Shown here: in pieces, positions 1-64,000 of the stretch
Position numbering within the stretch: the stretch's first letter is position 1
How the letters are laid out: each line of letters opens with the position of its first letter
DNA from: an uncultured Candidatus Saccharibacteria bacterium
GTDB taxonomy: Bacteria > Patescibacteriota > Saccharimonadia > Saccharimonadales > JAGQNJ01
Direction of reading: 5' to 3'
Length of the DNA: 64,000 nucleotides
Assembly: GCA_964565615.1 (NCBI GenBank)
Contig: CAZMFO010000003.1
Span: 2,197 to 66,196, forward strand
Notes under the pieces: generated by a model
Seen by the model: the letters and a program-made list of their open reading frames with translations, nothing else
Databases searched by the model: none
What the model was told of the DNA's origin: nothing
Position numbers and translations under genes: made by a program

Positions 1-405
1 CTCCACGATGTCCTAGAGGATGTCTCGCCTAGTGTCTATAGGAAAGGCGACCTAGTTAACGATTTTGGGGCAGAAGTGGCAAACATAGTGCAAGATGTTA
101 CCAAAGACCAGACTATAAGCGATTGGCATACAGTTTCTAAAGCTTACTTAGATCACCTGCAGACCAAAGCAAAGAAAGAGGCGGTTATTGTTTGCGGGGC
201 AGACAAAATACACAACCTAACATCCACATTGATAGACTACCAAGAAGTTGGTGACACCATCTGGCAACGGTTTACCACCAAGAACATTGACGACCAGATT
301 TGGTGGTACGAATCAGTCCTAGCTGTTTTGCAGAAACGCCAAGCTCCTCAAGCTCTGATTGACCAGTTATCTAGCCTTCTCAACCAATTAAAAGAGTGCA
401 AATAG
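1..405 (+). CDS. HD-domain protein, RelA/SpoT-type (p)ppGpp-hydrolase-like (5' partial, runs off window start)
   Basis: Frame 1 is open from base 1 (LHDVLEDV... precedes the tracked Met at 76). The LHDVLED and ADKIHNL motifs resemble the HD hydrolase domain of RelA/SpoT-family proteins. Confidence 0.6.
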   Translation, partial: LHDVLEDVSPSVYRKGDLVNDFGAEVANIVQDVTKDQTISDWHTVSKAYLDHLQTKAKKEAVIVCGADKIHNLTSTLIDYQEVGDTIWQRFTTKNIDDQIWWYESVLAVLQKRQAPQALIDQLSSLLNQLKECK

Positions 406-443
406 AGGAAAGTCGTTTTAAAAATACATCTAAAACCTATCCT

Positions 444-1034
444 CTAATTTGAGGGAGGTAAAGATGTAAAGTTAACATTTGATGGGGTTTCGAACAATGA
501 ATCGTCAACAACCCAACTCTGACAATCTAGTGAGAAAGATTGATTGACCTTATCAAAAGACTCGCTAGAAGGTGTGGTAGAGGGTGATGGGCTTTGTGGA
601 TTCTCTAGTGCTTTTCGATCCATAACCATTCCGAAGCTCTGACCGTTAGTAGTAGTCCAAGAATAGACCTTATCTGCCACTGCCAAAGTACTACTTTCTC
701 CCATATTGCCTTGATCTGTTTGCATAGTCATTTTCATTAAACCAAGACCAGTACCATCCGAATACATCGTGCCAACACCCTTACCTCCCTCACCAGCATA
801 AGAGAACGAGCACTTTTGGGCTTTTCCAGATCTTGCTAAAGAAAACAGACTAGTGTCACTTTTTGACTCATCAGTTGATGTATTTGTTTGTTGTTGCTCT
901 TGAGAAGTATTAGTATTAACCTTTTCTGACTGACTGGAAGAAGATTTTGGCTTTCGACCAACCAAATAAGCACCAGTACCAATCAATAAAATTAGTACAC
1001 CTACAATAATTCCAATTTTTAAACCTTTTGACAT
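444..1034 (-). CDS. membrane-anchored secreted protein, S/T/Q-rich linker, unknown function
   Basis: 196-aa ORF with an N-terminal hydrophobic helix (GLKIGIIVGVLILLIGTGAYLV) followed by a low-complexity linker and a globular C-terminus. AGGAGG-like RBS upstream. Confidence 0.5.
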   Translation of the reverse strand: MSKGLKIGIIVGVLILLIGTGAYLVGRKPKSSSSQSEKVNTNTSQEQQQTNTSTDESKSDTSLFSLARSGKAQKCSFSYAGEGGKGVGTMYSDGTGLGLMKMTMQTDQGNMGESSTLAVADKVYSWTTTNGQSFGMVMDRKALENPQSPSPSTTPSSESFDKVNQSFSLDCQSWVVDDSLFETPSNVNFTSLPPSN

Positions 1035-1122
1035 AGATTATCCTCCTTATATAAATGCAATTATACACCCTTACCGCAAATTATTACTATCATTTAATAA
1101 TCTCGAGATGCGTCTTAGCTTA

Positions 1123-1314
1123 CTAGCCTCGTCGGCGACCTCCATAAGCACTTCCACCGTATGATGCAACAATCGGTTGAGCTGGCTTAAAAACATCTAT
1201 GTTTAGAGCCTTTACAACTCCGCCAAGTCCAACCAAAGACACCAAACCAACCCCGATGTACTGTAAAAAATCCTTACGAGATACTTCTTGTTTTAGTAAT
1301 TCATCTACTTGCAT
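1123..1314 (-). CDS. small single-pass membrane protein with Tat-signal-like N-terminus (SRKDFLQYIG)
   Basis: 63-aa ORF with one hydrophobic helix and a basic G-rich tail. Short, so coding status is uncertain. Confidence 0.35.
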   Translation of the reverse strand: MQVDELLKQEVSRKDFLQYIGVGLVSLVGLGGVVKALNIDVFKPAQPIVASYGGSAYGGRRRG

Positions 1315-1455
1315 ATTTTTGTTTCCTTTTGATTACTTTTGATTTTTTGTAATACTGATTTTAATATAACCTAACAATAACGACTTTGCAATAGTTTTTT
1401 CTTAAATTCTTACCCCCTAGTGCTCACAACAAAAATCCTGTATAAAAAAGAGAAT

Positions 1456-2553
1456 TTACCGCATATCTACATTGTTAACTTTTGGCGATTTTCCCTCACT
1501 AATAGAAACATACCCCCGACTATTTGCCTTAAAACCAACGGCTTCGCCTTGTCCTTCGCTGATAGAAGGGCCTAAGCAAGGTGTGCCACTTAGGGCTGAT
1601 TCTACGGATTTATTACGGCTATCATAAATATAATAGGCTGGGTATGTCCTGATGATAATTGTTGAACCGTCTGGCGACATATCAGATGCGGTTGTTTCTT
1701 GATATGGTTTTGAGTTGCCTTTTTGAAACCTAACACCCGTATCAATCATTGTGGTAGTGCTTCCGACTGACAAATTGCGACCATTGACCTTATAGATCTT
1801 AGATTCACCATTAGGCGTTTTTTGTACTATGTACCAAAACCCATCGCGAGGATCAACAAAAAAAGACTCGGCATTATGAGCTCCATCTGGATACTTTAGT
1901 ATAAAGCCTTCTGCTGATACAGATTGAGAACCTCCGTTAAGATTGGCTGTTGGCTCGGCTATTCGATAAATCTTAATTGAACCCCTTGAGCTACCGTTAT
2001 CGCCAATGTCGGCTATGTATAGATAGTCTTTATTGATATCTGGGCCCGGTCCTATACCAATATCTTCGTAATCAATTGCCGAGATACCCGATCCAGACAA
2101 ATTATAGGTACCAATAAGACCTCCAGAAGCATTAAGGGCAAAAAACCGAGCACTATCCCCGCTATCGTTATGCACCCAATAAACCCCATTTTGCTTACGC
2201 GATGCAACTACACCAGAAATCTCCTCTAGCTTTGTAGATCCCGAACTGACATTGCCCGAAACCGAAAGGGCTAACCTGTTTGCACAGGCCTGGGTATAAA
2301 CTGTATCGCTATCTATTAAACTACCAAATTGGACACATTTTCCTTGCGAAGCCTGATCATCATTGCAGTCCGAAACTCCAACTTTGTTCCCGTTTTCCGG
2401 CTCTAAACTGACAGAAAAAGTCCCCGCCAAAGAAATTCGCAAGACTACCACACCGACTAATGCAATTAAAGCAATTACAGCCAATGCCAACATTCGCCGT
2501 TTATGCTGGTTATGAAATTGTTTTAATCTAGCCTTTTTTGAAACTTTAAGCAT
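1456..2553 (-). CDS. secreted/membrane-anchored protein, probable beta-propeller fold
   Basis: 365-aa ORF with a basic N-terminus, a TM helix and the conserved FSVSLEPENG...D..AS.GK..FG module shared with the next gene. Repeated G/D/S-rich strand-like segments (YIADIGDN). Confidence 0.6.
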   Translation of the reverse strand: MLKVSKKARLKQFHNQHKRRMLALAVIALIALVGVVVLRISLAGTFSVSLEPENGNKVGVSDCNDDQASQGKCVQFGSLIDSDTVYTQACANRLALSVSGNVSSGSTKLEEISGVVASRKQNGVYWVHNDSGDSARFFALNASGGLIGTYNLSGSGISAIDYEDIGIGPGPDINKDYLYIADIGDNGSSRGSIKIYRIAEPTANLNGGSQSVSAEGFILKYPDGAHNAESFFVDPRDGFWYIVQKTPNGESKIYKVNGRNLSVGSTTTMIDTGVRFQKGNSKPYQETTASDMSPDGSTIIIRTYPAYYIYDSRNKSVESALSGTPCLGPSISEGQGEAVGFKANSRGYVSISEGKSPKVNNVDMR

Positions 2554-2570
2554 TACCGTTTATGTTTGAG

Positions 2571-3875
2571 CTAAAAATAATCGTTTACCCATGGCTTCCA
2601 GCCGGCTGGCGAGTTATCGCTTGCTCTATATGTAGCCGACATTTCGGTATTAGGAGGGTTCTGACCACCAGACCCACCTTGGTTATAAAACAGCCATAAC
2701 GCTCGGCTAAGCCTATACCTATTATAAAGCTGAGTAACATCTTTGCGCCACTGAGATGCATTTGCTCCGCCTTCAATAATACCGTATTCACCAATATAAA
2801 GAGGAAAACGAAGCCGTGAATCAGCTAGCATATTAACATTGGCTAGTATGTGGGCCTCCAGATCGGCTATTCTGGGGTAAACATAGCCCGGACGGTTCTC
2901 ATAAGCCTCGTTCCCACATCTATTACCGGAATTGTTATAGCCATTTGTATTACAGCCAGATATCTGACCACCACTAGAATTGTGATTTCCAGCATAATAA
3001 TCGTGATAAGAAAATATGATGTTTGATTTGTTAGATATTCCACTAACGAGAGCATTAGCAGACTGCAACTTATCGCCAGACTGTGGCTCTATCATCAAAA
3101 TTTTGTCTTGATCAACTTCTCTAACATAGTTAATTAATCTATTATACATAGAGATTAATTGTGCGTCATCAGAGTAGGGGACAGGTTGCACCTCGTTAGC
3201 CAAATCAATTGCCACTACCGTACTTTCGTTTTTGTATTCGTTAGCCACCTTCTGAATATAGTTTTTTGCTTTAGAATTAATTTCTCCTATGCGACCGTTT
3301 TCGCCCGTAGAGTGGATTGGGTCTAAAATTACATATAGCCCAACACTCTTGCAATTATCTACTAACGCCCTTAACCAATCAAATTTTTGCTGGCTAAAGC
3401 TTGTTGATCCTAAACTAGGCTGAAAGGACGGCCAATCCATTGCTACACGGATAGAATTGAAACCCTTATCTTTGATTTTTTGTAATTGTGCCCGATTAAC
3501 ATAAGTAGTTGAATAACTAGTTGATTTACCGAAGTCCCGAAGATTTACCCCATGCATAACTACCGGCTGATTATTACTGTTGCAAAATGCATCGGGATAA
3601 CATGTCTTAAACTCTCCGTTAGATGGTGGCGGGGTAACTGTCGTTCCAAATTTAATGTATTTGCCATTACTAGCAGACGAATCGTCAATAACCTCAACAT
3701 TTTGCCGAGAAGGGGATGATTCTGGCTCCATACTAACGCTAAAAGTAGCCGCCTTACTAAAAGCCAAAACGAGCGTTCCAACCAGAGCTATGAAAACAAT
3801 TACAAATAATATACGCAACCGTTTCTGCTGTTTGGATGATCTTTTGATTTTAGATAACAACGTTTTCGTATGCAT
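2571..3875 (-). CDS. glycoside hydrolase family 5-like (cellulase/mannanase-type TIM barrel), membrane-anchored
   Basis: 434 aa. Clan GH-A motifs: FNSIRV, LDPIH, acid/base DLANEV and nucleophile YIGEYG. N-terminal TM anchor plus the same FSVSMEPES module as its neighbour. Confidence 0.7.
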   Translation of the reverse strand: MHTKTLLSKIKRSSKQQKRLRILFVIVFIALVGTLVLAFSKAATFSVSMEPESSPSRQNVEVIDDSSASNGKYIKFGTTVTPPPSNGEFKTCYPDAFCNSNNQPVVMHGVNLRDFGKSTSYSTTYVNRAQLQKIKDKGFNSIRVAMDWPSFQPSLGSTSFSQQKFDWLRALVDNCKSVGLYVILDPIHSTGENGRIGEINSKAKNYIQKVANEYKNESTVVAIDLANEVQPVPYSDDAQLISMYNRLINYVREVDQDKILMIEPQSGDKLQSANALVSGISNKSNIIFSYHDYYAGNHNSSGGQISGCNTNGYNNSGNRCGNEAYENRPGYVYPRIADLEAHILANVNMLADSRLRFPLYIGEYGIIEGGANASQWRKDVTQLYNRYRLSRALWLFYNQGGSGGQNPPNTEMSATYRASDNSPAGWKPWVNDYF

Positions 3876-4060
3876 ACTTTCCTCCGTCAGCTAAAAGTAA
3901 CTTTCTGTCAATCTACTGACGCCGTATGTACCTTTAATAATTTTCATTATGCTTATTGTAAACCACATCTCGCTATCGGGTCAACAACCAGAAAAATGTA
4001 CATAACATAACACACCCTGTTGTTATGGCGTAATCTGGAATTTATGTATAATATGTTTAA

Positions 4061-5077
4061 GTGATTGACTTAGCCTCTTCTGCAACTGTTATACCTGTTT
4101 ATGACTACATTGTGCCGTGGTTTATGTATTTAATAGTCATTGTTGTAATGTTGTTTTACGCCATAATTGAGTGGCTCCATGTCAAGCACGATCACATCAT
4201 CAATACAAAAGAGGCTACAATTTGGTCTCTGGGGTACATTGTTACGGCATTGCTTTTTGCTATTCCTGTTTATTTGTTTATTTCGCCCCAAGCCAGCGGA
4301 GAGTACCTTGCGGCATGGGCAATAGAGAAGGCTCTAAGCCTAGATAATCTTTTTGTTATCGGTTTGATATTTACCAGCTTTAAAATACCAGCCTCACTAG
4401 AGAGGCGTATGCTAAATTACGGTATTGCAGGAGCGATTATCTTTAGGTTGATATTTATTCTGCTAGGCTATGAGCTCCTTAAGTCGTTTTCTTGGGTCAG
4501 TATACTTTTTGGGCTTATTTTGCTTAAATCTGCCGTAGAAGCCCTAAAAGATGCCGGCAAAAAAAATCACACAGTAGCAAAAGCCGATGAGCAAAAATTA
4601 TGGAAGATACTAACCAAGTATTTACCTATACACTCAAAGCTTGATGGGCACAAGCTAATTACAAAGGTTAAAGGCAAAAAAATGCTTACACTTATGGCTG
4701 GTGTTATTTTGCTAATAGAAGTGTCCGATATTATTTTTGCAGTAGATTCAGTGCCTGCCGTGTTGGCGGTTTCGCCCAATAGATTTATCGCATATAGTTC
4801 AAATGTCTTTGCATTACTGGGGCTTCGGGCATTATTTTTTGTCTATCAATCAATAGCAGATAAGTTCTGGGCACTAGAATGGGGACTAGCTGGTATTTTG
4901 TTATGGATATCACTCAAAATGATAGTTGCCCCCACCAACCTGCCATTTGGCATCGTATGGATTGGCTTGCATATTCCTATTGCTTTAAGCTTAAGCGTAT
5001 TGGCGTTCTTATTGTTTGGCTCAATTATATTAAGTATTTTTTACCAAAAACCAGATAAAACCCCACCCCCTGCATAA
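4061..5077 (+). CDS. TerC/Alx family integral membrane protein
   Basis: 338 aa, multi-TM, with the signature EKALSLDNLFVI and a second SVPAVLAV half. GTG start. Confidence 0.85.
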   Translation: MIDLASSATVIPVYDYIVPWFMYLIVIVVMLFYAIIEWLHVKHDHIINTKEATIWSLGYIVTALLFAIPVYLFISPQASGEYLAAWAIEKALSLDNLFVIGLIFTSFKIPASLERRMLNYGIAGAIIFRLIFILLGYELLKSFSWVSILFGLILLKSAVEALKDAGKKNHTVAKADEQKLWKILTKYLPIHSKLDGHKLITKVKGKKMLTLMAGVILLIEVSDIIFAVDSVPAVLAVSPNRFIAYSSNVFALLGLRALFFVYQSIADKFWALEWGLAGILLWISLKMIVAPTNLPFGIVWIGLHIPIALSLSVLAFLLFGSIILSIFYQKPDKTPPPA

Positions 5078-5317
5078 TACTGTTGTGATTAACACTATGG
5101 CTAGACTATTGCTTGTTTATGGTTATCTTTGGTAACATTTAACCATTAGCGTAACTTAACAACTTAGGGTAAGAGACTGTCGGTAATAAAAGGGTGGCTA
5201 TAACTTTTTTATAAAAACTAAGAGAGTAATTGTAATTTAATAAAGATTTTTTATTTAACTATTAGCTAAAGCTATTAGTAATAAAGTCGTAAAGATATAA
5301 AAAGGGAGTTTAAATAT

Positions 5318-7075
5318 ATGGTTAAGAACAATCGTTATCATACTAGATACGCCAACAATACAAACAACAGAACAAGCATTATACCCCTAGCTAAAGAACT
5401 AGGCTTTGCTCTATTTCTACTAGCTACCGTACTAATCTTTAGCCCTAAGCAAGCTAGTGCCGCTAGCTTTAATGTGGTTACTGGGTCTAGTGCTATTAAC
5501 TCAGATGGTAACTGCCAGCTAGAAGAAGCCATTACTAACATTAATGACGGCACCAGAACAAATGCAGATTGTATAGAAACCGGAGCCTATGGGACAGACG
5601 ACACCATCAACCTACCAGCCGGGACTATTACGGGGCCGGGGTCAGACATAGGAACCCTGTTCAAATCCGTTAAGATTATTGGTCAAGGTAAGGGTGTATC
5701 GATCATTGATGATGGGGGAATTTATCTATATGGTGATGGCAGTGACATGCTCGAGCTTCATAATTTCAGTATGGTCGGTGACGGATTCTCGGTTCAAAAT
5801 AATAACTCAACTATTGTTGATGAGTTAGATGTTGATTATGGGAATACCGACGAGATGAGTGCGATAGAGGGTGGTTCTTTAATTATTCGGGATAGCAACT
5901 TTCATAACAATCTAACGGGCTCGGGCTTTCCTCTAGTTTTGGTAGATGTATCGGGTGACAACGCAATCCTAGATGTAGAAAACACCACCTTTAGCCATGG
6001 TGGTAAAGGTCTCCAACTACATGTCGGATCTGGCCACGAACTCGTAGCTAGCATTAAAAATAGCACATTCCATAATTTATCCGGTAATAATGAGTCTTTG
6101 TATAGCTCGAGCAGGGGCATAGTTGCCATTACAGATAGTAATCCTAGCAATAAGCTTACTTACACCACCGTAAACAACACCTTCAGTAACATTACCAATG
6201 TTGGTAGTGGGGCGGAACTCTCTTCTGCTATTACCGAATATGCAGATAGTGGCACTATCACCCACACCGCCCAAAACGATCTTTATGCTGTTGGTAATGG
6301 TAGTACTGCAGTCAACTACATCAGATACGCTGGCTCTGGCTCTAGTGCTCCGACTTTTACCACCACCAGCAACGGTGGCAATATCTCTAGCGACAATAGC
6401 TTCAGTAGCTATCTAACTCAGTCTTCTGACAAGCACAATCAAACAAGTTTGGCATCCTTTCTGGGTGTGCTCACCGACAATGGGGGTAAGGTGCCAACCC
6501 TAGCTTTGCTGGAAGGTTCTCCAGCTATTAATGCTGGTACAAATGTAGCTGGTATGACAACTGATGCTAGAGGAGTAGCTCGCCCACAAGGAGGAGCCTT
6601 TGATGCAGGAGCCTATGAGTTTAGTTTTTCATCATCTATATCTACTACGGCTTATGTAAATAATCCTAATGGCTCTGGTACTATAGCTTTAACTGGTAAT
6701 CCTACCATATCTAAGCGTCCAACTTTTTCTGGAACAGCTACTGCTGGTTCTTTAGTAGAGGTAACCGTTAACTCTGATCCTGTTATCTGTAATGCTACGG
6801 CAGATAGTTCTGGCAATTGGAGTTGTACTTTGCCTAGTGATTTAGTACCCGGTACACATAGTGTAACTATAAGAATAACTAAACCAGATAGCTCGGTAGA
6901 AACCTTAGGGCCATATAGTGTGGTGGTAGTAGAAGGGCAAGCTACTACTTTATCTAATACTGGGCAGAATACTAAAGCTATAACTGGTATAGGTAGCTTA
7001 TTGGTCTTAGCTACTGGTGCTTTGGCTATAATTAAGCGAGTTAAGAGGCGTAAGGGGTTTTCAGCTAATAAGTGA
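5318..7075 (+). CDS. cell-surface protein: right-handed beta-helix / choice-of-anchor-Q-like region + Ig-like domain + LPXTG-like sorting signal
   Basis: 585 aa with a signal peptide (LLATVLIFSPKQASA), N-rich beta-helix repeats, the ARGVARPQGGAFDAGAYEF motif and a C-terminal LSNTG + hydrophobic stretch + KRVKRRK tail. Confidence 0.7.
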   Translation: MVKNNRYHTRYANNTNNRTSIIPLAKELGFALFLLATVLIFSPKQASAASFNVVTGSSAINSDGNCQLEEAITNINDGTRTNADCIETGAYGTDDTINLPAGTITGPGSDIGTLFKSVKIIGQGKGVSIIDDGGIYLYGDGSDMLELHNFSMVGDGFSVQNNNSTIVDELDVDYGNTDEMSAIEGGSLIIRDSNFHNNLTGSGFPLVLVDVSGDNAILDVENTTFSHGGKGLQLHVGSGHELVASIKNSTFHNLSGNNESLYSSSRGIVAITDSNPSNKLTYTTVNNTFSNITNVGSGAELSSAITEYADSGTITHTAQNDLYAVGNGSTAVNYIRYAGSGSSAPTFTTTSNGGNISSDNSFSSYLTQSSDKHNQTSLASFLGVLTDNGGKVPTLALLEGSPAINAGTNVAGMTTDARGVARPQGGAFDAGAYEFSFSSSISTTAYVNNPNGSGTIALTGNPTISKRPTFSGTATAGSLVEVTVNSDPVICNATADSSGNWSCTLPSDLVPGTHSVTIRITKPDSSVETLGPYSVVVVEGQATTLSNTGQNTKAITGIGSLLVLATGALAIIKRVKRRKGFSANK

Positions 7076-7131
7076 GGTTTGGCGTAATGTCTATTGCCTT
7101 ATTGTACGGTATTTATTGTAAACTATAGCTA

Positions 7132-8622
7132 ATGGGGAATAGCACTAAACCAAAGCATAATTTAACAAAGTCTGCCAATGTGGGTGCTGGTAAGTCAAAA
7201 CCTACAATATCAACCGACAACGAACCAAGAGTTGTACTACTAGTACCCTTTAGTTCCGAAGATCCTTCAAGAAACCAGATATGGGGGCATGTTCATAGTT
7301 GGCTAAAACAAACTCTGGACTATCCGATGTATATCGGCGAGCACTTTCCAGAAACGCCTATTACTTACAACCTTAGCCTTGCACGAAACCAAGCTGGTCA
7401 TAAAGCCGGCGATTGGGATGTGGCCGTTATTCACGATGCCGATACAGTCATCAACCCTCAACAAATTAAAGACGGTGTAGCATTGGCTTTAGAAACTGGA
7501 TCTGTTGTCTATCCTTATGTAGAACGATGGGAGCTAGACTTTAACGGCACCAAAATGCTACTTCAAGACGAAACCAGCGATTGGCAAAAACATATGACCC
7601 AATACACCCACACTCAACCACTAGGTGGATGTATTATCGTGCGTCGGGATTTGTGGGACTTAGTGAGAGGTTTTGACAGTGGCTTTGTTGGTTGGGGTCA
7701 CGAAGATGGAGCATTTGCCATGGCCTGCGAAGTGCTAAGTGGCAAAAGATTACAGCGCATCCCCGGCAAATCCTTGCACCTAGAGCATATCCTTGCGCCG
7801 GCCAAGAAACCAGACAATCCGGTCTATCTAGCCAATCAAGCACGCATCAAGACATATATGCACTCTACCAGGCAACCCAATGCCAGAGAACTAATCCGTA
7901 AATTACGAGATGGATCTATAAAGACCGACCAACAACATGGTACTCCTTGGCCACTAATAAAAGACAACAAAGAAGGCATGAACCAAGCCTTTGCCCTAAT
8001 GCTATTGACCGATGTAACTAATGTGTTAGATAAATACAAATGTACCCACTGGCTTAGTGATGGAACTTTGCTAGGAGCCATAAGAGAAAACAGTTTTATA
8101 CCTCACGACGAAGACATTGATCTTGGAATATGGGCAGAAGACTTTGACATACGCGTTATTCACGAACTAATCAATAGATATGGCTGTCACATCTTGAGGC
8201 TTCAAGGCAAGCCTGATGACGGCATGATTATAACCGTAGGCAGAGTTGGCATACACCTAGACATGTTCTTTTATTATCCCGTCAAGAAGACGAAAAAAAA
8301 GTCCTCCGACAAAATATATTCTTGCCTATACACGCTATTTAAGCCATACAATACTTCAAATAGAGCAAAGCAGTTTGACTGCGAACTTCCTAGCTACAAG
8401 CCACTGGTTCGCCACGACTTTGAGGGGCACAAGTTTTGGGTCCCAAAAAATGCCGAGAAACACCTTGTGGCAATTTATGGGCCAGACTGGCGCAAACCCA
8501 AAAAGAATTGGACCTTTGAAAACGATCAATGCAATATGAAGCTACGGGGAACGGTTGAAGATATGACCTCTGACAAAGAAAGCCTAGCCAAATATCTAAG
8601 ATTAAAGTTGCTAAATAAATAG
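7132..8622 (+). CDS. bifunctional glycosyltransferase (GT-A fold, beta-4-GalT-like) / LicD-family phosphotransferase fusion
   Basis: N-terminal half: VIHDADTV (DxD-like) and WGHEDGAF motifs. C-terminal half: LSDGTLLGAIRENSFIPHDEDIDLG, typical of LicD/fukutin-type transferases. Confidence 0.7.
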   Translation: MGNSTKPKHNLTKSANVGAGKSKPTISTDNEPRVVLLVPFSSEDPSRNQIWGHVHSWLKQTLDYPMYIGEHFPETPITYNLSLARNQAGHKAGDWDVAVIHDADTVINPQQIKDGVALALETGSVVYPYVERWELDFNGTKMLLQDETSDWQKHMTQYTHTQPLGGCIIVRRDLWDLVRGFDSGFVGWGHEDGAFAMACEVLSGKRLQRIPGKSLHLEHILAPAKKPDNPVYLANQARIKTYMHSTRQPNARELIRKLRDGSIKTDQQHGTPWPLIKDNKEGMNQAFALMLLTDVTNVLDKYKCTHWLSDGTLLGAIRENSFIPHDEDIDLGIWAEDFDIRVIHELINRYGCHILRLQGKPDDGMIITVGRVGIHLDMFFYYPVKKTKKKSSDKIYSCLYTLFKPYNTSNRAKQFDCELPSYKPLVRHDFEGHKFWVPKNAEKHLVAIYGPDWRKPKKNWTFENDQCNMKLRGTVEDMTSDKESLAKYLRLKLLNK

Positions 8623-8626
8623 TTGG

Positions 8627-9598
8627 TTGTTAATGAGCTTAACTTTTAACCAATTCGAAGTCTTACAGCTAATAGTCCGTCGTCAAGGACTAAGCCTAGA
8701 GCAAATACAGGCAGAGCTATCCACAACATACAACATAAACCATAAGGCCATAATTAGCCAGCTGGTCCATAAAGGCCTGGTACGCCGTAGTAACGATATG
8801 GTGTTACCGAAGCCTAAAGCCCTAGAAGCCCTAGAGCCTTACCGAGTAAAAAGAGCTGTTATCTTGGGTGCAGGCAAAGGCGAGCGTATGTGCCCAGCAA
8901 CTAGAAATGTTCCAAAGCCAATGGTTCAAGTTCACAGCAAAAGAATCATAGAAACTCAGCTTGATGCCCTAGCTAGTGCCGGAATAACAGACATTACAAT
9001 AGTAAGAGGTTACCGAGGTGAAGTCTATGATTTGTTACTACCCAAGTACCCTCACATAAAGTTTATAGGTAACTCTCACTGGGATTCGTCTGAGGCCATT
9101 GTATCCACCCATCTAGCTATAGACTTGTTGGCAGGAGCTTACCTGATAGAGGGAGATCTTTATATAAAAGGCCAAAATGTAATTCGCCCTTACGAATACC
9201 ACAGCACCTACTGCGGCATACCGGGAGAGGTAGAGAATGACTGGCATTTTTATGCTGATAGAAGTATTGGAATTACCCATTTAGCACACGGCTACTCCAA
9301 CGAATCTCATGGAGTTCCGCATAGATTTGTGGGAATTATGTACTGGAAACAAGCAGAAGTCAACAAGTTAAAGAAAGATATTGTAGATGTTGTTGCGAGA
9401 CCAAATAATCAACATCGTTTTGTAGAATCAGTCCCATTTGATAAGCAAACAAATGCCTATACTATCCACGCTCGTCCGGTACAAATTAACGATGTTATAG
9501 AGCTAGACACCTACCAAGAGTTACAAGACTTGCGTGTTCAAGAACAAAATACTCTCCGTCCAGCAACGGATTCAATAAAACACTCTAAAAACACATAG
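8627..9598 (+). CDS. winged-helix domain + sugar/choline-phosphate nucleotidyltransferase (LicC-like)
   Basis: AVILGAGKGERMCPATRNVPKPMVQV is the N-terminal NTP-transferase signature. It is preceded by a ~75-aa wHTH-like segment. The gene starts 5 nt after the GT-LicD gene. Confidence 0.7.
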   Translation: MLMSLTFNQFEVLQLIVRRQGLSLEQIQAELSTTYNINHKAIISQLVHKGLVRRSNDMVLPKPKALEALEPYRVKRAVILGAGKGERMCPATRNVPKPMVQVHSKRIIETQLDALASAGITDITIVRGYRGEVYDLLLPKYPHIKFIGNSHWDSSEAIVSTHLAIDLLAGAYLIEGDLYIKGQNVIRPYEYHSTYCGIPGEVENDWHFYADRSIGITHLAHGYSNESHGVPHRFVGIMYWKQAEVNKLKKDIVDVVARPNNQHRFVESVPFDKQTNAYTIHARPVQINDVIELDTYQELQDLRVQEQNTLRPATDSIKHSKNT

Positions 9599-9659
9599 AT
9601 AAACCAGTAGGCTAGATAACTTATTTTGATGTTGCATCAAAAGAGCATATTATGTACCT

Positions 9660-11441
9660 ATGTTGCGTCGATTATCGTTCCTTGTTATTGGTGTCCTGTT
9701 GCTTCTTACATCACAAACCAAAACAGTGTCGGCTGATGTTAACGATTTTACCATTAACAGTTTTAAGGCAGACTATTATCTTAGTAAAGACGATCAGAAT
9801 GTCAGTACTTTAAGTGTTTCAGAAACAATAGAAGCTCAATTCCCAGCCGAAGACCAGAATCATGGAATAGAAAGAGCCATACCGCAAACTTACAAAAATA
9901 ACTCTCTAGATATTTCTGTGCAGAGCGTAACAGATGCATCTGGTCAAGGATTAAACTATACGAGTCGATCAGATAACGACAATCTCATTCTTAGAATTGG
10001 CGATGCCGACCGATATGTCCATAGCACACAAACCTACATCATAAAGTATGAGTTAAGAAATGTTATAACCTTTTACGAAGATCATGATGAGTGGTATTGG
10101 GATGTCAATGGCGACCAATGGCGACAACCGATGAGTTCTGTATCAGCTAAAATACGATTTAGTGATAACATTGCTAGCCAACTAAATCCAGAAAAAAAGT
10201 GCTTCTCTGGTGTATTTGGCTCCTCAGAAAGTAACTGCCGATTTACGGATAGTGCAACCGCTAATGAAATTGAGCTCAATTCAACCGCCCAGCTTAGCGC
10301 CAATGAAAACTTAAGTTTCGTACTTAGCTTTAAGCCAAAAACTTTTTCGCCTGCACCATTTAACTGGAAACGAATTGTATTAATTGCCTTATTTGTTTTT
10401 GGATGTTTTGTACTGCCTCCAATTATCACCTTAGTAGTAATGCTTAAACGCTGGCTCAAATCCGGACGAGACCCAAAAGGCAAGTCAATCATTATTCCTC
10501 AATATCTACCCCCGAAAAATGACAGCGTACTGGTCAGCGATGTTGTTCTAAAGCAAGAAATGCGACCTTTGGCAATTAGCGCCAGTATTGTTGCTCTTTG
10601 CATAAATGGTTATCTAAAAATCCATGAGGTAGAAATCGACCAACTCATCGGCAAAAAATACGAATACGAGCTAGAACTTGCCAAACTACCAACTACACTA
10701 TCCACCGAGCAACAAAAAGTCATCACTATGCTCTTTAGCGAAAATCCTACGATTGGCGATCGTCTTAACCTCTCAAAAAGCAAAAACAAACTATACAAAG
10801 AAGTAATTTCTTTATCACACCTAGCCGAAGAACAGGCAGTTTCTGCTGGTTATTACCCTAAAGCACCAAATAAGGCACAAAAAGAATATATCACAATTGG
10901 TGTAATTTTGATGGTTCTTGGTTTTGGACTATTGTTTATACCGCCACTGATGTTCTCGACCGCTGGTCTTGGACTATCTGGCTTTATTATTCTCGGTTTT
11001 GCCAAGATAATGCCTGCTAGGTCGCCAGAAGGAGTAGTGGCACTTGAATATCTACGAGGCCTAGAGCAATATATGAAGTTAGCCGAAGCCGATAGAATTA
11101 AAACACTCCAATCAATCGCTGGAGCCGAAAAGATTAAGCTAAATACATCTGACAATTCTCAATTAGTTAAGCTTTACGAAAAGCTCTTGCCTTACGCCAT
11201 CCTCTTTGGGATAGAAAAATCATGGTCTATGCAAATGGCTAGTTTATACCAACAGCCACCGGACTGGTATCACAGCTCAAGAGCTTTCAATGCTGGTTTA
11301 TTTAGTGGAGCTATAGGACAAGTCAATGCTTCGGCCATTGGTAGCTTTTCTGCGCCTAGTAGTTCTGGCTCAAGTGGTTTTTCTGGAGGTGGTGGGTTTT
11401 CGGGTGGTGGCGGAGGAGGTGGAGGAGGTGGTGGCTGGTAG
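9660..11441 (+). CDS. DUF2207-type membrane protein with poly-Gly C-terminus
   Basis: 593 aa with a signal peptide, an extracellular N-domain, several TM helices and a GGGGFSGGGGGGGGGGGW tail, the architecture characteristic of DUF2207. Confidence 0.75.
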   Translation: MLRRLSFLVIGVLLLLTSQTKTVSADVNDFTINSFKADYYLSKDDQNVSTLSVSETIEAQFPAEDQNHGIERAIPQTYKNNSLDISVQSVTDASGQGLNYTSRSDNDNLILRIGDADRYVHSTQTYIIKYELRNVITFYEDHDEWYWDVNGDQWRQPMSSVSAKIRFSDNIASQLNPEKKCFSGVFGSSESNCRFTDSATANEIELNSTAQLSANENLSFVLSFKPKTFSPAPFNWKRIVLIALFVFGCFVLPPIITLVVMLKRWLKSGRDPKGKSIIIPQYLPPKNDSVLVSDVVLKQEMRPLAISASIVALCINGYLKIHEVEIDQLIGKKYEYELELAKLPTTLSTEQQKVITMLFSENPTIGDRLNLSKSKNKLYKEVISLSHLAEEQAVSAGYYPKAPNKAQKEYITIGVILMVLGFGLLFIPPLMFSTAGLGLSGFIILGFAKIMPARSPEGVVALEYLRGLEQYMKLAEADRIKTLQSIAGAEKIKLNTSDNSQLVKLYEKLLPYAILFGIEKSWSMQMASLYQQPPDWYHSSRAFNAGLFSGAIGQVNASAIGSFSAPSSSGSSGFSGGGGFSGGGGGGGGGGGW

Positions 11442-11499
11442 CCATTGACATAAGCCAAATCATCGTATAACCTAGAATATAGATAAACAACAATAAAAA

Positions 11500-12063
11500 A
11501 TGACAAAGAAACAAGCAGAAAGCAAAAGATTAAAGACATCCATTTTACGGATTACAAAACTAGGGTTTGCTTTTGTGTTTATTTATGCAATCTCAACTTT
11601 GGTTTACAAACTATGGGGTCTATTGACGCCAGAAATACTAATGCAACGCTGGATAGTCACATTACTCGTTTTAAGCGTTGTTTCTGTACTTTGGTGGCAT
11701 AGTAAAGGCAAAATGCTAACAGCAACTTACTACAAAGGGTTAATTATGCTCCAAATTCTGATGTACCTTGCTGTTGCGGCCTATAGCATTTATTCCGAAA
11801 GAGGTATGGCTAGCAACTCTGTTGTCCTCTTTACAATTCCAATTGTTATCGTAGCACTAGAATACAATGGTAAAGCTCTGTTATCTACAACAGCTTTGAG
11901 TATCTTAGTTTATTCATCGGCATCTATTAAATACTTTAAAGATTATCCAAGCGAGGGTTATAAGGTTGAGCTTTATGGCGGGTTATTTTTCTATGCTTCT
12001 ATTCTACTACTGGTTGCTGGTTTATTATGGGTCTTGATGCGATCAAAAAAGGTTGCTAGATAA
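11500..12063 (+). CDS. polytopic membrane protein, unknown function
   Basis: 187-aa ORF with about 5 hydrophobic helices. Confidence 0.5.
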   Translation: MTKKQAESKRLKTSILRITKLGFAFVFIYAISTLVYKLWGLLTPEILMQRWIVTLLVLSVVSVLWWHSKGKMLTATYYKGLIMLQILMYLAVAAYSIYSERGMASNSVVLFTIPIVIVALEYNGKALLSTTALSILVYSSASIKYFKDYPSEGYKVELYGGLFFYASILLLVAGLLWVLMRSKKVAR

Positions 12064-12148
12064 ATGTAAACTTTACAATTGTTTTGCAGTTATGCTTATT
12101 ATGTAGTAAAGTAGATGGTGTACTTATTAAAATAAAGAGGAGATTACT

Positions 12149-12481
12149 ATGGACGATTCTCAACTACCGGGAGCACAACCACAAGCTGATCAAAGCCAAA
12201 GTTCTGCACCTGACGATTCATCAACAGCACCAACAATGGATGCTCCAACAATGGAACCAACACCGACTCCTGTCACACCGACAGAGCCAGTAGCAGGGGG
12301 TGAAACCGAACAGCCAGCCTCAAATGACAACCCCGTAACAGATGGAACGACATCTGATTTAGGTACAGCACCCGAATCTACAACTGCCGATTTAGGTGCT
12401 TCTGGGACAGCCACAGAAGAAACTCCCCAACCGCCAGCAGATAACACTATGCCTCCAGTAGATAGCACCAACTCTCTATAG
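12149..12481 (+). CDS. acidic P/T/S-rich low-complexity protein
   Basis: Strong RBS (AAAGAGGAG) 7 nt upstream of the ATG and followed by a clean terminator. Composition is biased, with no recognisable domain. Confidence 0.45.
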   Translation: MDDSQLPGAQPQADQSQSSAPDDSSTAPTMDAPTMEPTPTPVTPTEPVAGGETEQPASNDNPVTDGTTSDLGTAPESTTADLGASGTATEETPQPPADNTMPPVDSTNSL

Positions 12482-12494
12482 AAAGGACTAACGA

Positions 12495-12532
12495 AAAAAC
12501 ACCAGTCAGATCATATTTGTCTGGTGTTTTTT
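12495..12532 (+). terminator. rho-independent terminator
   Basis: AAAAACACCAG / CTGGTGTTTTT stem with a U-tract immediately after the 12149-12481 ORF. Confidence 0.7.
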
Positions 12533-12545
12533 AAAAGGTGGGTTT

Positions 12546-12926
12546 ATGTTTCGGGTTAGCAAATCAGAATTTGAAGAATTAATTAATAGAGCTTTAGATA
12601 CTCTTCCTAGCAAGTATATTAGTCGATTAAATAATGTAGCTATTATTATTGAAGACCAGCCCACTCCCGCACAAAGGGACCAACTTCATTTACACAACAA
12701 CCAAACTCTCTTTGGCTTGTATCAAGGTATTCCGCTAACAAAACGAGGATCCAACTATAACTTAGTTCTACCAGATATTATCACCATATTCCAACACCCC
12801 ATAGAAGCAAACGCAAACGACTATGACTCATTAAGAGAATCTATTCGCCACACCCTGTGGCACGAGATAGCTCATTATTTTGGGCTAGATCATCAGCGGA
12901 TTTACGAACTCGATGGGATGAAGTAA
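12546..12926 (+). CDS. zincin-like metallopeptidase family protein (DUF1025-type)
   Basis: 126 aa with C-terminal HEIAHYFG (HExxH) in the context typical of this small metallopeptidase family. Confidence 0.75.
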   Translation: MFRVSKSEFEELINRALDTLPSKYISRLNNVAIIIEDQPTPAQRDQLHLHNNQTLFGLYQGIPLTKRGSNYNLVLPDIITIFQHPIEANANDYDSLRESIRHTLWHEIAHYFGLDHQRIYELDGMK

Positions 12927-13005
12927 TCATTACGGATTGTTTCAAATACAACCTCTTTTTAATATAACAATGCCAATCTTACTTAAATAAGGTTACAATA
13001 ATTGT

Positions 13006-16000
13006 GTGAGCCTATTTAGTGAACAATATAAGAAGCTAAACCCTGAACAACGACAAGCAGTTGATACAATAGATGGCCCTGTTTTAGTTGTGGCTGGGCC
13101 GGGTACCGGCAAAACCCAGTTACTTAGTATGCGCGTCGCCAATATACTCAAGAAGACTGATGTTGACCCTAATAATATTCTATGCTTGACCTACACAAAT
13201 AAGGCATCAATAAATATGCGTGAGCGTATCCTTGAGCTGACAAATGGTGAAGCCCGCAATGTTATGGTAAAAACTTTTCATAGTTTTTGTGCCGAACTGA
13301 TGAATACTTACCCAAACCACTTTTGGAACGGTGCCAAGCTCACAACCGCACCAGATGTTATACAGGACGATATTATTCAAACGGTGCTAAAATCACTGCC
13401 CTTTAGTGATCCATTGGCTCTAAAGTTTGCTGGTCAATATACTGCAATCAATGACATCAAAGACGCCCTACGCTTGTCTAAGGAGGCTGGTTTGACCCCA
13501 AGCAAACTACAAGCCATTATTCAGGCAAATCTCGCCTATATTGACATAATAGAACCGACGATAATAGATTTACTGGATGCTCCGTTAAGCTACAAAAAGT
13601 TAGCTTCTTTAATTGATGGGATTGATTCATTACCAGAGCAGGGGATTGACAAATCAATGTCGCCCCTCCAGAGCTTAACCAGTGTCCTAAAAGAGAGTCT
13701 GCGTTTTACCCTATCAAAAGACGAAAACACCAACAAAACTACCAATACAGGTAAATGGAAGCAAGAGATAATCCAAAATCGTGAGGGGCTTAAGGGTATG
13801 TACAAAGAGCGAGATCGCAACCTTTGGTGGCTATCTTTGTCCAATGTTTATCAACTCTACCGCAAAGAATTGCATAGCAGAAACTTCTACGATTACTCAG
13901 ATATGCTAGTTGAGGTTATCTCTGCCTTAGAGCAAAATCCTGGATTACGCTCTGATATTCAAGAACAATATCAATATGTCTTAATTGATGAGTTTCAAGA
14001 TACCAACTCGGCACAAATGCGTTTGGCTCATTTAGTTGCCGAACACGAATCAAATGTCGGTAAGCCAAACATTATGGCTGTTGGTGATGACGATCAATCC
14101 ATTTTTAAGTTCAACGGTGCCGAACTAGCAAATATGCTAACCTTTAAAAAAGATTACCCCACAGCAAAGATAATCGTTTTGTCAAAAAATTATCGTTCTA
14201 CTCAACCAATTTTAGATACTGCCGAAAAGATAATAACCCAAGCATCGGATCGGCTCATCTTACGAGACCCATCTATAAACAAACACCTTGTAGCGGTTAC
14301 CGCCGAAAATACCGACGGATTGATAACTCATCAGATTTATTTAGATCAGGATCACCAATATCTGGAAGTCTGTAATCAGATAAAAAACAAGTTAAAAGCA
14401 GGCCCTGCCAAGCAAAGTATAGCAGTTTTGGCCCGTAACCATGAGAGCCTACGACGCATTTCTGCTAGATTAGTGTCGTTAGATATTCCTGTGTCATATA
14501 GTGAACAAAACAACATTCTAGAACATCAATTAGTCAACACCACTTATCAAATCGCCAAGGTTATACTAGCTATCGTAAAGGGTGATGTTGAACAATCTAA
14601 TTACTTATTATCTATCATTTTGCGTCATCCGATGTGGGAGTTAGACGCCAAAGAGCTGTGGAATCTAGCCATAAACAACCAACACAAATCTTGGATGCAA
14701 GGTTTACTTGACTTACCTCCAAAAAGCCAGCTAAAAAGTATAGCAAAGTGGCTTAACTGGTTATCAACCATCTCCACCACCGAACCATTAAGAGTCATTA
14801 TTGAGCATATTATAGGTATACGAGCCGGCAAACACTTAACCTCACCACTGCATCAATGGACAATTGATAAATCAAATACCGCCAACAACTATATTTATGG
14901 GCTATCAGCTTTAAGACTACTATTGACACTAGTAGATGAATATTCTAGATATTCTAGTGGTAGGCTAGAGGACTTTGTAAATTATGTAGAGTCAGCCATC
15001 GAATCAAAACAAATCATAGCTGACGAAACACCTCTCATAACAGGCGACTTTGCTGTTGAACTTTTAACTGTCCATAAAGCTAAAGGCTTAGAGTTTGATA
15101 CTGTATATTTAGTTGACGCCGTTGATGATTATTGGAAGCCCCGTCATAAAAGCAGAAAACCACCTGCTAACCTACCACTCCAACCCGCTTTTGACGACAC
15201 CGACGACTATATTCGGCTGATGTATGTAGTTGCTACCCGCGCCAAACACTCCCTTATCATCAACTCTTACAAAACAGACGCAAAAGGTGGCGAAGTGCTT
15301 TCCACACCGCTAATAAGCAACATCCTAACAGAAGAAATAAAGCAAAAACCCTCCCCAGTAGAGATTACCGAAATGCTTGAGGAGTCTATCACTTGGCCAA
15401 GTCTTTCAATAGCTGATGAAGCCTCCGTGCTTAAACCCCGTTTGCAAGACCTACGGCTGAGCGCCTCTGGTTTGCTTGACTTTTTAGATGTAACAAAGGG
15501 TGGCCCAGCACTCTATAAAGAACAACATATCCTCCGCCTACCGGGTATTACGACAGCAAATATGTCTTTTGGGACTGCCATTCATGACGCTCTAGAATAT
15601 GCACAAATTCTTACCAACAAAGATAATTTTAATCTAACTGAGGTACAAGAACGATACTCCGAAACCCTAACCAAGCTAGGATTGACCAAGAACGAATTAA
15701 ACAGATATCTTACTCATGGGCAAGATCTTCTTTCTAGATTGCTAACAAGTGATACTTTTTGGCTCCCCAAAGGAGCTTTACCAGAGCAGAGCATTAATGA
15801 TGTAGTCCTAAACGATGTCCCTCTCTATGGAAAGCTAGACAGAGTCCAAATTGATAAAAATCAGATAACTGTGGTTGATTATAAAACCGGAACCCCCTTG
15901 GGTAGCTTTTTTACTAAATCTCAAAGTCAAGCGGTCAAAGCTTGGCGACATAGAACTCAATTAGCGTTTTATGCGCTTCTTGTTAAACACTGTGGACGAT

Positions 16001-16227
16001 TTAGTCAACAACAACACATTAAGGGGCAGATGATCTATCTTGAGGCATCCACACCTAACCAATTAATCCGAGAGTATTCTCCCTCTCAAGAAGAGCTTGA
16101 AAGACTAGAACGACTAATAAAAGCTGTCTGGAATAAAATCACCGCTTTGGAGTTTTCTAATACGACTAGTTACGAGGAGTCAATAAATGGCATCACCAAA
16201 TTTGAGGAAGATCTGCTATCAATTTAA
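13006..16227 (+). CDS. UvrD/PcrA/AddA-like SF1 helicase with C-terminal PD-(D/E)XK nuclease domain
   Basis: Walker A VVAGPGTGKTQ, motif II LIDEFQDTN, VGDDDQSIF, KNYRST, TVHKAKGLEFD, YVVATRAK. The C-terminus has GKLDRV...VVDYKTG, a RecB-type nuclease motif. GTG start. Confidence 0.85.
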   Translation: MSLFSEQYKKLNPEQRQAVDTIDGPVLVVAGPGTGKTQLLSMRVANILKKTDVDPNNILCLTYTNKASINMRERILELTNGEARNVMVKTFHSFCAELMNTYPNHFWNGAKLTTAPDVIQDDIIQTVLKSLPFSDPLALKFAGQYTAINDIKDALRLSKEAGLTPSKLQAIIQANLAYIDIIEPTIIDLLDAPLSYKKLASLIDGIDSLPEQGIDKSMSPLQSLTSVLKESLRFTLSKDENTNKTTNTGKWKQEIIQNREGLKGMYKERDRNLWWLSLSNVYQLYRKELHSRNFYDYSDMLVEVISALEQNPGLRSDIQEQYQYVLIDEFQDTNSAQMRLAHLVAEHESNVGKPNIMAVGDDDQSIFKFNGAELANMLTFKKDYPTAKIIVLSKNYRSTQPILDTAEKIITQASDRLILRDPSINKHLVAVTAENTDGLITHQIYLDQDHQYLEVCNQIKNKLKAGPAKQSIAVLARNHESLRRISARLVSLDIPVSYSEQNNILEHQLVNTTYQIAKVILAIVKGDVEQSNYLLSIILRHPMWELDAKELWNLAINNQHKSWMQGLLDLPPKSQLKSIAKWLNWLSTISTTEPLRVIIEHIIGIRAGKHLTSPLHQWTIDKSNTANNYIYGLSALRLLLTLVDEYSRYSSGRLEDFVNYVESAIESKQIIADETPLITGDFAVELLTVHKAKGLEFDTVYLVDAVDDYWKPRHKSRKPPANLPLQPAFDDTDDYIRLMYVVATRAKHSLIINSYKTDAKGGEVLSTPLISNILTEEIKQKPSPVEITEMLEESITWPSLSIADEASVLKPRLQDLRLSASGLLDFLDVTKGGPALYKEQHILRLPGITTANMSFGTAIHDALEYAQILTNKDNFNLTEVQERYSETLTKLGLTKNELNRYLTHGQDLLSRLLTSDTFWLPKGALPEQSINDVVLNDVPLYGKLDRVQIDKNQITVVDYKTGTPLGSFFTKSQSQAVKAWRHRTQLAFYALLVKHCGRFSQQQHIKGQMIYLEASTPNQLIREYSPSQEELERLERLIKAVWNKITALEFSNTTSYEESINGITKFEEDLLSI

Positions 16228-16242
16228 TGTATACTAAAACTT

Positions 16243-17019
16243 ATGAACACAATAGACAACACACCCTACATTTCAAACCCATTTAAAGTCATTTTTAAAG
16301 GTTTTGCGCAATTAATTATGTACAACCAGAACCTATCTATTATTATCTTAATAGCTTCGTATGTTCTTTATGGCTGGTCGTATCTTTACCCAGAACAATC
16401 TAATGTAAGCACCTCACCACCAATTACCGAGTCTCAGGGAGCAATCTTGTTAATAATAATTGCAATTACAGTTCTCGTTATTGTTCCACTGTATTGCTTT
16501 ATCACAGTTATGCTAAGCGGAATTACCGCCTATACTATACTTAAAACAAACAGGCAAGAGACGACAACATTCAAAGAAGCATGGAAGGCCACTTTAAGCA
16601 AGTTTTGGACACTATTATACCTAGATATAATTATATTCTTTAAAGTACTGGGAGGCCTGCTATTATTTATCATTCCCGGTATCCGTGCGGCACTGCGATA
16701 TAATCTGGCACATATACTAGTATTTGATAAGAACTTAAGTGCCAAAGAGTCTGCCAAAATGAGCAAAGAACTAAGTAAGGGACACTTAATAGAAATTTTT
16801 GGAATAATGTTTGCCTCTGGCCTAATACCTATAGTTGGCAGTTTGATGACAATGGGCGGAATTAGCGTAGCATACTCTCAACTAACACGACTGCATACTG
16901 ATTCTTCGTATCAAAAAACTGATGTTCATTGGCTAAATTATCTTGGAATTATCCTAATTGGATTACTGTTACTGATTATGGTATTGATGATTCTAGCAAT
17001 TGCAATAACAAGACTATAA
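16243..17019 (+). CDS. polytopic membrane protein, unknown function
   Basis: 258-aa ORF with about 6 hydrophobic helices. Confidence 0.55.
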   Translation: MNTIDNTPYISNPFKVIFKGFAQLIMYNQNLSIIILIASYVLYGWSYLYPEQSNVSTSPPITESQGAILLIIIAITVLVIVPLYCFITVMLSGITAYTILKTNRQETTTFKEAWKATLSKFWTLLYLDIIIFFKVLGGLLLFIIPGIRAALRYNLAHILVFDKNLSAKESAKMSKELSKGHLIEIFGIMFASGLIPIVGSLMTMGGISVAYSQLTRLHTDSSYQKTDVHWLNYLGIILIGLLLLIMVLMILAIAITRL

Positions 17020-17055
17020 AAATCACCCCGCAGGTAGTCTGACAAGGTGATTTTT
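17018..17055. terminator. bidirectional rho-independent terminator between convergent genes
   Basis: AAAAATCACC ... GGTGATTTTT stem flanked by an A-run and a T-run. Confidence 0.6.
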
Positions 17056-17070
17056 ATTAACTGTGATTTG

Positions 17071-17799
17071 TTATCTTTTTTTTGTAGCAGTTGACTTTTT
17101 CTTAGAGCTTTTGGTAGATACGGTAACTTTTGAAGGAATATGACGGCGTTCGGTAGAAACTTTAATAGCAAACGATTCCCCTGCAAACATCATTGCATAA
17201 AGGTTTACACCTATGATACCGCCCACTAACGGAGCTACGAAATACTCAACCCCCCAAGACTGAATGCCTAGCGCTACGGCAGGATTAAGTACTCCATTTG
17301 AAATAGCAGTTGCCACAAGAGCACCTAAAAACAATGATCCACCAATTGTAAAGGCTAGTTTACCACCTTCGTACTTTTGATAAACTGCCGAGCTAATCCC
17401 AAAAGTAAATACTATTACCCCTATCATCTCTGCCAGAAAAACTCGCCAATCAAGGCTTTTGCTACCAATACTTGGAATAGTACTGTTAATAAAATAGGTA
17501 TAGAGTTTCCATGCGAGAATTGCGCCTATAAATTGAGAAACAATATACAAAATACCCTTGAGTGTTCCAATTTTTTTAACAGACCAAAGTCCTAGCGTAA
17601 CTGCTGGATTAATGTGTGCTCCAGAAGTTGAACCAATTGCTAACACGATAATTGCCAAAGTTAAACCAGCCCCCAACGCAACAAAATATGGTATTCCTAT
17701 TGGCGATTTACTTACAGATAATACTGCAAAAGTTAATAAAAATGTCCCGATAAGCTCTGCTACCAATGGTGCAAGCATTTTGCGACTTAATAACATCAT
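17071..17799 (-). CDS. MIP-family channel (aquaporin/glycerol facilitator)
   Basis: Two NPA boxes (HINPAVTLG and LNPAVALG) and six TM segments. Confidence 0.9.
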   Translation of the reverse strand: MMLLSRKMLAPLVAELIGTFLLTFAVLSVSKSPIGIPYFVALGAGLTLAIIVLAIGSTSGAHINPAVTLGLWSVKKIGTLKGILYIVSQFIGAILAWKLYTYFINSTIPSIGSKSLDWRVFLAEMIGVIVFTFGISSAVYQKYEGGKLAFTIGGSLFLGALVATAISNGVLNPAVALGIQSWGVEYFVAPLVGGIIGVNLYAMMFAGESFAIKVSTERRHIPSKVTVSTKSSKKKSTATKKR

Positions 17800-17882
17800 T
17801 GTCCTCCTTAATTTGTTATTACTTTAAAGAGTAGTATAGAGGTATTTAAAAATCAATAGCTTGTGTGTAAATTACACCAACT

Positions 17883-18767
17883 CTAGGCAGAGATATTAAT
17901 TTGGTATATTACAGGATTTGGAACCGCAACTACCAGAGCACTAAGCACTGCTTCTCGAGCATGGCGTGCCATTTTTTGTTTGCGATCTGCATCTGGACCG
18001 TCTGATAATAATGCCTCAATCTGGCCCGCAAAACCCTCGTCGTTAACAAACGAATCCTCGCCATTTGTCAACTCGTGTAATGCCGTCTGATCAACGGTTT
18101 TGCCGGGTACATCAACACGAATGATTGTTCGTGCCTTATGCTTGCCATTAAGTTGTTCTATTGCACTACCATCTTCTTCGCCCAATGCATCAAATAGCTT
18201 AGATTCATCCCACTTACCATATCGCTCACTTTCTACGACGCGTCGGGCATTAGCAACCACTTCATCATAAAGCACTTCGTCAAAATCACCACCCAACTCC
18301 GTGCGAGCATACTCTTTGCCGGCATCAAGATTATCGCCACAAATCAGACCCATAACTGCGTTAAATCCACCATTGGCCGCACAGCCTTCATGTCCACCAG
18401 AGTTCACGCCACCATCATTAAGCATTTTTGTCACTTCTGTTATTCTTGTTAATCCTTCGGACTCTTCTGCAAAGTAACTTATCAACTCAGCAATATAAAG
18501 TCCATAAACATTTGCTCCGCCCGGCACAGAATAGCGGGGCTCAACATCTTCTTGGCCATCACGAGTACCAATTCGTTCTCGTTCGTCAACACAAGTGCTT
18601 GAACTATCGCCATCAACAACTCGCAAACTAGCGACCGCATTTTCTGCTTGAGCATCCAGCTCTTCAGCTGTCATCAAATTTGTGCTTGATTCAAATTTTA
18701 ATGGTTGATCACTAATCCTTATGTCATAAGGCATTTTTTTAGTTTCCATTGCGGGTTCTCTTTCCAT
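17883..18767 (-). CDS. acidic cytoplasmic protein, unknown function
   Basis: 294-aa ORF with no TM segment. Conserved-looking Cys/His patches (CVDER, GGHEGCAANGG) but no family recognised. Confidence 0.5.
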   Translation of the reverse strand: MEREPAMETKKMPYDIRISDQPLKFESSTNLMTAEELDAQAENAVASLRVVDGDSSSTCVDERERIGTRDGQEDVEPRYSVPGGANVYGLYIAELISYFAEESEGLTRITEVTKMLNDGGVNSGGHEGCAANGGFNAVMGLICGDNLDAGKEYARTELGGDFDEVLYDEVVANARRVVESERYGKWDESKLFDALGEEDGSAIEQLNGKHKARTIIRVDVPGKTVDQTALHELTNGEDSFVNDEGFAGQIEALLSDGPDADRKQKMARHAREAVLSALVVAVPNPVIYQINISA

Positions 18768-18877
18768 TTATTACTTTCTATTAATTAACAAACAGATTTT
18801 ATCATACACCCTTGATGATTATTTTCAACCCTAAAATGTGAGTATTATCACATTTTTTGACATTATGGTGAGTCATA

Positions 18878-19171
18878 ATGACCAGTATGGAACGAAACGG
18901 ATTTGAGCTAGATATTTCAAGCGAACAGGCTAACAGAACTCATATTAAATTTTTAACAGCGCCTGACTATCCAGAACAAATATCACCAATTGAAGAAGCA
19001 TGGAGAGAAATTAAAGAATCCAAGCCAAACCTAAGGCACGAATTCGCCAGAATCGCTACCGAGTATGGAGGCTCTGATCCAGAGCTTCGCGCTTGGGTCA
19101 CAAAATGTATGCTAACTTTGTATGTCGTATTAAAGGAAGCCAATGACTCCTCACGCAGTGCTTCATATTAG
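18878..19171 (+). CDS. hypothetical protein
   Basis: 97-aa ORF divergent from 17883-18767. No recognisable motif. Confidence 0.4.
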   Translation: MTSMERNGFELDISSEQANRTHIKFLTAPDYPEQISPIEEAWREIKESKPNLRHEFARIATEYGGSDPELRAWVTKCMLTLYVVLKEANDSSRSASY

Positions 19172-19196
19172 ATGACAACTAAGAGCTGAGCTACCC

Positions 19197-19631
19197 TTAG
19201 CCTTGCCTTCGGTGTCGTCGATTCTTTAATTCTGATACTTTAAGTCTGATACTTGTGCGATCTATTAAAGATTGAGCATGATCAAGAGAAATCTGATCTT
19301 TGGCGTCTCTTAGTAGTTTCTTAGCCTCTTCTTGAGCCTGTCGAGCTTCTTGCTCGTTAATCTCATCTGGGTCATCTGCCTCATCTACCAATACATTTAT
19401 TATGTTATCTGTTATTTCGATTACCCCACCATTAGTAGCAAAAATATCCATAAAATCATCTGGATCAGTAGATTTGTTGCGAACTTTAATTATGCCCGGG
19501 GATGCCAAGCTGATTAACGATGCATGGTTCTGAAAAACGGCTATTTGCCCTTGCGGAGTTGGCAATAGTGCCTCATATACATCATTGTAAGATTTTGTAC
19601 CATTGAGAGTAACCATGTTGAGACTTAACAT
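19197..19631 (-). CDS. atpC: F1 ATP synthase subunit epsilon
   Basis: Last position in the atp operon. N-terminal beta-sandwich-like region plus a C-terminal charged helical hairpin (EQEARQAQEEAKKLL). Confidence 0.85.
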   Translation of the reverse strand: MLSLNMVTLNGTKSYNDVYEALLPTPQGQIAVFQNHASLISLASPGIIKVRNKSTDPDDFMDIFATNGGVIEITDNIINVLVDEADDPDEINEQEARQAQEEAKKLLRDAKDQISLDHAQSLIDRTSIRLKVSELKNRRHRRQG

Positions 19632-19689
19632 ACTGATTTCTCCGACACTGGTAAATATAGGCAGTCGCTTCTAGGACAAAACATCTTGA

Positions 19690-21078
<1,389 letters not shown>

Positions 21079-21106
21079 TTATTAACTTAACTACTGATAT
21101 TTATCA

Positions 21107-21976
21107 TCATTTAATTGCCTCAGCGCCACCGGTTATTTCGGCCAGTTCTTGGGTGATACTGGCTTGTCTTGCTGTATTAAAGGCCAGTGTCAAATCTTCA
21201 ACTAAGTCGTTGGCGTTATCGGTTGCGTTCTTCATTGCCATCATTCTCATAGAATGTTCGCTAGCCTGTGATTCATAAAACGATTGAGCTAGTTGAGCCT
21301 CTACCAACCTCTGCGTTACGCCATCTAAAACTGCTTGAGGGGAAGGTTCAATGGTTGCATCCTCTAGCTCTGGATCAATAGCTGTTTCTGTAAAAGCTGC
21401 TGGCAATAGAGCAGTAAGAGCTACTTCTTGAACGATACTAGACTTGTAATTAGTTTGAATTACATCCACGACATCAACTTCTTTTTGCGAATAAAGGTCA
21501 ATAATTGTATTAAGCAACGGTCGCAAATTGTTGGCATCGGGCTGTTCTGGAAAGTCGTTATAAACTGCCAGAATATCAATATCTTTAATTTTAGAAACAA
21601 ATTGTGATGCTTGTTTGCCGACCACAATAATTTTAGACCGAACCTTGCTTGCTTTATCTGCTTGTAATTCTTTACTTAATCGTCGTAAAACATTGCTATT
21701 GTATGCACCAGCCAACCCTCGATCACTAGTAATAACGATATGTAGTTTATTAACAATAGGGTATCGTATCTCAAACAATGGGTGTTTTTTGACATCAGTC
21801 ATCTCTCGCAAGTGAGTTAAAATTGTACTTGCTAGCACAGAATAGTCACGAGTCTTAACAACATGTTCTTGTGCACGACGCATCTTACTGGCACTAACTA
21901 GCTCCATAGCTTTTGTAATCTGTTTGGTGTTCTTGACACTAGTTATGCGTCTTTTGAGCGCAATAGTATTAGCCAT
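21107..21976 (-). CDS. atpG: F1 ATP synthase subunit gamma
   Basis: N-terminal IKRRITSVKNTKQITKAMELVSASKMRRAQ and C-terminal ITQELAEITGGAEA are gamma-subunit signatures. Confidence 0.95.
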   Translation of the reverse strand: MANTIALKRRITSVKNTKQITKAMELVSASKMRRAQEHVVKTRDYSVLASTILTHLREMTDVKKHPLFEIRYPIVNKLHIVITSDRGLAGAYNSNVLRRLSKELQADKASKVRSKIIVVGKQASQFVSKIKDIDILAVYNDFPEQPDANNLRPLLNTIIDLYSQKEVDVVDVIQTNYKSSIVQEVALTALLPAAFTETAIDPELEDATIEPSPQAVLDGVTQRLVEAQLAQSFYESQASEHSMRMMAMKNATDNANDLVEDLTLAFNTARQASITQELAEITGGAEAIK

Positions 21977-22256
21977 CTACTTCCTCCACGCCAACTATTC
22001 TACGCACTGCCTCTCCGACGACTTCCTCAACCCAAATCCTTCCGAGATCTCTCCCAAACTCTGTACCAGTTGCCTCATCAAGCTCTACAGGCTCTCCAAA
22101 CAAAGCCTGAACAACTTTTTTGGCTCCGACAATCTCGTCCGGTTTGGCATCTGGCCCAAGTACTGTATGTGCTAATACTTTGGGTAGCTGTTGATCCGAT
22201 AGCGACTTAACATCGCGTCGCATAGTATATCTAAAAAATGGTCTTTCCTTGGTCAT
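21969..22256 (-). CDS. small acidic protein of unknown function embedded in the atp operon
   Basis: 95-aa ORF filling the atpA-atpG gap. Its stop overlaps the atpG start (ATGGCTAA, 8-nt overlap). GGGAG-like RBS upstream. No TM segment and no known motif. Confidence 0.55.
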   Translation of the reverse strand: MTKERPFFRYTMRRDVKSLSDQQLPKVLAHTVLGPDAKPDEIVGAKKVVQALFGEPVELDEATGTEFGRDLGRIWVEEVVGEAVRRIVGVEEVDG

Positions 22257-22319
22257 TTGTTAGCTCCCGCCACAGAGTATCCTAACTCACAATTATAAAA
22301 GGCAGGATTAGCCAACAAT

Positions 22320-23867
22320 TTATTTAGTTTGTTCATCTTGCTCCTGATATTCTTTGGCTACACTACTTGCAGTCTTAGTGATTAGTTCGGTGATTTTATC
22401 GGACGGCTTATCGCCTTTCTCTAGCTCGGACATTTCTTTCTTGTGTTGTTTAGCCAGAGTTGACAGTAAAGCTTCTTGTGCTTTTTTAATATCTGCCACT
22501 GGCACATTGTCAAAACAACCTTCATTGGCCGATAGCAGACAAGCAGTTTGTTGCCAAATACTAAGTGGCGAGTACTGCGGTTGTTTTAGTAGCTCCGTTA
22601 GGCGTTGCCCTCGCTCAATAGTCTTTTTAGTATCAGCATCAAGGTCTGTTGAAAATTGAGCAAAAGCTGCCAGTTCCCTAAACTGGGCTAAAGCTAAGCG
22701 TAAGTGGCTAGCCACGCTACGAATTGCTTTGGTTTGAGCAGAACCCCCAACACGCGAAACCGACAAACCAACCGAAATGGCAGGCCTAATACCTTGGTAA
22801 AACAGGTTTGTTTCCATAAAAATTTGCCCATCTGTGATAGAAATAACATTTGTGGGAATATAGGCACTGATGTCGCCCGCTTGAGTCTCGATTATCGGCA
22901 GAGCGGTCAACGAACCTCCACCCAACTTGTCGTTTAGTTTAGCCGAACGCTCTAGAAGGCGAGAATGTAGGTAAAACACATCACCGGGATACGCCTCTCG
23001 TCCCGGAGGGCGTCGCAATAGCAATGACATCTGCCGATAGGCTGCAGCATGCTTAGAAAGATCATCATAAATAATCAATGCATGGCCACCATTGTCTCGA
23101 AAATACTCACCCATAGCAGTCCCTGCATACGGAGCTAAATACTGTAAGCTGGCTGGGTCTGATGCACTGGTCGCTACAATAATCGTTTGATCCATCACGC
23201 CTTCGCGCTTTAGTCTCTCCACTAAACGAGCAACCTTGCTTAACTTTTGACCAACTGCAACATAGATATTTATAACTCCAGTACCTTGACGATGTTGATT
23301 AATCATAGTGTCTACTGCTATGGCTGTTTTTCCAGTTTGTCTATCGCCGATAATTAGCTCTCGCTGACCTCGACCGATCGGTACCATTGAGTCAATTGCT
23401 AAAATACCCGTCATCAACGGTTCGTGGACACTCTTTCTGTCTAAGACGCCCGGAGCGGTTCGTTCAATTAAGCTAGTTTTTCTGGTTTTGATTGGACCTC
23501 TATCGTCAAGAGGTTGCCCCAATGGGTTAACCACTCGCCCTACTAGCTCCTCGCCGACAGGTACTTCTAAAATTTTTCCACTAAGTCGCACCTTTGCACC
23601 AGCAACAACTTTAATATCCTCACCCAAAAGCACAGCACCAATCTCGTCTTCCATTAAATTTAGGGCAAAGGCTGGCACAGTTTGTCCATCAGCACCCTCA
23701 ATCTCTAGCATTTCGCTATAGCCAGTCTCCGAAAGCCCATAAATCCAGGCAATACCGTCTCCTACACGGGTTACAATCCCCACCTTTTCGGCATCTACTG
23801 ATTTCTTTAGCTCCTCAATCGCACTACGGACATCTTTAGCTAATTCTTTTACAGATATGTTATTCAT
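22320..23867 (-). CDS. atpA: F1 ATP synthase subunit alpha
   Basis: Walker [19 protein letters not shown], and a full-length alpha subunit pattern. Confidence 0.97.
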
Positions 23868-23874
23868 TTATTCT

Positions 23875-24252
23875 TTATGCTCCTATCTTCATTTTGTTTA
23901 ATCGGTTGCGTACGGTCAGATCTAGATAATAATTACTAGACTCAATCCGAACACCACCGATTACGCTTTTATCAATTACTTGGTTAATTACAAGCTCATT
24001 GTTACCCAAGATCCGCTTAACTTCTGACAAAATTGCTGGTGTTGCGGTAACAGCCGTTGTTATTGTCACCTCTGTTATGTTATGTAACAACTGTCGTAAT
24101 CTCTCAACCTCTCGCATTATCGTCCCTAAATCACTAGTACGCCGAGACTCCACAATGTAAGCAGAGACCTTTGTCGCCAAATCGTTTGAAGAATGAGTAA
24201 CCGCCATTTCTAGGATAGCCCTAGCGATTTCTGTAGCACTTGGTTGAGCCAT
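23875..24252 (-). CDS. atpH: F1 ATP synthase subunit delta (OSCP), unusually short
   Basis: Position between atpF and atpA. The C-terminal VIGGVRIESSNYYLDLTVRNRL matches the delta C-terminal domain. Only 125 aa. Confidence 0.75.
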   Translation of the reverse strand: MAQPSATEIARAILEMAVTHSSNDLATKVSAYIVESRRTSDLGTIMREVERLRQLLHNITEVTITTAVTATPAILSEVKRILGNNELVINQVIDKSVIGGVRIESSNYYLDLTVRNRLNKMKIGA

Positions 24253-24798
24253 CTATAAACTCCTAACCTTTGACAGAGCCTGTTCAATCATAGAGGCGTC
24301 TTTTTTGGCATCTAGTTTTTCTTGAATAATAATTGCCGAAGCTTCGGCAACCAACTGACGCACTTCTTTTTCAAGGTTTTGTCGTGCCTCGATTATATCT
24401 TCTTGGATTTTGGCTCGGGCATCAGCAAGTAATGTGTTGGCCTTGCGTATGGCAATTTCTTCAGCTTCGCGAATAATACCGCCGGCCTCCTCACGACTTT
24501 GAGCAATTATATTATCTGCTTCAACTCTGGTCTTTTTTAATTGAGCCTCGATTTGCTGGCTTAATTTATCTTTTTCGGCTTGCATCTGACGACCCAGCCG
24601 AACACCCTTGTCAATTGTTCGACGGCGATCTTCTAGCGTTTGAACAATCTTTTCTAAAGCGAAGTGTTTAATAATCCAAAACAGAACTAAAAATGTAGTT
24701 GCCTGTGCCAAAATTGCCCAAATATCTATTCCTAAAGAAGCAATACCTTGCGTTTGTTCACTAGAACCAAATAATGTTAATACCTGCATTATCTCCAT
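24253..24798 (-). CDS. atpF: Fo ATP synthase subunit b
   Basis: One N-terminal TM helix followed by a long charged coiled-coil, plus operon position. Confidence 0.85.
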   Translation of the reverse strand: MEIMQVLTLFGSSEQTQGIASLGIDIWAILAQATTFLVLFWIIKHFALEKIVQTLEDRRRTIDKGVRLGRQMQAEKDKLSQQIEAQLKKTRVEADNIIAQSREEAGGIIREAEEIAIRKANTLLADARAKIQEDIIEARQNLEKEVRQLVAEASAIIIQEKLDAKKDASMIEQALSKVRSL

Positions 24799-24917
24799 AA
24801 TTTCTTGTTAATTATACCATAAATTTGCTTGTTTTGTTTTTTGGCAAAATAGTTTTGGCTAGAACTATGTTGATATTAATGTATCTATTGGCTCTAGCCA
24901 AAATTGCCATACCTTTT

Positions 24918-25169
24918 TTATGAAAGCAAAAAGGCGCCCAAAAGAAAGGCCAAAAGCGCAGTAACTTCTACCATAGCAGCGATAATAATAATCTGCCCGG
25001 CAGCCTTACCGGCCTCTGGGTTCCGCCCCAAAGCCTTCATATAACTAGAGCCAATCCACGCCAAACCGAAAGCCGCTGCGCCCAGTGCAATACCGAGCAT
25101 AATAGCTTTTGACATAATCGGCGAGCTACCAGCTGTCTCTGAAGCAAAAGTTGTTAAATTTGGTACCAT
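24918..25169 (-). CDS. atpE: Fo ATP synthase subunit c
   Basis: 83-aa helical hairpin with the RNPE loop and a carboxylate in helix 2 (AAMVEVTALLAF). Confidence 0.9.
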   Translation of the reverse strand: MVPNLTTFASETAGSSPIMSKAIMLGIALGAAAFGLAWIGSSYMKALGRNPEAGKAAGQIIIIAAMVEVTALLAFLLGAFLLS

Positions 25170-25234
25170 TGTATCTCCTTTGCTGTGCGTTAACTTAATA
25201 ACACCCAGTCTATTTTTTTACCTTAATAAATGGT

Positions 25235-26077
25235 TTAACCACCATTTGATGCCTCGACCTTCTTGTTAACATCTGTTTGGTGATCATTATGATGGCTATC
25301 ATCTGCATGGGCGATAGCTAACCCCAAATAAGTGGCACTCAAAATGGTAAATACATAAGCCTGAATTCCGGCCACTAAAGCCTCAAACAATAAAATTGGA
25401 ATAACTGCTATTGGTGTTCTCCCGCCAGAGAGAACCAATGAGGTGAATACTGTGATCAATATCTCTCCTACCGCTGTATTAAGAAACAGTCGCAGGCTTA
25501 AGCTCAATATTCTAGTAAATTCACCAAAAACCTCCAACAGCCCAATAAAAAAGTTTATCGGGTTCCATGGCTTATCACTAAAATAATGTTGTAGGTGTTT
25601 TTTGCCACCTTGCTCTCTAATGGACAATATCTGCACAGTAATTATGGCGACGATGCTCATAGCAATTGTGCCGTTAAGATCGGCAGTAAAAGGCCTGAAC
25701 AATGTAGTGCTTTGGTTATGAAGTGTAGCATTAAGCCCCTCACCAACCCATGGCACCAACTCAAGCAAATTGGCAAAGATAATAAACATAAAATAGTAAC
25801 CAAAAATTGGTGCGTACTTTATCGCCCTCACTCTTGACCCCAACGGGGACTCCAGCAAATTAATAACAAACTCCACTAAAACATCAATAATGGAAGAAAA
25901 GCCTTTTGAACCATTAGGTTTAATTTTGTTTGCTGACCAAATTAATACTAACGCCATAAATATACCAGTAAGTAAGCCATAAATCATAGAATTAGTTATA
26001 GTAAATCCACCCAATTGCATAATCGGCTCTGCCTTTAAGCTAATATGCAGTTTGGAGTTGGCGAAGTAAGACAACAC
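25235..26077 (-). CDS. atpB: Fo ATP synthase subunit a
   Basis: Polytopic. LSLSLRLFLN carries the essential Arg. First gene of the operon. Confidence 0.9.
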   Translation of the reverse strand: MLSYFANSKLHISLKAEPIMQLGGFTITNSMIYGLLTGIFMALVLIWSANKIKPNGSKGFSSIIDVLVEFVINLLESPLGSRVRAIKYAPIFGYYFMFIIFANLLELVPWVGEGLNATLHNQSTTLFRPFTADLNGTIAMSIVAIITVQILSIREQGGKKHLQHYFSDKPWNPINFFIGLLEVFGEFTRILSLSLRLFLNTAVGEILITVFTSLVLSGGRTPIAVIPILLFEALVAGIQAYVFTILSATYLGLAIAHADDSHHNDHQTDVNKKVEASNGG

Positions 26078-26221
26078 TTAAATAATGCCTCTGTTAAGCT
26101 TAAAGACACGAGGCATAGTCGTCGTCAGATGGGCAACGGCTGTTTTACACATTCGTTTGACATTGTACCAGAGGTGCTTAGAAAGGTGCAAATTTTTCCT
26201 ACATTTGATACAATGTTAAGT

Positions 26222-26464
26222 ATGGTAACTGTTTACACCACACCAACTTGTGCTTTTTGCTATACCCTTAAAGAGTATTTGCATGATAAAAAAATTCAAT
26301 TTACCGAAAAAGACCTTACCCAAGATCAAGAAGCCCAAAAGTGGGTCATAGAGAATACCGGCCAATTGGCTGTTCCTGTTATCGATATTGACGGATCTGT
26401 GGTGATAGGTTTTGATCGCCCAAAGATTGAGGCTCTCCTAAGAGAAAAGAAGCTACTAAAATAA
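26222..26464 (+). CDS. glutaredoxin-like protein (NrdH/GrxC-type)
   Basis: VYTTPTCAFCYTLKEYL CxxC motif and a thioredoxin fold of about 80 aa. The tracked ORF start at 26045 overlaps atpB and is probably spurious. Internal ATGs at 26213 and 26222. Confidence 0.8.
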   Translation: MVTVYTTPTCAFCYTLKEYLHDKKIQFTEKDLTQDQEAQKWVIENTGQLAVPVIDIDGSVVIGFDRPKIEALLREKKLLK

Positions 26465-26529
26465 CCTCCAGCCTTTATTAACATAGTAGCAGGCTATAAA
26501 ACAGCTCTCTTGTAATGTAGTCAACTTGG

Positions 26530-26967
26530 TTGTATAATCTGACTATGGGAGAACTTTACGAAGCCCTAGAGTTTATGCGTGATACTCTCTACAGCAATTC
26601 ACTTGGTGTTACCCGAACGAGACGCATTTCTACACTTGCTAAGTTTTTTATGTCTAGCAATTTTCAAGATGATGATCCATTAGTAGAGATTGTGGAGTAT
26701 TTTCCTAAAAGCACCGAGATAGAAGGATGGGTAAGCAATAATCAACGCAAAATCTCAAGCCTACGCCGAGAAAATCCCCGCGATTACTTTACTAACCGTT
26801 ATGACCTAGAAGAACTTATTGATGATCGGTTTGCTAAGAGCAGGTGGATAGAAAACTGCCAGCATGGCTCTAGACTATTACCCTTCAACGAAGAAGTCGC
26901 AGAAGCAACTATTGTTGTTAAGCTCTTATACGAACAAGCAGACAGAGAAAGACAAAACAATCTCTAG
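26530..26967 (+). CDS. hypothetical protein
   Basis: 145-aa ORF with no recognised motif. Confidence 0.45.
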   Translation: MYNLTMGELYEALEFMRDTLYSNSLGVTRTRRISTLAKFFMSSNFQDDDPLVEIVEYFPKSTEIEGWVSNNQRKISSLRRENPRDYFTNRYDLEELIDDRFAKSRWIENCQHGSRLLPFNEEVAEATIVVKLLYEQADRERQNNL

Positions 26968-26972
26968 ATAAC

Positions 26973-27593
26973 TTGTCAATTTATACTAAATCTACTAGCA
27001 AAATGAGTTATGCTGGATATATGGCGTTTGAGGACTACCGACAAAAAAGTAGCGTAACGATTGTCTATACTGGCGAGAGTAAGGGGAAAACTAGTGCGTC
27101 TCTTGGACTACTAATGCGAGCTCTTGGTAACCGCTGGAGTGTTGCATATTTACAATTTATAAAATATTGGGGGGTTGGTGAGCATATTTTTTTACGAGAC
27201 ATTCAAGATTTATACAAGAAAAAACTCTATGTTTACCGAGGAGGGAAGGGGTTTTATCATGCTGGCGAATTAAGCGCCACGAACATTAGCGACAAAGAGC
27301 ACAAAGAGTCTGCTAAAAGAACATTTGAAGAAGCCAAAAAATCAATCGTCTCTCATAATTATAATCTAGTTATTTGCGACGAAATTAGCAATGCCGTGAA
27401 CGATGGCCTAATAAAACACGACCATCTAAAAACACTCTTACTATTAGCAAAAGAAGAAGAAATAAGTCTTTGTTTAACAGGTCGTAATTTTCCGACTGAT
27501 TTATTAGACTATGTTGATATTGCTACAAATATGACAAAAATTAAGCATCATTTTGACGATAAGTTCCTTGCAAATAAAGGTATTGACTACTAA
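26973..27593 (+). CDS. CobA/CobO/BtuR-family ATP:corrinoid adenosyltransferase-like P-loop protein
   Basis: YTGESKGKTSASLGLLMRALG...VAYLQFIK and ...ICDEISNA match the family's P-loop and DE motifs. The start could be the ATG at 27003. Confidence 0.65.
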   Translation: MSIYTKSTSKMSYAGYMAFEDYRQKSSVTIVYTGESKGKTSASLGLLMRALGNRWSVAYLQFIKYWGVGEHIFLRDIQDLYKKKLYVYRGGKGFYHAGELSATNISDKEHKESAKRTFEEAKKSIVSHNYNLVICDEISNAVNDGLIKHDHLKTLLLLAKEEEISLCLTGRNFPTDLLDYVDIATNMTKIKHHFDDKFLANKGIDY

Positions 27594-27604
27594 AGGATGG
27601 CAAA

Positions 27605-28198
27605 ATGTTATTACCAAAAAAGATACAAAAACGGCTATTAACAGCTTTCATTATGTTGCTTTTGCTCGGACTTGGGGCAATCAGCGAACATCAAGGGTGG
27701 AATATACCATCAAAATCGGCCATTAATAAGATCTCTCAAGCTCCAATTAATGGGGCCTACCGAGTTGTTGCCTTTGACGACGGCGATACAATTATTGTTG
27801 ATATGGATGGCAACAAGGAAACTATCCGTTTTATTGGAGTTGACACACCAGAGGTTAAAGATCCTCGCAAACCTGTGCAATGTTTTGGCAAGCTAGCCAG
27901 CGAGTTTACTAAACAGTTAATTGGTAATAATCCCGTTAGGCTAGAGGCAGACCCTACCAACACCAATCGAGATCGCTACAACAGACTGCTAAGATATGTC
28001 TATTTACCAGACGGCACATTAGTTAATGCCGAGATCATCAAGCAAGGCTATGGCTTTGCTTATACCAGCTTTCCGTTTACCAAAAAGGACGAATTTAGGA
28101 CACTAGAAAAACAGGCTCGCGAAGAAAATCGAGGTCTTTGGGGTAGTTGCCAGACAGGCACAGACGAGCGTGGCTATAACACCATAAACAACGACTAG
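27605..28198 (+). CDS. secreted thermonuclease (staphylococcal nuclease/SNase fold)
   Basis: Signal anchor, then RFIGVDTPE, DRYNRLLRYVY and NAEIIKQGYGFAY motifs. Confidence 0.85.
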   Translation: MLLPKKIQKRLLTAFIMLLLLGLGAISEHQGWNIPSKSAINKISQAPINGAYRVVAFDDGDTIIVDMDGNKETIRFIGVDTPEVKDPRKPVQCFGKLASEFTKQLIGNNPVRLEADPTNTNRDRYNRLLRYVYLPDGTLVNAEIIKQGYGFAYTSFPFTKKDEFRTLEKQAREENRGLWGSCQTGTDERGYNTINND

Positions 28199-29055
28199 TC
28201 CATAGGATGCTTGCGTGCTTGTTTTGGCGAAAAAAGCTGTTTAATATGAAACTGCTTCTTGTCAGTATCGTACATTAACCTTAACGGCCTTAATAAAAAG
28301 TAAGCAAAAATGTATGTTGCCATAGCAAATTTGGCTGTATTTGTCTCAATGCCATGGTGCGCAAAAGATGATTTATAAAATGACATATAACGATAAAAAT
28401 CTTTAGGATTATTATCAAACCGTCGTGCCGACATACCGACTACCATATTTGCACGATAAGCAATATGCACCCCCACTTGAGTTAAGTGAATACCGATATC
28501 CAGATCTTCGTGAATTTCTTTGCTAGTACAAAAATCTTTTTTGTGATTGTTCCAGACACTTCGACGAATTGCCATATTAGTTCCAAACAAGTAAGGGAAG
28601 TCGTCGTTAAATTTATCAATTGCTTGACGAATAGTTTTATCTATTTTAAAGCCAGTTCGTCTAAAAGGCATATCATAATAAACAACTGGGCCAGTTGAAG
28701 CCCCTACCGAACTATCAGAAAATATCTGCCGAACATTATTACACCAACTATCTGCCAAAATAGAATCGGCATCAATTCTCCCGATAATATCGCCCGATGC
28801 CTTATTGAACCCTTTATTTCGCGCCCATAGTACACCTTGCTGTTTTTCGGTTATAACCTTAACGAAACCATAGGACCTAGCAATATCAATACTTTTGTCG
28901 GTAGAGTTGTTGTCTACCACAATAACCTCATCGGGAGGATCAGTTTGCCATGCAATGCTTTCTAGGCATGTTTTTAGGTGACTTTCTTCGTTGTAAACTG
29001 GTATAATTATTGATAGTGTTAATGGTTTTTTGTTCACTACATTATATTTTAACAA
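28195..29055 (-). CDS. family 2 glycosyltransferase
   Basis: LSIIIPVYNEESHLKTCLESI, VVDNNSTD and GRIDADS (DxD) motifs. The tracked ORF runs to 29355, but the upstream 100 aa overlap the divergent gene. TTG at 29055 or GTG at 29037 are the likelier starts. Confidence 0.75.
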   Translation of the reverse strand: MLKYNVVNKKPLTLSIIIPVYNEESHLKTCLESIAWQTDPPDEVIVVDNNSTDKSIDIARSYGFVKVITEKQQGVLWARNKGFNKASGDIIGRIDADSILADSWCNNVRQIFSDSSVGASTGPVVYYDMPFRRTGFKIDKTIRQAIDKFNDDFPYLFGTNMAIRRSVWNNHKKDFCTSKEIHEDLDIGIHLTQVGVHIAYRANMVVGMSARRFDNNPKDFYRYMSFYKSSFAHHGIETNTAKFAMATYIFAYFLLRPLRLMYDTDKKQFHIKQLFSPKQARKHPMD

Positions 29056-30258
29056 ATGAATAAATCTAAAGACAGTTTGGCTCAACCGGCACTCAATACA
29101 AAGCTCCACAGCAGGGTCATTAAGCATACTCGGACGAAAATCCAAACCCATACCAAACAGACTAAGCAGTGGTATCAAAGACGCGACATAATCCAAAAAA
29201 TAACAATCTGGACGGCTATTACTGTAATTACTACTGTTAGCACAATGTACAGTATTGCTCGCTGGTACATCTGGCAAAACAAGAGTAAGCCATTGGTGGT
29301 TGGGGTAACCTTTATCCCTCGTTATGCTAGATATTATAATCTTGACCCCAAACAAACTATGCGAGCTCTAATTGATGAGCTAAACATTAAACAGTTTAGG
29401 CTTGTCAGTTACTGGGATGATATTGAACCTGTTAGAGGGCAGTTCGATTTTTCGGAGCTAGACTGGCAATTTAAATATGCCGAAGATGCTGGCGCTAAAG
29501 TGTCGCTAGCTATCGGGCTTCGTCAACCCCGCTGGCCGGAATGCCACATACCAGCTTGGGCGCGGAACCAGCCCAAAGAACAATGGCAAAGTAGCCTAAA
29601 AGATTATATGCAGATCGTCATCGATCGTTACAAAACCAGTCCAGCACTAGAAAGTTATCAACTAGAGAACGAGTTTTTTATGACGGTCTTTGGCGAATGC
29701 CCAGACCATAGCCGAGACCGCCTTATTGATGAATACGAGTTTGTTAAAAGAGCCGATCCGACCCACCCTGTAATAATCAGCCGAAGCAATAATGCTGTTG
29801 GATTGCCCATTGGAAAGCCTCGCCCAGATAAATTTGGAATTTCTATTTACAAGCGAGTATGGGATAAAACTATCACAAAACGCTACTTTGAATATCCCTT
29901 TCCGGCTTGGTTTTACGGGTTTTTGGCCGGAGCAGGGAAGATTGCCACCGGTAAAGATATGATTATTCATGAACTTCAGGCCGAACCTTGGGCGCCTACC
30001 GAGACCAAAGTAGCCACTCTAGCAGAGCAAAACAAATCTCTTGACGCTAACCGCTTACGCCAGCGCTTTACTTATGGCGAAGCAACAGGGATGCGCGAGA
30101 TGTATTTGTGGGGTGCAGAGTGGTGGTACTGGCGAAAGGCTAAGTTTAATGACACGAGTATCTGGGATGTCGCCAAGCAAGAAATCTTCCGCATTCAATC
30201 ACAGCAAAATAATTGTCAGGTTCCTAATAACAACCAAAACAACCTTCCACCCTGTTAA
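29056..30258 (+). CDS. membrane-anchored clan GH-A (TIM-barrel) glycoside hydrolase
   Basis: Basic N-terminus plus TM helix, then WDDIEPVRGQFDFSELD, acid/base YQLENEFF and candidate nucleophile IIHELQAEPW. Confidence 0.6.
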   Translation: MNKSKDSLAQPALNTKLHSRVIKHTRTKIQTHTKQTKQWYQRRDIIQKITIWTAITVITTVSTMYSIARWYIWQNKSKPLVVGVTFIPRYARYYNLDPKQTMRALIDELNIKQFRLVSYWDDIEPVRGQFDFSELDWQFKYAEDAGAKVSLAIGLRQPRWPECHIPAWARNQPKEQWQSSLKDYMQIVIDRYKTSPALESYQLENEFFMTVFGECPDHSRDRLIDEYEFVKRADPTHPVIISRSNNAVGLPIGKPRPDKFGISIYKRVWDKTITKRYFEYPFPAWFYGFLAGAGKIATGKDMIIHELQAEPWAPTETKVATLAEQNKSLDANRLRQRFTYGEATGMREMYLWGAEWWYWRKAKFNDTSIWDVAKQEIFRIQSQQNNCQVPNNNQNNLPPC

Positions 30259-30301
30259 AGACTTGTTGATTTGATTGTTTATTGCCATACTTAGTGTAGT
30301 A

Positions 30302-30760
30302 ATGAAGAAAACACCAAACAGATCATCAAAAGTCGTCAATCGACGAGCAAAATATGACTATGAGCTCGGAGATAGTTTAATTGCCGGCATAATGCTATCT
30401 GGCAAAGAAACAAAATCTCTGCGACAAGGTTATGCCCATCTTAGGGGGGCCTTTGTAACCTCAAAAAACGGCGAACTATTCTTGACTAACGCCACCATCT
30501 CTAGTGGAAAGACTTTCTTTATTCCAGACACCGAACAAACTCAAGCACGAAAATTGTTAGTTAGCAAAAAACAACTAACCTTGCTCCTTGAAGCAAAACA
30601 GCAAGGCAAAAGTATTGTTCCGCTAGAATTCTTAACCTCAGGTAGATACATTAAGCTCAAAATTGCAATTGGCAAAGGCAAAAAGCGTTTTGATAAACGC
30701 CAGACTATCAAGCAAAGAGATCAAATGCGCGACGCTAACAGAAATTTATTCTCGTCGTAA
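30302..30760 (+). CDS. smpB: SsrA-binding protein
   Basis: VVNRRAKYDYELGDSLIAGIMLSGKETKSLR and a basic C-terminal tail. The ATG at 30302 is preferred over the tracked alternative start at 30275. Confidence 0.9.
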   Translation: MKKTPNRSSKVVNRRAKYDYELGDSLIAGIMLSGKETKSLRQGYAHLRGAFVTSKNGELFLTNATISSGKTFFIPDTEQTQARKLLVSKKQLTLLLEAKQQGKSIVPLEFLTSGRYIKLKIAIGKGKKRFDKRQTIKQRDQMRDANRNLFSS

Positions 30761-31972
30761 AGCATCAATCGGATTAATCCTTTGGGCTCGTCGTGCTGGA
30801 AGCAAGACCACCAAAAGCCCGATTACTACCATAAACATAATCATCGCCCCAATAAGCCAAAGCGGTGTTGAAAATAGATCAAATCGCTCGGTTACTCCTC
30901 GGCGACTAGAAAGGTTATTCATAAAAACATTGACTCCAACACCGGACAAAATTGCTAACAGTACACCAACCGCAGAGCCAATCAACGACAACAGAACTGA
31001 TTCAATAATAAATAAGATCCTCATATCTTTGCGTCTAGCACCAAGTGCCATCATAAGTCCAATCTCTTTTGTTCTCTCTAGCAAAGATATGGTCAAGGTG
31101 TTAAACATACCCAATACTGCCACAATCATACCAATCGCTCCAAAACCAACTAATACAACATTAAAATACTTAAACATCAAATTTATCTGATCAATGGTGT
31201 CTGCCGGAGAAACCGTTTCGAATCCCATACTTTCTATTTGTCTTCTGATATCTTCAACGCTTGCACCCTCTTGAGCTAACAACTTAACTTGAGAATACTG
31301 AACAGCCCCAGCCTGATCAAGCAACTTGGCTGGTAAGAAAATCTCACTCCCCGATCCAGAATTAATGATGCCGACAATCTTAAGGCTTTGTTTTAGCTCG
31401 CCTTCTTTGCCGTCGCGAGTTTCTGATATTGGTATCTTGACATCAATTTTTTGATCAAGTATTTTAGATTGATCAGTGACACCGATGGCCGAAAGTAACG
31501 AAGTGTTGACGAAAATCCCGTCAAGCTCGTCTTGATTAAGTAACCTACCTTTGGCTGTCTGGAAGTCAGATAACTGCTGATAATCCATATTGATACCGTA
31601 AGCTACAGCGTCAACCTCACTCTTATTAAATGTAATACTACTAGCGTAGGAATAAGAGGCCCCAACTTTGTCAATCTTTGGCAAATTACGAATTTTATTA
31701 ACATTAGCTGTATCAAGCTTAATTATCTTAGAATTTGGCGAAGAGACATCCACAGACCTAATTGAAGTATTGCCGACCACTTCTTTGGTTACCAAATTTT
31801 GTAAGCCCAGTCCTAAAGATAGTAAGAAAAATATTGCGCCAATACCGATGATTACACCCAAGACTGTTAAAAATGTTCGGAGTTTCTTTGTTGACAAGTT
31901 TCTCCAAGACATAAACACTAGTACATGAAAGGGGATCGAAGAGAACTCATTTCTTTGCTTATTTATTCGCAT
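30746..31972 (-). CDS. MacB/FtsX-type ABC transporter permease
   Basis: 408 aa with TM1, a large extracytoplasmic domain and a C-terminal FtsX 3-TM bundle (LERTKEIGLMMALGARRKDM, INPIDALRRE). Confidence 0.85.
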   Translation of the reverse strand: MRINKQRNEFSSIPFHVLVFMSWRNLSTKKLRTFLTVLGVIIGIGAIFFLLSLGLGLQNLVTKEVVGNTSIRSVDVSSPNSKIIKLDTANVNKIRNLPKIDKVGASYSYASSITFNKSEVDAVAYGINMDYQQLSDFQTAKGRLLNQDELDGIFVNTSLLSAIGVTDQSKILDQKIDVKIPISETRDGKEGELKQSLKIVGIINSGSGSEIFLPAKLLDQAGAVQYSQVKLLAQEGASVEDIRRQIESMGFETVSPADTIDQINLMFKYFNVVLVGFGAIGMIVAVLGMFNTLTISLLERTKEIGLMMALGARRKDMRILFIIESVLLSLIGSAVGVLLAILSGVGVNVFMNNLSSRRGVTERFDLFSTPLWLIGAMIMFMVVIGLLVVLLPARRAQRINPIDALRRE

Positions 31973-32753
31973 GAACTTTCTCCTCCGAAAGATGTTTTAT
32001 GCGTTCTTTGGTATCGCTCATCAGTGCATCCATCGTCTTTTGAGTATCACCACTTGATATATCTTCGACCACTCCATCTTGAATCTTCAGTAAATGATCA
32101 GCTAACGAAATATACTCTAAATTATGCGTCACCAATATAATAGTACGCCTAAACTCAATCTGGCAATTTAAAAGTAAATTCATTATTGTATCCCCATTTT
32201 CTGTGTCTAAGTTCCCTGTAGGTTCATCGGCAATAATGAACAGTGGATCATTTGCTAATGCCCTAGCCATACCAATTCTTTGTTGCTCACCACCAGACAA
32301 GAATAAGGGTGACTTCTTGGCATAGCTCGCCATATTGACACGCTCAAGCGCAATCATCGCTAATCTTGAGGCTTTTGACCTATTGTATCCCAAAAAATAT
32401 AAAGGTACTGATATGTTTTCAACGACATTTAAACTTTTTATCCAATGATTTGTTTGGTGCATGAACCCAACCCTATTGGCCCTAAAATGCGCTAGCTCGT
32501 CAGGTCTAAGTGCATAAATGTCTCTGCCTTCGATAACAACATTTCCAGTACTCGGTGCTTGTAGCCCCGCCAGGACATTAAGCAAAGTTGACTTTCCGCT
32601 ACCAGATGGACCAAAAATTATCGTAAAACTATTGGCTTTTATGGAGAAATTAACAGTTTTAAGCGCTGGTATAGTCTCGTCTCCAATCTTAAAAGACTGT
32701 TGGATGTTCTCTACATTTATTACGGCTGGTTGATCATTTTCTATCCCACCCAT
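31959..32753 (-). CDS. ABC transporter ATP-binding protein (MacB/LolD-like)
   Basis: Walker A GPSGSGKST, signature LSGGEQQR, Walker B LFIIADEPTGNLD. Confidence 0.92.
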   Translation of the reverse strand: MGGIENDQPAVINVENIQQSFKIGDETIPALKTVNFSIKANSFTIIFGPSGSGKSTLLNVLAGLQAPSTGNVVIEGRDIYALRPDELAHFRANRVGFMHQTNHWIKSLNVVENISVPLYFLGYNRSKASRLAMIALERVNMASYAKKSPLFLSGGEQQRIGMARALANDPLFIIADEPTGNLDTENGDTIMNLLLNCQIEFRRTIILVTHNLEYISLADHLLKIQDGVVEDISSGDTQKTMDALMSDTKERIKHLSEEKVHANK

Positions 32754-35700
32754 TAAAATCCAAACACCTTTCTTAGCGTATTAAGCACAATTGTCATGAC
32801 GCTATCTGATGCACGCCCAATAATGGCAGACTTTGATTCACCATGACCCATATTATCACTACTGTCCTTCGAAATAGGTTGAATACTATAGATCCTAGAT
32901 GTAGGCAAGTCTGAAACAATCACAATATGCTCAGATGACATAGCTGTGTCCTCTGATGTTTTATTATTAAAAGTCTTGGTTTCTGACCCCTCAGTATATG
33001 CTACTTGACTGGTAGCTGGCTCATCAGTCTTCCATGACACGACTATTTGTCCGCGGGCTTCTGCGCCAGCGCCCTTAATAGATGTTTCGATAGATATATC
33101 ACTAATTTTTGGAGGCCTTGTATCTAACGCAGTCTTAAAGTTTACCCTATCAGACTCTGCTAGATTTCCATCACCATCACGGCTCTGTGCAGACAGCGAA
33201 TAATTACTGTTGTCTTGCAAACCTTTAATAACTATTTCGTGATCTGTCTTCATTTGGTTGTCAGATATGTTGCTTGTACTGCCATTCTCAATTCCATAAA
33301 TTACTGCTGAAGTTGTGGGCACATTTGTTTTCCAGCTTACTTTTTGAGTACTTGTTGGCTGGTCCGGCATTGGCTGGAAGCGTAAATCAGAAATTCTTGG
33401 TCTAGGCGGGGTAGTGAAAGAGTAAATATCACCAGGATATTGACCACCTTCGGAATCTAATAAAATAATTCTGTAATAATACTTAACACCGTCCTCCAGA
33501 TCGGGCAACTCTACTGTATATACTGACTCTTCTGTTGAGGTATTTAATTCAACTCTACCGCCAAAGGACTCTGATTTACCATAATCAATACTTGCTTTTG
33601 TTGCATCCTTAGAAGTAAATTGAACACTCGCGCTATTTAATCGTACTTTCGTTGTCTTTACGTCTTTAGCCACTGGTGCCGGTTTAGTCGTAAAGCTCAT
33701 TTCTTGGTAGACTCCAGTATTACCGTCTTCATCAGTCCAACGGGCTACAAAGTAGTATGTAGTACCGGCATCCAGGTTATCCATGTCTAGAATATGGCTA
33801 GTAACCTGGGACGAATTACTGATTTCACTAGCAAAATATTGTCCACGAGACTTGCCGATCGCCACCTTAGAGTCACTTTCACGATTCGTAGACCATTGAA
33901 TACGTGCTTTTTTAGTTGTAACATTCAAAATCTCAGGCTTCGCTACAACATCTGCCGGTTCCGTAAACTTACCGGTCGGATACATATTGACTATGGTACT
34001 GTAAGCCCCACAATTATTAGCACTATCGCAAGCACGTATCTTGTAATAGTATCGCATCTGAGGAATTCCACCATCTACAAAGCTTAACCCTGCAGTTGTA
34101 GCAATTTGGCCGAAATTCTGGTTATCTATTGATCGATAAATCTTATAGTTTGACACACCGGAGCCCGTGCTCTCTGGTGGCGCCCAAGACAAAGCTATCT
34201 TCCAGTTTGATGTTGATTTTGTTGAAATATCAGCAATCTCTATATTCGTCGGCATCCCTGGCGCAGCAGTATTCGCCGTAAAGGTTGCGCTAGCATATGT
34301 AGCATAGTTTATGTTACCCGCTTCGTCCTTGGCTACTACATAAAAAGTATTTTCACCGGGCTGTGTCGCGTATGGTCCAGACGGAATAGTTGTCACTCCT
34401 GCATTAGTAAAATTACATGTATTTACGGTAGGCAGAGTATTAACTGTGTAGCAATATTCCAAAGCCGAGCTTGGCCCAACAAAAGTATCAGGCTGATTCC
34501 AACTAAAAGCGAAAGAGTTTGTAGTATTTGTGGCTGGAGTAACGGTAGCATTTCGAGGCGAAGAAGGCGCAGATGTATTGATTTTGATTACTGCAGTAGC
34601 ATAAGAGGTCGAGAAGTTGCCTGCCTGATCAACGGTTCTAAAGTAGACAATATTATTACCTTCAATTAAATTTGGATAATCATAGGTTGCATCTGTACGA
34701 TAACTACCATTATTTGGCAAAATATCGCTTACGTCCTGGTTGCCATTATGACTAGCCCCAAACCATGTACCGTCACCAATCTTATATTGCAAACCAAGAA
34801 CACCTGAATGGCTGTCACTCACTGAACCATTACCACTAGTATTCCAAGTCAAACTGACATCGCGCGATGGTAAAAATTGTGATGGGGCAGACACAAAACC
34901 AAGGGTAGCAGGGGCAGTATTATCAAAACGAAAGGTAAACTGTTCAGATGACCCAGTGAAGACATTATCCGAATTATCTATTGCCTTGATATTTAAATAA
35001 TATGGATTAGTTGATGATACTAAACCACTACCAACCAAGCTCGCTACCGACATATCAAGATACGTAGAATCAACTGTAAAGGCGCATTTGTTATCGGTTT
35101 GGATCGGACTGGTTCCGAGAACTCCTTTGTCAGTTTCAGGATCTGCATTTTGATCTTGTCCTAGGTATAAACAATACCCTTTAATGCCAGTAGCACCTGG
35201 ATTGCTATCGTCTGAACCAGCACCCCACGAAAAGTATGGTGTGGTGGTATTTACCCAATCATTACTGGCGATTACCTGGCCACCCTGGGATTTACGCATC
35301 TCAATATCACGCGCATTGTCTGTTGGTGGATTGACGTCTGGGTTAATCGTGACTGTAATACCGTTTACCGCTATAGCCTGAGAGCCATTGCTCGCCAAAT
35401 ATGCTCGCCATTTGAACTGCCGTGTACCGATCGGCAACGAACCAATGTGATCATTCACCTCCTGAGCGGTATTTCGATCACTTGACCCGGCAGACACCCA
35501 TGCAGACCCATTCCAGAATAGCCACGTTGTACCATTGTCGGTCGATATTTGATAATAAATTTCCCCACCATTCTTGGTAGCATCTTCTTCGAAGGTTTTC
35601 CAGCTGGCAACCGCCGGTGGATTAAATGCTTGATTGGATTCAATAGTTGGTAAGTCCGTAGCGTAACGTTTGCCGATGAAGCTCGCTCCACCGTTTGTGG

Positions 35701-38700
35701 TTCCAGCAATCATGCTATTTGAGTCTTTAATCTTCATGGAGTTAAATTCTTGACTAGCCAAGTCTGGTTTTGTGCCTTTATCTATAATCTCACCTACGGA
35801 CGGTGTGTTGATGTTGATACCGTCCAACCGCACTATCCTACCGTCATCAGGGGTGCCCATATTAGAAACTTGATAATATGATCCCGAAGAAGTGCCGACA
35901 CCGCCATGACGAATTTGAGTTGGTACTAACTCAGGAGCGCTTGTATTGTAAAGCTGTAACTCCGACACAGCTAGCTGTTGCGTATTGGTAGGCATATAAG
36001 GATAGCGAATTCTAATATAGCGAGTCGTGGTGAGCGAGAAGGCGACATCGTGATTGGCCCTATAATAACCATCGGCCACAAATGAAGGATAGGAGTAATT
36101 GCTAACAGATGACAGCTGGCTAACTGTGCCCGTAGAAAAATGGGATTGATAACTCTTCATCTCCTTCACGCCAAATGCCACAGAGTTATTTACCATAGAA
36201 GAAACTTTGATGCGATATGCTTTAGCCGTCGTAGTATTAAACGTTGTAAGCCTATTGAGTTGAGTATTATTCGTAACATTTTCAAGTTGTGCTACATTTC
36301 CAGTCTCGAACATACTTGAGTAGGCTGCAAAGTTATTGACTCTCGGCGCTGCATTGGGATTATAGGTCTCCGTAACCATTATTCTGATATAACGAGCAGT
36401 TATATCGTTATCAAAAACAATACGACTACCAGCGACCATAGCATTTGTAATAGTTTTAGCGGTCGTCCAGTTCGTATTGTCGCTACTATAGTCAATAGTA
36501 TAGTTTTTTGGAGCTCTAGCTAGTTCTCCACAATACCACTCAACACCCCTCATTACGACGCTACTTCCGTAATCGATAGCTAAGTATTGAGGCACACTCA
36601 CGCTCGGTGCAGTATAGGCAACCCAACCCGTTCCCATTGTGCTATCGATAGACTTATCAGCATTGTAAGACGAGTTATTGTTGTAATACGATGAGGCAGT
36701 TGCGCTTACCGGCGTAAGCTTGTTTGTTGTTATATCGCTCTTTTCTATTACATAATCTTTGGGGATTCTAGACGGATCATAAAAATGGAAATCTATAGCG
36801 CTAAGTTCCGTAGGTGAAGCAAAAGCTTGCTCTAGAATTTGAGGACCAGCATTTTGAGCGAATATAGGGTAAGATAAGAATCCCGTGGTATTGTCATTAT
36901 CTGTCGCACGACCGGGACCATAAGTGGCTTCATTATTGTTAGTGCCTTGATTGGTTGACATCGTTGATGAAGGCGAAAGATTATTGCTTGTGCCCTTAGT
37001 GCTCGTTTCTACGACATAATTTTTTGGTGCGTAAGTCGCCGAAGATGCAAAGTTTTGTCGTAAGAAATTGAATGATTTATTCGAACCCAAATCAATTTCT
37101 AGCCATTCGCTGTTCTCGCCTCCTGACCCCAGGTAATTATAGCCACTAGAATGGAATAGACTATCTATGTTACCATCTATGGCATTTGTGACAGCTTGTT
37201 GCACTGGGTCAAAACGCGCTTTGATGGTTGAACCCGAGATCAGGTTAGATCCCCTAGTCGAATTGGTGAATGCGTTGATCGTACTATTGGTCGGGGTTGT
37301 GCGATTCTCTTGAATAATTACCAAGCCCTCATCGGTGCCTACATAAATAGTATTATCGCCAACATTTACTGTAGAGGTATTCTCGGACACATCTATAGTA
37401 TTAAAGGTTCGTGGAAACGCCATGCTTGGTCCATGTTGTGTAGAGCTAAACGGTTGTCCAAAGTCTATTGAGGCTGTGTATAGTGACCAATCCGTCGTTT
37501 GGTTTACGGCATTGTCTTTTACGAAGACTGAATTTGGTGCAGTCCAAGATACACTGCTATTTCCTCTGTATATTGCATACAGAGCACCGTCAGATGTTAG
37601 CTTTGAGTCGACAATAACATAGTTATTTCCCGCTGGTAATAGGTTGGTTTTAACAATGCTGACGGCGCCCTGTTCGTCTTTAATAATCTGTGCTGTCTTG
37701 TATGTTGTTGCGACTAAGTACACTTTTCCTGAGATGTATTTAGAATCAATGCTCCTAATTGCTTGGTCAGCCAGCGCCGGAGATGTAGAAGTAGAATACC
37801 TCACGGTTCCAAGGGCTGTGTTGTTGGTCATGGCGCTGACTTGCCATCTATATATTCCGCCGTTTTTGCCAGCATATAAATAACCGTTTTCGACAGTAAT
37901 GGTCGGGAACCCGCCTCCAGCCGTTACGTAGGCGGTGCGTTGCCAAGTGTCTTGGCGAATTACATCGATCCCAAGGTCCGTCGATACAAAATAGTAGGTG
38001 TTGTCGGCAGCTACATCCAAAACATTGTTCGATTGCAACTGCCCATCTGCCACACTAAAGTTCTTTACCGCATCTCGCAGCGATAAACGTAGTTTATTGT
38101 CATTTGGTTCAACTTTAGAATTATCATAGCTATAGTTACTAGGTGTCGTAAAGTTCCATGTAAAAGAGGTTTCTATAGCATACGAACGTGCACTGATCCC
38201 AAGCATTATCAAACATGCCACTATCATTGATCCGACAATTGATTTATTGCGATAGCCGGAATTATTCCACTTACCATACCATGAAAACCGAGTCATAAAA
38301 TATCGGTGTAATTTATAAATAACTTTTTTTGTATATATTAAAACAGCTCCAATAAAACGCCCACAATAAGAGTTGTTAAGTTTCGATATTATTGATGCTA
38401 GAGATTTATACATACCTGAATTCTTAAGAATATTTACTACTCTTTTCAAATACATGTGAACATTGCCAAAAATAATACTCCAATATTTTGACAACAGAAC
38501 AAAAGTCTTAGATTTTCGTATCCTTGATAACAATAAAACACAAAATCTTCTTAATCTATCTAAAAGTTTATGAACAATCTTTGCTATTCGTACAACAAAA
38601 AAACTAAGAAATTTAAGAAAAATTAATGCCGTATTAACAAAAATTCTCAAGCCTTTAACTATCTTGACTAAAACAAGTCTAGCTCTGTTCTTAATTTTTA

Positions 38701-38764
38701 TGCTATATTGATTAATAAACAAATTACACCTCGCGAATAATAAGTCGTGACTTAACTGAATCAT
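32753..38764 (-). CDS. giant surface protein: N-terminal basic extension + signal anchor, propeller-like region, multiple F5/8-type-C (discoidin) domains, multiple fibronectin-III/PAP-N-like domains
   Basis: 2003-aa uninterrupted ORF. Discoidin-like segments (NAIDGNIDS...EWLEIDLG; DKSIDSTMGTGW...YLAIDYG). FN3 (YKIYRSIDNQNF...YYYKIRACD). Four repeats of the type ARIQWSTNRESDSKV...TTYYF. An alternative Met at 38296 lies just before the signal anchor. Confidence 0.85.
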   Translation of the reverse strand: MIQLSHDLLFARCNLFINQYSIKIKNRARLVLVKIVKGLRIFVNTALIFLKFLSFFVVRIAKIVHKLLDRLRRFCVLLLSRIRKSKTFVLLSKYWSIIFGNVHMYLKRVVNILKNSGMYKSLASIISKLNNSYCGRFIGAVLIYTKKVIYKLHRYFMTRFSWYGKWNNSGYRNKSIVGSMIVACLIMLGISARSYAIETSFTWNFTTPSNYSYDNSKVEPNDNKLRLSLRDAVKNFSVADGQLQSNNVLDVAADNTYYFVSTDLGIDVIRQDTWQRTAYVTAGGGFPTITVENGYLYAGKNGGIYRWQVSAMTNNTALGTVRYSTSTSPALADQAIRSIDSKYISGKVYLVATTYKTAQIIKDEQGAVSIVKTNLLPAGNNYVIVDSKLTSDGALYAIYRGNSSVSWTAPNSVFVKDNAVNQTTDWSLYTASIDFGQPFSSTQHGPSMAFPRTFNTIDVSENTSTVNVGDNTIYVGTDEGLVIIQENRTTPTNSTINAFTNSTRGSNLISGSTIKARFDPVQQAVTNAIDGNIDSLFHSSGYNYLGSGGENSEWLEIDLGSNKSFNFLRQNFASSATYAPKNYVVETSTKGTSNNLSPSSTMSTNQGTNNNEATYGPGRATDNDNTTGFLSYPIFAQNAGPQILEQAFASPTELSAIDFHFYDPSRIPKDYVIEKSDITTNKLTPVSATASSYYNNNSSYNADKSIDSTMGTGWVAYTAPSVSVPQYLAIDYGSSVVMRGVEWYCGELARAPKNYTIDYSSDNTNWTTAKTITNAMVAGSRIVFDNDITARYIRIMVTETYNPNAAPRVNNFAAYSSMFETGNVAQLENVTNNTQLNRLTTFNTTTAKAYRIKVSSMVNNSVAFGVKEMKSYQSHFSTGTVSQLSSVSNYSYPSFVADGYYRANHDVAFSLTTTRYIRIRYPYMPTNTQQLAVSELQLYNTSAPELVPTQIRHGGVGTSSGSYYQVSNMGTPDDGRIVRLDGININTPSVGEIIDKGTKPDLASQEFNSMKIKDSNSMIAGTTNGGASFIGKRYATDLPTIESNQAFNPPAVASWKTFEEDATKNGGEIYYQISTDNGTTWLFWNGSAWVSAGSSDRNTAQEVNDHIGSLPIGTRQFKWRAYLASNGSQAIAVNGITVTINPDVNPPTDNARDIEMRKSQGGQVIASNDWVNTTTPYFSWGAGSDDSNPGATGIKGYCLYLGQDQNADPETDKGVLGTSPIQTDNKCAFTVDSTYLDMSVASLVGSGLVSSTNPYYLNIKAIDNSDNVFTGSSEQFTFRFDNTAPATLGFVSAPSQFLPSRDVSLTWNTSGNGSVSDSHSGVLGLQYKIGDGTWFGASHNGNQDVSDILPNNGSYRTDATYDYPNLIEGNNIVYFRTVDQAGNFSTSYATAVIKINTSAPSSPRNATVTPATNTTNSFAFSWNQPDTFVGPSSALEYCYTVNTLPTVNTCNFTNAGVTTIPSGPYATQPGENTFYVVAKDEAGNINYATYASATFTANTAAPGMPTNIEIADISTKSTSNWKIALSWAPPESTGSGVSNYKIYRSIDNQNFGQIATTAGLSFVDGGIPQMRYYYKIRACDSANNCGAYSTIVNMYPTGKFTEPADVVAKPEILNVTTKKARIQWSTNRESDSKVAIGKSRGQYFASEISNSSQVTSHILDMDNLDAGTTYYFVARWTDEDGNTGVYQEMSFTTKPAPVAKDVKTTKVRLNSASVQFTSKDATKASIDYGKSESFGGRVELNTSTEESVYTVELPDLEDGVKYYYRIILLDSEGGQYPGDIYSFTTPPRPRISDLRFQPMPDQPTSTQKVSWKTNVPTTSAVIYGIENGSTSNISDNQMKTDHEIVIKGLQDNSNYSLSAQSRDGDGNLAESDRVNFKTALDTRPPKISDISIETSIKGAGAEARGQIVVSWKTDEPATSQVAYTEGSETKTFNNKTSEDTAMSSEHIVIVSDLPTSRIYSIQPISKDSSDNMGHGESKSAIIGRASDSVMTIVLNTLRKVFGF

Positions 38765-38889
38765 TCAATCAAATCAAGCTTATGTTTATTTTAACAAACT
38801 CTACTTTACTCAGCAATAGTGATCAATGTATCAGAACATAATTTTTGTGTCATATCATTGCGACGTTTTTGCACAAATGTCATCTATTA

Positions 38890-38918
38890 TTGCGAAAGCA
38901 AGGCGTTTTGTTTATAAT
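38890..38918 (+). promoter_or_regulatory. sigma70-type promoter candidate for tRNA-Asn
   Basis: TTGCGA (38890-38895), 17-nt spacer, TATAAT (38913-38918), about 48 nt upstream of the tRNA. Confidence 0.4.
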
Positions 38919-38966
38919 ACTCTCTCGTACTACCTTAGTTATACTTTGGTAGAAGTTAATTAATAA

Positions 38967-39041
38967 TCCGGGGTAGCTCAGCGGTAGAGCGGGTGGCTGT
39001 TAACCACTAGGTCGTAGGTTCGAATCCTATCCCCGGAGCCA
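38967..39041 (+). tRNA. tRNA-Asn (anticodon GTT), CCA encoded
   Basis: Hand-folded cloverleaf: acceptor TCCGGGG/CCCCGGA, D arm GCTC-AGCGGTA-GAGC, anticodon arm GGTGG-CTGTTAA-CCACT, T arm GTAGG-TTCGAAT-CCTAT, discriminator G, CCA. Confidence 0.92.
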
Positions 39042-40572
39042 AATTAGGACTTTTTAGGAATTGGTCGCCCATTCGGGCGGCTTTTTCTTTGGTTGCGCGG
39101 AGCGCAAGCCAGATGTTTTCTTGGGGGGAATTGGAATTAGGGCGCGGCAGGAGCCGCGCTTGTTTTCTAGATAAAAAGAGGTTCAATCCGTCAATTTCAG
39201 CAAAAGCAGATTTTATGGCTATCGGCTCGGCGTTTTCTGCTATTTTCTTGAGAGAAACAGCCATTTTTATCCACTGGCGCATAGGTTCAACCCACGCATT
39301 AGCGGCAAGCGTCAGCTTGCTAATTTGCTCGTCCAGTGACTTCTTTTCACTCATCAGCTCGGCTTGTTTAGCTTTGTAAGTTGGCTGGTCAATATCTTGG
39401 TCTAGGTAACTATCGAGAAGTCGCTGTAACTTGCCCTGTAAATTACGCACTTTATCTTGTGCCTGGGCTATAAATACGCCAGTAGTTCGCTCGGCTGTTT
39501 TTTCGTCCTCGTCCAGCATTTTATTAAGCGTGGTTGCCCACACACTCGGCAGGGCGTAGCTCTGCAATATGTCAGATAACTGCGCCACAAGTTGCGGTTC
39601 GGTTACGGCAGGCTCTATGCATTTCATTATCTTGCTTTTGCGCGTGCAGCGGTAATAGGTGTATTCGTGTATATTACCGTTCTTCTGGTGTTTTACTTTC
39701 TTTTCGGCAGTAATCGCCATATTGCACGCACCGCAGGTCAGTAAACCGCACAAGGCTTGTGGTGCATTTGCGCCTTTTCGCGTGTGTCCGCGTTGCTCCA
39801 ATACGGACTGCACCGTGTCAAACAGTTTTTTGGACATAATCGGCGCATGCTTGCCCTCGTAGACTTCGCCAGCATATCTAAAATGTCCGTAATAAAACGG
39901 ATTGGTCAGCATATATTTGATTTGGTCTTTTTTGAGGGGCAAGCCACCGCTGGTTTTTATGCTATTATCTGCGAAATAGTCAGCAATTTCCTGTAAACCT
40001 TTGTTGCCTTTGCTGTACAGCTCAAATGCAGATACAACCAGCGGCGCACGCCGTTTATCTATAACAATAGTGCGGGTACGTACATCATTTATGTAGCCAA
40101 GCGGTGCAAGTCCAGGCATTTCGCCCCGTCTGACTTTCTGGCGCAAACCACGCTTGGTGTTTTCGGACAAATTGTCTACATAGTATTTTGACTGACCAAA
40201 CGCAATAGACAGCATAAACTTTCCCTGCGATGTATTCTCAAACCAAAATGTCGGGAACTTTAATGACTGCAAATGCGTTTGGTCTAGCAAATACACAATT
40301 TGCCCGCCATCTACGCTGTTTCTAGCTAGTCTGTCAGGGTGCCAAGCAACAATGCCGCTGGCTTCGCCAGCTTCAATGCGTTTTAGCATTGATCCGAACT
40401 TCGGACGACCTGGTATTTTAGCGGTGCGTTTTTCAATAATAGTGTCTACGATTTGCAAGCCGTTATCTCTAGCGTATTTCCGAAGTTCGGCAATTTGCGC
40501 CTCAATGGACAAAACCTGTTTGTCCTCTACATCCGTACTCTTGCGAGCGTATAAAAAGTATTTTTCTTGCAT
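39007..40572 (-). CDS. large serine recombinase (integrase)
   Basis: N-terminal resolvase domain (YARKSTDVEDKQVLSIEAQ with the catalytic Ser, HPDRLARN), recombinase domain, zinc ribbon (CGLLTCGACN...YYRCTRK) and coiled-coil. Strong RBS (AGGGGG). The last ~55 codons run through repeat X and 35 nt of the tRNA. Confidence 0.9.
   Translation of the reverse strand: MQEKYFLYARKSTDVEDKQVLSIEAQIAELRKYARDNGLQIVDTIIEKRTAKIPGRPKFGSMLKRIEAGEASGIVAWHPDRLARNSVDGGQIVYLLDQTHLQSLKFPTFWFENTSQGKFMLSIAFGQSKYYVDNLSENTKRGLRQKVRRGEMPGLAPLGYINDVRTRTIVIDKRRAPLVVSAFELYSKGNKGLQEIADYFADNSIKTSGGLPLKKDQIKYMLTNPFYYGHFRYAGEVYEGKHAPIMSKKLFDTVQSVLEQRGHTRKGANAPQALCGLLTCGACNMAITAEKKVKHQKNGNIHEYTYYRCTRKSKIMKCIEPAVTEPQLVAQLSDILQSYALPSVWATTLNKMLDEDEKTAERTTGVFIAQAQDKVRNLQGKLQRLLDSYLDQDIDQPTYKAKQAELMSEKKSLDEQISKLTLAANAWVEPMRQWIKMAVSLKKIAENAEPIAIKSAFAEIDGLNLFLSRKQARLLPRPNSNSPQENIWLALRATKEKAARMGDQFLKSPNLAPGIGFEPTT
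39036..39166 (+). repeat. inverted repeat X, left arm (131 bp, perfect)
   Basis: Checked base by base: exact reverse complement of 40733-40863. Confidence 0.95.
39064..39090 (+). terminator. element-borne rho-independent terminator directly after tRNA-Asn
   Basis: GTCGCCC-ATTC-GGGCGGC stem-loop followed by TTTTTCTTT. A second hairpin, GCGCGGC-AGGA-GCCGCGC + TTGTTTT, lies at 39142-39166. Confidence 0.55.
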
Positions 40573-40732
40573 AGTTTTACCCCCTAAAACTTAAATGACC
40601 GTCCTGGTGCAACCAACCTAGAAAGTCTAGATTGTCCAAGACGGCCATTTAAGCCCTCAAAAAATACAAATAGACTTTCACTGGTTGGTTGCTCTTTCAT
40701 TATACCAAGAAAAACCGCCTTTGGCGGTCTAA

Positions 40733-40863
40733 AAAACAAGCGCGGCTCCTGCCGCGCCCTAATTCCAATTCCCCCCAAGAAAACATCTGGCTTGCGCTCC
40801 GCGCAACCAAAGAAAAAGCCGCCCGAATGGGCGACCAATTCCTAAAAAGTCCTAATTTGGCTC
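40733..40863 (-). repeat. inverted repeat X, right arm (131 bp, perfect)
   Basis: Exact reverse complement of 39036-39166. Ends in TTGGCTC (the inverted core). Confidence 0.95.
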
Positions 40864-41034
40864 AATTTTACAACGAAGCTCGAACCTATTTCCAGCGCAA
40901 AGTGTAACCCAAGCCTCGCCGCCTGTTTTGGCAAAGCCAAAACGCGCCCCGCCAGAAAAAACCAGCCTTTGCATTTTTGGATTTTCCCCCGCCGAATTTC
41001 TTTTTTAATTTGGAAAAGGTTGGTTTTTCTGTCG
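40857..41034 (+). repeat. inverted repeat Y, left arm (178 bp, perfect)
   Basis: Exact reverse complement of 42745-42922. Begins with TTGGCTC, shared with the X right arm. Confidence 0.95.
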
Positions 41035-41048
41035 AGTGCGCTCGGCGT

Positions 41049-41570
41049 TTACGCCGACATTTGGGCTTTTGTTGCTTTCAATAACGCAAGGTCGCGTTTT
41101 TGAATAAACTTGCCCTCGTAATTTGTAGGCTGGTCTTGCTCCAGTAGTGAAATGGCTGTGTCTATATTATCAGTCCAAACTATTGAAAATTGCTCTCGCA
41201 ATTCTTTCTCGGTAAAGTCTGGTTCTCCTTTTTCTCCAATTTGCTTGGCAATAAAGCAGTAAGAAGTTTGTTTGAGTTCAAATTGATCTCTGTATTCAAT
41301 AATCTCGCCAACTTCGCCAGTAACTTCTGCTTTACAGCCAATTTCTTCAAGCAATTCGCGTTCTAATGCAGTTGGTACATCTTCGCCATCATCAATACCG
41401 CCACCAGGCAATTTGTGATAATCGTGAAGCCCGACACGCAAGAGCGCAATTTTTCCTGCACTATCTGATACAACTGCTCTTGCTGCTTCACGATTTCTAA
41501 AATTGCCAGTTTCTATAGCTGGTGCGTCAGGGTTTATGTCCTGTTCGTGAATTGTGAGTATGTTTTTCAT
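41049..41570 (-). CDS. NUDIX hydrolase
   Basis: Nudix box GGGIDDGEDVPTALERELLEEIGC. ATGA overlap with the upstream HIT gene. Confidence 0.85.
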   Translation of the reverse strand: MKNILTIHEQDINPDAPAIETGNFRNREAARAVVSDSAGKIALLRVGLHDYHKLPGGGIDDGEDVPTALERELLEEIGCKAEVTGEVGEIIEYRDQFELKQTSYCFIAKQIGEKGEPDFTEKELREQFSIVWTDNIDTAISLLEQDQPTNYEGKFIQKRDLALLKATKAQMSA

Positions 41571-41989
41571 AGACTAGTAAGTTTCTGCTTAATTTTATTA
41601 AATTCGTCCTGCGTTAATTCAATAGCCTCCAGTTCTGTTTTGAGTGGCCAGTCTTTATCGTTGAACTCTTTTCCACCTATAACAACGGGTCTTGAATATC
41701 GCGGCACAAAATGGAAATGAACATTTGGGTCTTTCATCATCAGTGCCAAATAATTAAACTTTTCTGCGCCAAAGGCGTTGCGTAGCAACTCTTCTGCGTC
41801 TTTTGCGACAGTGGCAAACTCTGCCCACTCGTCAGATGTCAAACCGCCCAGATCTGTAGCCTCTGATTTTGCGGCAAGCACTAGGCTTCCGATAGTTATC
41901 TGTTTTGGTCTCAGCAACACAACCCAATGCGCGTATTCTCTCATGAGTGTGCCTGGGTAGCCGAAAGTCTTAATAGTGATGTTCATCAT
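41567..41989 (-). CDS. HIT-family nucleotide hydrolase/transferase-like protein
   Basis: NVHFHFVPRY aligns to the histidine-triad HxHxHxx-PR motif with the first His replaced by Asn. About 140 aa, typical of the family. Confidence 0.65.
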   Translation of the reverse strand: MMNITIKTFGYPGTLMREYAHWVVLLRPKQITIGSLVLAAKSEATDLGGLTSDEWAEFATVAKDAEELLRNAFGAEKFNYLALMMKDPNVHFHFVPRYSRPVVIGGKEFNDKDWPLKTELEAIELTQDEFNKIKQKLTSL

Positions 41990-42639
41990 ATTTCCTTTTT
42001 AATAATTTCTGCCAACGCTTGCGCGAGTGCAGGGTGCGACTGTTTATCAAAATGTATGCCGTCAAGTCCTGCCCTCGCAACTGTGCTTGCGTCAAAGTAA
42101 AGTGAGCTTGTTTCGCTGGCTACTCGTTCAATCTCTTTGCCAAGTTGCCTAGACTTTTCAGCAGATTGCTTATCATAAATGCCATCATAATAATCCGTAA
42201 ACTTCGGCGCGGTGTCATCTACAAAAATAGGACTAACAAGCAAAACTCTGGCATTTGGAGTATTTGCTTTTACTTCGTCAATAAACAGTTTCAGTGTGTC
42301 GGCGATTTCGCCGACAGGTCTTTCATACTGTAATTTTAAGTCGTTTGTGCCAAGCATAACAATAACTAGGTCTAGGGGCGAGTGGCTAATAAGGCAGGGG
42401 TTAAAATACGACAGCCCGTTGCGTGATTGTTTCGCAGGGTTGTAGTGTTCAAGATTTGTTGTCCTACCGCCCAAGCCTTCCTCAATAATGTAATAGTTGT
42501 TACCCAACAGCTCTTGCAGTTTACCTGTCCAGCGAACATCGCTGGCATATCTGCCAGCAAAGTTTTTATCATCATTTTGACCCCAAGTATTACTGTCGCC
42601 ATAGCACAGTACAACTTTGGCTTGCGGGTTCGTATTCAT
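41986..42639 (-). CDS. SGNH/GDSL hydrolase (arylesterase/lipase-like)
   Basis: Block [13 protein letters not shown], block II GLGGRTT, block III MLGTNDL, block V DGIHF. The ATG at 42639 is preferred; the tracked ORF extends to 42729. Confidence 0.85.
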
Positions 42640-42744
42640 AAGGCTTATTATAACAGATTTCCATCTGTTTAATGTGTCGCTTGCGACACATAGCAACTGT
42701 GTTGCTCCGAGCCACGCCGCCTCTGCCATTTATGGCAGACGAAC

Positions 42745-42922
42745 CGACAGAAAAACCAACCTTTTCCAAATTAAAAAAGAAATTCGGCGGGGGAAAATCC
42801 AAAAATGCAAAGGCTGGTTTTTTCTGGCGGGGCGCGTTTTGGCTTTGCCAAAACAGGCGGCGAGGCTTGGGTTACACTTTGCGCTGGAAATAGGTTCGAG
42901 CTTCGTTGTAAAATTGAGCCAA
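42745..42922 (-). repeat. inverted repeat Y, right arm (178 bp, perfect)
   Basis: Exact reverse complement of 40857-41034. Ends in GAGCCAA (the right direct repeat). Confidence 0.95.
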
Positions 42923-42931
42923 GTGCAAATC

Positions 42932-43228
42932 ATGGCTAAAAGACCGAGTTCCTATGACCGGTCTTTTTTGTTTGTTCTACCTCTGTTAAATTATCTCCAA
43001 AATAACCAAGACCGTGTCGCATTATGGCGGCTCAGCGGACATTTTTATGACCGGGTTCCGAGACCGCACCAAAGACCGTTACCTCCATTGCGAAGTCCTG
43101 TCAACGACCTCGAAATTCGTGAATTACTGCGTGAGGCATTGACCGACAAAATCGACGACCGCGAAGTATTTATTAAAGGTATCAAGCAATCATATTATTA
43201 CGAAGAGACTGAAAGCTATAAAGATTAG
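42932..43228 (+). CDS. doubtful small ORF (98 aa) downstream of the element
   Basis: The only Met lies inside the terminator hairpin. The 3' two-thirds look codon-like ([25 protein letters not shown]). It could be a gene remnant. Confidence 0.2.
42938..42969 (+). terminator. rho-independent terminator, probable original tRNA-Asn terminator displaced by the insertion
   Basis: AAAAGACCG-(11 nt)-CGGTCTTTT stem followed by TTTTG, 16 nt after the right GAGCCAA repeat. Confidence 0.7.
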
Positions 43229-43395
43229 CACCATCAAATTTTACGGGCAATATAAACAAGCCGACCTGTCAATGTTTAGGCTACTGGACTTTCAATAAGT
43301 TTATAGTATCTAAGTATCTGCCCTATCTACTTACCAAAAATCACCAACAAATGCTATTACTTTGTGCAACGAAACACTCAATAGGTTGCCAATAA

Positions 43396-45093
43396 TTGTA
43401 TACTGTTATTATGGGCAGAAAAAATCCTACAAAAGACCGATACTCTTTAACAAAAATGATTGTTGGCTTTGGGCGGTCATTGAATTATCTAGGGCTCGTT
43501 TCTGCTGTTATATTTTTTTGTTTTTCGGTTTTGCCATCTTTACTGCCAAGACCATGGATTTATCAAGGGCTAATCAGTGGAATAAGCATAGCAGTTGGTT
43601 ACTGCTTTGGCGTTATGTTAAGCTCGGCACTTCGTTGGACTTTAGAATACGAGCCACCCCAACCCATAAAACAATGGGCATGGAAGCTACTTATCTATAC
43701 TGGACCGATAACATTTATCATATATCTGTATCTGGGATCTGTTTGGCAACGAGAGGTACATCTGCTCGTCGGCCTAACTAACGGGACTCATAGATATCTA
43801 TTTAGAGTCTTAGTTGTAACCACATTAGTGAGTTTTCTGCTACTGCTTATGGGGCGATTAATAATGAGACTTAACCGGCTAATAATACATAACCTAGACA
43901 AAGTATTGCCCAGGAGAGCAAGTATTGGTCTTGGTTGTCTAGTAGTTGCGATTGCTCTTTGGTGGGTATTAAGTGGAGTGTTCTTTAATTTTTTTGTAAC
44001 CCAAGCTAATAAAAAACATTCTATTCGTAATAACTCAACTCCTAAAGGAGTTCTTCGGCCAGCAGACAACTTTAGGTCGGGGAGCAAAGAATCTCTAGTT
44101 TCATGGGATAGTTTGGGGTTTCAAGGGAAGAAGTTTGTTGCTAGTGGGCCGACCAAGCAAGAGCTCGAGACTTTTACAGGTCAAACCCCAAAAAATCCGA
44201 TCCGTGCTTATGTTGGGCTAAATAGCGCCGATAATGCCACCGATAGAGCCAATCTAGCTGTTGCCGAACTTAAACGAACTAACGCTTTTAGTAGAAAGAT
44301 CCTGATTTTAGCCACCCCGACAGGGACAGGATGGCTAGAACCACAATCTGTTGATACAATCGAATACCTATACAATGGCGATAGTGCCATAGTAGCTCAA
44401 CAGTACTCGTATCTACCAAGCTGGATATCGTTTTTGGTAGATAAAGAAAATGCCCGTAGTGCTGGTCGGGCATTATACGACGCTGTTTATGCAGAATGGT
44501 CAAAACTCCCAAAAGACTCTCGTCCAAAACTTATAATCTATGGGTTGAGTCTAGGATCATTTGGTAGCCAGTCAGCTTTTAGCGGAGTAAACGATATTAA
44601 GCTATCTGTTGACGGGGCATTATTTGTCGGAACACCAAGCGATACCGAACTATGGCGCGAAATAACTCATCAAAGAGATGCAGGCTCTCCAGAACGGTTA
44701 CCCACATATAAAAACGGCAAAACCGTGCGTTTTGCCTCAAACAAATCAGACATAGACAAAAATCAAGAAGTCTGGGAATACCCAAGAGTGCTTTATTTGC
44801 AACACGCCTCTGATCCTGTAGTTTGGTTTGATTTTGATTTGGTTTACTCAAAACCAGATTGGCTAAACGAACAACGGGGGAGTGATGTTTCGCCAACAAT
44901 GCGATGGTACCCATTTGTAACCTTTATTCAAGTTGGAATAGACCAGTTTTTCGGTGTAACAATGCCTAATGGCCGAGGGCATAACTATCCAGACAGTATC
45001 GTCAACGCTTGGGTGTCAGTAACTAATCCAGAAGAGTGGAGCGAGTCTAAAACATTGAAGCTCCAACAAATTATCAATAACTACAAAAAATAG
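43396..45093 (+). CDS. membrane-anchored alpha/beta hydrolase (Abhydrolase_9-like)
   Basis: N-terminal ~190 aa with 4-5 TM helices, then a hydrolase domain with the nucleophile elbow IIYGLSLGSFGS. Confidence 0.65.
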   Translation: MYTVIMGRKNPTKDRYSLTKMIVGFGRSLNYLGLVSAVIFFCFSVLPSLLPRPWIYQGLISGISIAVGYCFGVMLSSALRWTLEYEPPQPIKQWAWKLLIYTGPITFIIYLYLGSVWQREVHLLVGLTNGTHRYLFRVLVVTTLVSFLLLLMGRLIMRLNRLIIHNLDKVLPRRASIGLGCLVVAIALWWVLSGVFFNFFVTQANKKHSIRNNSTPKGVLRPADNFRSGSKESLVSWDSLGFQGKKFVASGPTKQELETFTGQTPKNPIRAYVGLNSADNATDRANLAVAELKRTNAFSRKILILATPTGTGWLEPQSVDTIEYLYNGDSAIVAQQYSYLPSWISFLVDKENARSAGRALYDAVYAEWSKLPKDSRPKLIIYGLSLGSFGSQSAFSGVNDIKLSVDGALFVGTPSDTELWREITHQRDAGSPERLPTYKNGKTVRFASNKSDIDKNQEVWEYPRVLYLQHASDPVVWFDFDLVYSKPDWLNEQRGSDVSPTMRWYPFVTFIQVGIDQFFGVTMPNGRGHNYPDSIVNAWVSVTNPEEWSESKTLKLQQIINNYKK

Positions 45094-45160
45094 AGGTCGC
45101 AGTACCTACTTTTGGCATCCAGTACCGGCCCACTCGACATTTATAATGTTTGTTTAACAG

Positions 45161-45895
45161 CTATACATCGAGCCTCATCCATACAGATGAGTCTGGTGAC
45201 TCTTCTGCCCACGGAGTACATAACCTACGCCAGACCAATTTTGCAGATTCAGCATTAAGCGTTTTAGGATTGATATTTGTGTAATGAACAACACATCCGT
45301 TTAATATGTTATTAGTATCTATCTCTAGAACATCTTCTAATTTTGTATGTTCAATCGCCAAGAAAGAGGTCCAAATAACATCACGATGGGTCATCATTAT
45401 TGCCGATGTTTCCTTGCCTTGCATAAATTCTCCCACTACATTCTTAAGTCGCTGGGCGACTTGTAGCAAAGATTCTCCCTCTGGTGGTACCCAATGAAAT
45501 GGCGTGTCTAACATTTGTTGATAACTATTAGGGAACTCTACCTTATGTTCCGCTTTGGTCATACCCTGAATCTTGCCCCGATCTCTTTCTGCTAAACGCG
45601 GATCATCGTGCCAAAAGCCATTAAGCCCTAGCGACCTTGCGGACTGCTGTGTTCGAATTAAAGGCGACACTAATCTACAATCAAAATCATCTAAATTAAA
45701 ACTACCAAAAACATATTTAGCAATCCACTTACCAGCTTTAGCCGATTGCTCACTGCCAGTTTTGGTTTCTTCCTCGTCACGAGGATGCTTTAACAATTCC
45801 TTACTTAAGGGCTGGTCGTTTAAAGAACGCCTCAGATCTCCTTCGCTCTCACCATGCCTAACCAACACCAAATGCTTCGCCAAAAACTCACTCAT
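45161..45895 (-). CDS. histidine phosphatase family protein (phosphoglycerate-mutase-like)
   Basis: The LVLVRHGESEGD RHG motif and a later ...MTHRDV... His motif. Confidence 0.8.
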   Translation of the reverse strand: MSEFLAKHLVLVRHGESEGDLRRSLNDQPLSKELLKHPRDEEETKTGSEQSAKAGKWIAKYVFGSFNLDDFDCRLVSPLIRTQQSARSLGLNGFWHDDPRLAERDRGKIQGMTKAEHKVEFPNSYQQMLDTPFHWVPPEGESLLQVAQRLKNVVGEFMQGKETSAIMMTHRDVIWTSFLAIEHTKLEDVLEIDTNNILNGCVVHYTNINPKTLNAESAKLVWRRLCTPWAEESPDSSVWMRLDV

Positions 45896-45905
45896 TAACT
45901 ATATT

Positions 45906-47114
45906 TTACACATTTTTGTATGCTGTAGTATGCCTAAACCGCAAGTGGATGTACACCAAGACAGCCAAAGATGACACGCCAAGAAGAATTAGGGCAAAAG
46001 CATAGGAGTTTGTGTACTGATAGGTCAAACCAAGCAAAATAGGTGGAATAAACCCACCAATACCACCAAAAGCACCAACAATACCCGTTACGCTACCCAT
46101 CATCTCGGGTTTAGCCAATTTGCCAACTAAAGCAAAGACTGCTCCGTTTGCACAACCAAGAGTAAATGCTAAAGCAAGATAACCAATTGTAGTTTGCAAC
46201 TGCAAGGTGGGCTGAAAGGCAACAAATGTCGCCAGCAGTACAATAAAGAATAATGCTACTTGAACGACTAGCTTTCCACCAAATTTATCACTTATCCAAC
46301 CACCAAAAGGTCGTGCAATAGTGGCCAACAAAACAAATCCTCCCGCGCGTAAAGCCGAGTCCACAACAGATAAACTATAAGTAGTTTTTAAAAGAGTTGG
46401 CAAATACACTCCAAAAGCCACAAATGCCCCAAATGTAACTGCGTAAACTATTGATAAATCCCAAGTTAGCCGTAATTTTGTTGCCAAAACCAAACGAACA
46501 ATTGGAGATTTTTTTGTAGGCTTCCAGCCCGGCGCATCTTTGCCCCAGCAAACAAAAATAATTGCCAACAATACTAGTAAGCTGGCGACAATAATATATG
46601 CCTTATCATAACCAAAACTATTCACCAGCCAAGGAGTAGCAAAGCCAGAAAGTGCAGTCCCGGCATTGCCCATACTATAAAGACCAAGCACTAAACCGCG
46701 ACGACTTGCCGAAAACCAGCCACTAACAAAAGGTATCCCCACCACAAAGGCTGTTCCACCAAAGCCTATTAAAATTGCGCTTAATACATATTGTTTATAA
46801 TCGCCAGCAAAAGTTAGCAAAAAGACCGACAGGGCAGTAAGCATACTAACGACCGCAAACATAATTCTCCCACCAAATTTATCTGTCATCATTCCAAAAA
46901 ATATACGCCCCAAAGACCCAATAATAACCGGCACCGCCAACAAAAAAGACAGCATCACGGGTGTTAACTGCAAATCTTTAGCCAAGCTAGACCCAATAGG
47001 GCTTAGGAGCGACCATGCCCAAAAGTTAATCGCCAATGTAATAGTTGCAATTATCAAAGCAAAGTAGGCGTCCTTTGTTGGCTGTTGTTTGTTTTTGTTT
47101 TTTTGCTTTAACAT
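45906..47114 (-). CDS. MFS transporter, nitrate/nitrite porter (NarK/NNP)-like
   Basis: 12 TM. G-rich signatures LYSMGNAGTALSG and GIVGAFGGIGGFIPP resemble the two NNP-family motifs. Confidence 0.6.
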   Translation of the reverse strand: MLKQKNKNKQQPTKDAYFALIIATITLAINFWAWSLLSPIGSSLAKDLQLTPVMLSFLLAVPVIIGSLGRIFFGMMTDKFGGRIMFAVVSMLTALSVFLLTFAGDYKQYVLSAILIGFGGTAFVVGIPFVSGWFSASRRGLVLGLYSMGNAGTALSGFATPWLVNSFGYDKAYIIVASLLVLLAIIFVCWGKDAPGWKPTKKSPIVRLVLATKLRLTWDLSIVYAVTFGAFVAFGVYLPTLLKTTYSLSVVDSALRAGGFVLLATIARPFGGWISDKFGGKLVVQVALFFIVLLATFVAFQPTLQLQTTIGYLALAFTLGCANGAVFALVGKLAKPEMMGSVTGIVGAFGGIGGFIPPILLGLTYQYTNSYAFALILLGVSSLAVLVYIHLRFRHTTAYKNV

Positions 47115-47123
47115 TTCACACGC

Positions 47124-48620
47124 TTATATCGAGGCTTCCCAATCAAAGAACACATTGTCCTCTCTGTGCCCACCTCTACCTTTGCCAATATGCTCAAAGC
47201 TCTCTACGAATTCAATAGATTTAATGTATTTGGCCATCTTATAACCCCATTTTATCTCGCATCGTAGCCTAATTGGTGCGCCATGCTCAATTGGCAAATC
47301 CTTACCATTCATTTCGTAAGCTAAAATTGTATGTTTATCAAACATATCTTCTAACCTTAAACTTGAATAATAAGGTTGCCCCTGATCATCAATATCATAG
47401 CTATGAAAGACGACATATTTAGCGTTTTTTTGAGGCTTGCACATCTGCACAATGTCTTTCATAGGCAAGCCACCCCACTCGGCAACGGCCGTCCAACCCT
47501 GAATACAATGGTGTTTAGTTATTTGGTTCTTTTTCTTAAGATCTTTAATCTGCTTCATAGATAGTTCTAGCTTATTGTCCACCAAACCGCCGACCTTTAA
47601 CTTCCAGTCTTTAAAATGATTGTCTTTAAGCTTTTGATATTCTTTTGAAGTCGGAGGATAACCGTTAACCCTAAAAAATGGAGAGATATCTTTTTTGGTA
47701 TATTTTTGTTCTGATCTCATCCAGCTAAACAAAAACCTCACTACCGGAGTATAAAATCGAGTTAATACAGTCCTAAGTTTTACTTGATTATTAAGCGAAA
47801 ACACAGACGCCCAAATATTAAATGCCACCAGCAGGATCAATGCCATCAAAAATATGGTTAGTCCTAAACCAAAATCAACATCTGTATTGCCTAAAGTAAT
47901 TCGCTTTACGCTATCGTAAAAGTGAAAGCCTATCGCCATCGTTATATGAATTAAGATAAACAACGAAAAACCAGCCATAGCCAAAAAATGAATACTCCTT
48001 GCTACCTGACGACGATTTCCGAATATCTTTAGAAAACCTGGGTATTTAGCAACAAGAGCGGGGGATAGTGCCAGCCCTGAGATGATTGAAACAGGGGCAA
48101 GAATAAACACAACACCCGCATATGTTAGCTGTTGCAAGGCGTTATATGTTGCTCCTTCGGCGGGAATATTTAATGTTAGGTACTGAATCATCGTATCAAT
48201 CGCTCTAGAAAAAACGCCAATATCGGTCGGCACCAACCTTTGCCACTGCCCACTAAAAAACAAATAACCTAGATAAATTAGGCCAGTTACTACCCAAATA
48301 ATGCCCGCCGTAAAGTGCCAATGTCGCCCGGCACCTAAGTTGTGCGTGCCTCCGGGCAGAGCTATTTTGCCAGGGTCTTCTGCTTCATCAAGTGATGTCC
48401 ACAATCTGTCTTTAGGCATTATTTTTTTTCCGAAACGCAACCAATGATTGTCGGCTTTAGTGTCATCTGTCCAATATAATTTTGGATGATCATACAAAAT
48501 TTGTATTCCGCTACGAATCAGAATTATCAAACAAAAAAGATTAATCAAATGTAAAATTACCACTAAAATTGGCAAGTGTACTGATTCCATATATTTATCA
48601 TAACCCACATAAAGCTTCAT
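47124..48620 (-). CDS. fusion protein: b-type cytochrome membrane domain + molybdopterin-binding (sulfite-oxidase-fold) oxidoreductase domain
   Basis: The N-terminal ~300 aa has 5-6 TM helices with conserved His (HLINLF, GRHWHF, SIHFLAMAG, LIHITMA). The C-terminus has ITKHHCIQGWTAVAEWGGLPMKDI and EHGAPIRL, typical of the Oxidored_molyb domain. Confidence 0.7.
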   Translation of the reverse strand: MKLYVGYDKYMESVHLPILVVILHLINLFCLIILIRSGIQILYDHPKLYWTDDTKADNHWLRFGKKIMPKDRLWTSLDEAEDPGKIALPGGTHNLGAGRHWHFTAGIIWVVTGLIYLGYLFFSGQWQRLVPTDIGVFSRAIDTMIQYLTLNIPAEGATYNALQQLTYAGVVFILAPVSIISGLALSPALVAKYPGFLKIFGNRRQVARSIHFLAMAGFSLFILIHITMAIGFHFYDSVKRITLGNTDVDFGLGLTIFLMALILLVAFNIWASVFSLNNQVKLRTVLTRFYTPVVRFLFSWMRSEQKYTKKDISPFFRVNGYPPTSKEYQKLKDNHFKDWKLKVGGLVDNKLELSMKQIKDLKKKNQITKHHCIQGWTAVAEWGGLPMKDIVQMCKPQKNAKYVVFHSYDIDDQGQPYYSSLRLEDMFDKHTILAYEMNGKDLPIEHGAPIRLRCEIKWGYKMAKYIKSIEFVESFEHIGKGRGGHREDNVFFDWEASI

Positions 48621-48650
48621 GCATAATAATTGAGGGTTGAATATCGATAC

Positions 48651-49232
48651 TTACCTTGCAGTGGATTTATACCACTTTGCAAGTTCGTGCCAAGCATCTG
48701 GATGTTTACGATAACGCTTTAATATTAACTGCTCGTCTTGCTTGTTAAACACCTCGGCTATCGTTAACCCTCCGTCTGGTTCAAGTTCTACAACCTCCAT
48801 ACAAGGAGCTCGTTCTACTTTACCACGAGGCTTGGTCACAATAACACCATTAAGGTCATTGGTGAATACCTCTGTAATATTTCCGTCAGTATAAGCAAGA
48901 TATTGGTGTAGCGTTACGCGACGATCTTTAATGCCACTCATTAGCCTAATAAAATCTTCTGGCTTAAACCAATAATTAATTGACTTCATATATGCCCCAG
49001 GAAAGCCATTCAATGCCTTAATATCCCAGCTATCATCACTAACTACTACGGGCATATTTAGTTGCTCATAGGCGCACTTTGCTTTATCCCGAACTATAAC
49101 CTCTGCATCTTCACCCTGGATTTCATCAATGTCTAGCTTCACAAACTTAACTTCTATATCAAACAAAGAACAAACTGATTTGGCAATTTGTATTTTATCT
49201 GGATTAGAAGTTGCAAAAAGTATGCTTTTCAT
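48651..49232 (-). CDS. HAM1/RdgB-family non-canonical purine NTP pyrophosphatase
   Basis: FATSNPDKIQIA, IDEIQG and SDDSWDIKALNGFPGAYMK motifs. Confidence 0.8.
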   Translation of the reverse strand: MKSILFATSNPDKIQIAKSVCSLFDIEVKFVKLDIDEIQGEDAEVIVRDKAKCAYEQLNMPVVVSDDSWDIKALNGFPGAYMKSINYWFKPEDFIRLMSGIKDRRVTLHQYLAYTDGNITEVFTNDLNGVIVTKPRGKVERAPCMEVVELEPDGGLTIAEVFNKQDEQLILKRYRKHPDAWHELAKWYKSTAR

Positions 49233-50503
49233 AAATGTCTCCTTATTTCGCTGATATGTTTAATTAGTGCTTTATTGCCGGATTTGTTGGCGTAATCGTT
49301 CAAATTGTGAATAACGCCTTTGTAGTACTTAAGTTCTGCAGAGGTAAACTGCTTGGGAAGCTTGCTTGCTTCTTGATGATACAATCCAACGAAGCAATTT
49401 CGCACCGCTTCTTCGTCACCAATCTTCTTAAATACATCAATTGCCCCATTATAATTTTGTTTCTTCATTAAATACGCGCCTTGATTGTGATAAATCGCCT
49501 TCTGTAGTTGGGCTTGCTGTGATGAATGTTCGCTCAACTTTAGGGCTCGTACAAAATCTTGCTTCTGCAAGTAAAAAGATGCACCGTTTGTGCCAACTGC
49601 ATCTATCAGCTTGTTGTTATTACTCTGCAAGGCAAAACTAAGCGCTCTATCATAAAAGTTACTTCTCATAAGCTCGGCGACAGTGTTATTATAGGCAACC
49701 TCAAGATTACGACTAACAAGTTCTTGATTGCTACTAATCAAACTAGCTAGTCTTGCCGACTCTAAAATAGTAGTTGCCGGTACTTTCTTGGTGCGAAAAT
49801 AATCATCAGAAACATCCAACAAATTAATACTAATAATTTCATGAATCGGTAATATTTCTTGTTTCGGCTCATCATATTTTTTAAACTCTGCCCTCGTTGC
49901 CTCAACATCAATCCCATCAAAATGGAGCGCTACATGACCAGGGTAAGTTTTGAGTTGGAGTAATTGAACATCAAACTTTAAAGAAAACAAAGCAATATAC
50001 AGCGTCACAATCTGGTTGCAGTCCCCAATCAATGACTCACGATTTGGGTTTCGTAGCAATTTACCAAAAGTACTAGATTCGCGGTATTCATATCGCCCTC
50101 CAGCAGGAGAGAGATATTCCATTATCTGCTTGATATAAACCCAATGTTCGGCATTTTTATTAAACTGCTCGCTAGCTATCCCCAATCTTGATAATTCATC
50201 AAGTAGCTTTTCTTTATCAACCGTGTGTTGAGTTGAGTAGTCGCTAAAACTGGATTTTATGTGATCAAAATTGGCATAAAGTTGGCGTCTGGTTGACTTA
50301 CCTAAATAACGATAACCCCGATATCGCCACTCACACCATAAATTAAACACCGTAATATCTTGCTGGATCAAATCTATCACTTGTTTAGTGATTGATTGTT
50401 TAGCATCGGCCTCGCGTAAGCCATCTAAAAATTTAGCAATCCGCCGTTCATGACCATCAACATAAGGACTCAACGAATAGTATATTTTTTGTAGTATGTT
50501 CAT
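49229..50503 (-). CDS. hypothetical protein: possible transglutaminase-like Cys-His-Asp/Glu core + C-terminal TPR-like repeats
   Basis: LIGDCNQIVTLYIALF...PGHVALHFDGIDVEAT resembles the TGase-like G-x-C...H...D/E pattern. The C-terminal half has helical repeat character. ATGA overlap with the HAM1 gene. Confidence 0.45.
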   Translation of the reverse strand: MNILQKIYYSLSPYVDGHERRIAKFLDGLREADAKQSITKQVIDLIQQDITVFNLWCEWRYRGYRYLGKSTRRQLYANFDHIKSSFSDYSTQHTVDKEKLLDELSRLGIASEQFNKNAEHWVYIKQIMEYLSPAGGRYEYRESSTFGKLLRNPNRESLIGDCNQIVTLYIALFSLKFDVQLLQLKTYPGHVALHFDGIDVEATRAEFKKYDEPKQEILPIHEIISINLLDVSDDYFRTKKVPATTILESARLASLISSNQELVSRNLEVAYNNTVAELMRSNFYDRALSFALQSNNNKLIDAVGTNGASFYLQKQDFVRALKLSEHSSQQAQLQKAIYHNQGAYLMKKQNYNGAIDVFKKIGDEEAVRNCFVGLYHQEASKLPKQFTSAELKYYKGVIHNLNDYANKSGNKALIKHISEIRRHL

Positions 50504-50535
50504 CTACACTCATTTTACAAGACAAGCGCTAATGC

Positions 50536-51888
50536 TCACAATCTATCAAGTACTCTATAAATTTCTACCATAGCCAAAGTATCAAGCCTGCAATATTCTA
50601 ATAAACCACTGAGTATTTTTTCTTTATCTTTATGGTGTTTACCGTCAAGCACTGCTTCCATCCAAAGGCGTTGCGCCGAAGCACCCTCTTGAATATCAAG
50701 CTCCTTATAAGATAATTCTGGGTAGAGTACTGGCAAAACTTGCTTAATGCTGGCGCTACCGTTAAAGCGTGGGTCATCATACATTTTTGATTGAAACGGA
50801 ATCATCAAATCAACCACCCGATTATTGATTGCTTGTAGCGCCTCTTGATATTCGGGCAACATCTCACCTAGTTCGCTATTGCGCGCTTTTTCAAAACCCT
50901 CAAACCAAACTATCACCGATCCTTCGGTGCCAATATCTTTAATTAGTTGTTCGGTTAGGAGGCGAGCAGGGTCAGAGTTATTCTGATGTAAATATTCCTT
51001 ATGAGTAAGTTCAGCGCTTGGCGACTGTAAAATATGCAAAGAATACTGAAACGGTACTTGTTGATATGGGCGATGACCATCAAAGTAGGGAATCAAGCTA
51101 GATAAAGTTTCGTAATCCAAAAAATATAGCGGAAAGACAAGCCGACTTAAAAATTCTTTAATTGCCTTATGATTAATTGTTGGTTGAGCATTACTAAAAT
51201 CGGGTTCAGGCTCGTCAACTAAATTTTTGTAGATCTTAAGCCACTCTTTTTTATAACCAAATTTTGTTAAGGCAGGGTCTGGATTAGGCATCTGCTGACT
51301 GCTGGCGGTCTTTAGTGCCAAAGGCATAGATTCGGCGGTTATCGCATTTTTTTCTGCAACCTTTTCGGTTACATCCTCAATAACTGATAGCTCTCTGGCA
51401 TTGATCTCACCTTTGCGTACATACTTATTATTTACATAGGCCACCTTAACTTGACGCACCTTGTAACCACAACCTTCTAAAACGGCTTTCTGAAAAGCCA
51501 AATCAAACAAATGCTCTAGCTTGACACTTGTGCTCGACTTTATCTCGTAAAGGTCAACTATTTCGTGCGAAACAAACTCCACTATATCGCAAATACAAGT
51601 GTATTCTTGCCACTCAAACCTAGGCTGAAACAAAACTTTAGCTCCAGACTCAATCGCCTGCAAGGTGCGGGAGGGAAGAGTTGTATACTCCTCATAACTA
51701 CTAAAGCCCAGTGTGGTACCACCTTCAAACAAACCTTCAACATAAGGTTCAAACTGATGCCCTGCATCAAACATTGCTTGAGTAGATTCATCAACGGGCG
51801 GAATCTTGCTCGGATCGTTCTTTTTTACCCATAGCCACGCTGGGTGTTTCATAAACAACATATAATCCGATTTAGATATCTGGCTCAA
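50536..51888 (-). CDS. DUF2779-like protein (N-terminal PD-(D/E)XK-like + C-terminal RNase-H-like exonuclease fold)
   Basis: The N-terminal ISKSDYMLFMKHPAWLW pattern, length and architecture resemble DUF2779. The tracked start is TTG at 51888 (TTGA overlap with the upstream gene). An alternative ATG is at 51861. Confidence 0.6.
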   Translation of the reverse strand: MSQISKSDYMLFMKHPAWLWVKKNDPSKIPPVDESTQAMFDAGHQFEPYVEGLFEGGTTLGFSSYEEYTTLPSRTLQAIESGAKVLFQPRFEWQEYTCICDIVEFVSHEIVDLYEIKSSTSVKLEHLFDLAFQKAVLEGCGYKVRQVKVAYVNNKYVRKGEINARELSVIEDVTEKVAEKNAITAESMPLALKTASSQQMPNPDPALTKFGYKKEWLKIYKNLVDEPEPDFSNAQPTINHKAIKEFLSRLVFPLYFLDYETLSSLIPYFDGHRPYQQVPFQYSLHILQSPSAELTHKEYLHQNNSDPARLLTEQLIKDIGTEGSVIVWFEGFEKARNSELGEMLPEYQEALQAINNRVVDLMIPFQSKMYDDPRFNGSASIKQVLPVLYPELSYKELDIQEGASAQRLWMEAVLDGKHHKDKEKILSGLLEYCRLDTLAMVEIYRVLDRL

Positions 51889-53783
51889 ATCAATCCTTTT
51901 GCACGTAGTTTTTCTATCTGAGCACGTTCATCGTCTGTCGGCTTATTTTTAAAAGGTTTATTGTAACCAAAAATAAAGTTGGTGATTCTCTTGGCGGCTT
52001 TTTTTGTTGCAAGTTTTATGTCTTCTTTGTCCCAAGTATCTTTAGGATATCTCGTTAGCGCCAAAGCTAATGTAAAACGGCTGTTATTGTAACCGGACTT
52101 ATCTTGTATATTACTATTTTTTTTGGTTTTGAACCACTCGTTACCGATTGATTTATTGATATCTTCTTCGAGCAGTATTTTATTTCCGAGCTGGTTAGCT
52201 ATAACAACAAACTCATCTACAGTCTCAATACCGGCATCTGTGCGAATATGTCCGATATTCATGCCACTAGCCGGCATAATATGCTCCACATTAGTGTTTT
52301 CATTAAAGTTAAAAATTCCGTCATTTTCTAACGTGTAGAGATATTCGTTTAAATACGCCAGTATATTTTTGCCATAATCAGTTAAGGAAGCTATAATATC
52401 ATCTTCCTGCCAGTTTTTTCGAATATGAGCATCGAAATCTGTACAAATCTCATCAATAGTAACATTAACGTCAGTAAATTTAATTGCCTGACCAAACAAA
52501 AATGTCTTAAAGGCAGCGCTAGAATATCCAGCATCTACAAGCTCAAGTATGGCGAATAGGCGAATTAGTTGCAGGCTAATCTCTTTAGTGATTTCCGTTG
52601 TAATTTCATCTGGATTATACTTACTAAGGTAAGCTGAAAGATATAACTTAGCGTTTTCGTTGAATTTTAACAATAGTTTTACTTCTGGAAATTCTTTTAT
52701 GAAACCCCATGTTTCTGCAATACGTATGAACTCTGCAGATAATAAGACGGGGTCCTTCAATAGTTCTTTACTATGGTCAACGAAGTATCGTCGTAGCCCC
52801 GGTACCGTAACGTCAAAGTTGCCCGTACTACTCAATACATATTCTTTGGTTCGGGCGCGATTAATATACATAAACTGAGTTAATATAGCCGTTAAGTCCG
52901 AAATGCCCTGTGTATTCAAGCTAGTAGCCAATTCATTTAGCCTCTCCCATTGCGCATTAAAGTCTTCTTTATTTTCACCAGCATTTGAATATAGTTGTGC
53001 AGAGATAATATCTGAATCTGCTAAAGGTAAGCCAGTCGAATTAAGTGAATTAAACATGGTTATAGCTTGTTCCACTTGCCAACTACGTATCTCAATAATC
53101 TGACATTTTTCTAAGAAAACTTTCGCAAATCGGTTAAGCGTTGACTCTGACTTTGTTTGTAATTGATTATAAAAATACTTGAAATTTCGGAAATGCTTTG
53201 TATATTTGTTATCTTTCTGCTTACGTGGAATCCTGTGCACGTTTTTTTCTGCATATTCAAAATTTATTGCACTTAAGATAATACTAATTTCGTTCTTATA
53301 TAATTCGTTAATTGAATTATTTTCTATAATTGTCACATCTTTCACCCTAGAAAAGTCTTTGAGTGTAGCAGGTATATCTTCGTCATCAATCTTGTATAAA
53401 ATTTTCATTATTTTATTACGGTTACCCTTAAGGCCAGCTTCTAAAGATTCGGTATCTTCATCGGCAGAGATAGTATCGAGTGCAATGTTGATGTGTAAAA
53501 GTATAGCTTTTAATAATAATAAAAATGTAGTTGTGCGCTGTTGGCCGTCGATAAGGCTAAATTTGTTATTGTCAGAGCAATCCATAATAATTGTGCCGAA
53601 AAAATACGGGTCACTACCGTCGGATTCTATGAAAGCTTCGATGTCTTGCCAAAGCTTATCACAATGGGGATTCACATCCCATGAATATCCTCGTTGATAT
53701 TCAGGAATAACAAAACTCGTAGCTTTATCAAGCTTAAAATACTCGCTAATCAACTTTAATTTTGGTTCTATATCTTTTGCCAT
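51885..53783 (-). CDS. GmrSD-like type IV restriction-family protein (DUF262 + DUF1524)
   Basis: N-terminal IPEYQRGYSW...IDGQQRTTT (DUF262/ParB-like). C-terminal NVEHIMPAS...GNKILLEEDINKSIGN (DUF1524 His-Me finger). Confidence 0.8.
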   Translation of the reverse strand: MAKDIEPKLKLISEYFKLDKATSFVIPEYQRGYSWDVNPHCDKLWQDIEAFIESDGSDPYFFGTIIMDCSDNNKFSLIDGQQRTTTFLLLLKAILLHINIALDTISADEDTESLEAGLKGNRNKIMKILYKIDDEDIPATLKDFSRVKDVTIIENNSINELYKNEISIILSAINFEYAEKNVHRIPRKQKDNKYTKHFRNFKYFYNQLQTKSESTLNRFAKVFLEKCQIIEIRSWQVEQAITMFNSLNSTGLPLADSDIISAQLYSNAGENKEDFNAQWERLNELATSLNTQGISDLTAILTQFMYINRARTKEYVLSSTGNFDVTVPGLRRYFVDHSKELLKDPVLLSAEFIRIAETWGFIKEFPEVKLLLKFNENAKLYLSAYLSKYNPDEITTEITKEISLQLIRLFAILELVDAGYSSAAFKTFLFGQAIKFTDVNVTIDEICTDFDAHIRKNWQEDDIIASLTDYGKNILAYLNEYLYTLENDGIFNFNENTNVEHIMPASGMNIGHIRTDAGIETVDEFVVIANQLGNKILLEEDINKSIGNEWFKTKKNSNIQDKSGYNNSRFTLALALTRYPKDTWDKEDIKLATKKAAKRITNFIFGYNKPFKNKPTDDERAQIEKLRAKGLI

Positions 53784-53930
53784 ATCATTACTCCACTTGC
53801 ATTACATATTTTCCGACCACTTAACATAGCTACATTATACCTCAACAGCAACTAATCTATATACTCTAGTTGAATAATAGGAAATATTGTTGTGTTCCTG
53901 TATAATAATAGTTAGAGAGGATAAAAAGCT

Positions 53931-54248
53931 ATGAAAAAATCAAAAATGACACCACAAGAATACAGAAAGAGATTGATGGACGCTAGAGATAGATACTTTG
54001 GTGGTATACAAAATGCTACCTATGAGCAGAAAATCCAAGCTCAAATCGATGGTGAGTCAGTAGCAGAAGAAGCCCTAGATAGTTTTATCAGTCTAGACTA
54101 CACAGATGACTACAATGACGGCGAAAGACCTGAAGACTTCGCTAACGAAAAAATGGCAGAAGACTATAGGCTATTTATCAAAGCTTTTGACCTACCATAC
54201 CCAACTGGTAAACCACCAAAAGAAGAATTTGAACTCCCCGAGTATTAG
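53931..54248 (+). CDS. small highly acidic protein, unknown function
   Basis: 105-aa ORF with a good RBS (GAGAGGA), rich in D/E/Y. Lies upstream of radC. Confidence 0.45.
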   Translation: MKKSKMTPQEYRKRLMDARDRYFGGIQNATYEQKIQAQIDGESVAEEALDSFISLDYTDDYNDGERPEDFANEKMAEDYRLFIKAFDLPYPTGKPPKEEFELPEY

Positions 54249-54320
54249 TGTCTTATCAAATGTAATTAATTTAGCACAGGCTTTATGTTTATTGCGATTT
54301 GATGGCTATAATCAAAAACA

Positions 54321-54962
54321 ATGAAGATAACCGACCGGCGCAAAGATTTGCGACCTAGAGAGAAGCTACAAGCAAAAGGCTCAGAAAGTCTAAGTGACTA
54401 CGAACTCCTAATGGCTATTATCGGCAGTGGCAACAAGCAAGCCGATGTGACCAAAATCGCCCGTGATGTCCAAAAATTACTAAAAGAAAAGAGTAGTGAG
54501 CTGACTTACGAAGATTTGCTAGCAGTCAAAAGTCTTGGCCCGGCTAAAGCAACACAGATTATGGCGGGGTTTGAACTGTGGAGTCGGCAGTTTCAGGTGA
54601 GCGAACGCCCAATCATCGACAGCCCCGAAAAAGCAGTAGAACAGCTCGCCGACATCCGTAACAAACGGCAAGAATACTTCGTTTGCCTGACGCTAGATGG
54701 CGCTAATCGTCTCATCGCCAAGCGAGTCATCAGTATAGGCACGCTCACTGCCAGCCTCGTCCACCCGCGCGAAGTCTTTGCCGAGGCTATCACCGACCGC
54801 GCTGCTAGCATCATCGTGGCGCACAACCACCCAAGCGGAAATCTACAACCGAGTGATGCAGATAAGGCGGTGACGGAACGCATAAAAGATGCTGGCGAAC
54901 TGTTAGGTATTGCGCTCATCGACCATATTTTGCTAACAAAGACGAGTTTTGCACAAATTTAG
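54321..54962 (+). CDS. radC: RadC-like JAB/MPN domain protein
   Basis: N-terminal LRPREKL...LSDYELLAIIIGSG-type helix-hairpin-helix. The C-terminal JAMM motif is HNHPSGNLQPSDAD. Confidence 0.85.
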   Translation: MKITDRRKDLRPREKLQAKGSESLSDYELLMAIIGSGNKQADVTKIARDVQKLLKEKSSELTYEDLLAVKSLGPAKATQIMAGFELWSRQFQVSERPIIDSPEKAVEQLADIRNKRQEYFVCLTLDGANRLIAKRVISIGTLTASLVHPREVFAEAITDRAASIIVAHNHPSGNLQPSDADKAVTERIKDAGELLGIALIDHILLTKTSFAQI

Positions 54963-55031
54963 CCCACCTTTGCGTTAAAACCACATAGAATTACACTATT
55001 TTAACGCAAAGTATGCTATAATAAAATAAGC

Positions 55032-55919
55032 ATGATCAACCAAATCACTAAGAATCGTATTGAGACTTTGTTAGCACAGTATCGGAAGCTTGCAGATTCA
55101 AACAAAGAAGCTGTTCGCGAGATCGCCATCACGGAAATTCCAGAGATGGTCTATAACTCTAACGCCATCGAAAATTCCACCCTGACACTTGAAGACACCG
55201 AAGATATTCTGCTACATGATGCAGTCAAAAAAGACCACGACATCCGCGAAATTTACGAAGCAAAAAACCTCGCTAAGGTCACCGAGTATTTGCTCACCAA
55301 CCCACATCAAAGGCTCGACATCGAACTGATCTTGCATCTCCACAGCATGCTACTTGCGAATATCCAAGACGATTGGGCGGGTAGATTCCGACGCGGTAAA
55401 GAATGGGTGCGAGTCGGCAACCATATGGGTGCGAACCCCGATTTTGTATCTAGGCTAATGAGCGATTTGGTGCAAAAGTATCACCAAGATGACGCATACT
55501 TTCTCGATCGTATAGCTTGGTTTCATGCCGAGTTCGAAACGATTCATCCATTTCCAGACGGCAACGGTCGTATCGGTCGCGTGCTTATCAACCAGCAATT
55601 CATGGCGCTCGGCTATCCGCCTATTATCATCCCAAACAAAGGCAAGAAAACCGATTATTATCCAGCCTTCACTTCGTATAGCACAAACGGTACCTACGAC
55701 GATTTTACCGATTTGTTTGCAGGCTTACTCATAGAGGCTCTATATCGGCGCATTGCCATCTTGTCGTCAGTCCGGATAGTCCGCCTCTCGTTGTGGGCAA
55801 AAACCAACAAAGTCTCGCCACACACCGCATCCAACAAAGCTCGTCGTGGCACAATACCAGCATTCCGTATGCGTGGCACATGGATGATAGCCGAAGATTA
55901 TAAACCAAAATATATCTAG
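55032..55919 (+). CDS. Fic/DOC family protein (class II, N-terminal inhibitory helix) with C-terminal excisionase-type HTH
   Basis: Fic motif HPFPDGNGRIGR. Inhibitory motif SNAIEN near the N-terminus. The C-terminal LSLWAKTNKVSPHTASNKARRGTIPAFRMRGTWMI resembles HTH_17/excisionase. Confidence 0.85.
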   Translation: MINQITKNRIETLLAQYRKLADSNKEAVREIAITEIPEMVYNSNAIENSTLTLEDTEDILLHDAVKKDHDIREIYEAKNLAKVTEYLLTNPHQRLDIELILHLHSMLLANIQDDWAGRFRRGKEWVRVGNHMGANPDFVSRLMSDLVQKYHQDDAYFLDRIAWFHAEFETIHPFPDGNGRIGRVLINQQFMALGYPPIIIPNKGKKTDYYPAFTSYSTNGTYDDFTDLFAGLLIEALYRRIAILSSVRIVRLSLWAKTNKVSPHTASNKARRGTIPAFRMRGTWMIAEDYKPKYI

Positions 55920-56084
55920 ATGATCTCAAGGTAACACATAAGGCGGAGTCTGTGTTTTAGGCTAACGCATAGACCAATCAATACAATTCATCACGACATG
56001 CGAAATAGCAACATGTAAAGATGTGAAGTATTATCTCTGAACAAAACACAAATTATCCAAGAAAATGATAAAATATAGATAATT

Positions 56085-56864
56085 ATGCCTAAGAAGGAAG
56101 CATCAGCACGACTTAAAATCAACCATCTCCTAGAAGAAGCAGGTTGGCGATTAGTTGATACGCAAGACCAAAAAGCAAATGTTCAAGTTGAAAGTCACAT
56201 CAAGCTTGACGTAGTTGGTGATGATTTTGAAAACCAGCCTAACGGTTTTATTGACTACCTACTGCTCGATGACGACAAAAAACCAATCGCCGTACTAGAG
56301 GCCAAGCGTGAGTCAATAGGCCCACTGAGCGCTAAAGAACAAGCCAGAAACTACGCTAACAGCGTACATGCTCGTTACATAATCCTAAGTAATGGCAATG
56401 TGCATTACTTGTGGGACACCAAAGAGGGCAACCCAGAACCAATTTCGAAGTTTCCGACCCTTCAATCATTAACAGAGTCGGCAGAAGTCACCAAAGACCC
56501 CTCGGCCATTGCACTTGAGCAGGTTGATCACGACTACATCGCCAAAACGCAAATACCAAACTACAAAGATAACGCAAGCTATCAGGCTGGTGGCGACGAA
56601 AGAGCTAGATTCATTCGTACTAACCATTTGGTTTTCCTAAGAAACTATCAAGTCGATGCTATACACGCAATCCAAAAATCTGCCGAGCAAGGCAAAAAAC
56701 GCTATCTACTAGAAATGGCCACTGGCACAGGCAAGACCATGACTTGCGCCGCTATCGTTAAACTGTTTCTGAGAACCGGCAACGCTAAACGAGCGCTGTT
56801 TCTAGTTGATAGAATTGAGCTTGAAATGCAAGCAATGGCAAATTTTGAATATTGGGCTAATTAG
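56085..56864 (+). pseudogene. truncated type I restriction R-subunit (HsdR)-like gene: N-terminal nuclease domain + start of helicase only
   Basis: HSDR_N-like region (EARLKINHLLEEAGW, LLDDDKKPIAVLEAKRE), then Q-motif/Walker A (LEMATGTGKT). The frame ends about 35 aa later, whereas a full HsdR is several-fold longer. Confidence 0.65.
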
Positions 56865-56877
56865 CTACAATAGAATT

Positions 56878-57702
56878 ATGGGTAAGCAAAGTAAAAGTAC
56901 TTCTAGTTCTACTAAATTAAATAACCTAATATCGTTAGCCGGAAAATGTGCCCTGATAACGGGAGCAGGGGCGGGGATGGGGCAAGCAATTGCCTTAAGA
57001 TTTGCAGAGGCAGGAGCAAAACTGTTGTTAATAGATGTTGACCCTAAGTCACTCCAAGAAACCGAACAGCTTTTAGCTGATGGTCAACACGGCTCGTATG
57101 TTTTTGATCTTGCCGACAAAACTGCTATTGATGGGTTTTGGCATAATCTGCCAGACTCAAAACTACCAGATATCTTAATAAACAACGCTGGCATATTCCC
57201 AATGCAAGAGTTTACAGATATAGACGCTGACTTTTTGCAAAATGTTATGGATGTTAATTTTAGCTCTGTCTTTTGGATGAGCCAGCACTTTATAAAAAGA
57301 CACCTCCAAAACAAAAATGGAGGGGTAATAGTCAACATTAGCTCTATAGAGGCCAGCGTGGCATTTAAGAGCGATATGGCTCATTATGCCAGTAGCAAAG
57401 CAGGAGTTTTAGCCCTAACCAGAGCCCTAGCTAAAGATTATGGCAAAGATGGGTTTCGAATAAATGCTCTTATGCCCGGAGGAGTAAACACGCCCGGGAC
57501 AAAGAAACTATTTAAGCAAGCCTTGCGCAAAGTTGATCTTAGTCTTTTTAAGACGGGGTACGACTTTAAGCAAAGGCTATCTTTGGGGAGAATTGGTGAG
57601 CCAGACGATATCGCTCGCGCCACACTGTTTTTAGCCAGCGACCTCTCTAGCTATGTGCACGGAGCCTGCCTGCCAGTTGATGGTGGCTTTTTATCATCTT
57701 AA
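56878..57702 (+). CDS. SDR-family oxidoreductase
   Basis: ITGAGAGMGQAIA (TGxxxGxG), NNAG and YASSKAG (YxxxK). The ATG at 56878 is preferred over the tracked 56806 start, which overlaps the HsdR fragment. Confidence 0.9.
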   Translation: MGKQSKSTSSSTKLNNLISLAGKCALITGAGAGMGQAIALRFAEAGAKLLLIDVDPKSLQETEQLLADGQHGSYVFDLADKTAIDGFWHNLPDSKLPDILINNAGIFPMQEFTDIDADFLQNVMDVNFSSVFWMSQHFIKRHLQNKNGGVIVNISSIEASVAFKSDMAHYASSKAGVLALTRALAKDYGKDGFRINALMPGGVNTPGTKKLFKQALRKVDLSLFKTGYDFKQRLSLGRIGEPDDIARATLFLASDLSSYVHGACLPVDGGFLSS

Positions 57703-57786
57703 GTCAAGGGGCAATACTGGCAAAAAGTACAGAATTCGTTTAGCATAAGTGGCTTACCGTGCTATCATTGCAATATAAGGCAATAA

Positions 57787-58671
57787 ATGAACCCAAATCA
57801 AGAAAACAATAACCCTAGTGGTCCAACATCAAACAATACTAATCCCGTCAGTTTACCGCCACCGCCACCTCGTCCACCTACGCCACTGACCAATGCAAAT
57901 TTTGGCATCCCAACTACCACTCCTCAAGATTCTATTCCGCCCCTTAACCCGCCTAAGGAATCAAAAAAATCCAATAAAATCATACTAATTACTCTGATAA
58001 TAATTAGCGTCCTGTCTTTTTTGATTATGGCAATTGTTATGATAATTTTAGTTTCCAGAGGAGTATCTAAAACGACAATCTCTTCGGGTGATTCAAGAAC
58101 TTCCAGTATGCAAACACCGCCAAATACATCCCCAGACTCTTCAAGTGGCCCTAAAGATATTGGATGGATGCCCCCACAAACCATTGACTCCAAATGGTCA
58201 ACCGTCAGCTCCACTCCAGATGCAGAGAGGGCTTATAAATACGGGCAGACCTCTTGCACGGTATTGTTTACCCAACCGGCAGGAATAAAAAGAGCAGGGG
58301 TTACTAATGCTAATCAAGTCATAAGTAAGTACGCAAAAGATATTCTTTCGGCAGTCAACCAGCAAGATGCAACATTTCAGCTTAGCGACGACCCAAACCC
58401 ACCAAAGTTTCGTCAACTAGTTAATGCTCCTTCAAATACCAGCACAACAGATATAGCCGGAATAGTCACAGATACGAACACAGCAAATCTAAAGTTTACA
58501 ACACAAATTGCAAAATACCCGAATATTGCTATGACCGCCAAGATATCGGCCACAATTAAAGATGACTATGCACTCATAAATGTAATTCTTTGTAAAGATA
58601 GTGAATACGCCACTAACTTGCCCGCCACAACAGCTTTTGTAGAGCAATTTACTGCCGTTAATAATCTATAA
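57787..58671 (+). CDS. proline-rich, membrane-anchored extracellular protein, unknown function
   Basis: 294 aa with a P/N-rich N-terminus, one TM helix (IILITLIIISVLSFLIMAIVMIILV) and an extracellular domain. Confidence 0.55.
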   Translation: MNPNQENNNPSGPTSNNTNPVSLPPPPPRPPTPLTNANFGIPTTTPQDSIPPLNPPKESKKSNKIILITLIIISVLSFLIMAIVMIILVSRGVSKTTISSGDSRTSSMQTPPNTSPDSSSGPKDIGWMPPQTIDSKWSTVSSTPDAERAYKYGQTSCTVLFTQPAGIKRAGVTNANQVISKYAKDILSAVNQQDATFQLSDDPNPPKFRQLVNAPSNTSTTDIAGIVTDTNTANLKFTTQIAKYPNIAMTAKISATIKDDYALINVILCKDSEYATNLPATTAFVEQFTAVNNL

Positions 58672-58724
58672 AGTAAACCAAAAAAGCTATATTTTCGTAC
58701 AAAAAAACCATATAGCCTCTGTAA

Positions 58725-58751
58725 TTAGCACTCTTGACTTGCGAGTGCTAA
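58725..58751 (+). promoter_or_regulatory. CIRCE operator (HrcA binding site), perfect consensus, overlapping the hsp20 promoter
   Basis: TTAGCACTC-N9-GAGTGCTAA. The spacer contains TTGACT (-35, 58734-58739). TACACT (-10) lies at 58757-58762 after 17 nt. Confidence 0.85.
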
Positions 58752-58818
58752 TTTACTACACTTGAAGTAGGAGTAAAAACTCCAGATTATCAATAACATA
58801 ATGTAATAGAAAGGGGTT

Positions 58819-59256
58819 ATGTTTATGAGCAACCTAACAAAATGGGATCCTTTTGCAGAACTATCTGCTTTGCAAAAGCAATTTTTTGGTGACGATTGGA
58901 TGTCACCTCTAAAAGGGGTGAATATTCCAACAACCGATGTTTACACCAAAGATAACAATTTGGTTGTGGAGGCGCATTTGCCAAATTTTGAACAAAATGA
59001 CATTAATGTTCAAATAGAAAACGGCACACTTATTATCAGCGCCCAACGGCACGAGAAGGAAGAAGATAAATCTAAAAACTATGTGGTCCGCGAAAGCTCA
59101 ACCAGCTTTTATCGGCAAATAGCTTTACCAAAAAGGGCAAATGCCGACAAAATAGATGCTCATCTTGATGATGGGGTTCTTAAAGTGCAGGTGCCCTTAA
59201 CGCCACTACCAGAGCCCAAAAAGATAGCTGTTACTTCTAAGCCAAAAAAGAAGTAG
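58819..59256 (+). CDS. Hsp20/alpha-crystallin family small heat-shock protein
   Basis: Alpha-crystallin domain (DVYTKDNNLVVEAHLPNF...GTLIISAQR...FYRQIALP...DGVLKVQVP). Confidence 0.9.
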   Translation: MFMSNLTKWDPFAELSALQKQFFGDDWMSPLKGVNIPTTDVYTKDNNLVVEAHLPNFEQNDINVQIENGTLIISAQRHEKEEDKSKNYVVRESSTSFYRQIALPKRANADKIDAHLDDGVLKVQVPLTPLPEPKKIAVTSKPKKK

Positions 59257-59268
59257 TAGCCCACAACT

Positions 59269-59304
59269 AGAGCCGAGACCAACCCGTGTCTTGGCTCTTC
59301 TTTA
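59269..59304 (+). terminator. rho-independent terminator after hsp20
   Basis: AGAGCCGAGAC / GTCTTGGCTCT stem (one G-U pair) followed by TCTTT. Confidence 0.55.
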
Positions 59305-59325
59305 TAAAAAAGTAAAGGATAATAA

Positions 59326-59586
59326 ATGAAGCCAGTTATCATCGATGTTCGTGAACCGGAAGAATTTGCCAAAGGTCATATCAAAAATGCTATCAACATT
59401 CCTCCTTCGGAGCTTATGAACGGATCGGATCTTATCAATAAACTAGATAAAGACACGCCGTTGGTTCTCTATTGTGTTAGTGGTAGCCGTTCCAATGTAG
59501 CCATTGGACTCTTGCGACAACAGGGTTTTACAAATTTGACTAACGGCATCAATGCCGACCATGTCAATAAAAATTATGCACTTTAA
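59326..59586 (+). CDS. single-domain rhodanese-like sulfurtransferase
   Basis: 86 aa with active-site loop YCVSGSRS and the typical IIDVREPEEFAKGHI N-terminus. Confidence 0.85.
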   Translation: MKPVIIDVREPEEFAKGHIKNAINIPPSELMNGSDLINKLDKDTPLVLYCVSGSRSNVAIGLLRQQGFTNLTNGINADHVNKNYAL

Positions 59587-59636
59587 GTGTCGTAACAAAA
59601 AACTAGATATTACTAGCCAGCTTTTTCAACTAGTGC

Positions 59637-60161
59637 TTAATCTTGGGGAACAATTCGGCCACAGGCTAATCTAGGGCCACCACTTATGCCGGAGCCACTT
59701 TCTCCGGGGGAGTAGGGGTCGGGGTTAGCGTGTACCATAATAGATGTACCTTCTTTTGGCTGGAGAATAGAAACAGGCCCATCAGACAAAGTAATTCTTG
59801 TGGTAATTGCTTCTAGTGTGCCACGACCTTTGTCGTCAATTGTAATACTTGGCAAATCGCCAGCGTGGTAACCATGATTAGCGTCTGGATCAGAGTTGCC
59901 AGAAGGGCCCGGGTCAAAATGACCACCAGCACACTTAAAGCCATCACAGGCACAATCGCCCTTTTCGTGAATATGAACAGCGTGCCTACCAGCTATTAAG
60001 ATAGATGGGTCGCCCTTAAGACTAAGCGAGATATGGACATACTTCCAGCCATCAACATCGTACTCGGTAAGGTCTAAACGGCCAGTTATTTTATCTCCAC
60101 CTAAATCTGCAAAAGCCTTCTTTGTTACTTTGGCGTCATCTGCGTCTAATCGTACCTTCAT
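59637..60161 (-). CDS. sodC: Cu/Zn superoxide dismutase family protein
   Basis: Metal-ligand pattern HAVHIHEKGDC...GGHFDP...HAGDLP...MVHANPD. No obvious signal peptide. Confidence 0.8.
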   Translation of the reverse strand: MKVRLDADDAKVTKKAFADLGGDKITGRLDLTEYDVDGWKYVHISLSLKGDPSILIAGRHAVHIHEKGDCACDGFKCAGGHFDPGPSGNSDPDANHGYHAGDLPSITIDDKGRGTLEAITTRITLSDGPVSILQPKEGTSIMVHANPDPYSPGESGSGISGGPRLACGRIVPQD

Positions 60162-60564
60162 TACTCCTCCTTGTTTACTGTTTATAAATCTATTATATCG
60201 TTTTAATTAAAAGAAATAGGGAGAAATCTGCGTCCAAAACTATCCAAACATCTATAATCAATCAACTTATGCTATTAAATCGCAGACAAAACTACGACAG
60301 ACAAGTCAATCCGCTTTAGCTATACTAGAAGATAGTTATGTGAGTACTGGCGTTCCTTTAACTCACAGACTTTATTATTACTTGGTCACTAAACTGTTGT
60401 CACTGGTGAGCCTACATATTTATTGTTTCTTGTAACGAGCAAGCTAAAAATGAGCGGTTAGCTATGTTCTACCAAGCAACTCATTGCAAAATCCGCTCTA
60501 CTCATAATAGCTGGCTAGGCTATTCCCTGACACTCTTAAAATTTTATCAACAAAGGAGCTCTTT

Positions 60565-60804
60565 ATGACAACAATCAATCAATCTATAGATGTAAATTCT
60601 TATTATTTTGCTGGCGACAAACAGCTACGATCGTTCCCCAAAACTATTCAATACCAAAATTATCGGCATACTTTTACTGATGGTATTAGGTATCTGGTAA
60701 TTAAGGGGGCAACAACCTTTAAATTATTTGATATGACAGATGGCAAAACGATTTACCGAATTCGTCAGGACGGAGACAATTGGACACTCGTCAGCACAAA
60801 ATAA
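60565..60804 (+). CDS. hypothetical small protein
   Basis: 79-aa ORF with an AAAGGAG RBS 7 nt upstream. Confidence 0.5.
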   Translation: MTTINQSIDVNSYYFAGDKQLRSFPKTIQYQNYRHTFTDGIRYLVIKGATTFKLFDMTDGKTIYRIRQDGDNWTLVSTK

Positions 60805-60824
60805 CGACAGGTACGATATTAGGA

Positions 60825-61295
60825 CTATTGGTGATGGTAGGGGTGTTGATGTAATATACAATGCGTTCTATAAAGTTGTTCTAGTAAAATCAAACGCACC
60901 AACTGGTGAGGAAAAACTAACTTAGACAAGCTCCAAACATAGTTGGCCCTGTCTTTTAAATCATCACTAACTCCGTAAGCACCACCGATAATAAAAACTA
61001 CTTGTTTGTACTGACTATTACTCATTATTTGTCGCCAAACAACAGAAAACTGACTATTATCCGATAGCTGTCCGGTGTTATCTAGCAAGATCACGAAATC
61101 ATCTTTTTTTAGATATTGAAGAAGTCGCCCAGACTCTTCGCTTCGTACAGTAGCCTGTTCGCCAAAACCCGACGGTATTATTTGCCAGCTAATTTTGTAT
61201 CCGCTTTTTAGCAATCTAGACTGGTAATCAGCAATAGCAGAGGATAAATCAATGCTATGTTTTTTACCAACACAGATAATTTTAAAGTTCATCAT
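60825..61295 (-). CDS. rlmH: 23S rRNA (pseudouridine1915-N3)-methyltransferase (SPOUT)
   Basis: About 155 aa, N-terminal FKIICVGKK, C-terminal GGAYGVSDDL...LSKLVFPHQLVRLILLEQLYR...HPYH. Confidence 0.85.
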   Translation of the reverse strand: MMNFKIICVGKKHSIDLSSAIADYQSRLLKSGYKISWQIIPSGFGEQATVRSEESGRLLQYLKKDDFVILLDNTGQLSDNSQFSVVWRQIMSNSQYKQVVFIIGGAYGVSDDLKDRANYVWSLSKLVFPHQLVRLILLEQLYRTHCILHQHPYHHQ

Positions 61296-62512
61296 TGGTA
61301 CCGCAAGGCATCTATTGGATCTTTGCGTGATGCCCGATAAGCTGGAGCAATACCAAAAATAATCCCCACCGAAACGGCCACACCAACAGCAACACCGGCT
61401 ATTTTAAAATCTATTGCAGGTTCTAGATTGGTGGTCATACGAATTGCGTAGTTTAACACCAACGATACCAAAACACCAATAATGCTACCCACAATGGTTA
61501 AAATCACAGCTTCTGTAAGAAATTGTCGCAATATCTGCCGATTTGTTGCCCCAATAGCTTTACGAATACCGATTTCTCTTGTTCTTTCGGTTACCGAAAC
61601 AAGCATAATGTTCATAATTCCAATGCCTCCAACAAACAAAGAAATGCCGGCAACACCAGCAATCATTGCCGTTATTAACCCCAAAGTATAGGATGTCTCG
61701 TCAATAGATTGTTCTTGATTAAAAATTGTAAAGTCCTCTTGCTGATCATGCGAAGTCTTAAGGGCTTCGTGAATGCGCTCTGTAACTAGAGACAAATCGT
61801 CTACATTTGTTGGTTTTGCAAATATCTGAAACACCTGTGCATTGCCCTCGCTCAAAGTTTTGCCCGTCGCATAGGGCACAAAGACAGCATTGTTGTAATC
61901 GCCTCCGGGCGTTACAGGATTATTCTCAAACTCCTCAAACACTCCTCGTACAATAAACTCCTCACCCCTTAGCTGAAAAGACTTACCAATAGGTACATTT
62001 TCTTTAAATAGTTCTTGTGCGGTTGTTTGCCCAAGTACCGCTACATTACGACCTTCCTCACCCACAGTAAAAAAAGATCCGTACTGTACTTTGTGGCTAA
62101 TAAGCTCTGGCAAATTGTAGCTTGTTCCGATAACTAAACCATTGTTAAATTCTTGATCGTTGTAGCGAGGCACTGCACTGACCATACTTAGTGGGGCAAC
62201 TCCTCCAACCCCTTCGGTCTTTTCAACAATCTTAACATCTTTGTCTGTCAATGTGGCGCTAACTGTAGCAAATAAATTAATTCGTAATATACCATTTTGG
62301 TCTCTGTTGAATGTCCTGCCGGGCTTGATTGTTATTAAATCGCTACCAAATTGACTAAGCTGTTTACTAACTTGTTGCTTAACGCCCTCGCCGAGAGACA
62401 CGGTTACAATTACCGAAGCTACGCCAATAATGATCCCTAACATAGTCAAAAAACTTCGCCATTTAGCAGTTTTTATTGAGTGCCAAGCTAGTTTTGTGTC
62501 GCCACTCATCAT
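61292..62512 (-). CDS. MacB/FtsX-type ABC transporter permease (second copy)
   Basis: TM1, a large extracytoplasmic domain and an FtsX bundle (TERTREIGIRKAIGATNRQI, DPIDALRYQ). Confidence 0.85.
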   Translation of the reverse strand: MMSGDTKLAWHSIKTAKWRSFLTMLGIIIGVASVIVTVSLGEGVKQQVSKQLSQFGSDLITIKPGRTFNRDQNGILRINLFATVSATLTDKDVKIVEKTEGVGGVAPLSMVSAVPRYNDQEFNNGLVIGTSYNLPELISHKVQYGSFFTVGEEGRNVAVLGQTTAQELFKENVPIGKSFQLRGEEFIVRGVFEEFENNPVTPGGDYNNAVFVPYATGKTLSEGNAQVFQIFAKPTNVDDLSLVTERIHEALKTSHDQQEDFTIFNQEQSIDETSYTLGLITAMIAGVAGISLFVGGIGIMNIMLVSVTERTREIGIRKAIGATNRQILRQFLTEAVILTIVGSIIGVLVSLVLNYAIRMTTNLEPAIDFKIAGVAVGVAVSVGIIFGIAPAYRASRKDPIDALRYQ

Positions 62513-63369
62513 TTTGCACGACTCCGTTTTTTGCGATGTTTTCTTGCTTTTTTATCTCGTTGTTTGGTTATACCCAAACTATCAGGAATTGTTTGCATCA
62601 ATGCCGAAACCCCAGCCAAATCGTCCTCTTCTGTCGTTTTTGGAGCAAAATACAAAGCCCGCCTTATGGCCTGCGGAACATCACCAATAGCACTTTTTTC
62701 ATCATGAATAATCACTCCGTCGTGCATATAAATCACCCTGTTGGCATATCGTGTCAGCTCTGGATTATGTGTTACCAAAAGCACAGTGTTGCCAGAAGCA
62801 TGGATTTCACTTAATAGTTCCATAACTACTCTACTAGACAAACTGTCTAGGTTGCCCGTTGGTTCATCAGCAATTAAAATGCTCGGATTATTAACTAACG
62901 CTCTTGCAATGGCAACTCGTTGGATCTGCCCACCACTTAACTGTTTAGGATAAAAAGCCTCTTTGTCGCTTAAACCAACACGCTCCATAATTTCGGCAGA
63001 TCGTTTTAGCCGACGAACAGGTGTCATACCCTTGTAGGCTAGGGGGAGGGCGACATTTTCTATGGCTGTTAATTTTGGCAGTAAATTAAAAGATTGAAAA
63101 ATAAAACCAATGTTATCACGACGCAATTTGGCGCGTTGGTTAGTGCGGAGCTTGGCAACCGAACGACCGTTCAGCTTATAAGATCCACTAGTTGGATGAT
63201 CAAGTAAACCAACAATGTTCATCAGCGTTGATTTGCCAGAGCCACTTGGACCCATAATGGCGATAAACTCGCCCTTTTCAACAACAAAATCCACCTCGTC
63301 TAAAGCTACTGTAGTAGCGTCACCAAATCCAAATAATTTGCTAACTTCGTTAATTTCTATCAATGACAT
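62509..63369 (-). CDS. ABC transporter ATP-binding protein (MacB-like) with K/R-rich C-terminal tail
   Basis: GPSGSGKST, LSGGQIQR and ILIADEPTGNLD motifs. Tail ...KQRDKKARKHRKKRSRAK. Confidence 0.92.
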   Translation of the reverse strand: MSLIEINEVSKLFGFGDATTVALDEVDFVVEKGEFIAIMGPSGSGKSTLMNIVGLLDHPTSGSYKLNGRSVAKLRTNQRAKLRRDNIGFIFQSFNLLPKLTAIENVALPLAYKGMTPVRRLKRSAEIMERVGLSDKEAFYPKQLSGGQIQRVAIARALVNNPSILIADEPTGNLDSLSSRVVMELLSEIHASGNTVLLVTHNPELTRYANRVIYMHDGVIIHDEKSAIGDVPQAIRRALYFAPKTTEEDDLAGVSALMQTIPDSLGITKQRDKKARKHRKKRSRAK

Positions 63370-63456
63370 TACTCCTAGTGTACGATGTTAACAAAAGCTG
63401 TCGCAAGAGGTAATGCTAATTTTAATGTAGTAATTTTTAAGTTATAATAAATCTGG

Positions 63457-63526
63457 TTACGGAGGGGTGCAGGAGTGGTTGAACTGGCACGCATGGAAAG
63501 CGTGTGTGCAGGAAACTGTAACGAGG
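63457..63526 (+). pseudogene. truncated copy of the tRNA-Ser 5' part (acceptor-5', D arm, anticodon arm, variable arm; no T arm)
   Basis: 70 nt identical to 63647-63716 except for 3 substitutions (A/C at 63493, 63513 and 63521 versus the full gene). It diverges exactly where the T arm should start. Confidence 0.75.
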
Positions 63527-63650
63527 TGAGAAATGCCTGTGACATTTAGCAAGAAAACCTTCTCTTGAAAACTTGTTTTCAAAGATGAAGTTTTGGGCCC
63601 GCCGAAGGTGGGTCGAATCCCGGATTCGAACCGAGTATAATATAGATTAC

Positions 63651-63740
63651 GGAGGGGTGCAGGAGTGGTTGAACTGGCACGCCTGGAAAGCGTGTGTGCA
63701 GGCAACTGTACCGAGGGTTCGAATCCCTCTCCCTCCGCCA
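63651..63740 (+). tRNA. tRNA-Ser (anticodon GGA), class II, CCA encoded
   Basis: Acceptor GGAGGGG/TCCCTCC, anticodon arm CACGC-CTGGAAA-GCGTG, long variable arm, T arm GAGGG-TTCGAAT-CCCTC, discriminator G, CCA. Confidence 0.88.
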
Positions 63741-63884
63741 ATTTACAATTTCAGCGTTTTTGAGGGTTATTGCCTCGCCCTCGCTACGCTCGGGCTCGGC
63801 TTCCGCCGTGATTTTGAAAGGAAATTTGAAATCCAAAAACAATTTCTGACCGCTCAAACGGAAGTTCGAACCAATCTTTTTTAG

Positions 63885-63914
63885 AAAATCCCGACCCTGT
63901 TCGGGATTTTCTTG
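63885..63914 (+). terminator. rho-independent terminator
   Basis: AAAATCCCGA-CCCTGT-TCGGGATTTT followed by CTTG, 145 nt downstream of tRNA-Ser. Confidence 0.55.
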
Positions 63915-64000
63915 CAAAGCGATAATTTCGGCTTGTTTTACGGTATTTATGAATCGGGCGGCGAGTTCGAACCGATTATTGCTTTTTTGCTCAAAAGCCG

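Follow-up and report, generated by a model that had tools for sequence, protein, structure and literature searches.

Two described systems come closest to the locus reported here. The yeast 2-micron plasmid has two long inverted repeats that hold its recombination target sites and split it into two unique segments. The circle predicted for our element shares this topology, although the enzyme is a tyrosine recombinase in the plasmid and a serine recombinase here. As in the Hin system, where hin lies inside a segment flanked by inverted repeats, our recombinase gene is enclosed by such repeats, but Hin and Gin are small invertases whereas the protein in question is, by its domains, of the large serine integrase type. 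To our knowledge, canonical large serine recombinases (LSRs) do not recombine attP with attP, attL or attR. The locus lies in a 64,000-nt window, the whole stretch of DNA analyzed, to which all coordinates refer. It holds an LSR integrative element with an inverted internal attP, which is real and apparently undescribed: the earlier note knew of no bacterial integrative element of such organization, and our literature searches likewise found no description of a comparable one.

ARAGORN identified a tRNA-Asn (GTT) at 38967–39041 (plus strand; Rfam tRNA RF00005, 71.6 bits), which forms the left arm (B) of attB. Its last bases, GA-G-CCA, fall within the core GAGCCAA at 39036–39042 (plus strand; tRNA positions 71–76 plus one A), the crossover region of attL. 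The core recurs at 42916–42922 (plus strand), the crossover region of attR, with a core-to-core spacing of 3,880 bp, and its reverse complement TTGGCTC lies at 40857–40863 (minus strand). A repeat search returned two pairs of inverted arms, X (39036–39171 and 40728–40863; 136 nt, 99% identical, 131 nt of these perfect) and Y (40857–41034 and 42745–42922; 178 nt, 100% identical). The perfect part of X (X at 39036–39166, plus strand; its inverted copy X' at 40733–40863, minus strand) flanks the LSR gene, and Y (minus strand) with Y' (plus strand) flanks three cargo genes, leaving unique segments of 1,566 bp (39167–40732) and 1,710 bp (41035–42744). The inner arms X' and Y abut on the inverted core, which they have in common and which is the center of an inverted attP block (40733–41034). 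A repeated GAGCCAA 7-mer is by itself expected by chance. X and Y are not: these inverted repeats, 131 and 178 bp long and perfect, meet at an inverted core, and the layout recurs in unrelated assemblies. The four sequence statements of the earlier note, on the core copies, on X, on Y and on the abutting inner arms, were confirmed base for base by repeat search, ARAGORN and the sequence itself. Beyond the right core, a terminator-like hairpin and T-run (AAAGACCG...CGGTCTTTTTT; about 42938–42969, plus strand) is presumably the original tRNA-Asn terminator and the B' side of attB; a simple terminator scan overlooked this hairpin (loop >8 nt), which was recognized in the sequence.

The recombinase gene (39007–40572, minus strand, 521 aa) matches Pfam Resolvase (1.2e-22), Recombinase (3.8e-16) and Zn_ribbon_recom (1.9e-6), with distant matches to CcrB, XisF, SprA and the A118 integrase. 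To the first reading we add that its frame crosses X as well as the core and enters the antisense strand of the tRNA, giving the tail PGIGFEPTT. The right arm of attP (P', that is, X) consists of the last ~45 codons of the gene (minus strand), and the C-terminal peptide encoded there (...KKARLLPRPxSxSPQENIWLALRAxKEKAAxxGDxFxKSPxLA) is kept in homologs of 67–93% identity. On its plus strand, X also offers the tRNA a pair of intrinsic terminators (39063–39082 and 39140–39161). This corrects the first reading, as X, besides being an att arm, carries coding sequence and two terminators. X' accordingly repeats the recombinase 3' end in truncated form and supplies P' of the internal attP (P' profile match at 40809–40860). 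Upstream of the gene and on its strand (minus) are a conserved hairpin in the 5' leader, just ahead of the ribosome-binding site (CTTAAATGRCCGYC...GRCGGYCATTTAAG; 40586–40657; also present in L092 and L179, and kept in the family alignment), a likely promoter with the extended -10 box TGGTATAAT (40699–40707), and a third intrinsic terminator in unique sequence (40712–40730; terminator scan and family alignment). In the alignment, TTGGTA(A/T)AAT directly follows this third terminator in some 25 members of the family. The third terminator and the pair in X' are together predicted to insulate the putative recombinase promoter.

In Y', on the other side, a long-range stem and next a hairpin precede the P arm AATAGGTTCGAGCTTCGTTGTAAAATT, which ends in the core (family alignment and covariation test). 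Y repeats the P arm (P-arm profile match at 40857–40908) and the conserved structured inner region in inverted form. The P arm, the left arm of attP, imitates a tRNA T-loop, but shifted outward from the crossover by 4 bp: in all scorable elements its GGTTC motif is 25 nt from the C74 equivalent, versus 21 nt in tRNAs. The core fits tRNA positions 72–73 (GAGCCA for Asn/Gln, CACCA for Leu/Gly/Phe/Val, TACCA for Arg and CTCCA for Lys/Thr), and the minimal core common to the whole family is CAC (N72-N73-C74), seen in L063, L067 and L069. The LSR integrated the element where tRNA-Asn ends, at the discriminator/CCA. Precise insertion after CCA follows from a comparison at tRNA-Arg, where two empty sites (L086 and L028) run from tRNA-Arg...TACCA directly into a terminator and the same downstream gene, while L009 has a 4.5-kb element between the tRNA and that terminator and gene. 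As a rule, B' in family members is a terminator with a stem that begins in the CCA/A-rich core. The assignments of the earlier note, with attL as tRNA-core-X, attR as Y'-core-terminator and an inverted attP inside, are upheld by the empty tRNA-Arg sites and by the conserved family architecture. The search for empty sites that it proposed succeeded for tRNA-Arg in related genomes; for the window's own tRNA-Asn locus, neither an empty site nor an isomer was found, the nearest flank homolog being 66% identical and without synteny. Both the recombinase module and the cargo module have near-perfect inverted repeats at their ends, which terminate in the core, and the junction of the two is thus an exact inverted attP.

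The window element is one integrated member of a large, apparently undescribed family of mobile LSR elements that extends across the Patescibacteria (ultra-small CPR bacteria). Considering CPR/Patescibacteria loci from many assemblies, the X inverted repeat is present at 80/87 eligible loci (median identity 99.1%) and the abutting Y inverted repeat at 34/47 (median identity 99.8%), with an arm overlap of 3–12 bp; related elements therefore do keep the double inverted architecture, as had been asked. The recombinase is followed by an antisense tRNA at 105 of 119 loci, representing 17 tRNA identities.

Three cargo genes, all on the minus strand, occupy the Y-flanked segment. They encode a NUDIX hydrolase (41049–41570, 173 aa; PF00293, 3e-12), a 140-aa protein with a histidine-triad-like motif, HFHFVPR, and no Pfam match (41567–41989), and a GDSL/SGNH hydrolase (41986–42642, 218 aa from an internal ATG; PF13472, 4.8e-20). 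HIT-domain cargo was seen in two other family elements. The 68 cargo ORFs of 31 other elements cover 64 Pfam families. Cargo lies on the recombinase strand in 15 cases and on the opposite strand in 13; L110 and L159 have the same cargo, inverted. The recombinase module also occurs both ways, so the segment inversion isomers proposed in the earlier note exist. At tRNA-Ser, a 99.94% identical recombinase module stands in opposite orientations in L175/L176 and L179, while the host flanks of L175 and L179 are only 89% identical. The orientation is standard in L179 but flipped in L175 and L177, where the gene is intact; the two X arms of L175 match at 100%. In another pair, recombinases P0243 and P0244 are identical over 513 aa and then part at the core, each continuing into a different antisense-tRNA tail. 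Judged by these identities, both cases point to recent mobility. Integration through either att copy, another proposal of the note, or a flip after integration would account for the opposite orientations at tRNA-Ser. Both orientations of each segment occur, as four isomers would require, but not with equal frequency: among the best 120 homologs, 89 recombinase tails read into a tRNA and 17 into a P arm, and in about 85–90% of the family the recombinase converges on the tRNA (~6–9:1).

The explanation we favor, and hold to be fairly probable though far from settled, is a mobile LSR element of two modules with an inverted internal attP and a 3,880-bp circle as its transfer intermediate. Excision by attL x attR would yield this circle with two inverted 302-bp copies of attP, either of which could recombine with any tRNA whose positions 72–74 match the core; it is in this that we infer the role of the internal copy. 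Recombination between the inverted copies, by RecA or by the recombinase, would flip both segments and keep the arms alike, although flipping by the recombinase would be unorthodox given the canonical rule on attP partners. The arms would act as symmetric insulators, through the terminators in X and the structured region in Y, so that a module should work in either orientation. Equal use of the two attP copies predicts a 1:1 recombinase orientation, and the observed skew counts against this explanation, as do the position of the cargo-exchange breakpoints and the stability of L162–L168 (both described below) and the failure to find an empty site or isomer for the window's own tRNA-Asn. As no candidate for a recombination directionality factor was found, excision is assumed rather than shown. 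L092 and L119, short contigs in which P arms lie 3' of the recombinase, are ambiguous as to a circle.

The same circle could instead be a replicating plasmid whose copy number rises, in the manner of FLP, when its inverted repeats recombine during replication. Its predicted topology matches that of 2-micron exactly, and the conserved, structured, A-rich region of Y could in principle be an origin. However, Pfam searches found no replication, partition or copy-control genes in the window element or among the 68 cargo ORFs of the 31 others, which leaves the FLP-like amplification suggested in the earlier note unsupported. Neither an excised circle nor a circular contig was found among family loci, nearly all copies are chromosomal and adjoin a tRNA, and the enzyme is not a tyrosine recombinase; we consider a plasmid very improbable. 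Just as little credence goes to a domesticated, non-mobile switch, in which the recombinase flips host cassettes near tRNAs for phase variation, like Hin/Gin or a shufflon. Inverted repeats around both segments, a recombinase gene within one of them as with hin, cargo in both orientations and the resemblance of the cargo to housekeeping genes would all suit it. It is largely refuted by the empty sites, by one module shared between hosts with divergent flanks and by one recombinase at different tRNAs (P0243/P0244); the 17 tRNA identities and the large-integrase type of the protein also oppose it. In addition, as the arms are inverted repeats, flipping alters no promoter-gene connection, and the recombinase has its own promoter, predicted to be insulated. 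An assembly artefact, with inverted copies made from collapsed or mis-joined metagenome repeats, is hardly credible and was rejected. In its favor, the repeat lengths (131 and 178 bp) are comparable to those of assembly k-mers and reads, and many family contigs break within the arms, with inverted ends of 55, 99 or 103 nt. Yet the layout recurs in dozens of independent CPR/Patescibacteria assemblies made with various assemblers, one of which (L007, CP064994.1) was submitted as a complete genome, and is kept where the arms differ by a few percent and remain distinguishable (L036, L057, L162). Arm mismatches are identical in seven assemblies, and the arm boundaries are functionally sensible (coding end, terminators, T-loop mimic).

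We regard as unlikely, but deserving of real weight, a chain in which an autonomous recombinase module is joined to a passive cargo cassette, the recombinase acts on the outer junction only and the internal attP is a by-product. The recombinase module would have two P' ends and the cargo module two P ends, half-site polarity would force the recombinase module to lie next to the tRNA and the cargo next to the flank, and RecA-dependent homologous recombination in the conserved arms would change cassettes and orientations, for instance following natural transformation. The natural competence of Saccharibacteria (PMC10633639) counts for this reading. So does the position of the breakpoints at which cargo was swapped between recombinase lineages: they lie 65–90 nt from the core inside Y, where core-proximal Y follows the recombinase lineage and inner Y the cargo, indicating homologous rather than site-specific exchange. 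The chains alternate as predicted, as a tandem array of recombinase module, cargo, recombinase module, cargo in L173 and again in L006. Seven assemblies of one element (L162–L168) agree in orientation and in arm mismatches, so flipping and homogenization are not fast, and flip-flop with selection on attL and attR would alone conserve the inner half-sites. On the other hand, the chain leaves unexplained the origin of exact inverted arms and the constant X boundary (about 130–139 bp in most Saccharibacteria elements), and a near-identical element in opposite orientations in two hosts with flanks differing by 11% has a simpler explanation if either copy can integrate, as in the mobile two-module element that we favor. 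Within 45 nt of the core, the arms carry fewer mismatches than expected, both in Y (13/145 versus 38 expected, p = 1e-7) and in X (63/243 versus 86 expected, p = 1e-3), which also fits a functional internal site.

The element at window positions 39036-42922 is a large serine recombinase (LSR) element inserted at the CCA end of a tRNA gene, and it consists of two modules, each bounded by inverted repeats, that are joined at an inverted attP. The target is tRNA-Asn(GTT) (38967-39041, 71.6 bits in Rfam). The 7-bp core, GAGCCAA, is present at 39036-39042 and 42916-42922, and its reverse complement at 40857-40863. A repeat search identified one inverted repeat of 178 nt with 100% identity (40857-41034 / 42745-42922), whose arms, Y and Y', bracket the cargo genes, and another of 136 nt with 99% identity (39036-39171 / 40728-40863), of which 131 nt are perfect and whose arms, X and X', bracket the recombinase gene. 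The inverted core is the overlap of the two inner arms, which meet in the internal attP (40733-41034). The unique segments are 1,566 and 1,710 bp, and the element measures 3,880 bp from core to core. An earlier note had described the tRNA, the core copies and both inverted repeats, and all of its sequence statements on the element were borne out. The tRNA was the sole match in an Rfam scan of 38000-44000 (E <= 1). On its other side, a 2,003-aa ORF (32753-38764, minus strand) has its 5' end just upstream of tRNA-Asn, and G+C falls to 26–32% over ~38200-38900, between the start region of this ORF and the tRNA.

Every gene of the block is on the minus strand. The recombinase ORF (39007-40572, 521 aa) shows the domain order of an LSR, with an N-terminal Resolvase catalytic domain (PF00239, 1.2e-22), a Recombinase domain (PF07508, 3.8e-16) and a Zn-ribbon (PF13408, 1.9e-6), and the invariant R10-K11-S12, including the serine nucleophile, is seen in the motif YARKSTD (alignment A1). 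The protein is a distant relative of CcrB, XisF, SprA and the A118 integrase. Its ORF passes through X and the core into the antisense strand of the tRNA, ending in ...SPNLA|PGIGFEPTT. As the ORF spans the crossover point (39007-39042; attP-type junction, 40857-40907), the C-terminal tail is set by whatever is joined there and the protein varies with the recombination state: the tail is antisense tRNA (…GFEP…) at attL and the P-arm-encoded …FYNxARTYF… at an attP-type junction. The cargo genes encode a NUDIX hydrolase, a 140-aa protein with a histidine-triad-like motif (HFHFVPR) and a GDSL/SGNH hydrolase.

X carries two intrinsic terminators on the tRNA strand, and X' carries the same two on the recombinase strand, where they are followed by a third terminator (unique sequence), the extended -10 box TGGTATAAT and a leader hairpin (40586-40657). 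This leader (40586-40730, minus strand) is kept family-wide as a terminator, an extended -10 of the form TTGGTA(A/T)AAT without a clear -35, and a long hairpin (CTTAAATGRCCGYC…GRCGGYCATTTAAG) that abuts the ribosome-binding site; it is possibly an autoregulatory or translational control element. A promoter within Y for the cargo or the recombinase was considered and rejected, as Y has no convincing sigma-70-like site and the recombinase has its own promoter behind three terminators.

The recombinase has at least 8,000 relatives at E <= 1e-10 among the matches listed, possibly including distant serine recombinases, and the best 120 of these more than 8,000 are 66–100% identical. Copies are present several times per genome, and the family looks abundant in CPR bacteria. 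The loci that we retrieved (L-numbers below) comprise 79 from species-representative genomes and 80 from metagenomes; nearly all are from Patescibacteria, with Saccharibacteria the majority. The earlier note had proposed checking whether related elements keep the double inverted architecture, and they do: an X inverted repeat surrounds the recombinase in 80 of 87 eligible loci (median identity 99.1%, by self-comparison), and an abutting Y inverted repeat, enclosing a variable segment of 0.9-6 kb, is found in 34 of 47 (median identity 99.8%), with X and Y overlapping by 3-12 bp. The antisense tRNA directly follows the recombinase in 105/119 loci. Seventeen tRNA identities are used, most commonly Leu, Gly, Arg, Gln and Thr. 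The X-encoded peptide is conserved (...KKARLLPRPxSxSPQENIWLALRAxKEKAAxxGDxFxKSPxLA), and beyond it most ORFs run on as ...GFEP..., the antisense translation of the tRNA T-loop.

Repeats of this kind could in principle be created by assembly, and many short contigs indeed stop within the arms, with inverted ends of k-mer length; such ends are expected when an assembly graph contains a real inverted repeat. Recurrence of the layout across assemblies rules out an assembly artefact. It was seen across different assemblers and in L007, from a genome deposited as complete, and it survives a divergence of several percent between the arms. The layout is also shared, down to identical arm mismatches, by seven assemblies of one element (L162-L168).

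Some loci depart from the common form. L019 (4180-4490) and L003 (7530-7842) have the recombinase module and a full Y arm without a partner Y' or attR in reach, and a small ORF alone precedes leuS; these are presumably truncated derivatives. In L059 (7273-13152), the element adjoins a tmRNA gene rather than a tRNA, is flipped, and has its recombinase split into two ORFs.

The limits of the element could be defined by comparing empty and filled sites. In L086 and L028, tRNA-Arg ends in ...TACCA and directly adjoins an A-rich terminator, with a conserved gene downstream. In L009, the CCA is separated from this same terminator and gene by an element of 4.5 kb. Thus, tRNA-core-X is attL and Y'-core-flank is attR, as the earlier note had proposed, and the two share only a short core with the empty attB. 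The empty tRNA sites that it had suggested looking for in relatives were found at tRNA-Arg rather than at tRNA-Asn. No empty site or isomer was found for the window's own locus, whose exact flank protein is unrecorded in the database and whose nearest flank homologues are 66% identical and without synteny; short-core insertion at this tRNA-Asn is inferred from the family.

The Y' end carries a conserved motif, AATAGGTTC(G/T)AGC-n6-GTAnAA-n3-[N72 N73 CCA], in which the P arm mimics the tRNA T-loop. The GGTTC of the P arm is 25 nt from the C74 equivalent, as compared to 21 nt in the real T-loop, so the same motif occurs at different distances from the centre. This offset may reflect the placement of the zinc-ribbon domain. 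In the LI integrase, the zinc-ribbon motif reportedly lies ~5 bp further out in attP half-sites than in attB half-sites, which the ~4 bp offset of the P arm would fit. The minimal common core is CAC (N72-N73-C74; L063, L067 and L069), which places the crossover at the discriminator, and element cores agree with the tRNA class (GAGCCA, CACCA, TACCA or CTCCA). The right flank, B', is usually just the terminator of the tRNA and is not conserved. The stem of this terminator usually starts within the CCA/A-rich core (for example, L029, L042 and L057), so that an inverted core copy (…TTTGG…) follows a few tens of bases downstream; the window version is AGCCA…TGGCT (42917-42936). In L004 (3524-3860), which carries an element, the gene found downstream of tRNA-Arg(CCT) in L009, L086 and L028 is upstream and inverted, possibly owing to a local inversion with one end at the tRNA.

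Comparisons among homologues place the element in a family that is active and spreads horizontally and whose two segments are each found in either orientation. The recombinases P0243 and P0244 are identical over 513 residues and then split, exactly after the core, into two different antisense-tRNA tails, and hence represent the same recombinase at two tRNAs. P0015 and P0241 are identical up to ...SFVLA, after which P0015 continues into the P arm (HFYNQARTYFEENC) and P0241 into antisense tRNA-Ser. The corresponding arrangements were observed at the DNA level. L175 and L176 are of the flipped form (tRNA-Ser(+), X', recombinase(+), X, P arm), and L179 is of the standard form (recombinase(+), X, tRNA-Ser(-)). 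Their recombinase modules differ by 1 base in 1,651, whereas the host flanks are only 89% identical, which indicates a recent move of the element between related hosts, where it occupies the same tRNA with its recombinase module pointing opposite ways. L177 provides a further flipped case, in which the gene is intact. The proposal that the recombinase module never flips was accordingly ruled out, by these flipped loci and by the P-arm-type tails. Among the 120 best homologues, 89 tails are of the tRNA type and 17 of the P-arm type; there is a strong but not absolute bias (about 85–90%) towards a recombinase that converges on the tRNA. The cargo showed the same orientation as the recombinase in 15 cases, the opposite in 13 and a mixed one in 4. 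L110 and L159 have in common a 3.6-kb cargo (87% identical, including the inner 88 nt of Y), and differ in cargo orientation (opposite), recombinase and tRNA. With L175/L176 versus L179 for one segment and L110 versus L159 for the other, the segment-inversion isomers predicted from the window sequence exist in nature. No circular contigs were found, with L092, L119 and L178 too short to tell; L025, at 3,880 bp, is chromosomal and carries tRNA-Cys, and its length is a coincidence.

The cargo is diverse. In 31 other elements, 68 ORFs contained 64 Pfam families, including NUDIX, HIT, inositol monophosphatase, methyltransferases, alanine racemase, dehydrogenases and two restriction-modification systems. 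Neither the cargo of the window element nor that of these 31 (the 68 ORFs) includes replication, partition, transfer or directionality genes. A directionality factor is not recognisable: no accessory gene is conserved, since the recombinase is the sole gene of its module and the cargo of one element bears no relation to that of another.

The Y arm is a conserved family sequence (alignment A2). Compared with L162, a 93% relative, the window element is about 90% identical over the recombinase module and the ~65 nt of Y nearest the core, and has an unrelated inner Y and cargo, which puts exchange points inside Y. The structured part comprises the inner ~130 nt (42745-42880 and 40900-41034 in the window; alignments A2 and A5). 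Its long-range stem (CCRCCAGAAAA.../...TTTTTCTGGYGG) closes off an A-rich loop in which TTCGGCGGGGG is nearly invariant; a hairpin follows. As an automatic consensus fold on a crude alignment was unhelpful, we used per-sequence folds and an explicit structure count. Both stems were tested and covary: 94% of cells are paired, as compared to 43–65% with the partners slid, with compensatory changes in 7 pairs and a score reached by 0/500 shuffles. A second hairpin was seen in single-sequence folds only. The structured part of Y matched no Rfam covariance model (E <= 1), and a small ORF in Y was dismissed because its frame is not conserved in the alignment. Mismatches between arms are depleted within 45 nt of the core, both in Y (13/145 vs 38 expected, p = 1e-7) and in X (63/243 vs 86 expected, p = 1e-3).

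These features suggest how the element probably moves. Recombination of attL with attR would yield a 3.88-kb circle with two inverted attP copies and leave an empty site reading ...CCCCGGAGCCAAGTGCAAATCATGG, and either attP copy could then integrate. Exchange between the inverted attP copies, by the recombinase or by RecA, would flip the segments and keep the arms alike. The arms may also serve as terminators or insulators, in which case a module should work either way round. For the orientation bias, we can only speculate that tRNA transcription silences a converging recombinase gene, or that the nascent enzyme has a cis-preference for the attP overlapping its own 3' end.

Whether the internal attP takes part is less certain. 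It may be a working site of a recombination logic without known counterpart among serine integrases, although we consider this rather unlikely. In such a scheme, the left arm of the donor would mimic the target (the tRNA T-loop) and the right arm of the target would be non-specific, with the consequence that integration products would remain substrates; a single recombinase with no directionality factor could then integrate, excise, stack tandems and flip or swap modules at tRNAs with a matching discriminator. It is also plausible that the elements are simply modular, with the internal attP a by-product and all exchange homologous. The exchange breakpoints inside Y, orientations that are stable over seven assemblies and the natural competence of Saccharibacteria (PMC10633639) all favour such homologous exchange. 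A domesticated phase switch would account for inversion, and is contradicted by the empty sites and the horizontal movement. The FLP-like amplification of an excised circle that the earlier note had raised fared no better: it was suggested by the 2-micron-like layout, and there is no gene (replication or partition) or circular contig in its support. Two further routes were rejected, namely single-strand dumbbell or hairpin integration, which predicts an inverted tRNA duplicate beside X' that was never seen, and recombination of the internal attP in cis with other tRNAs, which predicts a recombinase module between two tRNAs (0/119 loci).

The element works like a serine-integrase island, with the cassette and tandem behaviour of SCC and a predicted circle of 2-micron topology. 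With the LSR systems of phages and ICEs (A118/LI, Bxb1, phiC31, SPbeta SprA), it shares the domains (resolvase, recombinase, zinc ribbon, C-terminal region), att sites with few bases in common, and an attP beside the integrase gene, which in the window element overlaps that gene. Searches of phage and plasmid collections returned no recombinase relative above 28% identity. Unlike those systems, the family targets not a single gene but the generic 3' end that many tRNAs have in common, uses the integrase's own coding sequence as its P' arm, so that recombination switches the ORF tail, keeps a second, inverted attP internally, has no recognised directionality factor gene, and carries 1-6 kb of metabolic or restriction-modification cargo rather than a phage or ICE. 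For SCCmec (CcrAB/CcrC), CcrB is the best NCBIfam similarity of the window recombinase (3.9e-38), but the score against the CcrB equivalog model is 131 bits, far below the cut-off of 900. SCCmec is likewise a small cassette that carries cargo but lacks transfer genes, inserts into the 3' end of a conserved gene, ends in inverted repeats, forms tandem or composite arrays (compare L173) and has no separate directionality factor (none recognised in the window family). It differs in its target, rlmH (orfX) rather than a tRNA 3' end (105/119 loci), and SCC has short terminal inverted repeats and direct repeats, without 130-300-bp module-bracketing repeats or an internal inverted site.

The yeast 2-micron plasmid (FLP/FRT) has two long perfect inverted repeats with the target and two unique segments, a topology predicted for the window circle, and in both cases the two orientation isomers exist in nature. 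However, the window family uses a serine rather than a tyrosine recombinase, is chromosomally integrated and has no origin, partition or amplification genes; its isomers are not equimolar (about 85–90% have one recombinase orientation), and no evidence for circle replication was found. Tycheposons are also small cargo-carrying elements in arrays at tRNAs of streamlined genomes, although they mostly use tyrosine recombinases, duplicate part of the tRNA and often have replication modules, and internal inverted attP sites or module-bracketing inverted repeats are not described for them. A large serine recombinase is present in 27/937 tycheposons (bioRxiv 10.1101/2020.12.28.424599). The recombinase gene within a segment between inverted sites resembles hin, and the conserved structured ends of the interchangeable cassettes bear a loose resemblance to integron attC. 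Integrons, however, use the tyrosine recombinase IntI on folded single-stranded attC, and Hin/Gin are small serine invertases acting with an enhancer and Fis, whereas the window family has a large serine integrase and the whole unit is mobile between tRNAs. Small serine invertases are ~190 aa proteins with a C-terminal helix-turn-helix that act on short (~26 bp) inverted sites with an enhancer; the window protein has 521 aa and integrase-type domains, its arms are 131 and 178 bp, and its unit is mobile. A full-text literature search found no description of the combination of a generic tRNA-end target, a T-loop-mimic arm, an att arm within the enzyme's coding end and a conserved inverted internal attP, which agrees with the earlier note's statement that no such element had been described.

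CPR/Patescibacteria make up a large share of bacterial diversity, with tiny genomes and poorly known mobile elements. As these elements carry metabolic and restriction-modification genes, they are plausibly a main route of gene gain and exchange. Recognition of the universal tRNA T-loop/CCA end is unusual for serine integrases, as are an attP arm formed by the 3' coding end of the gene for the enzyme itself and an exact inverted attP inside. Being compact and having a predictable tRNA target, such an integrase could be developed into a genetic tool for naturally transformable CPR bacteria. If the internal site is active, the family would be a natural case of recombinase-driven cassette flipping and exchange, raising the question of how directionality is set without an accessory factor; a working internal attP would make it a self-shuffling cassette system supplying accessory genes to reduced CPR genomes, and a ready-made generic tRNA-targeting integrase for CPR genetics.

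Half-site polarity also constrains how modules can be chained and accounts for their invariable order. Both ends of the recombinase module are of the right type (P') and both ends of the cargo module of the left type (P), so chains must alternate: tRNA, recombinase module, cargo, (recombinase module, cargo), flank. L173 follows this order as a tandem array (tRNA-Gly, recombinase module 2, cargo, recombinase module 1, etc.), with both recombinases intact and aimed at the tRNA. L006 (3253-5244) has two cargo cassettes in series. Between them is a palindromic unit, CACCAAGAT-terminator hairpin-ATCTTGGTG, and the outer cassette is flanked by inverted copies of this unit; the terminator, with its inverted pseudo-core, seems to behave as a separate module. 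Finally, L003 (9533-12527) has a three-gene insert between the X arm and tRNA-Leu, which L019 (6177-6262) is without. The insert lies between direct copies of a tRNA-Leu 3' fragment (TGGTGCGCGGGGCGGGACTTTGACTCA) and resembles a tRNA-targeting element of another kind, stacked on the first at this site.
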